This document shows, in pieces, positions 1-52,221 of a stretch of 52,221 bases of DNA. Source of the stretch: a virus (taxonomy: Duplodnaviria > Caudoviricetes). The notes below the pieces were generated by a model that worked only from the letters and a program-made list of their open reading frames with translations, did not search any database and was not told the origin of the DNA. The translations under genes were made by a program, and so were the position numbers. Where the stretch lies: positions 1 through 52,221 of the IMG/VR virus record IMGVR_UViG_3300027986_000317. One strand, written 5' to 3'. Every line of letters starts with the position of its first letter. Position 1 is the stretch's first letter.

Positions 1-8229: not shown

Positions 8230-10017
8230 CTACACCTTTCCCCGCCGCCGCAGAATGGCTCCCCTTCTCCCCATCACCAGCGGCTTTTCTTTCTCCTCGA
8301 GCTCCGCCATCTTCTCCCCGATCCAAATCATGCGGCTGGTAGCGTCCTCTTTCGGAATGTGCGCCAACATCTCCTGCACCCGCTGTTCTCTCGTCTTCAT
8401 CGTCGGCTCTGGCAATGAAAGCACGATGTATTTCAGCGGGTCGCGCAGGTGATTGTCTTTGTCAACGATCTTTTCTGTTGGATTCTTCGTAAGTAACTGC
8501 TTCTCACTCAATTCCGCGCGCCGGGCCCTGCGCAGCTCCCAGAGAAGATTCGGGCAGCCATTGTTATGCAGCCCATACACCGGCCGCACTATATCTTTGA
8601 GCGCCCGCGGGCAAACGATCCTGATCATCGGCTCGAAGTTATCCAGGTCAAACCAGTGCGCTAGGATGCGCTCCATGCCCGTGATTTCCGTATTGTCAGG
8701 AGCGGACTGCAGGTTCGTAATTCCAGCTTCAGCGTACAACTCTGCCAGCGCCCTAAATGAACCGTCTTCTTGCTGCTGCGTTTTATAGAACATGCTCGGA
8801 TCCGCCATCACATCCGCCTGCTCAAATCCTTCCAACAGCTTCAGGTTCAGAGCATGTTGCCGCGCACTTAAGCCAGGCATGTAATACTCTCCCGTTAACC
8901 ACAACCCTCCTTCATGGTCCACAGCGCCAACCAAGCCTCCTGACGGGTTTGTGCTGCCATGATCGTAACCGCCAACCTTCCGCCATGTCGGAGGAACCTC
9001 GAACCCGCTCTCCGCCTCTACGATGATCTTGTCCCCATACTTGGTGAGAACCTCGGCAAATAGGCGCTCACCGCCGCCAGCTTCGTGAATGATCTCCTGC
9101 TCCCGGTCCCACTCCTGCTGGCTCTTGTATTTCGCCCTCTCGATCACCTTCCACGTCTTGAGCTTCCCGTCCCTTGGATCCACAAACAGCTTGCCAATCG
9201 CCGGATCCCTGTCCGGATCGGCCCAGTAGTAGATCCTCAGCACCAACGTGCCATCAGCCATCCGCCGCGTGTCCACGCCACGGCAGAGCTGCTTATGATC
9301 GTCCTCTGCGGACTGCACCACGTCGGCAAACCACCCAGGACCGGCAGAGCTGAGAACGATGATCTTTTTGCAAGCAGAAATTGCGGCCGCGTAGGACCCA
9401 CCGGCGTCTTCAACAAATGCTGCCTCATCCAGCAGAATCGCCCAGGGGTGATAAGACCGGACCTTGTCTTCACCGTGCGGGATGCCGATGATCCGGCTGC
9501 CATTGGCGAAATTGAGTTCCAGCCATCCCTGCTGCGAACTCGGCTTAACCAGCGGATATGCTGCCTTGATATCCGCGTCCTGCTGGTCATAGAGCGTCTT
9601 GGCGTAGTCAACCAGCTCCGCCGCTTTATCCTCAGTCTGCGATTGAAACAGGACCTCGATACCGGGCGTCGTCATGCACGCGTGCATGAGATAGCCCACG
9701 CACAGCCAGCTCATCATCAGGTCGCGTGACTTCTCAATGAAGATGACCGGCTCTCGCTGGATCTCCTTCAGCGCATAAGGGAAATATGGTTTATCGGGGA
9801 ACGGACGGTGCTCGCTTGTCTCTCCGTCCGCCTTCCAGTGGGGATCCTTGGTCTTGGTGTACTTCTGTAGCCAGATGAGAGGGACCTCAATCCGGCTTTT
9901 CACCTTGGCCCGCTGGAGTTGTACCTTTATCTCGTCTTTAGAGTGCTGGTCACGCAGAACCGCGAGAGCGACTCGCTCGGTACGTGACAAGTTCCTCTTC
10001 AGTCGGAATGTGGCCAT
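8230..10017 (-). CDS. terL: Terminase large subunit
   Basis: Walker A-like EKSRDLMMSW, Walker B ILLDEAAF, coupling motif LSS, nuclease GYDHG and KDNHLRDPLKY. Start uncertain (ATG 10017 or TTG 10029). Confidence 0.9.
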   Translation of the reverse strand: MATFRLKRNLSRTERVALAVLRDQHSKDEIKVQLQRAKVKSRIEVPLIWLQKYTKTKDPHWKADGETSEHRPFPDKPYFPYALKEIQREPVIFIEKSRDLMMSWLCVGYLMHACMTTPGIEVLFQSQTEDKAAELVDYAKTLYDQQDADIKAAYPLVKPSSQQGWLELNFANGSRIIGIPHGEDKVRSYHPWAILLDEAAFVEDAGGSYAAAISACKKIIVLSSAGPGWFADVVQSAEDDHKQLCRGVDTRRMADGTLVLRIYYWADPDRDPAIGKLFVDPRDGKLKTWKVIERAKYKSQQEWDREQEIIHEAGGGERLFAEVLTKYGDKIIVEAESGFEVPPTWRKVGGYDHGSTNPSGGLVGAVDHEGGLWLTGEYYMPGLSARQHALNLKLLEGFEQADVMADPSMFYKTQQQEDGSFRALAELYAEAGITNLQSAPDNTEITGMERILAHWFDLDNFEPMIRIVCPRALKDIVRPVYGLHNNGCPNLLWELRRARRAELSEKQLLTKNPTEKIVDKDNHLRDPLKYIVLSLPEPTMKTREQRVQEMLAHIPKEDATSRMIWIGEKMAELEEKEKPLVMGRRGAILRRRGKV

Positions 10018-10579
10018 AGATAATTGCAAATTCCTGCTGCTCTTTCGTCGTGCCGCGCAGCAGTTCGTTCAGATCTAGCGTCTGGTCCACCAATAATCCC
10101 TTGATTCGTGCGAGAGCTTCCCATGCCTTAACCTGGCCGTTGATGTTGCCTTTCGTCACCATCGCCGGCAGCCGCGCGAGCTGCCGCAGTCCGGAAACAA
10201 TCTCTTCGTCTGGTATGTCCTGGACGGCATCGCCCAGGCGCTCCGCGCTCTGGGCGAGAATGTAGGCTTGTTTTGCCTGGATAGCTTTGGCTACAACTGG
10301 ATTGGCAAGGAGTTTTGAAGCAGCCTGCTCAGGGTGAGCGTAATTGGCGCGCCGGGCGGCGTCCGTGGCGTTCCCACGCCAACACTCAACAAACTTTAAC
10401 TGCATCTCGGTAAGAAGCTCGCTGTCACCCAGATCACTAGGCAGCATGATCTCTGCCTTGGGCGCAGTTGCTGCACCTGCAGCTTCCTGCTTCTTCCTGC
10501 CGGCAGATGGCTGTGGTGTGTCCTTCTTAACCCTCTTCCGTGACGGACCTTTCCCCTTACCATCTTTTCGCTTTGCCAT
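9950..10579 (-). CDS. terS: Terminase small subunit
   Basis: LTEMQLKFVECWRGNATDAARRANY...AASKLLANPVV HTH signature and KAWEALARIKG; directly upstream of terL. Confidence 0.88.
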   Translation of the reverse strand: MAKRKDGKGKGPSRKRVKKDTPQPSAGRKKQEAAGAATAPKAEIMLPSDLGDSELLTEMQLKFVECWRGNATDAARRANYAHPEQAASKLLANPVVAKAIQAKQAYILAQSAERLGDAVQDIPDEEIVSGLRQLARLPAMVTKGNINGQVKAWEALARIKGLLVDQTLDLNELLRGTTKEQQEFAIIYGHIPTEEELVTYRASRSRGSA

Positions 10580-10636
10580 ACTGCCTTATCGCCAGCCACT
10601 GCGCACTACGAACTGCTGAACTACCGTGTAATATGG

Positions 10637-10951
10637 GTGAAACCAATGACCATCACCAACACAGCAACTCGCCTGCAGCTGATCTTCATAGCTCAGGCGG
10701 CAGTCCTGATTACCCTTGGTCTCTACCTCGCCCGCGCATTCTCGACGGTGGCTGATCAACACACAGCGCTACTACTCCACGCCATCAATACTCCTGGCGC
10801 CGGCGCTGCCTGTCTCTATGTGCTGATGCAGCTGGCGGTGCCACTCATAAAAGCTGGTGCATTTGCCGCCGCCGCTCTCTGGTGGCTCTCCCGTCAACGC
10901 TCACTGCTCAAAACAACCCCATCTGCTCTGCCTGGTCCATCGGCGGAATAG
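10637..10951 (+). CDS. Small membrane protein (moron-like, opposite to the late operon)
   Basis: Two to three hydrophobic segments; TAATAT just upstream; fills the gap between minus-strand genes. Confidence 0.55.
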   Translation: MKPMTITNTATRLQLIFIAQAAVLITLGLYLARAFSTVADQHTALLLHAINTPGAGAACLYVLMQLAVPLIKAGAFAAAALWWLSRQRSLLKTTPSALPGPSAE

Positions 10952-11327
10952 GCTCGCGCTCCACGTCATCCACAAACTCCCGTGGTGGTTTCACCTTCCG
11001 CACGTGAGTAGGAAAACGCAGCCCATAATCAATGCTCGGCGGAGGTAGATCGAAATCGTCTCGCCGCCCGCGATAGCCTTTCTTGTAGGGCGCCACCCTT
11101 GCGAAGAACTCAATTTCATCGCCCGGTTCCAGCTTCAGCTCATCCAACCGCTTCCCTACGCGAAACCACAGGTGGTCTGCCACCACAGTCCCAACCTCGT
11201 CGCGTATGTTCTGAAAGAGAGCGGTCCTAATCGGATAGCCCTTAAAGCCCTTCTTCTCGCCAAAGCGCCCAAAGGTTGCGAGAAATCGCCCGCGCCGGCC
11301 GTTGCGCTCCCTAAGAATCTCCCGCAT
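10908..11327 (-). CDS. Phage hypothetical protein, possible OB-fold
   Basis: TGATG coupling to the giant gene; DHLWF...PGDEIEFFARVAPYKKGY beta-rich basic pattern. Confidence 0.7.
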   Translation of the reverse strand: MREILRERNGRRGRFLATFGRFGEKKGFKGYPIRTALFQNIRDEVGTVVADHLWFRVGKRLDELKLEPGDEIEFFARVAPYKKGYRGRRDDFDLPPPSIDYGLRFPTHVRKVKPPREFVDDVEREPIPPMDQAEQMGLF

Positions 11328-14300
11328 CAGTAACTCGTCCTTCGAGATCCAAACTGTTTCTTGAGCAAGATCCTGCTGATCATCATCTGCTCTTCCTCTG
11401 TGTCCGCAGCATCCAGCACTGCCTGGACTTCCTCCAGGCTGAACCGCTCCATGCCGGCTTCAAACTCATCCTTCATTGACTCGCGGATCATCCGGCCCAT
11501 CTCCTGCGGCGAATAATCTCCGGAGGCCTGCCGCGCCTGCCGCTGCTCAATCCTCTCCTGCTCTTCGTCAATCGGCTGGCCATAGTGCGAGCGCTGGATC
11601 TCCAACATCTTTCGCTCTGCTGCCGACATAGCCGCTTGTTTACCCACGCGTGAGAGCCCCAGTTCGCCCAAGGCCGCACGGCCTGCTGGCTCACCTTGTT
11701 TTCGCGCCTCAAGAAATTTACCAACGCCGATTGGCGTACCTACTCCATGCACAGCCTTATCGAACATCTGCTCCCAATACGGGTCACCCGGATGGGATAT
11801 CAAATGCCCCTGAAAGTCCCGGTTATGAATCGTCTCGCCAATCGCCGTCCACGGATCAGCCAACTTGCTGTACGCATAGTTGATCGGGCTCTCGCGCAAC
11901 TGGAATAGATCCTTGAATGGCACCAGCGGCAGCACCCACCGGTTCGAACGGCCGTGCGAGTCGTCGGTCCCATCCCGGGGCGCAATCACATCCTTCCAGT
12001 CCTTCGGAAATTCATGAGTAAAGTAGAGCTGCAGGAGGGTATGCAGAACCGCCCCAATCAACGCCATGCCAAGAATACGCGCCATCATTGGATCCAGCCG
12101 TGGAATTGCCGTCGTACCAGGCTTCGCTGTATCGCTGCCCGTGGCCGCGTCTTTCAGGAATTTGGCGCTCTCCATGAACTCACGCGCCTGTCCCCCAATG
12201 GCCGATCCGGTGAACCGCATGTTGCCCTCAGTCCAGGCCAGGGCACGGAAGATCAGCTGCAGGGACGTTTTGAAAGTCGAATTCCAAAAGCGGTTTGACC
12301 AGTTAATCTCTCCAAAGCGATTGTCTATTTGCGTCCACACCTGCCGTGCCAAGTTCTCTCGCGTGAGCTTGCCGCTGGCCATCTCCTCAAAGCGATCGGC
12401 AAACCTCTCCCCGAGTTCCCGGAAGAACAGGCCAGCCTTAAGCCGTGGAATGTACATCTCGAACAACGGGTATTGCAGAAGCTGGTTTGCCGCGAACGGT
12501 GTCCGCAACAGCGCCCCAATGTAGTTGTGATTCGCCGCCGCCTGCATCAGACTCTCAACCGCGTGCGTGCGGTAGCCCTCGTCCATCGTCAGACGGCCGC
12601 CGCCAGTGAACAGATCGTGAATCATCTCCTGCGCTTCTGGATATTGCTTAATAAAATCCCGTCCGCGGGTGGTACGCAGGAAGCTGATTGGATCATCAAT
12701 GTAGCGAACGATGCTGCCACCTTCGCGTGATAGGGTGAAAGGTGCTGCCCCGCTCTTGCTGGCAGTGATAGCGCCATCAATGATGGCTTTACCAATATCC
12801 GAGGCGCTGGCCGCTTTCCCCTTCGGAGTTATCCAGCGGTCCAGCACATGCCGTACTCCCTGGTTCCAACCGTGTTCAAACCCTCTGCCGGCTTCCGATC
12901 CCGCCGCCAGGATGCTCTCCGTAATCAGGTGGAATGGTGAGAAGCCCAGCCGCCAGGCCGTGTGCTGGTTCTTCACCCACATAATGCCGCGTCCCACCTT
13001 CGACTGCTTGAACCAGTCGTAACTCAGGAAGTTGGTGAGGATGCGATGTGCGTTCTCTTCCACCCAATACTCACCGACTTTGACCAGGCCCTCTCCGGAC
13101 TGGGCCGGGAACAACACGCGAAACATCGGATCGTCCATCTGCTGATAGCCCATGGTCCGCGCCGTCGCCCAATCCCCTTCCTTGAAATACTGCGCGGTGT
13201 GGTAGATCTTCCCCTTAGCGCCAATCGTGTAAGGCTCATTCAGCCATTCATCAAACATCTGCCGCGCTGTCACAAAGCGCAGGCCCTCCACAATGCGCGC
13301 CCTGAAATGATCCACAGGGTTCGTGCTGATGAGCTTTCCGCCCGCCTGCAGACCTTCGCTCACATCTTTAAGCGTCTGCTGTTTCATGAAGGACTTAGGC
13401 CCTTCCAGCGGACGCCCGCGCAGTCCTGATTTTGCTTGCGTCTTTACCTTGCCACTGCCCGGCACTACCTCCCAGCGCGTTGGGAAATAATTCTCCTTGT
13501 CGCTTAGTGTGGGGCGATACTGCCGCTCCAATGTCCGTAGCGGCTCCAAACTCTTGCGCAAGAAGTCCAGGGCGTCATCCAGCTTCACCGTGCGTTGCAG
13601 TTGCCCTGTACGAGCGCGGTCCATGAAATCAATCTTGTCTGCATCCGGCATGCGGTCAAACATCTTCTGCAAGCCACGTACAGCTCGCTCCCAGCGGAAT
13701 GCCTCTTCTTCCCGCTTGCCTTTCATCCGCATGGCCGCGTCCAGGTCCTGCGACCTCACCAAAGTTCTGGGCGCCAGGATGGCCGCACCCTTTAGAGCGA
13801 TCTCGCGCAGGCCTCCAGCAACCTCCTTTGCCACCGGCGCCACGTCCTGCGTGTAGAAGTTCTGGATGCTCTTGATCGGAATCGGCAACGCCATCCGCAA
13901 GGTGCCGGGCTCAAATCCGGTGGTGTCAGGAGGCTCCTTCTTTGTTCCGGTATTTAACTTGTCGTAGTGCTCCTGTAATCGTTGACTGTACGAACCAATG
14001 GTCTCTCCAGGCGTGCGCGATGGCTCTGCTGCCATCCGCGCCTCAATGGTGTCTTCATCCGGTTTGGCCTCAGACGCAGAAAAGCCGCCCGATTCTGGGC
14101 GGCTTGTAGGAGCAAGATTTTGTGGCGGGCTCCCAGGTGGTGACGGACTCGCCGTTGTTGTCCCTTGTTTCAACTGCTGATCTATCTGTCCGATCTTCTC
14201 CTTGATGTCCTGGCGGAAATTGAAACTCTGGTTCAGTTCCCGGAGCTGTGGCGGCGTCGTATGATTCCGTACCCTCTCTCCCGGAATCGGCTTTCCATTC

Positions 14301-17300
14301 TTGTCGACGGCGATCACATCCACACTCCACCGGTTGTTAGGATAGACCGCGCTGGTCGCAGGATGAAACTCTACCACCTGGTCGCGGCCACCACCGTAAC
14401 TCGGCACAAACATGCCGGGCTTGTAGTACTGCGCAATCTCCTTGTCCGTGGGAGGAGCTTTGAGTTTCCGTTGGAGTACCAGCCGTTGCTTCTCCAAACT
14501 CTGCTTGAGCGTGTCGGCAATATCGACGCTGGGCCTGACCGCAGCTCCCATCTTCAGAGCTTCCGTTCCCTCTGGCGTCCTGGCAAACCGTCCACCGTCT
14601 GCCTCTGGATCCTCAATCCGATTCAACCACCCGCGCTTCACTAAACGGGCTATGGTGCTATTGGCCTCGTCCTCATGCAATCCATTCTCGACAAGATGAG
14701 TTAGAAGAGTAATTCCATCCGTCCCTCGGCCTGCAGGCGTTCTCTGCAAAACAGCGCGCTCATGCTCTGTAATTGCGTCTGTGGTCCTACGTGTCTTTTG
14801 TGGCTCAGGTTGTGACGGTTCCCCTGTTTTCTGAGGTTCGGGTGCTTCCACCTTGGCCGGGAACTCCTTCAGCACCCTCCTAATCGCCACATGTCCTTTG
14901 TCACCTTCCGGCAAGTAGTACACCGGCTGCATGCCCCGCTCGTAGATAACGCCCAGGTCCTTCAGGCGCGTGCCAACATTCGCGTTTGGCGGGATAAGCT
15001 GTACCACCTGATTGCGCGACACTCGCCCGCGCCTCACCTGGATTCCACCCTCCAGTTCGTAGCGCGTTCCGTTGTGTAACACGTCCGTCATGAGCTGGCG
15101 AGCATTGACCGTGCTTTGGTTGCCACTGATGCGCGAGAGGAGCTTTTCGATCTCATTGCCCGGAACTTCTACTCCCACCACGCGCCGGCCGCTGTCTGAA
15201 TCCACAGCCGTATAAATGTTCAGGAATTGCCCGGTAGCTTCCCGGATCGGATTCCACCACCGCAGCACCGCACCGCCGATGAGATGATGTTCGACTGTCC
15301 TATGGTCTGGGGCCTGGTCATACTGCTCCTGCCACTGCTGCCGCGCTGCCGCCAGCGGCTCCTTAAGTGCGCTATGTGCATCAGCCAGCGCCTTTTGTTT
15401 CTCGGCCAGTTCCCTCTCTGCGGATCCAACCCGCTCCTGTGCCCATCGGTCGCTGGAATACTTCGCTACCGCCTGCTGTGCATACTTCAAATCGCGCTCT
15501 GCAGCATGGACGGCGATCTCAAGTTCTTCCTTCTGCGCCTTGGCCCATTCGCTGATCTCCTGATACCCGTACAGCTTGGCATTTGGGAATTTCTTCGGCT
15601 TGCCATCAGCGGGAGTCACCACATAAGAAGCCTTCTCGCTCCTGCCATCGGCATGAACGATGTCCTTGGCGTCCATCAAAAGCGCCAGCTTTCCATCCTT
15701 GCCTCGAACAACACGCGCATTTCGTGGAGCGTATTCAATCAGAGATTTTTCCAATTCCTTTGGCGAGACTCGATCCGTCTTTTCGTGCGCCTCGATTGGG
15801 TAGTAAAACGTCTGCGCCTTGGTTTGTGGATCCGTCCCGATCACCCGTTGCTCATTGACCTTGAACCGATCGCCCGGCATCGTCTTCACGCCGGTATCGA
15901 GCTTCCCATCCTCAACGGCCTGCTTAACCGTTGCCTCAAAAATGTCGTAGTAGTAGTCATACACGGCATTCTGAACATCAGGATCCAGCGCGAGGAGTCG
16001 ATTCAGCAGCCGCGTGACGTTGGTACGGTCCTTCGGAGGCACTGTCATGCCGCCCGTATCTGATGGCTTCAACACACCCAGATCCGTGAGCACTTGCATG
16101 CCTTTCAGCTTCGTTCCTGGCACCGGACCATTTTTCAACAGCTGTGTATAGAAAGAGTTGGCCGCTTGCCGTCCCTGGTCCGTCTCGAAGTTGACCTTGT
16201 CCATCATTTCCGTGCCGGCGTTCGTCTTGGTCTGCCCCTTGCCCAGAGCTTCGAGCGATCCCAGCCGCCGCGCGATTGTGGAAACGAAGCGATTTTCTCC
16301 CCCAAGGTTTGATTTCATCAGCGCGTACTCGGGAGGTACTTTTTGGTTAGAGCGGTTCGTTCGGCCCAGCATCTGCATGCTTCGGTCTGCGCTCCATCCC
16401 ACCTGCAGCGTGATATGGAAACGCCGCTGTTGATTGTCCACATCGTGGCCCGCGTGCAGAGAGATACCTGTACCACCAGCCGAGGAGAGGATTGCTACCC
16501 GTTTCTTACCGCCCTGGAAGGCCCGCTCCTCACTCTTGTTAATATCGTCTCGCTTCACTCCCGCGCCGCCGCGTGAAACAAATTTACCGCTGGCCTCGTC
16601 GTAACGCTCTTTGCGGCCGGTGATCTCTGCTACCTTGTTCGGTCCTCCTAACTGCTCAATCAGAATGTCCAGCGGATTCGCTGGCATCTTCAAGTTCTGT
16701 TGCAGCTCCTTCACCAGTGCATCGCGCTCCTTCACCGCAGTCGGATTAATCAGCGGGATCTCTCTTCCCTCTTCGTCCGTTATGAACGCTGGAACCTTAA
16801 TCGAATTGCCGGCGCTGTCTACATCGTCCTTCCACTGTTGCGTCGGATAGTGCTCGCGGACCAGGTCCACCAACATCTCTCCCGGTCCAAAGTCGTAATC
16901 CGGAATTTCGTCGGAGTCATCGGCATCGCGGTACTTGTTCTTTTCCCGGTTCTGCGCGGCCTCGTTCGTATTCACCAGCGAGATAACCACGCTCTTGCCA
17001 TTGGCCAATGCCTGATTGGACTGCTCCACCGCGGTGGGAATCTTGAGTGTGGTGAGAAGCACGTTAAAGAAACGCTGCTGGGAGGCATAGAACAGTGACA
17101 TAAAACGGCTCTTAGCTCTGGCCCCGCCGTTCGTCGTGTTCATGATCGAATCTTCCACGCGCTGAGAGACCAGCCGCCACGCCTTCACCGCCGAGCGATA
17201 AAGTTCCTTCTGCTCCGGAGTGATTTCGTGCTGGATCTCGCTGTACTCGACGCCCTTGTAGCTGAGCGTCCGTGACACATACTTGCCCTGGGCCTTCAAC

Positions 17301-20300
17301 TCTCTCGCCACCATCTCCATGGCGCTCATGCCGCCTGCACCAATTTGCGCGGCAAAGTCATTAAACCCATTCGGGAATGCTGTCCCAGGCCCCCACAGCC
17401 CCAGCCGGTCCAGGTATCCCAGATTAACTACGTCTGTCGCCGCCGTAGCAGACAGCGACACAGACCGCAGCTTTGGTACCTCCTGCATAAACGCCTTCAC
17501 GATCTGCCCGATCTGAGAAGGCTCTCCGCCAGCTCCGGCCACCGCGTTCTTCAACATGTGGGATTCGTCAAAGACAACATATCCCCCCTCACCCTCATCG
17601 TTGCCCACCAGCCAGCGCTTAAGCTGCGCAATGCGCGTGTTGCCTCTTTTGTCTTCTGAGCGCATGAGCGGATAGCTCGTAAACAGCACTCCCTGATGCT
17701 CAATAGGTGCAGTTGCCGCCAACTTGCCTAACGGCTTGATATTGCGCGCCAGCTCCACCGCCCCGATGCCATTCAGGTCGCGCATGGCATCCTGCATCAG
17801 GTCCCAGTTCACGCTTACCCACACCAAGCGCCGGCGCCCTTTGCGCCAGTTGTCCCACAAGATTGCAGCCGCTTCGCGGCCCTTGCCCACTCCCGTTCCA
17901 TCGCCAATTAGCGCGCTCCCGCGAAAGCCACCCGGGAGAATGATTTCATTCTGCTGGCCAGCAATACTCACTGCTTCCAGTTGCACCGCAGAGAGCTTTC
18001 CCTCTTTGATCACTGAATCGGGTAGCGCTGGCCGGTAGCTGATTTCCGGCAGGGGAACTGTCGCCATTGTCTTGGTCTCGACAATAGCTCCAGGATGGTC
18101 AGGCCCCTTTAGCGAGGGTTTGTAAGCTACATAAGCTGAGGTGTCTTCTTCTTCACGGTGGGATTCAGACTCACGCCGTTCGAGAGCTAATTCGCTCTGG
18201 GCCTCTGCCGCAGGTTGGCCGAATTGAATCTGTCGTTCTGTACGTCCATCTTGATTAGGGCCTCCAGTGCCTGGAGTGGCTCCGCCTTCAGGACGTCCTT
18301 CAAATTGAAATCCGGATTGCTGTAGTGGAACTCGTTCACTGCTCGGATTGGACTGATCTCTTCCAAGTTCTCTTCCAGGTCGCTCAGGTCCACCGGCAGG
18401 CTGTACTTCTCCACCAGTTTCTGGCTCTCGTTTGGATAAACCTCGATCGCCTGCTCCACCAACGCCTTGATTTGCTCCCAGGCCAGCTGCGGACTCACTT
18501 TGCCCAAGGCTGATTCCGCCCCGGCGTCCAGCAAGTTGTGGTCTCGTTTCTGCGACATTGCTGAGCGCATTATACGCCTCCTCCAGGGTGTCATACTCAC
18601 CCTGCTTTACTGTCGCCCAGGTCCTCTCCTGCCCCGCCGTCGTCTGTGACGGTGTTGGACCGTCCTTGTCGATTACGATGATTCGCGTCGCAAAGTTGGT
18701 GCCGTACTTCTGGTATTCCTTCCCCGCAATACGCACGTTCGCGCGGATGTTGTATTTCTGGCCCAGCTTCGCAAACCATCTCGCTGCCGCAGGGTTTTGG
18801 AAGGTCGCTCCCTCATTGGGAAAACCGTTGCGGCCACCGCCGAGAATCGTCACCAGCCGCCCACCATCGGCCAAACGTTGGAGAGCAGATTCCACGTGGT
18901 TGAATCCGTAAAGGTTCCGATTCGGCGCGTCGTGAGCTTTCATCGTGCTGGCCGAAAACGGCGGATTCATCACGATCACTGTTGGCTTCACATCTCCGCC
19001 CAGGAGTGCATTGATCAACTCGCCATCGTGCGAGGTCACATGATCAAAGCCGATCATCTTCAACATCGCCTGCCGGCGCGGAGAGATTTCATTCACGTAT
19101 GTCTCAGCGCCAATCGCTTTGGCCCATATCGCCAGGCCCCCGTTGCCTGCCGATGGCTCAAGTACCAGATCTTGCGGCGTCAACCCGGCCACTCTCGCTA
19201 CCACATACGCCTCAGTCGGAGGAGTAGAAAACTGTTGGTTCTTAACCTGCTCATCCGTGCGGACGCTCTGCGATGGCAACCGCTCCATGATGTTGCGGAG
19301 AGTCGCCAGGGCGCCGGGTACGTCCATCTCCATCAGCTCCTTGCCGCGCTCCAACAAGAACTTGTTAACACCGCCCTCCATAGCGTCAAATGCGTCCTTG
19401 GGTGTCCACTCTCCGGAGACACGCGAGGATCCAAAAGCCTCCTCTGCCATCCGATTTAGATCGGTTACATTCCCGATAGGCCGATGCTGTTTCAGAGCTT
19501 CATAAACAGAATTGGCTAGTCTCTCTGCACCTGTTCTGGAAGAAGTGAGATCATCGGCGCTTTCCTTCTCTGCCGCAAAAAGATGCTCGTCTTGTGCTTC
19601 CTGCATCCGCTTGGCTTTTTCTAAAGCCTCTCCCGCACTCTTATGCCCCATGCTCAACATGCGGCCGGTGGCTTTCTCTTGCACTCCAAAGCTGCTCTTG
19701 TTGGCACCTTGCGGAATGATCCTAAAAAGTTTCGTTTCCACTAATCCCTGTTCTGGTCCCGAAACGGGTCTTTGTTCTTGTACACGTGCCGCCCCGGCAG
19801 GCTCAGGCTCAGGAGCGTGCTTCCCTGCGGTATCGAGTCCAGCATCTCCGGTTTTGTCCCGCTCTCCGGTCCGGAGTCCGGCTTCTTTTCTCGACTGCTT
19901 GTCTCGGTCGGCAGCGCTCTCTGCGCTGGCTTCGTCTTTTCCAACTCCATAAGAGAGTCCTGTACCTTTCTTCTCCCCGGTCTTTCCATTGGGGAGCTTT
20001 ATCGTAAAAACTGCTTCGGCCAAACGGTCATTGATGCGCTTGGCCACACGCCCTACCCGCTCAGGTTCGGTCGAAAGAAACAGAAATTCATCGCCGCTTC
20101 TATGGTACGGACGGATGCTGCCGCCTGGCTCACGCGCAATCGCATCGCGAATTAAATCACCCACTGCCGGCAGCACTACTGTGTCAACTCCATAGTGGCC
20201 CAAGGCAGTGTTGAACTGTTTGAAATCGTCCAGATCGGCGTAGCCCACATGCTGGTGAGTCTGCGCCAACTCTTCCCGATCCTCCTGAAACGCCCGATAA

Positions 20301-23300
20301 TTCGGGAGTCCAGTTTTTTCGTTTGTGAGGAGCGCCCGCGTCTTCTCCTCTGGAGTCATTTGGTCGACGCGCTTGCGCAAGTCGGAATTCTGCCGCCGCT
20401 CCGCTGGTTCCTTTTCCAGTTCATCCACATGAACAACCTCTGTGGGCTGTTCTTTGGGCTTGGCGGCCTCTTTTGGAGCTCTACCTTTCAGTTCCTTGGG
20501 ATCCACATGGAATGCCGCGCCAAAAGAATCAAGTGGGCTCGGCTCCGGTCCCAGGGCGAGAGTCGCCTGTCCCGGCTTGTCCGCTTTCGCGTCCTGGGTG
20601 AACTGGTGGATGGCCTTGCGTACCACCTGCGCCGGCTCACCAAGCGTCTTGATGAGCGCGTCCACGTCCGGCGTCCGACCGCCGCCAAAGAGTGCTCCTT
20701 GCCTGAGAAAATCGCTCACGCTCAGGTGCTTCTCCGCCATGTCCGCGTGTGCCGCCAGCGCCTCCTCCAGCATTGGAAGAATGTTGTAACCATCATCACG
20801 CGTAGCCAGATAAGCAATGTCCATCAGACTGGAATCCAGCTTCGCAAGCGTGCCGGCAGGAATGCGATCCAGAAGATCTGGATCCGTGATGTACGTCCCG
20901 CGCAGTATCTTGACAACCAGATTCTTTCCGTCGTCTGTGATAGCGCCGTGGGCATCCAAGTACTGCGGCCGCTCTCGTTCACTTATGGCCCCGTCTTCCA
21001 CCAGCCGCTGAATCACCTCGTTGCCGCGATCCCGCAATACTTCCCTCAACGTTGCATCTGGGCCAATCTTTTCCGCCATGTCCTGAATTGCCTTAAGCGT
21101 GGACTCGCTAACTTTTTTGGCCGCGCTCACGGCCTTCTGACTGGCAGTCAGCGCGCCAGTTTTGCTGCGGTTTAACTCGGAAGCAATGCGGTTGGCTTCC
21201 TCGATCGTTGCGGGTGGCTTGTCCAACACTCGCACCAGAGCAGGCTTCTTAAAGCCGTCAACATCTTCAGGTTCGTAACCAAATTGATGCGCGTGTTCCT
21301 TCAGCGCCTGCTGGTAAGGTGTCTGCCTCTCGCCTTTGTGCTGGGCATACATCCGCTGAATTGTCATCATCCGCGAGTTGCCACCGAGAACAACGGCCCC
21401 TGGTTCCAAAACGGGAGGCCCGTTCACAGCATCCGGATTGGTGTTTACCAGATAGTCGAACTGGAAATCATTGGTCTGATTTTCAACCCGCGCTTGAGCT
21501 TCCTTGTCACTGTGGTATGCGCGCTCCTGTACCCCAGACGGATAATCCATGTTTTTGGCGAACGTCAGAGCGTGGTGAGAGGTAATAGGCTTGTCGGCTT
21601 CGACCAACTGATAAGTAGCGGGCAGGGAGCCGTTATCCAACTTCACATTGGTCTTTGCGCCGGATATACCCGGCAATTGTTTGCCGCGAGGAAATGCCCC
21701 TTCCTCTTCTTTTGCTGCTTTAGTCCCTATGCCATTGCGCTCTTTGAACCTGTCCAGCGCCTCTGTGTTGATCTTCTTCGCTTCGGCATGGGCCTTGTCT
21801 CTGGCCGCCAGGTCTCCCGCCAGCTCCGCCTTCCGTCCATCCGTATAGTGCCGATGGCTCTCGTCTGTGACTTCCTGAACCTCACGTGGAACAATCTGAA
21901 CCTCTGCGGTTGAACCATTCGGCATCTTCACTTGCACATTCGCGGACGGATACCCGGCTAAGTCCGGCCTGCCCTCCAAAAACTTGTCTTCCACCGACAC
22001 CACGTCCATGTGCTTCTTCATCTCCGCAATCAACTGGTCTTTCGCCTGCGGTGAGTCGGCAGCGATCTGCGCGGCAAGATAGTCAGCGATGGTTTTTGGT
22101 GGCTTATCGTCTTGTTCCACCTTCTCGTCCACGCGCTTCATATTCTTCTGTGGACGCATCCGGTCGAAGGTGATTCCCGGAACTGAGGCGCTCAATTGCG
22201 AAAGCTGCGTTGCCAAAACGGGAGCGGCTTCCCCGGCAAGACGCTCGTTTTGCATCTCGTCGTTACTTGGCTGAACTATAGTCCGGCCAGATTCCTTGTC
22301 TTCATCCCCGATCCTTTGCACCGCCGCGTCACTGACCGGCTTCGGCGGCTGAGCTAAGGCCGCTTCGTTTTCCGGTGTCTCTTTCTTCACCATCACCAGA
22401 GGCTCTTGCCCTGGCACGAGCTGCGCTTCCTGCGCAACCTTCTCCACTGCGGGAGAGTCCTGGGTCATCTCCCGGCCCATAGGCTGCTTGTCGCCCTCTG
22501 TGCCGGAAACCGGAGCAGTAGTTGGCAAAACTCTTTCGCCCGGAGCGTCTTCCCGTAACCATTCAGGCCTGGCCAGGACTTCACGCGGTTTACTTTGCTC
22601 TGCCTTGGAAACAATTCCCTCGGCGGCCATTCGATCAATCAAATTCGCGGCGACTCCATAACCAATTCTCAGTCGTCGCTGAAGTAAGGAAGTAGAAGCT
22701 TTGCCGAAATCTACAACCAGTTTGACGGCCTGCTTATACGTGTCATCAGCGCCCGCTGCTGGCTGCTGCTGAGGCGTTTGCGCTACGGATGGGGTTTGAG
22801 TACCTTCCGGCCCAGCAGCCCCCGTCTGTGGGCCATTTTTACCGTCAACTACCCCCTCAACTGGAATTGTTCCACGTGGAACAATTGGTGTAGTTTCAGT
22901 AGTTTGAACCGGAGTAGTTACTTGCGCCGTCTTGTCCTGCGTGCTAGTCGCTCCCAGTTGATCCACATCTACAACCTGCGGCCCACCGGAGGAGCGCTGA
23001 GCACGCGCCAAGGCTGGCTGCTGCTTTTGCCTTTCCTTTGTCTCCTTTTCCGCCGCCTTCTGGGAGTCTTCTCGCGCCCGGTCCTCAGCTTCGACCTGAT
23101 CGTTGATGAACTTAGAAGCAAGGTTCTTGGCCTGGCCTGGGTTGGCAACCGTGTGGACCTTCCCATCTGGTCCGACGAACGTTCCCCGGGTCATGATCCA
23201 CTTGGTCAGATTGGCGTGCGCTTCCAGCATTGCCTTTGTGCGTGCCTCTGGCGGAAGCTGCAACACAGTCGTGGTAATGCCCTGGACCACTTCCGGTGAA

Positions 23301-24673
23301 AGATGATTCTCCGGCCCCTGCGATCCCGGTACAGGAGGCGGAGGCTGGTACTGCTTGTTTCCCGCCGCTTGCTCTAACTCAATCAGAGCTTGCGCGCCTT
23401 CCTGTGGGGCCGGGGCAGCTTCAGGCGGAATCAATTCAGGCGGCTTTTTGCCGGCAGCAGCCCCACCGCCGCGGGGAATATTTACCTCGAACTGTGTGCC
23501 GCCTACGCGTACTCGCCCGGTGTAGACGTCAGGCGTTTCTGCCACGCCAGCCCGCACCCGGCCACCAAACATACTGGCAACACCGAACCTCCCTTGCGGC
23601 GTCTCAAGCGTTGATGTTCGCAATCCAGAGAGCACTCCAAATGCTGAAGGGACGAAAAAGAAGAGCTGCCTTCCAAGTTCTTCCGCTTCCGGCGACACAT
23701 GCCCATGCAAAGCGTCGCCACCGCCTTCGCTCAGCGCCATGCCAAACGCGATCGCGCCTGCCGTGGCGATCGGCTTGCCGATGAGGGACGCTGGCAAGGC
23801 TACCGTTCCCAGGCGTCCTGTACCCTCCAGCACTTCTGCCGCACCCAGCATCTTTTGGCGTGATTGCTTCTTCTCATCCTCCTCAGACATCATGCGGACA
23901 GGTGGCCCAAACGGATCCTTGGGATTAACTCCGTACACAGGCTGGTCGTTATCGTGGATGCGCGAAAGTCCAGTAGCCACAGGCTCTGCGCCACTGGCGA
24001 TCCACATCAGCGGGTCTTCCAAAAACGAGGATGCCTCGGGAACGGCTTTGTCCCGATATACCTGTCCTGTCTTGGCGTTGATACGTTCCTCCTGGAACGC
24101 ATAAGGATCAAGCTCTGTGCTGGCGCTGCCTGGAGGCGCAAGTGTGTGGCCGGCAGCTTCTTCCGCCGTGGCGGTAGCTTCCGGTTTCATCGGCGGCTCA
24201 AGTCCGGCACGTACATTCTGTTCGTAACGCCGCTGCAAGACAGCACGATTGCGCGGAGTGAGCGAGGCTGTAAACTGCTCGCGCCCCGCTGCCGTGGTTT
24301 GATCTGCCGTGGGCTGCGGTGAAGATGCCGGAAGGCCGGTAGGCTCAGGTTCACGCTCGCGGTCCAGAATGGTCTTAACAGCCTGATCACTGGGCCAAAT
24401 TCCGGGAGTTTTCTCAACCGGAACTCCATGCCGAAATGTGCGCGTGTCTCCCGTGGTCTGGTTTTCTGGATAGGCCGCGATGTTCTTCAAGGCAACGGCT
24501 TGCTTGCGGTGAATGTCCTCCTGCTGCTCCGGTGTGAGCTGTGCAGGAGGGTTTGCAGCCGCTTTAGATTGCCCTCCAAGATCATCCGCAGACACCACTT
24601 GCGTGTCCTGCAAATCATCCACTGAAACAACACTCGCGCCTTGCTGGTCGTCGTTTACACCAGTCTCTGCCAT
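11327..24673 (-). CDS. Giant polyvalent (DarB-like) putative ejection protein, ~4450 aa
   Basis: FtsK-gamma wHTH (~22565-22750); RelA/SpoT-like (~21730-22250); DdrB-like ParB (~21150-21640); GGDEF (~19885-20340); N6-adenine MTase (LEPSAGNG, NPPF, ~18650-19500); Strawberry-notch SF2 helicase (GDGTGVGKG, DESH, SAT, ~15900-18135); wHTH (~14560-14780); helical C-terminal region. Follows the two smaller ejection genes. Confidence 0.92.
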   Translation of the reverse strand: MAETGVNDDQQGASVVSVDDLQDTQVVSADDLGGQSKAAANPPAQLTPEQQEDIHRKQAVALKNIAAYPENQTTGDTRTFRHGVPVEKTPGIWPSDQAVKTILDREREPEPTGLPASSPQPTADQTTAAGREQFTASLTPRNRAVLQRRYEQNVRAGLEPPMKPEATATAEEAAGHTLAPPGSASTELDPYAFQEERINAKTGQVYRDKAVPEASSFLEDPLMWIASGAEPVATGLSRIHDNDQPVYGVNPKDPFGPPVRMMSEEDEKKQSRQKMLGAAEVLEGTGRLGTVALPASLIGKPIATAGAIAFGMALSEGGGDALHGHVSPEAEELGRQLFFFVPSAFGVLSGLRTSTLETPQGRFGVASMFGGRVRAGVAETPDVYTGRVRVGGTQFEVNIPRGGGAAAGKKPPELIPPEAAPAPQEGAQALIELEQAAGNKQYQPPPPVPGSQGPENHLSPEVVQGITTTVLQLPPEARTKAMLEAHANLTKWIMTRGTFVGPDGKVHTVANPGQAKNLASKFINDQVEAEDRAREDSQKAAEKETKERQKQQPALARAQRSSGGPQVVDVDQLGATSTQDKTAQVTTPVQTTETTPIVPRGTIPVEGVVDGKNGPQTGAAGPEGTQTPSVAQTPQQQPAAGADDTYKQAVKLVVDFGKASTSLLQRRLRIGYGVAANLIDRMAAEGIVSKAEQSKPREVLARPEWLREDAPGERVLPTTAPVSGTEGDKQPMGREMTQDSPAVEKVAQEAQLVPGQEPLVMVKKETPENEAALAQPPKPVSDAAVQRIGDEDKESGRTIVQPSNDEMQNERLAGEAAPVLATQLSQLSASVPGITFDRMRPQKNMKRVDEKVEQDDKPPKTIADYLAAQIAADSPQAKDQLIAEMKKHMDVVSVEDKFLEGRPDLAGYPSANVQVKMPNGSTAEVQIVPREVQEVTDESHRHYTDGRKAELAGDLAARDKAHAEAKKINTEALDRFKERNGIGTKAAKEEEGAFPRGKQLPGISGAKTNVKLDNGSLPATYQLVEADKPITSHHALTFAKNMDYPSGVQERAYHSDKEAQARVENQTNDFQFDYLVNTNPDAVNGPPVLEPGAVVLGGNSRMMTIQRMYAQHKGERQTPYQQALKEHAHQFGYEPEDVDGFKKPALVRVLDKPPATIEEANRIASELNRSKTGALTASQKAVSAAKKVSESTLKAIQDMAEKIGPDATLREVLRDRGNEVIQRLVEDGAISERERPQYLDAHGAITDDGKNLVVKILRGTYITDPDLLDRIPAGTLAKLDSSLMDIAYLATRDDGYNILPMLEEALAAHADMAEKHLSVSDFLRQGALFGGGRTPDVDALIKTLGEPAQVVRKAIHQFTQDAKADKPGQATLALGPEPSPLDSFGAAFHVDPKELKGRAPKEAAKPKEQPTEVVHVDELEKEPAERRQNSDLRKRVDQMTPEEKTRALLTNEKTGLPNYRAFQEDREELAQTHQHVGYADLDDFKQFNTALGHYGVDTVVLPAVGDLIRDAIAREPGGSIRPYHRSGDEFLFLSTEPERVGRVAKRINDRLAEAVFTIKLPNGKTGEKKGTGLSYGVGKDEASAESAADRDKQSRKEAGLRTGERDKTGDAGLDTAGKHAPEPEPAGAARVQEQRPVSGPEQGLVETKLFRIIPQGANKSSFGVQEKATGRMLSMGHKSAGEALEKAKRMQEAQDEHLFAAEKESADDLTSSRTGAERLANSVYEALKQHRPIGNVTDLNRMAEEAFGSSRVSGEWTPKDAFDAMEGGVNKFLLERGKELMEMDVPGALATLRNIMERLPSQSVRTDEQVKNQQFSTPPTEAYVVARVAGLTPQDLVLEPSAGNGGLAIWAKAIGAETYVNEISPRRQAMLKMIGFDHVTSHDGELINALLGGDVKPTVIVMNPPFSASTMKAHDAPNRNLYGFNHVESALQRLADGGRLVTILGGGRNGFPNEGATFQNPAAARWFAKLGQKYNIRANVRIAGKEYQKYGTNFATRIIVIDKDGPTPSQTTAGQERTWATVKQGEYDTLEEAYNALSNVAETRPQLAGRRGGISLGQSESAAGLGANQGVGGAGDRGLSKREPETGGEVQPAGGPERPGRELGRDQSNPSSERVPLQQSGFQFEGRPEGGATPGTGGPNQDGRTERQIQFGQPAAEAQSELALERRESESHREEEDTSAYVAYKPSLKGPDHPGAIVETKTMATVPLPEISYRPALPDSVIKEGKLSAVQLEAVSIAGQQNEIILPGGFRGSALIGDGTGVGKGREAAAILWDNWRKGRRRLVWVSVNWDLMQDAMRDLNGIGAVELARNIKPLGKLAATAPIEHQGVLFTSYPLMRSEDKRGNTRIAQLKRWLVGNDEGEGGYVVFDESHMLKNAVAGAGGEPSQIGQIVKAFMQEVPKLRSVSLSATAATDVVNLGYLDRLGLWGPGTAFPNGFNDFAAQIGAGGMSAMEMVARELKAQGKYVSRTLSYKGVEYSEIQHEITPEQKELYRSAVKAWRLVSQRVEDSIMNTTNGGARAKSRFMSLFYASQQRFFNVLLTTLKIPTAVEQSNQALANGKSVVISLVNTNEAAQNREKNKYRDADDSDEIPDYDFGPGEMLVDLVREHYPTQQWKDDVDSAGNSIKVPAFITDEEGREIPLINPTAVKERDALVKELQQNLKMPANPLDILIEQLGGPNKVAEITGRKERYDEASGKFVSRGGAGVKRDDINKSEERAFQGGKKRVAILSSAGGTGISLHAGHDVDNQQRRFHITLQVGWSADRSMQMLGRTNRSNQKVPPEYALMKSNLGGENRFVSTIARRLGSLEALGKGQTKTNAGTEMMDKVNFETDQGRQAANSFYTQLLKNGPVPGTKLKGMQVLTDLGVLKPSDTGGMTVPPKDRTNVTRLLNRLLALDPDVQNAVYDYYYDIFEATVKQAVEDGKLDTGVKTMPGDRFKVNEQRVIGTDPQTKAQTFYYPIEAHEKTDRVSPKELEKSLIEYAPRNARVVRGKDGKLALLMDAKDIVHADGRSEKASYVVTPADGKPKKFPNAKLYGYQEISEWAKAQKEELEIAVHAAERDLKYAQQAVAKYSSDRWAQERVGSAERELAEKQKALADAHSALKEPLAAARQQWQEQYDQAPDHRTVEHHLIGGAVLRWWNPIREATGQFLNIYTAVDSDSGRRVVGVEVPGNEIEKLLSRISGNQSTVNARQLMTDVLHNGTRYELEGGIQVRRGRVSRNQVVQLIPPNANVGTRLKDLGVIYERGMQPVYYLPEGDKGHVAIRRVLKEFPAKVEAPEPQKTGEPSQPEPQKTRRTTDAITEHERAVLQRTPAGRGTDGITLLTHLVENGLHEDEANSTIARLVKRGWLNRIEDPEADGGRFARTPEGTEALKMGAAVRPSVDIADTLKQSLEKQRLVLQRKLKAPPTDKEIAQYYKPGMFVPSYGGGRDQVVEFHPATSAVYPNNRWSVDVIAVDKNGKPIPGERVRNHTTPPQLRELNQSFNFRQDIKEKIGQIDQQLKQGTTTASPSPPGSPPQNLAPTSRPESGGFSASEAKPDEDTIEARMAAEPSRTPGETIGSYSQRLQEHYDKLNTGTKKEPPDTTGFEPGTLRMALPIPIKSIQNFYTQDVAPVAKEVAGGLREIALKGAAILAPRTLVRSQDLDAAMRMKGKREEEAFRWERAVRGLQKMFDRMPDADKIDFMDRARTGQLQRTVKLDDALDFLRKSLEPLRTLERQYRPTLSDKENYFPTRWEVVPGSGKVKTQAKSGLRGRPLEGPKSFMKQQTLKDVSEGLQAGGKLISTNPVDHFRARIVEGLRFVTARQMFDEWLNEPYTIGAKGKIYHTAQYFKEGDWATARTMGYQQMDDPMFRVLFPAQSGEGLVKVGEYWVEENAHRILTNFLSYDWFKQSKVGRGIMWVKNQHTAWRLGFSPFHLITESILAAGSEAGRGFEHGWNQGVRHVLDRWITPKGKAASASDIGKAIIDGAITASKSGAAPFTLSREGGSIVRYIDDPISFLRTTRGRDFIKQYPEAQEMIHDLFTGGGRLTMDEGYRTHAVESLMQAAANHNYIGALLRTPFAANQLLQYPLFEMYIPRLKAGLFFRELGERFADRFEEMASGKLTRENLARQVWTQIDNRFGEINWSNRFWNSTFKTSLQLIFRALAWTEGNMRFTGSAIGGQAREFMESAKFLKDAATGSDTAKPGTTAIPRLDPMMARILGMALIGAVLHTLLQLYFTHEFPKDWKDVIAPRDGTDDSHGRSNRWVLPLVPFKDLFQLRESPINYAYSKLADPWTAIGETIHNRDFQGHLISHPGDPYWEQMFDKAVHGVGTPIGVGKFLEARKQGEPAGRAALGELGLSRVGKQAAMSAAERKMLEIQRSHYGQPIDEEQERIEQRQARQASGDYSPQEMGRMIRESMKDEFEAGMERFSLEEVQAVLDAADTEEEQMMISRILLKKQFGSRRTSY
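18187..18570 (-). CDS. Probable overprinted gene (127 aa) nested out of frame in the giant ORF
   Basis: GGAGGAGG-6 nt-ATG; globular acidic helical sequence; spans the Gly/Arg/Pro-rich MTase-helicase linker of the giant ORF. Confidence 0.6.
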   Translation of the reverse strand: MRSAMSQKRDHNLLDAGAESALGKVSPQLAWEQIKALVEQAIEVYPNESQKLVEKYSLPVDLSDLEENLEEISPIRAVNEFHYSNPDFNLKDVLKAEPLQALEALIKMDVQNDRFNSANLRQRPRAN

Positions 24674-24777
24674 AGTCAACTATATTGTCGTCTGGATAGT
24701 TATGGTAAGATGCTGCCAGAATAAACCGCAGATGCAACAAACGGCGGCGGAGCGGGCAACTCTGTCGCCGTACTTAT

Positions 24778-26547
24778 TTATCGGGCGCCAGTGGCCGGGC
24801 GCTTGGGTGGTTGGCTGGAGAGTTCGATTTTCCTATTTTGATCAATGTAGCTGATCCACTTCCCCTTGTTCGGTCCTGTCTGTAGCTGCTGGCCGAGCTT
24901 GTACACAGTTCCGTCGCCAGCCGTGATCGATGGCAAGCTTGGCTTGCTACGATCAATTTGTGATTTAGCCGGGGCTGTCTGAGTGGAAGTTCCGGCTCCC
25001 TGTCCACCGGACGCTGTCCCCTGGTTCCCCGTTCCCTGGTTTCTGCTTCTTTGCTGGATCACCTGCTGCCGCATTGCATCCATAGCGCCCTGCAGCTGCT
25101 GGATCCGCTGGTCCAGCCCAGCCAGTCCTTCTGTAGCAGTTTTCTTAAGTGCAGGGTTTGAGCTACCGGTTCCAGCCTGATACGTGGCGCGGTCCTCATT
25201 GAGCTTCTTCAGCTCGTTCTCTGCCGCCGCCCACTTCGGATTGCTCTGACGCAGGTTGGCCAGCTCGTTGGTAGTAAGGTTCGGATCGGAAGCGTCCGTT
25301 GAATGTGTCGCCAGGGCTGCGTTTATCTGCTCTGGGGTCAGGTCTTCATCATTGGCGATCTTGTTCGCCTTCTTATAGGCATCCAGCTTCAACCTTTGCG
25401 CACCGGTGAGCTTTGGACCGCTGCCGGTATGTATGTTGATCGGTTGGTTTTTCCGCTCCGCCATCGCTGCACGCGTGTAAGGCCCTGCCTGAATCAGCTT
25501 GCCCTTCGGATCGTACTTCGTGATCCCGTTGGCAATCTCCCACGTGAAGCCCTCATCGTTGCTCTTCGGCGTAACCGCCATGTCGCCGCGCATAAACTTG
25601 CCGCTCTTCTGATCGAAGCTGGGAGCCCCTGCCAACTGCTCTTTCAGGTCCTGCGCTTGCTGCCGAATGCTGTTCGTCTCGCCCCGCGCCTCGTTGGTCT
25701 GCTGCCGCGCTTCATTCACGTCCTGACCGGCCGCCGCGCGGATATCATCTTTGCGTGACTCTTCCTGATCCTTCCACGCCGTCTGCTCCTGTTTGTACTG
25801 GTCTTCCGCAGAGGCAACCTTGGCCTGATCTCCAGCGACCTCCCTTTGGCGTTCGTTTTCGTCCCTGTAGTACTGGGAATTAACCGCACCCTTGCCGTAG
25901 TAGCCAGGAGAATTCTTGTCGCCAAATGCCCCACCCACTACGCTGCCGATAGCCCTTGTTGCAGCTCCGCGAATCCCGCCAGAAGCCACTCCCTTCAGCG
26001 CATCAAGAAACGCCCGCCCAATGCGGCCACCCACGCCAATCTTGTACTGGTCGGCTGTCTTTCCCGTATCAGGATCGATTTTCGGTGTGACTGCGCTCTT
26101 GTTCCGCAGGTCCTCCTGCGCTTCTTTATAGCCGCTCGCCATCTGTGGCGCCGGCGCCGATGCTGGAACCGTGGAAAGATGGCTTGGGGGCCTGTCCTGT
26201 CCCACGCTGCCCATCCCGCTGGACATCATCTTCGTCAACTGTTGGGCTGCATTGGTTCGTGTCAGGCCCGGCGTAGCGCCACTTTGAGATGGTGCGGCAG
26301 CCGCTGCAGGCGGCCCGGCCTGCGTTCCCTGATTTGCGGTCTGGGCGCTCGCATCAGGAGTGACCCGCGAAGCGTCCATCATCCGCCGACCCACTCCGGG
26401 CAGAGGTGCAGCCATCGCATCAGGATTGGCCATCCTGCGCAGGAACATGCGAGCCTGGGGCGAGATTTCTGTAGTTAGCTCTTCGCCGCCAGAATCAGTG
26501 TCCTGGTCAGTCCCTTGGTCAAGCAACCCGCTGAAATCGTCTGGCAT
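24778..26547 (-). CDS. Putative DNA ejection / internal virion protein
   Basis: Q/A/G-rich, coiled coils, Gly-rich amphipathic segment; lies between the pilot-like gene and the giant gene; GGGAG RBS. Confidence 0.65.
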   Translation of the reverse strand: MPDDFSGLLDQGTDQDTDSGGEELTTEISPQARMFLRRMANPDAMAAPLPGVGRRMMDASRVTPDASAQTANQGTQAGPPAAAAAPSQSGATPGLTRTNAAQQLTKMMSSGMGSVGQDRPPSHLSTVPASAPAPQMASGYKEAQEDLRNKSAVTPKIDPDTGKTADQYKIGVGGRIGRAFLDALKGVASGGIRGAATRAIGSVVGGAFGDKNSPGYYGKGAVNSQYYRDENERQREVAGDQAKVASAEDQYKQEQTAWKDQEESRKDDIRAAAGQDVNEARQQTNEARGETNSIRQQAQDLKEQLAGAPSFDQKSGKFMRGDMAVTPKSNDEGFTWEIANGITKYDPKGKLIQAGPYTRAAMAERKNQPINIHTGSGPKLTGAQRLKLDAYKKANKIANDEDLTPEQINAALATHSTDASDPNLTTNELANLRQSNPKWAAAENELKKLNEDRATYQAGTGSSNPALKKTATEGLAGLDQRIQQLQGAMDAMRQQVIQQRSRNQGTGNQGTASGGQGAGTSTQTAPAKSQIDRSKPSLPSITAGDGTVYKLGQQLQTGPNKGKWISYIDQNRKIELSSQPPKRPATGAR

Positions 26548-26555
26548 AGTCTCCC

Positions 26556-27125
26556 TTACCCGGCGATTGCCGCTCCGGTGGACGCACCCTGAATCGCATC
26601 ACCGAATAACTGATCCAACAGGCCCGGTGTTTTCGCCGCTCCACCAGCTGCATTCAAGTTGCCCGTAGCCCCGCCAACACTGCTACCGTATAACCCCTCG
26701 TTGGCAGTGACAGGAAATTCAGAAAGCTGAAGGCCCTTCTCCTGGTACCCGGTCTCATCGTTGATCCGCTGTGCATCGGCCTTGGCCTGAGCATCGCCCT
26801 CATCCAGCGTTGCCTGCCGTGTGGCCGAAGAAACGATGTTTCCATAGTTGGCCGTGTTCTCACCGCTTCGCGCTCCACCGCGTTGCAGTTCGTTGCGAAT
26901 GCCGGCTGCATCGGAATTGGCGCGGGCCGCGTTGATGTTGCTCTGATCCTGTGCGAACTCACCCCCCGCTTTATACGGATCAGCAGCCATAAAGCTATCC
27001 AGATTGCTCTGGAATTTGCCCAAGCCGCTTTGCACGTTGCCGAATGCAGTTCCCGCATTCCCCATCAGGGTACTGTTGTTCTGCATGCCGGCATTGAACA
27101 CGGCGTTAGATTGTCCGCGACTCAT
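26556..27125 (-). CDS. Putative small ejection (pilot) protein, P22 gp7 / T7 gp14-like position
   Basis: G/A/N/Q-rich with Gly-zipper-like C-terminus; GGAGG RBS; gene order. Confidence 0.65.
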   Translation of the reverse strand: MSRGQSNAVFNAGMQNNSTLMGNAGTAFGNVQSGLGKFQSNLDSFMAADPYKAGGEFAQDQSNINAARANSDAAGIRNELQRGGARSGENTANYGNIVSSATRQATLDEGDAQAKADAQRINDETGYQEKGLQLSEFPVTANEGLYGSSVGGATGNLNAAGGAAKTPGLLDQLFGDAIQGASTGAAIAG

Positions 27126-27547
27126 CGAGCCTCCGTTGGAACCAGGCCCAGCATCCAGTGCTGGTAGCCAGTAGCGTCAAAGTGTGTTTCCTTCAGGTGT
27201 TGCTGCGGTGCGGTGAACTGAGGTGGCACATGACAGTGCAGCACCCGCGCTTTACTGGCCAACATAATCTGTACTGCCTCGTGCTGAAAACGCCTGACAA
27301 GTTCCATCGCCTGCGGATCTGCACCACCAAAGCAGATCTCAAGACAGCGCTCGATGTAGAAGAACTGCACCACACGATCATTTCTTTGCACTACCCAGTA
27401 CCCGAGAATTGCCGGGTTCTTCACATCTGGCAGGTCCATGGTCGCTCCCATGCGCTTCTCAATCTGCGCGTGCAGCTGCCGGATGCGCGGCATATCACTC
27501 TCCTCAGCCTCTCTCAGTGAGTAGACCGCCTGCCTGCGTTTGCTCAT
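27122..27547 (-). CDS. GNAT-like virion assembly protein (T7 gp13 / P22 gp14-like position)
   Basis: LREAEESDMPRIRQL GNAT-like start and HLKETHF end; lies between nozzle and ejection genes. Confidence 0.55.
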   Translation of the reverse strand: MSKRRQAVYSLREAEESDMPRIRQLHAQIEKRMGATMDLPDVKNPAILGYWVVQRNDRVVQFFYIERCLEICFGGADPQAMELVRRFQHEAVQIMLASKARVLHCHVPPQFTAPQQHLKETHFDATGYQHWMLGLVPTEAR

Positions 27548-27555
27548 TGGTTTGC

Positions 27556-28065
27556 TCACTGATGTGGAGTGCTCCAATCATTAAAGTTTTTCCCGTCAAA
27601 GGAGCTCCTCACCTGCCACCAGGTATTGCCGTCCACGAAGGGATGCAGTGTTTGCGTGCTTGGCTGATAAGTCTGCACGTTGGCCGTGATGGCCTGATTG
27701 GAAGCTGATCGAAACTGGTGATAGATCGGCCCAAGGATCGGGTTCGGGTTTGCCTGCCTCTGAAGGATTGCCGTCTGCTGCGTAAGAGGTACCCTGTTTT
27801 GCGGATTGGTCACCTGAAGCACCGAGATGCCGGCAGCAGCTTTAACGACGAATGTCGCAGGCTGCGGAGTGGACACCGCCGCCACCCCTGCGCCCTGGGG
27901 ATTATCTACAAACCCCTGCGCCAGCCCCGGAAACGCGGTTGCGATCTGATCATGCAGGTTGGCTAGCTTGCGGAAGCCCTTGGCCAGTTCGTTTTTAAGC
28001 TGAGCCAAATCACTTCCGCTGCTAAGGATCTTCTCTGCAACGCCGTGAAAGGAGCTTTTTCCCAT
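27556..28065 (-). CDS. Hypothetical virion protein
   Basis: In the late operon; C-terminal WQVRSSFDG..FNDWS FN3-like strand. Confidence 0.55.
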   Translation of the reverse strand: MGKSSFHGVAEKILSSGSDLAQLKNELAKGFRKLANLHDQIATAFPGLAQGFVDNPQGAGVAAVSTPQPATFVVKAAAGISVLQVTNPQNRVPLTQQTAILQRQANPNPILGPIYHQFRSASNQAITANVQTYQPSTQTLHPFVDGNTWWQVRSSFDGKNFNDWSTPHQ

Positions 28066-28070
28066 AGTGG

Positions 28071-30815
28071 TTACCCGGGTCTCGCCTGGAAGATGGGCTT
28101 AGTAAATATCGTGATGCTCTTTATATCCACCCACGTTCCCGGATTCTTGCCGATTGTCGAAGTCCGCACTCGATACCGCTCATTCATCCCGGAAGCCATC
28201 TCTGAATAGGCAGTCATCATGCCGGGCCTGCACGTCGCGTCCGGCATTACGATCTCATCGTCGTACTGGTTAACGCCGCCCTCTTGCGTGGACCGCGTGG
28301 AGCTGGCCAGCACGGTAATCCCGATCGAGCCCTGGCCGTTGAGAAGCGCCTGAATGCCGCCCAGCTGCGAGACCTTCAGCGCATCCCCCGGACAAACCGT
28401 CTCGTATACAAACGGAATCAGCCGCGCCACTCCATCTGCTCCGCTGTCGATGTAAATTCGCGGCGTCTGAGCCATCACCGTTCCATCCAGGGTGGAAGCA
28501 AAGAGCAGCTGGCTCACCTGCATGGCGGAATCGAGTTGCGCCGGCACGTTCTGTAAGTTGCGGAGCGCACGGGTGCAGCTGTTGGCTGCAATGTCATCTA
28601 CGCTCCACTTGCGGGCCGCGGCTGAAGAAATAAACTTGCCCTTCGAGTAGATAGTGCTGTGAATCGGCGGGTTCAGAGTGATGTCCTCTTCATAGTTGCA
28701 GGTGAGGATGTGGCTGGGAACCAGGCTGCCATCGAGCGGGACGCCAATTTTGAACTCGTGTGTATCCTCGTCTATCTTCACCCAGATGGTAGCCGCCGCC
28801 TGAAAATTCACGCGTGACCAGGTGATCGGGATTTCCTTGATCAACCGCTGCGGCACATCGCCCCAGCTCGCATACACGCCGCTCCTGTGCACGAACACGA
28901 AGAAGTGTGTCCCTGAATCAAACGCCCTCAGCCCGCAAGGCCCCATGCCGTCCCAGCGCTTGATATACGTCCATGCGGAAGGATCATCGGCGGAAGGATT
29001 TACCTCGTGACCTGATTTTTCCTTCAGCGCATAGATGATGCCCTTGTAGTCAATCAGGCCCATCAGATTCTGCCCATCGGTCTCGGCAACCTCGATATCG
29101 CCAGTCGAACCAAACACAGTCTCCGGATCACCCTTGTCACTAATGAATGCCCCCGATGGCAGTTCGTAGGCTAGGTAGGCCATCCGATCCAGTGATTCAA
29201 GATAGGTAACGCTTCTGCATGGCGGTACCTGGATCTTGTCGTCAAAGTTGGTCACGTTTGACGTTGTGGCCATCAGGTCTTCCAGGTAGAGATCCACAAA
29301 GTTAAATGTGGCCGTGGTGGTTACGTTGTCATTGATGACTGTGGTTGTCATCGTGAGACCGTTGAAGGAATCGTTGAACGGGATATAAGCGAATGGCCCC
29401 GCTGAAGTGCCTCCCGCTTGGCTAAAGGCAACAATTCTCTGTACCGTCTGTGGCGGCCCTATGGCTATGTTCATGCAGAAGACTTGCCCAATAGGGTCAA
29501 AATTGTTCGTGACCGCCGAGGGTCCGCTGAAGCCGCAGATATAGCCATTGCGATTCACGAAGAGCACAACCGCCCATCGTTGGCCAGCATCCACATTCCC
29601 GGCAGCCGCGATAATGTTCGCTGTATTCACCGTGGGGGGTGAGGTCGTCGCCGGGGTACTGTTCACCAGAACCTGAGTATTGAAAGCGAGCGCAAACGGG
29701 CCTCCTGCAACCTTCTGGTAGGCCGCTGGCGCTGGCGCTGCCGCTCCGGTTGCAACATCGGCAACGTAGAGATTCCAGCCTGTTGGCGCACCTGCCGGCA
29801 GGCCAGAAAGCCAAGTCGCTACACCAGCACTCGACACCTTCACTTTAAGCTGATCATTTGCAGCCGTATTAGTAATCACACCCGTTCCGAGCAAAGTTGA
29901 TGCATTTTGAAAGAGTGGATCTGTCTCGCCGTTCCCATTGACCAGGGTGACAGCGATATACACATCACGGTTGGCCGCATAACCACCCACTGCGGCGACG
30001 CGAAACGTGTTCAACGAAAAGCCAGATTGCGGAATGCTGTTGCTCAGTGCCGCATCAGTTGCACTGTCGTGAAAAGTAAACGTGTCTGGGCGTGGTACGG
30101 CAGTGGTGAATCGTAATGTGGTTTGCGTCCATTGCGCCGTTCCATCGTTAGTCGTAGCTCCATCGAGCGCATTCCATACCGGTTCGTTCGCCCCGCTTGT
30201 TCCAGCTGTCGTACAGCGGAACGTAATCGAAATGAGATTCTTAGTCGGCGTTGCTGTTACCACTTCTCCCACTGCATACGTCGTGCCTGCCTGCCAGGTC
30301 TGCCCCACCGGCCGCATGCTCAACGGATCGAGGATGCCAGTATTGAGATCGTAGACGCCAAGGGTCGAACCAGCAGCCGATGGAGCGGCAATGTTCGTGA
30401 AGCACAGATGTGCGCGATTGAGGGTCTGTGTCGCCTGCAGGTAGGCATTCTGTGGCGGAGTTACCTGTGTGCTCGTCACTGACCGCATCACGCCAGATCC
30501 CGCTGGACTCTCCACCAAAAGATTGCCATTTTGATCAAAGATCATCGGCACCTGCTTATCAGGCAGGACGCCGTTGCCCTCAAACTTAAAGGAGTACAGC
30601 CCGGTTATAGGGGAACCGAGCTTCGAGTCCATTCCCACCGAGCAGTTGCCCAGGCTTACATTTAGGCCGTCGCGCGAGCGCACTCCTGTCAGGTGATAGC
30701 GGGCATTCCGCGAGACTGCCGCCACGCCTAAAGGCGCGTTGGTAGGATCGTCCTGCTCAAAGAGAGAAGTAAACCTCTCGATTGGATGAGGAGTGTACCC
30801 GTCAAAATTGGCCAT
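28071..30815 (-). CDS. Tail nozzle / tubular protein B-like (P22 gp10, T7 gp12) with inserted Ig/FN3-like and carbohydrate-binding-like modules
   Basis: 914 aa beta-rich, propeller-like C-half (FISDKGDPE, GPCG..AFD, HRSGVY); WQAGTTYAVGEVV...FRCTTAGTSGANEPVW module; gene order. Confidence 0.72.
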   Translation of the reverse strand: MANFDGYTPHPIERFTSLFEQDDPTNAPLGVAAVSRNARYHLTGVRSRDGLNVSLGNCSVGMDSKLGSPITGLYSFKFEGNGVLPDKQVPMIFDQNGNLLVESPAGSGVMRSVTSTQVTPPQNAYLQATQTLNRAHLCFTNIAAPSAAGSTLGVYDLNTGILDPLSMRPVGQTWQAGTTYAVGEVVTATPTKNLISITFRCTTAGTSGANEPVWNALDGATTNDGTAQWTQTTLRFTTAVPRPDTFTFHDSATDAALSNSIPQSGFSLNTFRVAAVGGYAANRDVYIAVTLVNGNGETDPLFQNASTLLGTGVITNTAANDQLKVKVSSAGVATWLSGLPAGAPTGWNLYVADVATGAAAPAPAAYQKVAGGPFALAFNTQVLVNSTPATTSPPTVNTANIIAAAGNVDAGQRWAVVLFVNRNGYICGFSGPSAVTNNFDPIGQVFCMNIAIGPPQTVQRIVAFSQAGGTSAGPFAYIPFNDSFNGLTMTTTVINDNVTTTATFNFVDLYLEDLMATTSNVTNFDDKIQVPPCRSVTYLESLDRMAYLAYELPSGAFISDKGDPETVFGSTGDIEVAETDGQNLMGLIDYKGIIYALKEKSGHEVNPSADDPSAWTYIKRWDGMGPCGLRAFDSGTHFFVFVHRSGVYASWGDVPQRLIKEIPITWSRVNFQAAATIWVKIDEDTHEFKIGVPLDGSLVPSHILTCNYEEDITLNPPIHSTIYSKGKFISSAAARKWSVDDIAANSCTRALRNLQNVPAQLDSAMQVSQLLFASTLDGTVMAQTPRIYIDSGADGVARLIPFVYETVCPGDALKVSQLGGIQALLNGQGSIGITVLASSTRSTQEGGVNQYDDEIVMPDATCRPGMMTAYSEMASGMNERYRVRTSTIGKNPGTWVDIKSITIFTKPIFQARPG

Positions 30816-30870
30816 TGTGTGTGAAAAATCTTCTTGACGAAGAAAAGCGGTTGGTGGGAAACTCTAAAGC

Positions 30871-30905
30871 GCGTTGTAGCAGCGTCGGAAGCGCCGCTAC
30901 AACGC
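30871..30905. other. Hairpin in the leader of the plus-strand accessory gene
   Basis: GCGTTGTAGC / GCTACAACGC 10-bp perfect stem with inner GCGT-CGGAA-GCGC. Confidence 0.7.
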
Positions 30906-30935
30906 TAACCACAATAACCTTCTTAGGAGGCCATC

Positions 30936-31421
30936 ATGGCTGGTTCCCATCGTAACAAACACATCTTCAAGCTAAAAACCATTCTTCTTTCTGCGCTCCT
31001 TGCTGCTTCAGCAATTGCAAGAGCACAATCGGAAAACCCAGATATTACGCAGCCAAAAGCACACGCCTTTTTCTCTGGCTGGAACAAGTGGACGTTGATT
31101 GCCGCCACCACCGCCAGACACCTTGACGCCGCGCAGAGTTGTTATCACTATGCCCGCGGCTGGCGAGAAGTTGGCTTGCCAGGGCAAGGTTGCAGCACAA
31201 TCGTTGCCTGGAGTACTGGCCTGACTGCTGGCGGAGTTGGCCTGTCTTGGTTGTCCCATCATCTCGGTCACCACCGACTCGAACTGGTTCCCCATTTGCT
31301 TAACGTGACCCTATCGACTGCTGCAATCATTTCCACATTCGAGCATGCCGTTTATCGACCTAAAGTAATTCCAAGAGTTTCGAGCCGCCCATGCAACGAT
31401 GCTTGCATCACCGTGCCGTGA
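30936..31421 (+). CDS. Exported/membrane accessory protein (moron)
   Basis: AGGAGG RBS, signal-like ILLSALLAASAIARA, further hydrophobic segments; opposite to the late operon with its own TTGACG-18-GAAACT. Confidence 0.7.
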   Translation: MAGSHRNKHIFKLKTILLSALLAASAIARAQSENPDITQPKAHAFFSGWNKWTLIAATTARHLDAAQSCYHYARGWREVGLPGQGCSTIVAWSTGLTAGGVGLSWLSHHLGHHRLELVPHLLNVTLSTAAIISTFEHAVYRPKVIPRVSSRPCNDACITVP

Positions 31422-31434
31422 TTTCAGCAACCGC

Positions 31435-31869
31435 TTAGAACTGCCCCTGCGGCCACTCGAAGAAGACCTGCACGCTGGATGCAGCCGCAGCATTCGGCGT
31501 GCCGCCGAGGACGCCGAGATTCGGATAAGCCACCCCGTTGCCGAGCTCCGCACCGCCAGCCAGATAGAAGCGAATGCCCCAGTTCGTTAGAAGGCTTCCG
31601 CGTACTATCTCAATGTACGGGCCGCCCATGTCCCCGCCGTTCTCGCCCCATCCCACAGGCAGGCGCGAAGGAAAGACATCGGCTTCAAAAATGGCGTTGA
31701 TGAGGCTCTGATCGCCAGGGTTAACGGCTGCCGTGAGGTCAAACAGGTCCCCAAAATTGTTAAAGCCCTTGCCCTTGTCCTGATACACGCCCAGGAAGTA
31801 GAGGTTGTAGGTGATCGTGATGATTCCGCCCTGGTTAGGCGCAAGTGAAATCTGCCGATTAACGCTCAT
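31435..31869 (-). CDS. Hypothetical virion structural protein
   Basis: GGAGGAG RBS; beta/Gly-rich; follows the adaptor. Confidence 0.65.
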   Translation of the reverse strand: MSVNRQISLAPNQGGIITITYNLYFLGVYQDKGKGFNNFGDLFDLTAAVNPGDQSLINAIFEADVFPSRLPVGWGENGGDMGGPYIEIVRGSLLTNWGIRFYLAGGAELGNGVAYPNLGVLGGTPNAAAASSVQVFFEWPQGQF

Positions 31870-31892
31870 TGCTCCTCCAAAAGATTGTGACT

Positions 31893-32582
31893 TTAGTTCG
31901 AAACTGGTCCCATAAACTGCCGCCGTGTCGGACGCCTGCTCATTCGTCCCAGCCGCTTTACTTTTGGCAGCTCCTCGTTTTGCAGCAGGGTCATAATGTC
32001 GTCACAGGCATCGTCACCGTTTAGCTTGTAAGTCTTCTCCCATGCCGCATTACCGCGCACAGTAGCGACGAGTGACGCGGTCCAGAAAGTGAGTACTGAC
32101 CCAATCAGGTTCCCCAGGACAATCACATCGTCCGAGTTAGCGAGCGGAGAAGCCAAGAATTCTCCCCAGATGCGAATGTCAACGGCAATCGCTGCAGGAT
32201 CAAAAAAGATGTTGCCGGCGCGCCACTCCCAGGACCCGATCCGCGCCGATGGCATCACGTTTAATAGACGCCCGGTTAGATTGGCGGGCACATAGGTGCT
32301 GGGATCCGTCCCGGCAATCTTCCACTCGAAGATGGTTGGAGTGAGCAGTAGCGCAAGGGCCTGGCCGCTCACAAAAGAGTCCTGTAGGTTGCCAGTTCCA
32401 GGCTTGACGTTTAGAACCTCGACGTTGGCCTTATCGAACTCCGCACCGGAGAGCCGAAGCTTCGTGTACAAATCGCGGTATTTGATGTTGACCTTGTTCA
32501 CGAGGTACGCATCCGTGGCATACCGCCCGCGCGGATCGTCCACCAGGTCGCGTACCTCGGCCTTCAGGTCGTCATAGACCAT
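31893..32582 (-). CDS. Head-tail adaptor / tail tubular protein A-like
   Basis: YDDLKAEVRDLVDD...YLVNKVN helical start, beta middle, helical end; size and position typical. Confidence 0.65.
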   Translation of the reverse strand: MVYDDLKAEVRDLVDDPRGRYATDAYLVNKVNIKYRDLYTKLRLSGAEFDKANVEVLNVKPGTGNLQDSFVSGQALALLLTPTIFEWKIAGTDPSTYVPANLTGRLLNVMPSARIGSWEWRAGNIFFDPAAIAVDIRIWGEFLASPLANSDDVIVLGNLIGSVLTFWTASLVATVRGNAAWEKTYKLNGDDACDDIMTLLQNEELPKVKRLGRMSRRPTRRQFMGPVSN

Positions 32583-32615
32583 GTTCTGTATCCGTCCAAT
32601 TGTGCTGGGTGTGGA

Positions 32616-34004
32616 CTAAACGTCCAGGGTGGCTCCCGCTTCGTTCAGGAGGTTCATCACGCGCTCCGCGTCCTTCTCATCACGAGTCACGTGGATTACC
32701 TGCGGCAACCGCTCCATCAGGTCCTTGGCGGCGTTCACACTGATGCCTTGTAGTTCAGAGATAGCCTTAGCTACCTTGCCCCTCTGCTGCCCTGTGGCCT
32801 TCAGTGTGATCTTGAACTCGGTTGTGGCATCAGTCGCGGGAGGCTGAGGGTCGCTTTTCACGACGAGCGCAGTTGCAGTACCACCGCCATCGGCGGTAGC
32901 TGCCGGCGTTGGTACCGGTGCGTTGCTTTGTGGCGCCAACGGTTCAGTTCCTTCGTTCAGCATCCGCTCGAAGTCCGCTTTGATCTGCCGAGCCTTTTGC
33001 CATTGCTCCGGGGTCATTTTCTTGAACGAAGGATGTCCCCACTCGATCATCGACTCCTCGTATGCTTTGAGGGGATCAAACACGTAGGGACACTTGCCGC
33101 ACATCGGGCCTATCCGTGTCGCAGTGCACACGGGGCAACTCTCCGCAGAAATCATGGAGGACGGCCTGGCCGCGGTGAGCCATACCGGCTTATCCTCCAG
33201 CTTCACACCACCTTCTTCCAGCAGAATTCTCCACGCATCGCGGTGAATGTTATCCACCTGCATGCGTGTCTTTTCGCTGGACCAAAGCATGTCGGCTTCC
33301 TGTGCACGGGCCTGGCACCACATGAAACGTCGCTGCCGTTCCTCTTCGAGCAGATGCCGGATCGGTGGCCCCATCGCTTCTGGAACCCGCGTGCCCGCGT
33401 ACATGAAAACACCGCCAATGCCCTGGATCTCGCAAAACTCCGTCACAAAGCCTCTGGCCATGGTCTTCGGCAGGTACGGAATGGCCTTGTAGTTGTCCAC
33501 GCCCGTCATGTCTGTGCCGTTGTCTTCGTGATCCCAGCACAGATGCTCAATGCAGAGATAGCCATAGGAAACAATATTCTTGTTCTTTCGCTGTACTGGC
33601 GCAGGAGGAACTACCAGGTTGTAGCGAGAGTGGATCACGCTATTCAGCTTCAGAGGAAACGGAAGCAGATTGATAACCATGTACGGCTCCCAGCCTGCAT
33701 CATTGACCTCGCGCAGCCGGTCGTTCTGGCTGGCAAGCAGCCGCCGCGTACTTGCCGCGACGTTCTTGGATGTAAGGATTTGATCAACCGGCCGTCCCGG
33801 TATCACCACGTCACCGCGTTCATCGCGAACCGTAGTGGCTTCAATCTGCCTCTGGGCCTCGCGCTCCAAATCGTCGCCTGTGGGATTAAGAACACGCCGT
33901 AAAGCAGCCTCACTGATCCCGCGTTTGTTAAATGCGGCATCGACAGCCACTTGAGGAACCGTCCTGTGCGTTGACTCCTGAAGATACTTCTGCTCATCTG
34001 CCAT
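32616..34004 (-). CDS. Hypothetical protein with Zn ribbon and C-terminal ribosomal bL12 (L7/L12) domain
   Basis: CPVC..CGKC; last 67 aa EFKITLKATGQQRGKVAKAISELQGISVNAAKDLMERLP...LNEAGATLDV follow the bL12 CTD pattern. Confidence 0.8.
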   Translation of the reverse strand: MADEQKYLQESTHRTVPQVAVDAAFNKRGISEAALRRVLNPTGDDLEREAQRQIEATTVRDERGDVVIPGRPVDQILTSKNVAASTRRLLASQNDRLREVNDAGWEPYMVINLLPFPLKLNSVIHSRYNLVVPPAPVQRKNKNIVSYGYLCIEHLCWDHEDNGTDMTGVDNYKAIPYLPKTMARGFVTEFCEIQGIGGVFMYAGTRVPEAMGPPIRHLLEEERQRRFMWCQARAQEADMLWSSEKTRMQVDNIHRDAWRILLEEGGVKLEDKPVWLTAARPSSMISAESCPVCTATRIGPMCGKCPYVFDPLKAYEESMIEWGHPSFKKMTPEQWQKARQIKADFERMLNEGTEPLAPQSNAPVPTPAATADGGGTATALVVKSDPQPPATDATTEFKITLKATGQQRGKVAKAISELQGISVNAAKDLMERLPQVIHVTRDEKDAERVMNLLNEAGATLDV

Positions 34005-34046
34005 ACCTAAATCTCCTTAACTACTGAATTTGGTTTGTACTGCTGA

Positions 34047-34751
34047 TTAGTTCCCTACGTGCTCCCGGATGCCACAGCGTTTTGCCACTTCCTCACGAAT
34101 CCGCCCTGCCTCTAGGCTCGAACTCCAGATGTAAGAACATTTGTCTTTCATGTAGTCATCAAGGAAGGCGGAGATATGCTTGGCTTCATCCTGCTCCGCC
34201 TGCTCTGCCTGGTCGACGCGCATCCGTTGCCGGACCTCAATGTTTTCCGGCAGGTTGTAAAGCATCGCAAAGAATTCTCCGATGGCCTCATCCAACATGC
34301 TGGACGTCGGCAGCTCCTGAAACGGTCCCAGTGCAAGTTCATAATCCCCATGCACCGGGAAAGGCCCAAGCTTCGGCCCCCACACCGTCATGTTCTGTGG
34401 CGCCATCCAGGTCTTCTGGTCGTACATCTCCGCTGGATACCAGCGCTGCAGAATCCATCCTTGGGCCTTGGGATACTTTGGCCGCTGCCATACGCCGCCA
34501 ACCTCAGTCCAGGGCCGGTGCTGGTGCGTCTGGCCCCTCTGTGCCCCAGACATGATGATTCCGCCGCGCTCGCTTACCGGAATGTTTGGCAGCCAAATCT
34601 TGCGCAGGCCAGCGCGCCGGCAGTACACGTTCTGCGCCAGCTCCACACGCCACATTGGCTCATTGAAAGGATTGGTTCCATAACGGCGCAGAATGAACGC
34701 CGCCAGGTCCGAAGGGCATCTCTCGACGCCGTGAATATCGTCTCTGTTCAT
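34047..34751 (-). CDS. Hypothetical phage protein
   Basis: 234-aa ORF packed in the late operon; Trp/Pro-rich N-half, helical C-half. Confidence 0.7.
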   Translation of the reverse strand: MNRDDIHGVERCPSDLAAFILRRYGTNPFNEPMWRVELAQNVYCRRAGLRKIWLPNIPVSERGGIIMSGAQRGQTHQHRPWTEVGGVWQRPKYPKAQGWILQRWYPAEMYDQKTWMAPQNMTVWGPKLGPFPVHGDYELALGPFQELPTSSMLDEAIGEFFAMLYNLPENIEVRQRMRVDQAEQAEQDEAKHISAFLDDYMKDKCSYIWSSSLEAGRIREEVAKRCGIREHVGN

Positions 34752-34754
34752 GGC

Positions 34755-34865
34755 TTACCTTGTTACAGGCGCTCCGGAGTGCAGAGCGTAATATTGGAAA
34801 ATGAAGAAGAGGAGAGCGATGGAGAAGAGAATCAAGAACGCAACGCGTAACATGGCCTTCCTCAT
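34755..34865 (-). CDS. 36-aa single-TM peptide, absent from the ORF track
   Basis: GGGAGG RBS; MRKAMLRVAFLILFSIALLFFIFQYYALHSGAPVTR; stops 3 nt before the next ATG. Confidence 0.6.
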   Translation of the reverse strand: MRKAMLRVAFLILFSIALLFFIFQYYALHSGAPVTR

Positions 34866-34875
34866 GCTTCCTCCC

Positions 34876-34910
34876 AAAATGAAATACAGGGCCACCCCCA
34901 GTGGCCCTGT
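34876..34910 (-). terminator. Intrinsic terminator after the capsid gene
   Basis: ACAGGGCCAC/GTGGCCCTGT 10-bp stem followed by ATTTCATTTT on the minus strand. Confidence 0.65.
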
Positions 34911-34959
34911 CTCCGCTAGTCTGTCGCAAAAAAGGAGCGTACAGGAGCGTAGCGGAAGG

Positions 34960-36249
34960 TTAGTTGAGCGCCGGCAGACGGCAACTGGTCAACGAACTCA
35001 GCAGCTTGGGATTGTCCACGTAGTACTGGATGTAATCCACAAGGTAGCTGTTCTCAATCGCCTTGATGGTGCCGGTGGTGAAGTCGTACTGCTGGAACAC
35101 GGTTGTACCCGCGCGGTTCTTAAACCACCGAGTTCCACCGCCCCAGCGCACCTTGCCCCAGCTCTTCACGTTGGTGAAGTCCCAGCGCGTGTTGTCGGCG
35201 TGAAGGTTGCTCACAATTTCGTAACCGTCGATCGTGAGCTTCTTTTTGTTGAACAGGCCGTCGAATCCTTTGTCATTAAACTTGCCTGACTCAGAGAAAA
35301 CGGTCTCCAGCTTGAAGCCCAACTCTTCATAGGCCGCGAGCTGGCTTGGGTGGGTGTGGTAGATCTGCGTTCCCAAGGCATCCTCACCCAACTCCACTTC
35401 TACCTGGTTCATCGCCAGACGCAGCAGAGGCAGGGTGACTTGGGCGTTATTGGCATTCACGCCGTTGGCGACCACGTAGTTGTTTTGCCGTGAGACGCCG
35501 AGCAAATTGCCGTTGGGGTTGGTGTTGTGAAACACCGGAATGCCGTTTACAAACGGGTCCGCACCCCCCGGAGCAATGCCGTTTACCACGATGATGTCAC
35601 CGGGCTGCGCTCCACCATTCTGGTTCGGGACCTGATCCACACGAATGGTCTGCGTGAGACCAACAGTGCTCACCTTGTCCTGAATGGTGCAGGTTCCTCG
35701 AACGACGGTGAAGTCGCTCTTCATCACCTGTACCTGCTGGCCGCGCCGGCAGAGTCGTGCTCCCCAAGGGCTGGAGGCGAGGATGATCGGGTTGTTCCCG
35801 GCCACATACGTCGGATCAATGGTCGCGATCTTGCCGTCTCCGTTGGTCTGCAGGAACATGTCCCGCCGTACCTGAACCACGCGCACTGCGTCGGCAATGG
35901 TTTTCGATACCGGATTCGTCGTGGAAACAGTTTTCGGCTCGCCAACTTCATCGGCCAACCGGGTGTATTGGATAGGCACCACGAACGCGATGGGAGTTAC
36001 CAGGAACTGATCCCACTCGCTCGATCCGCCCAGAGGCATGGTTCCACCGTCCGGCTGGAACTTGGCCACGTCGCCCACGTCCGCAGTCTGAATGCGCACG
36101 CGGAAGGATTTCAGAGAGACTTGTGTAGAGCGCCCATTGTCCTTGATGCGCGAGTCCAGCTTGTTGGTGATTTCCACCAAAAAGGGAATGACCTCGTTCA
36201 CATCTTCGAGCTGCAATTGAATGGCGCTCTGTGCCGTTAATGGAGGCAT
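34960..36249 (-). CDS. Major capsid protein (HK97 fold, putative)
   Basis: 429 aa after the scaffold, followed by a terminator; DMFLQTNGDG helix and YYVDNPK..SSL C-terminal pattern. Confidence 0.78.
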   Translation of the reverse strand: MPPLTAQSAIQLQLEDVNEVIPFLVEITNKLDSRIKDNGRSTQVSLKSFRVRIQTADVGDVAKFQPDGGTMPLGGSSEWDQFLVTPIAFVVPIQYTRLADEVGEPKTVSTTNPVSKTIADAVRVVQVRRDMFLQTNGDGKIATIDPTYVAGNNPIILASSPWGARLCRRGQQVQVMKSDFTVVRGTCTIQDKVSTVGLTQTIRVDQVPNQNGGAQPGDIIVVNGIAPGGADPFVNGIPVFHNTNPNGNLLGVSRQNNYVVANGVNANNAQVTLPLLRLAMNQVEVELGEDALGTQIYHTHPSQLAAYEELGFKLETVFSESGKFNDKGFDGLFNKKKLTIDGYEIVSNLHADNTRWDFTNVKSWGKVRWGGGTRWFKNRAGTTVFQQYDFTTGTIKAIENSYLVDYIQYYVDNPKLLSSLTSCRLPALN

Positions 36250-36288
36250 AGAGAAAGACTTCCTTTCTTCAAATGTGGGGTTAGTGGC

Positions 36289-37857
36289 CTACCGCGTAGC
36301 GTTCCCTTGGGTTCGCATCTTCTGCGCCAGGGCCTGCTTCTTTTCCAGCAGCCACTCGACAGATGGGTTCGCGCCGTTGTTAGCGGTGCGATATTCGTTG
36401 ATCCATGCTGAGAGTTGTGCTTCTGGACTGGTAGGTGTTGCGGCTGCAGCCTGTGGAGCGCCACCAGCGCCTCGAGGCTCGGTACTGCTCCGCCCTTGCT
36501 GCTGCGCAAGCTTGGTGTCGGTGTCTTCCTGGGCGCGAATCACGGGTTGCTGAAAGTCCGCTATCGCGCGGCGGATGATATCCGGCGCTTGCGCGTGAAA
36601 GAACTTCAGGTTATGCGCTACTAACTTCTTCCGGGTTTCTTCTCCCGGCCCGGAGCTATATATGCGCATCCACTTTGCCCGATGAAACTGGTCCTTCTCG
36701 AGTGCTGTTGCAATCTCGTTGAAGATCCTGTCCATGCAGGCTTGAGCCACTCCCGGAGCAAACGCGGATTTTTCCACGGCCTTTTGGATCGTGGGCATCA
36801 TCGCGGTCTCCATGTCTTTCTCTACTGTCTCTTCAAACTGCTGTACTTCCTGCTGCCGCTGAGTCGCGGTCTTCTTATTGAGGTCCGCCTCTCGCGCGTC
36901 CAAGTCGGCCTTACGTCGCTTTTCCGCTTCTGACAGTTGCTCCTGCGCCGGGGCGCTTTCCGGCGATATACGCGCCTTGAGCGTGTTCAGAGCGTCAAGC
37001 GCATCGTCGTCACCGGCCTCCTTGAATTTCTTTTCCAGCATCCGCAGATTGGCATCGCGGATGTTCAGCACCAGACGGTCCACCAACTTTTCACCGTTAG
37101 GCAAAATCGGCTGCTGGGCTTCCATGTCTTCGAGGGCTTTTAAGAACCCGTAAGTTCCCTGCGGTGTCTGTGCCGCCGAGTAGAGATCATCAAATCGCAT
37201 GTAGTGAGTGGCATCGACCTTGGCAGCCTGCGCCAACTCAGCATCATTGCCAAACAGCGTCGCGATTTGACCGTACTCGCCGCGCTCCCTCACCAGTTTG
37301 TGCAGCAGGTTTTTGGTGGCATCATCGGCAACGGTGATCTTTTTATCCGTGAGAAGACCGTCAAGCCACTTGTTGTCATAGGTTCCGGCGTTTAGATCTA
37401 TCTCTGTGCCGGTGGTTTGCTGGGCGGCTTTAGCTGCCGCTTCCTTTTCCGCATCGGTCTGCTCAGTTCCCTGCTTGCCGGCCTGCTCTCGAGCCAGGCG
37501 CTGCTCTTCAGTTTCAGTGCCCTGACCCGCAGCGGCGACAGGCGGGGTTTTGTCCTCGACCGCAGTTTGCTCCTCACCGCGGGCCTGCGCTGCCTTGGAA
37601 AACGTTTTGTCTAAAACGTCCTCGAAAGTTGTTTGGTCAAACTCGCCTCCAGCTGCAAAGGAGGACTCACTCAACTCCCCAGGCTGCTGCACAGTGGTCT
37701 GCTGCGTGGTAGTGGCAGCGGTTCCAGTGCCGGTTCCAGTTCCAGCGGCAGCCCCGGCGCCCGCGCTACTTGAAGAAGATGACGTGGATGATGTTGTACT
37801 CGCGGCTGCTGGTGCTGCTGCGGCCGCTGGCGGCGTAGCGACTGCTGTATCGGGCAT
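36289..37857 (-). CDS. Capsid scaffolding protein (putative)
   Basis: AAGGAG RBS; low-complexity A/T/S N-terminus, acidic coiled coils; directly upstream of the capsid gene. Confidence 0.7.
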   Translation of the reverse strand: MPDTAVATPPAAAAAPAAASTTSSTSSSSSSAGAGAAAGTGTGTGTAATTTQQTTVQQPGELSESSFAAGGEFDQTTFEDVLDKTFSKAAQARGEEQTAVEDKTPPVAAAGQGTETEEQRLAREQAGKQGTEQTDAEKEAAAKAAQQTTGTEIDLNAGTYDNKWLDGLLTDKKITVADDATKNLLHKLVRERGEYGQIATLFGNDAELAQAAKVDATHYMRFDDLYSAAQTPQGTYGFLKALEDMEAQQPILPNGEKLVDRLVLNIRDANLRMLEKKFKEAGDDDALDALNTLKARISPESAPAQEQLSEAEKRRKADLDAREADLNKKTATQRQQEVQQFEETVEKDMETAMMPTIQKAVEKSAFAPGVAQACMDRIFNEIATALEKDQFHRAKWMRIYSSGPGEETRKKLVAHNLKFFHAQAPDIIRRAIADFQQPVIRAQEDTDTKLAQQQGRSSTEPRGAGGAPQAAAATPTSPEAQLSAWINEYRTANNGANPSVEWLLEKKQALAQKMRTQGNATR

Positions 37858-37868
37858 ATTCGCTCCTT

Positions 37869-37902
37869 AAAAGGCAAAAGGCGCGGAGTGTGTCCGCGCC
37901 TT
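37869..37902 (-). terminator. Intrinsic terminator-like hairpin
   Basis: AAGGCGCGGA/TCCGCGCCTT stem followed by TTGCCTTTT on the minus strand. Confidence 0.5.
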
Positions 37903-37927
37903 GCTGTCACTGCGATTTGTCGTGAAT

Positions 37928-38932
37928 CTACTGCTGTGCTGGTCCGTTCTCTCCCTGCGGCTGGTCCGGCGTTGGAGCTGGGGCGTTCTTCAGATCATGC
38001 TCCATCTGCGCCAGTACTCCCTTTGCAGCGCCCGGTGCAGCCGGCATCTCGGTCGAACTCGCCACCGGTTCGGCTTCGGCCTTGACCGGAGCCTCGGCCT
38101 CAGCTGCCCGCTTCTGGGCAAGTGCCTGCATTTCAGACTGGCGTTGCTTGTAAGCGGCAATTTCGTCCAAGTGCCTTTTCCGTTCGGCTGGATCCATGCT
38201 TCTGTCTGCACGGAAATGCTCAAGCGAGGAAGTATTGAACCACTTCTCGCAGCCCAGGCCCTGCAGGTACTTTTCAGCTGCTACCAAGTCGTCATCGAAC
38301 CCGCGCTGGTTGATCACAACCGCAGGCTGGCCAACCATCCGCACCTCTACCCCGGCATAAGTTTCAGGCTGGTATTCCTCGTAGATCACGCCGATGATCG
38401 GCAACTGCGTTTTGCAGTCACAGTCTTGCCCGCTGTTGAGGAACGCGCACCAAGCGTGATGATCGGCAACGGGAACCTGCTGCTCTAACGAGGGAAGGGC
38501 TGTTGCGCTTGGTTCCTTCGTCAGTTGTTTCTCCACTTCGGCCAGCAGATTGTTTAGCCGCTTGATCTCAAGCAGTGACTGCTCCAACTCGCTGCTTGCA
38601 CCGAGATAGAGCCCGCGCAAGACCACCATCTGCTCATCGCGAGTTCGCCACCGGCCGCCACGGATCGGCTCATTCTGTTTGGCCTGGTCCTCTGTGAAAG
38701 CGTGCGAGACATGCACCACGTCATGCCGGATGGCAAACATCTCTTCGTGGCTTCCCTTGCCTCCAAAGTGTTTCAGTTTGGGGTTGATGGTTACCACGGT
38801 CAATACCGGTTCGCCCTTGGCTCCCATGTGCGCGACCAAGTCCGTGCGGACATGCATCACCAATGCATCACAAGTGTTCTCACCCTCGACATAGGTGACT
38901 ACCTGCGTAAACAGTTCATCGAACATCGTCAC
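37928..38932 (-). CDS. Hypothetical protein between portal and scaffold
   Basis: GAGGAGGA upstream; coiled coil; HHAWC...CDC metal-binding-like motif. Confidence 0.7.
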   Translation of the reverse strand: MTMFDELFTQVVTYVEGENTCDALVMHVRTDLVAHMGAKGEPVLTVVTINPKLKHFGGKGSHEEMFAIRHDVVHVSHAFTEDQAKQNEPIRGGRWRTRDEQMVVLRGLYLGASSELEQSLLEIKRLNNLLAEVEKQLTKEPSATALPSLEQQVPVADHHAWCAFLNSGQDCDCKTQLPIIGVIYEEYQPETYAGVEVRMVGQPAVVINQRGFDDDLVAAEKYLQGLGCEKWFNTSSLEHFRADRSMDPAERKRHLDEIAAYKQRQSEMQALAQKRAAEAEAPVKAEAEPVASSTEMPAAPGAAKGVLAQMEHDLKNAPAPTPDQPQGENGPAQQ

Positions 38933-38954
38933 TCCTCCTCATTGAAAGAAAATG

Positions 38955-41423
38955 TTAGGCAGCAGATCCAGACTGCTGCGGTTTCCCTTGCGGCCCTTGC
39001 GGCCCTTGCGGTCCAGCAGCGCCCTGCACCATGGCCGCCTCCTGCGCCTGCATGGCCTTTTGCTTAACGCCCATAGCCACACACGCTTTCAAGTACGCTT
39101 TGAGGTTTTGCCAGTGCATGGGATCGGTGTCTGCCATCTCCCAGTGCTCCTGCATCCACTGGCGAGTCGTCTGCACGGCCACATCCAGATCGTCTTCGTA
39201 AATGTCCGGCTCGATCGAGGGTGTGATTACCTGGACTTGCCTGACTGGCGTTCCAGGAGGCGCGTCAGGTGGATTGGGAACCGCCTGCATTACAACGTTC
39301 GGCTCTTCCTGTTGAAGCCGGTCGATGATCTGCAAGACTTTCGCGCGCATCGCCCGGCCCGGCACCACAAGGCCTGGTACGCCGGTCCAGGTTGCAATCT
39401 GCTCCTGATTCGTGGGCTCCTCGAGCATCGCATTCGCGTAGGGATTCTTCCCTGATGATGCCCACTGAATGAGCTGCTCCCAAAACGCCTTGATCTCGTC
39501 GTGCGTCATTGGGAATCCCTGGTCAGTCTCAGGGTAGGCATGGATTGAGCCCTGCATCTGATCCAGACGCACATACTTGTTTCGCTGCTGCCGGCTGATG
39601 GGGTCTTCCACCACGTCGAACCAGTCATCGCTCATGTTGTCGGCAGCGCAATTCACGCCCAGCTCCGCGGCTTTCGCGCCTTCTTCCCGAACGTGATCCC
39701 AGAACAATCCAAGCTTGCCCATGGCCGTCGAGAGCTGCTGCTCTTGCCCGCCCTTGGTCTCCACATGCGGGTCGCCGGCGCCACCGAAAATCTGCGGCGG
39801 AGTGCCCACCAGGAGTTGCGCCCAGAACACGAGCTTGTCGGTGTAGCTGTACATGTTCGCGTCAAGCTCAGCGCGAATCTGCACTAACTGATCTCGAAGC
39901 GGGATATTCGCGCTGGCCCGCTTCATCACCAGGCCGTTTAAGACTCCAGGCATCAGCGGTTTGCCATTCATTGCCGCGCCGTCGAATGCCGATTGGTTGT
40001 AGAAGATCATCCCGGCGCCCACGCGATCCATGTGCTCGTGAGTGATGTTGCAGGTATCGTTGATCCTCTCCTGAACCGGAATCGCGGCATCACCCACGGC
40101 TGGTGGAAACAATCCAAACTTTCCCTTAACTGTGCCTGCCCAGGTCCACTCCTTCAGCAACTCCGCCTTGCGCGCCTGCAGGAAGGTTTCACCAACGTTG
40201 CAGAGTAGGCAGCCCTTGGGAAACTTCTCTTTGAACTTGTCAGCGTCCTCTTTTTTGTCCAGACCATTGAAGGCCCACGGCTGGATCCACGTGCGCGAAT
40301 AGGTTGGCTCCTCTTCCATCTCGAACTGGCCGCGTGATCCGCTTTCCGAATACAGCATGTTGCGGCCAAGCTTTTCTTCCTGATTCTCGGGCGAGACACC
40401 GCCGCCTGTTGCCCCGCGTAGGGCATCCCATTTCTTCGGATACATCTCCCGCAGCGCGGCCACGTTGACTTCCATATCGAGGCTCAGGATCGGCGTCTGT
40501 GCGAGGCTCTGCGCCTTTGGGTTGGCGTCCACGTGTAACGGCCCATAGATGTCCTCCATTACCATTCCGTTGGGAACATCTTTGTACTGGGTCGCCACCG
40601 GCATTGTGGCCCGCTCTTCTGGGTAATAATCCTTGCCACCCAGGGGACCGCCGCACTTACACGTGTCTACCTGACCATCGGGAGACGGAATGAACTGGCT
40701 CTTGTGCTTCGCGCTCTTAACTGGCGTAGCCGTGCCGCAAGCCGCGCATACGTAGCGTGCCGGCATGATGATCTGGCTGCTGATGCTGAGCACTGGCTTT
40801 TTGCTCGTGCCCGCCTTGTATTCATCCAGAACGTAGCGCGTGTGCCGGAAGTAACATCCGCTCATCCACAATTCAAACAACAGTTGACGCAAGAGGCTCT
40901 TAATTTCGTTCTTGCGCTCGATGATCTCCTGAACGGTGCTGGCTGCTTTCGCGGTAGCGATGTCTTTTTCTCTCTCGGCGTTATCCGGGAGGAACCGCGA
41001 TTTTGGCGTCTGCTGGCTGAGCGCTGCTACGAACGCGAAAGCCAGCATCTGATAGAAGTTCGTAGCGAATTGGTACATCTGCAAATCTTCGCTACTCGAA
41101 TCCTCCATATTTCCAAAGGCCGCTTCTAAGGCGTCAAACCACTGGAAGCTGTCCGGGTCGAAGCTGATGAACTGATTGCCTTTGAAGAACTCGTGCGCCT
41201 TTAGGACCCTCTTCAGGATCATTCTCCGGCGCAGATACCAGCTCTGCCGGTATTTGCGAACCAACTGGATGAGCTGTTGCTGTTCTTCCTCTGTGAGCTC
41301 TACGACGTCGGGGTCCTTGGCGTTGAACGGATCATACCTGTTGGTTTCCTGCCCATGCTGCTGATCGTAAGAGGCAGGCATAGTCTTGAGAGACCATGCC
41401 ATAACCGGGTTTGGTGACGTCAC
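38955..41423 (-). CDS. Portal protein (P22-like, putative)
   Basis: 822 aa; EFFKGNQF start, PVQERIND helix, Q-rich C-terminus; upstream of scaffold and capsid. Confidence 0.8.
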   Translation of the reverse strand: MTSPNPVMAWSLKTMPASYDQQHGQETNRYDPFNAKDPDVVELTEEEQQQLIQLVRKYRQSWYLRRRMILKRVLKAHEFFKGNQFISFDPDSFQWFDALEAAFGNMEDSSSEDLQMYQFATNFYQMLAFAFVAALSQQTPKSRFLPDNAEREKDIATAKAASTVQEIIERKNEIKSLLRQLLFELWMSGCYFRHTRYVLDEYKAGTSKKPVLSISSQIIMPARYVCAACGTATPVKSAKHKSQFIPSPDGQVDTCKCGGPLGGKDYYPEERATMPVATQYKDVPNGMVMEDIYGPLHVDANPKAQSLAQTPILSLDMEVNVAALREMYPKKWDALRGATGGGVSPENQEEKLGRNMLYSESGSRGQFEMEEEPTYSRTWIQPWAFNGLDKKEDADKFKEKFPKGCLLCNVGETFLQARKAELLKEWTWAGTVKGKFGLFPPAVGDAAIPVQERINDTCNITHEHMDRVGAGMIFYNQSAFDGAAMNGKPLMPGVLNGLVMKRASANIPLRDQLVQIRAELDANMYSYTDKLVFWAQLLVGTPPQIFGGAGDPHVETKGGQEQQLSTAMGKLGLFWDHVREEGAKAAELGVNCAADNMSDDWFDVVEDPISRQQRNKYVRLDQMQGSIHAYPETDQGFPMTHDEIKAFWEQLIQWASSGKNPYANAMLEEPTNQEQIATWTGVPGLVVPGRAMRAKVLQIIDRLQQEEPNVVMQAVPNPPDAPPGTPVRQVQVITPSIEPDIYEDDLDVAVQTTRQWMQEHWEMADTDPMHWQNLKAYLKACVAMGVKQKAMQAQEAAMVQGAAGPQGPQGPQGKPQQSGSAA

Positions 41424-42028
41424 TAGTTAGCGGTCCTCACTGGTGCATCCGCGAGAGCGTCCGGGACTTCCGCCGCAGCGGCATCACCCCTGACGACCTG
41501 CTCAAGTTCATCGTGAATTTGCGTTTTGCGGATAAGGCGCTGAGACTCTGTGTGTCTCCGCATTGCTTTCACGCTTTGCTGCTGCATTACCCGGGACGGC
41601 AACATCCTGCCGATCTGGCGTGCAGTTGCCATTACCTGGGGACCGGGCGCCGTGTCCTCTCCTTCCGGAGGTTCCACGCGATGAACGGGACTGCCAAAGC
41701 CGTGCTCCGCCAGGTAGTCGATGTAGCGACGTTCGTCGGTGCGCGCATCGTTGAGCATTTGGCGTAGGTCTTCGATCTGGGCTTCTAGGAGCCCGGTGAT
41801 CATTCCATTGAGGACTTTGATCCTCTCCAGCGTTTCTCTGTGGCGATCCCGCAGGTCCTGGACTCGCTGCTGTTCGGCTGCTACTTGCGTGCGTAAGCTG
41901 CTCTGAGCCTGCTCGGCCAGATCGCGCTGGATATTCATCTGGTCGATCAGAGCGCAGCACTCACGCTCCTTGTCTGCAATGAGCCGATCCGCCCTTTTTC
42001 TTGATACCCACGGTAGCGCGAGTCTCAT
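41423..42028 (-). CDS. Coiled-coil hypothetical protein
   Basis: ATGA overlap with the upstream gene at MRLALPWVSRK; long heptad repeats. Confidence 0.65.
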   Translation of the reverse strand: MRLALPWVSRKRADRLIADKERECCALIDQMNIQRDLAEQAQSSLRTQVAAEQQRVQDLRDRHRETLERIKVLNGMITGLLEAQIEDLRQMLNDARTDERRYIDYLAEHGFGSPVHRVEPPEGEDTAPGPQVMATARQIGRMLPSRVMQQQSVKAMRRHTESQRLIRKTQIHDELEQVVRGDAAAAEVPDALADAPVRTAN

Positions 42029-42360
42029 TGTTGCTGTCCCTTCAGCGTGCTCAACATGCGGCGTCCAAAGCCGGTGCTCTGCGCCGGCTGTCCGCTTTGT
42101 CCAACGGGCTGCGAGCGCATCCCTGCTTTCGAGCCACCTTGTTGCTGATCCTTCTTTGAGAGGAATTCGTTGCAGCAAATGTCATCAGGAGCGTCGGATA
42201 CATCTACGCCGCCTTGCTGCTTTCGTTCCTGCTCTACTTCTGGATCCGCTAGGACTTCAGGTTCCATGCATAGCGAACCCTGCATCTTCTGGCAGTTGCT
42301 GCACGCATAGGGACCGAGGTCCACGCAGAAGCCGGTAGCTTTTGTTCCAGAGCTTGCCAT
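42025..42360 (-). CDS. Small Cys-rich hypothetical protein
   Basis: CSNC...C...CC metal-binding pattern. Confidence 0.65.
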   Translation of the reverse strand: MASSGTKATGFCVDLGPYACSNCQKMQGSLCMEPEVLADPEVEQERKQQGGVDVSDAPDDICCNEFLSKKDQQQGGSKAGMRSQPVGQSGQPAQSTGFGRRMLSTLKGQQQ

Positions 42361-42370
42361 TAAATTCTTT

Positions 42371-43300
42371 CTATTGCTGAACGCCAGTCACGTCGACGGC
42401 AATGGTTGGGGTTGATCCAACCGTCGTTGTGGCGCACAGTCCGTTTCCAGATCCAACGGCAAAGTATGTTTGTCCACCGAATCCAAGTTTTAAATTTAGA
42501 GAAGTCGTTACGGTAGTACTGGCAGCGTTGCTGTAAGTTGCGGTGCAGGTTCCAGCGTTGCATCCGGCAGGTGTGGCGCATGCTGTGCCTGTGCCACTTA
42601 CAAACTTTATGGTGTCCCCGGTCGTCGTGCTATCGAGCTGAACGTCGATTCCGCACACATAGAAGTTAAGGGCGCCAGACGGAGTAACTAGAGCCGTTGT
42701 CGTGGCGGTGGTTATGTTTGCAAAGAAGTGGCTCTTGAGAACCTGAGCGTTTTGGCACGGGTCGGTTGTTCCAGCGATGTTTGTTTCTTGGGTGATCCAT
42801 GGCGCTGGAGACTGATAGACGGTTGTGAGACTCGGGGAACCTCCAGATTGGCAGGCTGAGGAAATTGTGACCGATCCTGTCCCTGTTATAACCGTCGATA
42901 ACCGGATGCGAAAGAAGCTGTAGCCGGTCACGTCTGACTGGATCAATCTGTTCGTACTGGCCTGAAACGTGACAATGTTATTCGGGACAGTGGCTCCCGC
43001 TATCGCATCGATTGCCCCGATCGTAAACCAGTTCACGCCGTCAATAGTGGTCTCCCAGGACGCGGCTCCTCCGGTTATTGTGGTTGTCTGGACCAGTGAC
43101 ACGCTGCATGACCCAAACGAGAAACTATTGTTGATAACAAGGGCCACCGCGTTCAGAGGCGTGGATGATGTCCACACAGCCAGCGGAGAAAGCTGCAAGC
43201 CGGCAGATGGCGCGCCAGCGGCAATGCGGCCGCCTGCACCCTGACCGAATGAAGAACCGACCAGGAGAATTAGGCATGCAAGATAGTGATGTAGTTTCAT
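42371..43300 (-). CDS. Signal-peptide-bearing beta-rich putative virion/surface protein
   Basis: GAGGGAG RBS; MKLHHYLACLILLVGSSFG signal; T/S/G-rich with 8 Cys in the mature part. Confidence 0.7.
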   Translation of the reverse strand: MKLHHYLACLILLVGSSFGQGAGGRIAAGAPSAGLQLSPLAVWTSSTPLNAVALVINNSFSFGSCSVSLVQTTTITGGAASWETTIDGVNWFTIGAIDAIAGATVPNNIVTFQASTNRLIQSDVTGYSFFRIRLSTVITGTGSVTISSACQSGGSPSLTTVYQSPAPWITQETNIAGTTDPCQNAQVLKSHFFANITTATTTALVTPSGALNFYVCGIDVQLDSTTTGDTIKFVSGTGTACATPAGCNAGTCTATYSNAASTTVTTSLNLKLGFGGQTYFAVGSGNGLCATTTVGSTPTIAVDVTGVQQ

Positions 43301-43650
43301 TCCCGCTCCCTCACACGGATCTTCGTTGTGACTTGGGTAGATGAGGTGGCCTTCAGCAGTGTGTCCGCAGCTCGGAAATTGAAAGCCCCTGAACTGCTCT
43401 GCTGGCCAGCTCCTAAAAGTGGGCTGTGTCCACGGCCTCTTGCAACGTCGTTTGCTAGCACCAGCGGCTCCGTTGCTGGGCCGACTTGGTAGGTTCCGGC
43501 AAAGCCGTCCTCTGGACTTTGGTAAATTAGCCCTTGGGGTGCTACGGACTCGTCTTCCATGAAATCGGCGTAGCGGGCCGGTATGGTCGAGAGTACGGCC
43601 ACCTGCGCGCCGCCTGCTGCGTTCAAAGCAATCAATCGTTCGGCTGGCAT
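43297..43650 (-). CDS. Hypothetical beta-rich protein
   Basis: GGAGG RBS; ATGA overlap with the downstream gene. Confidence 0.65.
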   Translation of the reverse strand: MPAERLIALNAAGGAQVAVLSTIPARYADFMEDESVAPQGLIYQSPEDGFAGTYQVGPATEPLVLANDVARGRGHSPLLGAGQQSSSGAFNFRAADTLLKATSSTQVTTKIRVRERE

Positions 43651-44013
43651 TTAGCCTCCACCCTGAAGAAACTGGTTTAGGTCCTGGGCGCTGATGCAAA
43701 GTACTTCGCTGCCGTGCCAATTGGGGTCCGGATGCGTGACCGGATAAACCCGCTTCTCTCCCTGGTGATCTACATGACCAACCGAGTACAGCGCCTTTAC
43801 CGTCTTAAGGAGGGCGTCAAAGCGTTGCGGCCCAAGCTCCACGCGCAACTCTTCTGAGTCGTACATGTTGTGGAAGGCTCCCAAGCGGTGACGGGCCGGA
43901 TGAAGCGTCAATGTCGTGCATGCTGGAAACGCCTGGTGGTGCAGCGCCAGCTGCTCATCCTTGCAGGCCTGGCAGGTTCCGTTTGTGCAGTTGCCGTGGC
44001 TAGTCGCGACCAT
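43651..44013 (-). CDS. Hypothetical protein with Cys/His metal-binding-like N-terminus
   Basis: HGNC...CQAC; GGAGG RBS. Confidence 0.65.
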   Translation of the reverse strand: MVATSHGNCTNGTCQACKDEQLALHHQAFPACTTLTLHPARHRLGAFHNMYDSEELRVELGPQRFDALLKTVKALYSVGHVDHQGEKRVYPVTHPDPNWHGSEVLCISAQDLNQFLQGGG

Positions 44014-44209
44014 GCATGGCCTCCATCATTCGTCGGCTGAGGGTCTTTTTCTTCGCGGGCTGGTACTCTTCGTTGCCCCGCCCGGCCGCACGCTTTTCAC
44101 TCTCCTCAATGGCCACCGCCTGCTGAGGATTAGTGACAACAGGTCCCGTCTTTGAGCCAGAGTGCAAGCGGCGTTGCTTGAACTTCTTCATTACTTCGTC
44201 GTAAGGCAT
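44000..44209 (-). CDS. Small basic phage protein (DUF6496-like)
   Basis: VMKKFKQRRLHSGSKTGPVVTNPQQAVAI motif; GGAGGA RBS. Confidence 0.75.
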   Translation of the reverse strand: MPYDEVMKKFKQRRLHSGSKTGPVVTNPQQAVAIEESEKRAAGRGNEEYQPAKKKTLSRRMMEAMHGRD

Positions 44210-44265
44210 CCGTCCTCCATTGACCCGCTCCCGCTGCAATGCCTGGGATCCAGCAGCGGTAAGCA

Positions 44266-44790
44266 CTATTTCTCTCCGAAGGGCAGCGTTAGAGCGTAAG
44301 CTGAAGCCTCAGCGATTGGCCTGATGTCGCGCTTCCAGATTCCGTAGCGCTTGATCTCGTCCACAAACCCTTCCCAATCGTGCGGCACGCTAACCGGGAT
44401 AAGTACGCCATCTTTTTCTTCCAGGCTCGCGTGCTTAAGTTCGTGGAAGACGAGCGCTTCCATCTGCCAATAGGTAAGCTTGCAGTCGCGGACATTGTTG
44501 GCCGAGAACCACACGATGAAGTCGCAGTTGCTAAAGTAGCGGAGCAGCCCGCTTGGGCGCTGGCACTTACCCAGATGCAGCTTCGGCTGAGTCGCTCCCC
44601 TGCGCTTCCACAGATAGCGGATGGCCGCACGCTGCAGGGACTGAAAGCATTCCTGGCTTTCAATCAGCGCTTCGCCAATCTTCGCCGCCTTTTCAGCCAG
44701 CACCCAATCACCTTCCGTGTCGAATACTTCCGTACCAGGGACTGGGAATTCTGCTCGCGGATCTCCGCCAAGAATCAGGTTCATGTGCAT
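44266..44790 (-). CDS. Putative phage metallopeptidase
   Basis: EALVFHELKH (HExxH) plus downstream HDWEGF...RYG. Confidence 0.8.
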   Translation of the reverse strand: MHMNLILGGDPRAEFPVPGTEVFDTEGDWVLAEKAAKIGEALIESQECFQSLQRAAIRYLWKRRGATQPKLHLGKCQRPSGLLRYFSNCDFIVWFSANNVRDCKLTYWQMEALVFHELKHASLEEKDGVLIPVSVPHDWEGFVDEIKRYGIWKRDIRPIAEASAYALTLPFGEK

Positions 44791-44798
44791 TGCGTGCC

Positions 44799-44990
44799 TT
44801 ACTTCGCCGTCTGGTGTTTGACGACAGCTTTTGCAGTTGCCTTGGGATGGGCGACGGCATGAGCGACAGGTTTGGAAGTGTGGTGGTGGATGGCAACGAT
44901 GACGGCCTTGCCTTTGTGGATGACTTTATTCACTCCCACGTAGGCCATTCCTGCCAGCAGGACCGGGACAAGTATGATCGGTGGCGGCAT
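44799..44990 (-). CDS. Small N-terminally anchored basic peptide
   Basis: AAGGAG RBS; one hydrophobic helix then a K/H-rich tail. Confidence 0.55.
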   Translation of the reverse strand: MPPPIILVPVLLAGMAYVGVNKVIHKGKAVIVAIHHHTSKPVAHAVAHPKATAKAVVKHQTAK

Positions 44991-45021
44991 TTGCTCTATC
45001 TCCTTGAAGCGAAGTACCCAA

Positions 45022-45056
45022 TAAAATAAAAGCGGGCAGGTAAGGTTCCTGCCCGC
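45022..45056 (-). terminator. Intrinsic terminator
   Basis: GCGGGCAGG/CCTGCCCGC stem followed by TTTTATTTT on the minus strand. Confidence 0.75.
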
Positions 45057-45100
45057 CGCCGTAGCCCTCGGGTCAGAGGCATGGCAACAAACGTCGATGG

Positions 45101-45370
45101 CTAAGCGCCGGGATCAATCGGGCGACTATTGTTGTAGAACGCAAACTTGGCCGCGTTTGGGCTCTGACGTAACCAGAGTCTCACGGCGGTCACAGCCCCA
45201 CCAAGCGCCAATACCGCGTATGTCTTGAGGCATGCGCGTGACAGGCACAGGGGAGCGACTCCGGTGAATACTCCGCTGAGCGCGCCAATGGCCCCGCCCT
45301 CAGCTACTACCAATGCACTCTGTACTGACTTCGGCAATTCCGCCCAGAGGTTAGCGAAGAAGTTTTTCAT
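45101..45370 (-). CDS. Two-TM holin-like protein
   Basis: 89 aa, two hydrophobic helices, C-terminal LRQSP; AGGAAGGA RBS. Confidence 0.55.
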   Translation of the reverse strand: MKNFFANLWAELPKSVQSALVVAEGGAIGALSGVFTGVAPLCLSRACLKTYAVLALGGAVTAVRLWLRQSPNAAKFAFYNNSRPIDPGA

Positions 45371-45557
45371 GCTCTGTTTCCTTCCTGATGGTTCGCGGCC
45401 TGTTGCGCCAGGCGTCGTTAAGAAAACGCTCGAACCATTGTTCCCGTTGCAGTTCCGTCCAGGTATCAAAGAAGCCTTCAGGGAATCCCACTCGCCCGCG
45501 GGCCGCTTTGATTTGATCTGCCGTCTTAGCTGGACGCACGAAGCGCTGTGCAGCCAT
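45351..45557 (-). CDS. Small hypothetical protein
   Basis: TAATG coupling to the upstream gene. Confidence 0.55.
   Translation of the reverse strand: MAAQRFVRPAKTADQIKAARGRVGFPEGFFDTWTELQREQWFERFLNDAWRNRPRTIRKETEHEKLLR

Positions 45558-52221: not shown

Follow-up and report, generated by a model that had tools for sequence, protein, structure and literature searches.

Within the window, by which is meant the whole 52,221-nucleotide stretch of viral DNA that was analysed, positions 18187-18570 of the minus strand most probably (probability roughly 0.85) hold a genuine gene that lies, in the +1 frame, wholly within the methylase-to-helicase linker of a giant polyvalent protein, and this segment evolves under the constraints of the small gene. 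A sequence-only reading of the same DNA had called the ORF overprinted; the polarity of that label needs to be reversed, as it is the small gene that is the constrained frame and the giant linker that looks derived. The features concerned are as follows.

11327-24679, minus strand: giant polyvalent ORF, 4,450 codons from a TTG
18554-19237, minus strand: methylase catalytic region of the giant protein, approximately residues 1815-2042 (QQFSTPP...NPPF...KEYQKYG...TLEEAYNALSNV; boundaries approximate)
18577-18584, minus strand: Shine-Dalgarno (SD)-like GGAGGAGG, 6 nt before the nested ATG
18187-18570, minus strand: nested gene, 127 codons plus TAG (18189-18187), in the +1 frame of the giant ORF and within the methylase-to-helicase linker
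18217-18534, minus strand: family-homologous core of the nested protein, residues 13-118, eight predicted helices
18140-18553, minus strand: giant-frame linker, residues 2043-2180 (about 138 residues), stop-free and rich in G, R, P, E and Q
17195-18100, minus strand: AAA_34 (Strawberry-notch P-loop NTPase), residues 2194-2495, E-value 2.6e-94
15884-16678, minus strand: Helicase_C_4 (Strawberry-notch C-terminal), residues 2668-2932, E-value 2.6e-77

The host is a prophage polyvalent protein gene, whose product is on record as a 4,448 aa form starting from the ATG at 24673. Its domains are FtsK_gamma, a RelA_SpoT-like domain (below cut-off), ddrB-ParB, GGDEF, an N6-methylase and a Strawberry-notch helicase, and with AAA_34 and Helicase_C_4 lying downstream of the N6-adenine methylase it belongs to the methylase/Strawberry-notch helicase polyvalent proteins. 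The methylase gave no match in Pfam; it was recognised from relatives annotated as class I SAM-dependent methyltransferase/helicase, from conserved alignment columns, and from what we take to be the NPPF and SAM-binding motifs, which are visible in the sequence. Its conserved part ends with ..TLEEAYNALSNV at residue 2042, while the helicase module has a conserved start at ..YVAYKP (residues 2183-2188). The nested ORF, which overlaps giant residues 2037-2165 or thereabouts, fits between the two as closely as had been claimed. A long methylase-helicase linker is common to 51 giant proteins and that of the window is some 105-110 aa longer than in short-linker relatives of the same genus. In the protein collection the nested product of the window's own genome is listed by only one source and the 4,448 aa host by six.

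The start region reads, on the minus strand, GGAGGAGG (18584-18577), CGTATA (18576-18571) and ATG (18570-18568), and the frame it opens translates as LAWEQIKALVEQAIEVY ... LQALEALIKMD, exactly as quoted in the sequence-only reading. In the giant frame GGAGGAGG encodes L-E-E, part of the methylase's last conserved helix. Other possible starts of the nested gene are a GTG at 18600, giving 137 codons, and a second ATG at 18558, the latter matching the MSQ/MSP N-termini common in the nested family. The TATAAT also pointed out earlier is present at 18574-18569 of the minus strand, and a simple promoter scan around it found no -35 partner and no sigma-70-type site.

Base composition and codon usage both follow the small frame. 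The G+C content at codon positions 1, 2 and 3 is.594/.315/.764 when the segment is read in the nested frame,.758/.598/.315 when the same bases are read in the giant frame, and.611/.446/.663 for the genes of the genome. Between about 18559 and 18260 the codon-usage log-likelihood favours the +1 frame, and elsewhere it favours frame 0. No other extended stretch of the 4,450-codon gene favours +1 (the nested region has 16 of the 18 deviant windows among 880 scanned), and the run scores +31.6 bits in the nested frame vs +2.4 in the giant frame. The remark that the giant text here is rich in G, R, P and Q, as would be expected of a shifted reading of a real gene, is thus borne out, with E to be added to the list. 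A second +1 ORF in the giant gene, at 19741-19989, was also considered and looks like low-complexity chance.

Both frames are open along the whole of their overlap in the window, as dual coding entails. No giant-frame stops occur across the nested ORF, where synonymous resampling gives a mean of 8.0 (P(0)=0.0002) and shuffling of codon order gives P(0)=0.013; among the genes of the genome, 2.2% of 128-codon windows are open in the equivalent frame. The length of the nested ORF alone is not beyond chance, because 26 of 48 related loci have +1 runs of at least 97 codons somewhere in their flanks, and with long +1 runs being common in these GC-rich flanks, openness alone is weak evidence. The composition, homology and conservation of the ORF are far beyond chance.

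Related loci were gathered with the junction alignment A4. The window and 98 loci were examined, and 64 unique loci with both anchors in one open frame were kept, 60 with long and four with short spacing. This filter demands an open giant frame and could therefore hide split arrangements; none was seen in nine filter-failing loci that were inspected. All 60 long-spacing loci, which are metagenomic and viral and range from 36 to 70% G+C, have a +1 run of 97-168 codons at the linker, and in every one GC3 is higher in the +1 than in the giant frame, whereas none of the four short-spacing loci has such a run. The same arrangement was found in eight of nine further loci with divergent anchors, the ninth showing one indel. 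The nested gene is always at the methylase-helicase junction, whatever other domains the giant protein carries, and annotation pipelines treat each of these giant genes as coding for one protein only. Stops in the nested frame of close homologues, the outcome that would have told against the sequence-only reading, were not encountered; the frame is open in the relatives.

The start signals recur as well. An ATG lies within the first 50 codons of the +1 run in 58/60 loci, and in 52/60 an ATG is preceded by an SD, against a background expectation of 0.15. In every locus a stop closes the +1 frame shortly before the family core, and in 16/60 the ATG is the first or second codon past the upstream +1 stop. 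The embedded gene therefore possesses translation start signals of its own, a further mark of dual coding.

Frame-specific selection was assessed in two ways. Across 20 independent pairs, the differences at the three nested codon positions total 850/618/922, compared with 691/470/1532 in the helicase flank, so that the third position of the giant frame is the one that varies least. The frame-specific dN/dS comparison proposed earlier, made here with OLGenie-style ratios from counts uncorrected for multiple hits, gave dNN/dSN of 0.44-0.49 for the nested frame and dNN/dNS of 1.16-1.22 for the giant frame (nested-synonymous vs nested-nonsynonymous, p=2.5e-14). Purifying selection thus acts on the embedded frame in a way that the host frame does not explain, as dual coding requires. 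A nested dN/dS of about 0.45 is relaxed constraint; with about 1.2 for the giant frame, the linker looks like the small gene's shadow, free of stops and unconstrained. For distant pairs, setting identity in the nested frame against that in the giant frame is uninformative, because low-complexity composition inflates the latter.

The nested protein belongs to a family of its own. A homology search, which the sequence-only reading had proposed, was made with phmmer and returned 93 homologues at E-values up to 1e-3, 35 of them at 1e-10 or below, the best having 56% identity (E-value 3e-25). Family members are mostly 105-130 aa long and start with Met at the equivalent position. A profile of the phmmer homologues (A1) matches the window protein over positions 1-117 of 119 (E-value 1.7e-46), and the family motifs ALGxxSPeLAW, PvxGxNxlHYxNP and PLxVLEAvL are all present in it, the core reading ALGKvSPeLAW, PvxGvNxfHYxNP and PLxvLEAvlkM..DR. 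The AF2 model has eight helices with a pLDDT of 88.8 and a pTM of 0.79, and a second nested family also folds in prediction (pLDDT 82.3). Homology of these two main nested families is only suggestive, as profile comparisons are mixed (Prob 80%, E-value 1.4e-5 in one run; Prob 12%, E-value 0.0025 in the other). The window protein is mildly acidic with a pI of 5.45, and across 60 nested proteins the median pI is 4.89, with 46 below 5.5.

Some members of the family are not of the nested form. When 95 proteins were checked (the 93 homologues with P0097 and P0101), five had a conserved N-terminal extension of 45-100 aa and seven were longer than 250 aa; such proteins cannot be linker-embedded. Identity between these non-embeddable forms and nested proteins reaches 62%, and some of the former carry other domains. 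One distant free-standing copy of the family (L015) was seen in DNA. When 8,000 candidates were scored with A1 to look for longer fused forms, none turned up, a result of little weight.

Database searches gave few leads. Neither the nested protein nor any of its longer relatives could be assigned to a family in Pfam, PHROG or NCBIfam, the sole matches being phrog_2910 on P0004 (E-value 0.0047, function not known) and a sub-threshold HEAT_2 on P0080. Foldseek, likewise proposed earlier, returned nothing better than an E-value of 0.9 for both nested models against PDB and for the window model against BFVD, and the ESM Atlas gave only unnamed clusters, with low recognition. Searching phages and plasmids by tblastn and blastn gave no match to either the nested protein or the 231-aa junction region, and blastn of 2.2 kb gave only nine short helicase matches, in plasmids. 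A search for related loci with only the nested protein as query was unproductive, a metagenome search with alignment A3 produced no loci, and the family was not found on searching the other 78 genomes of the genus.

The arrangement may be explained as follows. The giant linker of about 138 residues is an out-of-frame reading of the nested gene's bases, kept free of stops and otherwise apparently unconstrained in its amino acids. The small protein would be made by internal initiation at the SD and ATG pair, as the conserved signals suggest, and this pair lies in codons for the last conserved methylase helix (L-E-E-A-Y-N-A). The arrangement is common to a large clade of methylase/Strawberry-notch fusion proteins of viruses and mobile elements, in which fusion of the two enzymes may have engulfed a pre-existing small gene or led to its being read through. 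Such a history seems the likeliest, because some relatives of the small gene could not reside in a linker; birth of a new gene inside an old linker is less likely.

As to function, the sequence-only reading had proposed an independently translated partner, which might for example serve some toxic domain of the giant protein as antidote or chaperone. The separate gene has stood up well (codon usage, 93 homologues, fold, 60/60 loci, SD and ATG, dN/dS of about 0.45), while the partnership can only be put forward tentatively: the product, a small helical protein that is acidic in most of the family, may be translated from the giant gene's mRNA and act as an accessory factor of the DarB-like methylase-helicase module. 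The nested protein matched no antitoxin family in Pfam, PHROGs or NCBIfam. Prediction of a complex between it and giant residues 1701-2501 scored 0.00, which is neither support nor counter-evidence. Against a function as dedicated partner are the existence of short-linker relatives in whose genomes the family is absent (0/4), the close identity of some non-embeddable forms to nested ones, and the lack of any family or fold match that would provide a functional handle.

About equally possible, if itself somewhat doubtful, is that the product is an autonomous anti-defence or regulatory protein, such as an acidic inhibitor of a host system, for which the linker serves as a protected parking place and which does not act on the giant protein. 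The close non-embeddable relatives, up to 62% identical and some with extra domains, would suit this, as would the mostly acidic character of the family, short-linker modules that work without the nested gene, and fast evolution at a dN/dS of about 0.45, since proteins involved in conflict evolve fast. It sits less well with the fixed site at the methylase-helicase junction in 60/60 long-linker loci whatever their other domains, with the only mildly acidic product of the window, and with the lack of fold similarity to known DNA mimics or inhibitors. The DNA-mimic anti-restriction proteins Ocr and ArdA have a very acidic surface and a DNA-like fold; the nested protein is not of this type, judging by its pI, the family median and the Foldseek results against PDB and BFVD.

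That the gene is a selfish mobile insertion, a homing-type cassette tolerant of read-through that spreads horizontally among methylase-helicase genes, is improbable. The 105-110 extra residues relative to short-linker relatives of the same genus, the failure to find the family in its other 78 genomes and the closeness in sequence of non-embeddable to nested forms could be read in this way, but no nuclease or recombinase domain was detected (Pfam, PHROGs, NCBIfam) and the start signals are built from the host gene's own conserved codons. Nested identity also goes with that of the flanks, at 0.54 where flank identity is 0.75-0.9 and 0.85 where it is at least 0.9 (Spearman 0.36 overall).

Slightly more improbable still is programmed +1 frameshifting out of the giant frame, which would yield a truncated isoform consisting of the N-terminal domains, the methylase and the nested domain, and no free 127-aa protein. 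SD-like elements within coding regions stimulate frameshifting in prfB and dnaX, so that the one found here could act as a stimulator, and the nested frame stops well before the helicase, which fits a scheme of two isoforms. However, every locus has a +1 stop shortly before the family core, the ATG follows that stop as first or second codon in 16/60, the SD is at start-codon spacing in 52/60, and recorded family members are mostly of 105-130 aa with Met at the equivalent position; a slippery motif was not noticed in an unsystematic look. A frame that lacks a start of its own and is entered at a slippery site is hence not what is seen, given the conserved SD and ATG and the upstream +1 stop in many loci.

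A chance open frame or an assembly or frameshift artefact, with no separate gene, can practically be dismissed: the genome is metagenome-assembled (a soil MAG) and alternative-frame ORFs of at least 100 codons are common at this G+C, but the product has 93 homologues, codon usage tracks the nested frame, which is under purifying selection, and the arrangement recurs in 60/60 independently assembled long-linker loci of 36-70% G+C that are not copies of one sequence (mutual flank identity of about 30% to 97%). Among sequencing runs holding the stretch, only the probable source, a soil metagenome, is listed and no RNA run.

The embedded gene resembles known systems in part. In phage lambda, the spanin gene Rz1 lies wholly inside Rz, in the +1 frame of the same strand and with its own start on one mRNA, and both frames encode constrained, interacting proteins. 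The present gene is likewise a small +1 gene wholly inside a larger one on the same strand, but here the host frame is an unconstrained linker (dN/dS of about 1.2) with constraint on the embedded gene, and the host is a multidomain protein of 4,450 codons. In Bacillus subtilis, comS (46 codons) is a lineage-restricted gene read out of frame within a catalytic domain of the giant srfA synthetase gene. It shares with the present gene its small size, its independent translation (predicted in our case) and its location in an alternative frame of a giant multidomain ORF; unlike comS, the present one has about 125 codons, occupies exactly an inter-domain linker and is kept across dozens of divergent viral lineages.

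The fusion of an N6-methylase to a Strawberry-notch SWI2/SNF2 ATPase in a multidomain phage protein is shared with P1 DarB, and the present host has ddrB-ParB, GGDEF and FtsK-gamma domains beside this dyad. It is shared too with the DNA methylase-helicase dyad of polyvalent proteins, as presented in the available text of Iyer et al. (2017; PMC5512222). The terms "overlapping", "frameshift", "linker" and "low-complexity" do not occur in that text and its single "reading frame" passage concerns neighbouring small ORFs, so that an embedded gene in the dyad linker is not described in those parts of the paper. In the literature covered, beyond whose scope lay most subscription journals and supplements, no description of a gene embedded in a methylase-helicase linker was found. 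With viral overprinted genes (reviews PMC8227390 and PMC3494269; OLGenie, PMC7531306), the present case has in common that two sense frames are coding, that one is biased or disorder-prone and that frame-specific selection is measurable. In classical viral overprinting the new, disordered product is the small embedded one, whereas here the disordered, unconstrained reading is the large host and the embedded gene has homologues that cannot be embedded.

In dsDNA phages and bacteria it is rare for a long gene embedded completely within another on the same strand to have solid evolutionary support, and annotation pipelines discard such genes. The present case is unusually strong, with at least 60 independently assembled lineages, measurable frame-specific selection and confident predicted folds for both nested families. 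It inverts the usual picture, in that the embedded gene is constrained and the host linker is free to drift as long as it remains open, which suggests one way in which linkers and fusions could originate. It may be, though this is offered with reserve, that methylase and helicase are connected throughout the clade by wrong-frame translation of an older small gene, the linker being the shadow of that gene, and that the hidden gene, missed by annotation, encodes a new fold of fast-evolving accessory or anti-defence protein that is dosed by internal initiation on the giant mRNA. If this is true, such "reverse overprinting" would be a general, unrecognised route to disordered linkers and hidden genes. 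The finding adds an uncharacterised protein family to the DarB-like methylase-helicase modules that phages and plasmids deploy against restriction, and makes the nested family a direct target for work on phage-host conflict.

The giant ORF (11327-24679, minus strand, 4,450 codons) has Pfam domains FtsK_gamma, ddrB-ParB, GGDEF, AAA_34 and Helicase_C_4, with RelA_SpoT below threshold, and its helicase is preceded by an N6-methylase-like region containing the NPPF motif. The gene encodes a polyvalent protein of the methylase/Strawberry-notch kind, as described by Iyer et al. (2017; PMC5512222). It sits in a long series of minus-strand ORFs (8230-50442), in which eight of the ten large neighbours tested match no Pfam family. 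A small-terminase ORF close by points to a prophage in a soil-metagenome genome:

9950-10579, minus strand, small-terminase match (Pfam Terminase_2, E = 1.2e-6)

Another prophage ORF (32616-34004, minus strand, 462 aa) has a C-terminal match to PF00542 (residues 397-461, E = 1.2e-9), the ribosomal protein L7/L12 C-terminal domain, which is unusual in a phage protein.

The sequence-only reading had proposed an overprinted gene in the linker between methylase and helicase, perhaps an antidote or chaperone for a toxic domain, and the out-of-frame ORF is indeed found there, at 18187-18570 on the minus strand, with the following signals:

18584-18577, minus strand, Shine-Dalgarno-like GGAGGAGG, followed by CGTATA and then the nested ATG
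18570-18568, minus strand, nested start ATG, followed by 127 open codons
18189-18187, minus strand, nested stop TAG, end of the 127-codon ORF

The nested ORF lies in the +1 frame relative to the giant ORF, overlaps giant residues of about 2037-2165 and lies between the methylase's final conserved helix and the conserved beginning of the helicase part. Its frame is already open at an upstream GTG (18600, giving 137 codons) and a second in-frame ATG occurs at 18558. It is very probably (0.85) a real, conserved and hidden gene.

Within the window, codon-usage log-likelihood in 90-nt windows prefers frame 0 except between about 18559 and 18260, where the +1 frame is preferred, and genome-wide scoring gives the nested run +31.6 bits in its own frame vs +2.4 in the host frame. 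The GC1/2/3 values of the nested frame (.594/.315/.764) may be set beside those of long ORFs of the same genome (.611/.446/.663), and those of the giant frame in the overlap (.758/.598/.315) beside the whole giant ORF (.641/.444/.625). The giant frame has no stops across the nested gene; synonymous resampling of the nested protein with genome codon usage gives a mean of 8.0 giant-frame stops (probability of none, 0.0002), shuffling of the nested gene's own codons gives none with a probability of 0.013, and 2.2% of 128-codon windows among the genome's genes are open in the corresponding frame. Both frames are therefore kept open, with a base composition that is that of the nested gene. An alternative sense frame is preferred in 18 of 880 windows across the whole giant ORF, 16 of them in the nested region; the other two (7-9 bits) mark the only other such place, 19741-19989 (minus strand), where low-complexity sequence following the GGDEF domain contains a +1-frame ORF of 82 codons that opens with ATG. 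This ORF has a K/P/E/S-rich, chance-like translation and was rejected as a second embedded gene.

With the junction region as query, a word-indexed search returned 51 giant proteins of 2,838-5,948 aa (the query's own included); of the 50 others, at least 33 can be aligned over the entire 231-residue junction with 38-51% identity; the aligned proteins share the long G/R/P-rich linker, while their accessory domains vary. DNA of related loci was taken from IMG/VR and JGI metagenomes. Of 99 sequences examined (the window and 98 loci), 12 were duplicates and 23 lacked the anchors, leaving 64 unique loci with both a methylase and a helicase anchor within one open frame. Spacing between these anchors is long (175-445 residues) in 60, all of which have a linker that stays open in the +1 frame for 97-168 codons, the +2 frame there being mostly short, while none of the four short-spacing loci (88-93 residues) has such a +1 ORF. 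Nine of the 23 anchorless loci had enough sequence for inspection, and eight of these are organised in the same way, their helicase anchor having diverged. In the ninth, a metagenome contig (L097, 1,596 bases), a single indel in the dual-coding stretch shifts both readings one frame together, and is either an assembly error or the mark of a decaying copy.

Openness alone is weak evidence, since in GC-rich loci equally long +1 runs also arise in the flanking coding sequence (26 of 48 loci); for loci below 58% G+C, the per-locus probability that a run of this length falls at that fixed place is 2e-4 to 5.5e-2. In all 60 long-spacing loci, GC3 of the +1 frame exceeds that of the giant frame (for example 0.59 vs 0.15 at 36% G+C). 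Four loci of 45-54% G+C (L093, L102, L080, L065) have extra +1 runs of 145-150 codons in methylase or helicase sequence, which may be either further embedded ORFs or chance openings. Spacing is 334-445 residues in seven loci (L026, L027, L031, L038, L049, L063, L089), where additional sequence follows the nested gene; L089 has an ordinary-looking domain inserted in the giant frame, L049 has a +2-frame open run of 233 codons, and L063 is the sole long-spacing locus whose run lacks an ATG and lies far downstream.

Substitution patterns bear on which frame is under selection. Over the same bases (102 codons) in the window and three viral loci, identity is 31-54% for the nested frame vs 18-32% for the giant frame. 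Counted over the three nested codon positions, the differences in 20 independent pairs of loci are 850/618/922, so that the third position of the giant frame varies least; the adjacent helicase shows a normal pattern in the giant frame (691/470/1532). With single differences classed by their effect in both frames, excluding stop-creating changes from the site counts and applying no multiple-hit correction, nested dN/dS (dNN/dSN) is 0.44 in the six closest independent pairs and 0.49 in ten, and that of the giant frame (dNN/dNS) is 1.16 and 1.22. Nested-synonymous changes are about three times commoner per site than nested non-synonymous ones (p = 2.5e-14), and no excess is seen of changes synonymous in the giant frame (p = 0.30). 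The nested protein is under purifying selection, and the linker peptide appears unconstrained apart from staying open.

As regards translation, an ATG occurs in the first 50 codons of the +1 run in 58 of 60 loci (median length from ATG, 120 codons). In 16 of the 60 it is the first or second codon past the upstream +1 stop, and 52 have an ATG with a Shine-Dalgarno-like word at -16 to -4, against 0.15 predicted from how densely such pairs occur in the flanks' +1 frame. These start signals favour internal initiation over frameshifting. In the window, the Shine-Dalgarno and ATG are formed by the L-E-E-A-Y-N-A codons of the conserved methylase helix; the second ATG derives from conserved N/D-V codons and fits the MSQ/MSP N-termini common among proteins of the nested family.

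When 1.84 billion representatives were searched exhaustively with phmmer, the nested product had 93 homologues at E<=1e-3, of which 35 reach E<=1e-10 and the best has 56% identity (E = 3e-25). The family alignment has conserved motifs over its full length. AlphaFold2 on this alignment predicts a confident eight-helix domain (pLDDT 88.8, pTM 0.79). No named family was found in Pfam, PHROGs or NCBIfam, and Foldseek gave no match better than E = 0.9 in PDB and BFVD. Among 95 proteins (the 93 hits with P0097 and P0101), 70 do not exceed 150 aa, 18 have 151-250 aa and seven are longer. Three relatives (P0019, P0020, P0027) are fused to a second conserved domain (..ALMAHYGG.SGLFVALW..DDEILN..) and another five bear an N-terminal RxYNxxTGxCDLSEEE motif, neither of which has a Pfam match.

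In the same genus, none of the 78 other genomes searched gave a family member; among 400 further genomes of the phylum, G420 is the one with a convincing member, a distant free-standing copy:

L015 (genome G420) 4842-5381, plus strand, free-standing nested-family copy (E = 4.5e-9)

It adjoins two genes, one with Sel1 repeats and one with DUF3987. The -1 frame of this copy, not within a methylase-helicase gene, is likewise open and G/R/P-rich for about 85 codons, continuing into a downstream membrane-protein ORF; stops are therefore naturally scarce in that frame of the family's genes.

Grouped by similarity, the nested ORFs from the 60 loci form two clusters, of 36 and 15 (the latter including the window), and nine singletons. 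A representative of the larger cluster is confidently predicted as a helical domain (pLDDT 82.3), with no PDB match by Foldseek. The profiles of the two clusters match collinearly, though with a strength that is inconsistent between runs (Prob 80%, E = 1.4e-5 in one; Prob 12%, E = 0.0025 in another), and a single origin is possible. In close pairs, nested and flank identity increase together, consistent with vertical co-inheritance. Codon usage, relatives outside the overlap and constraint are the usual criteria for the older frame of overlapping genes. The nested frame has codon usage closer to the genome's, has such relatives and carries the constraint, and by these criteria the older frame is the nested one, the linker reading being derived.

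Confidence in function is low. The nested proteins are mostly acidic (median pI 4.89, below 5.5 in 46 of 60; 5.45 in the window). As the position is fixed at the junction whatever other domains are present, the product could, tentatively, be an accessory factor of the methylase-helicase module. An autonomous anti-defence or regulatory protein seems nearly as likely. That same fixed place speaks against it, but autonomy is favoured by close relatives that cannot be linker-embedded (a conserved N-terminal extension in five of the 95 proteins, more than 250 aa in seven), some up to 62% identical to nested copies, and by short-linker modules in genomes without the family (0 of 4 have it). The four same-genus relatives with short linkers share about 50% identity, and their linker has about 30 residues vs about 138 in the window.

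Embedded genes are already known, such as Rz/Rz1, comS in srfA and those of phiX174. In the part of the literature covered, including a term search within PMC5512222, an embedded gene in this linker is not described. What is new is the nested family, its place in the polyvalent methylase-helicase linker, its breadth, and the inverted polarity of constraint between the two frames.
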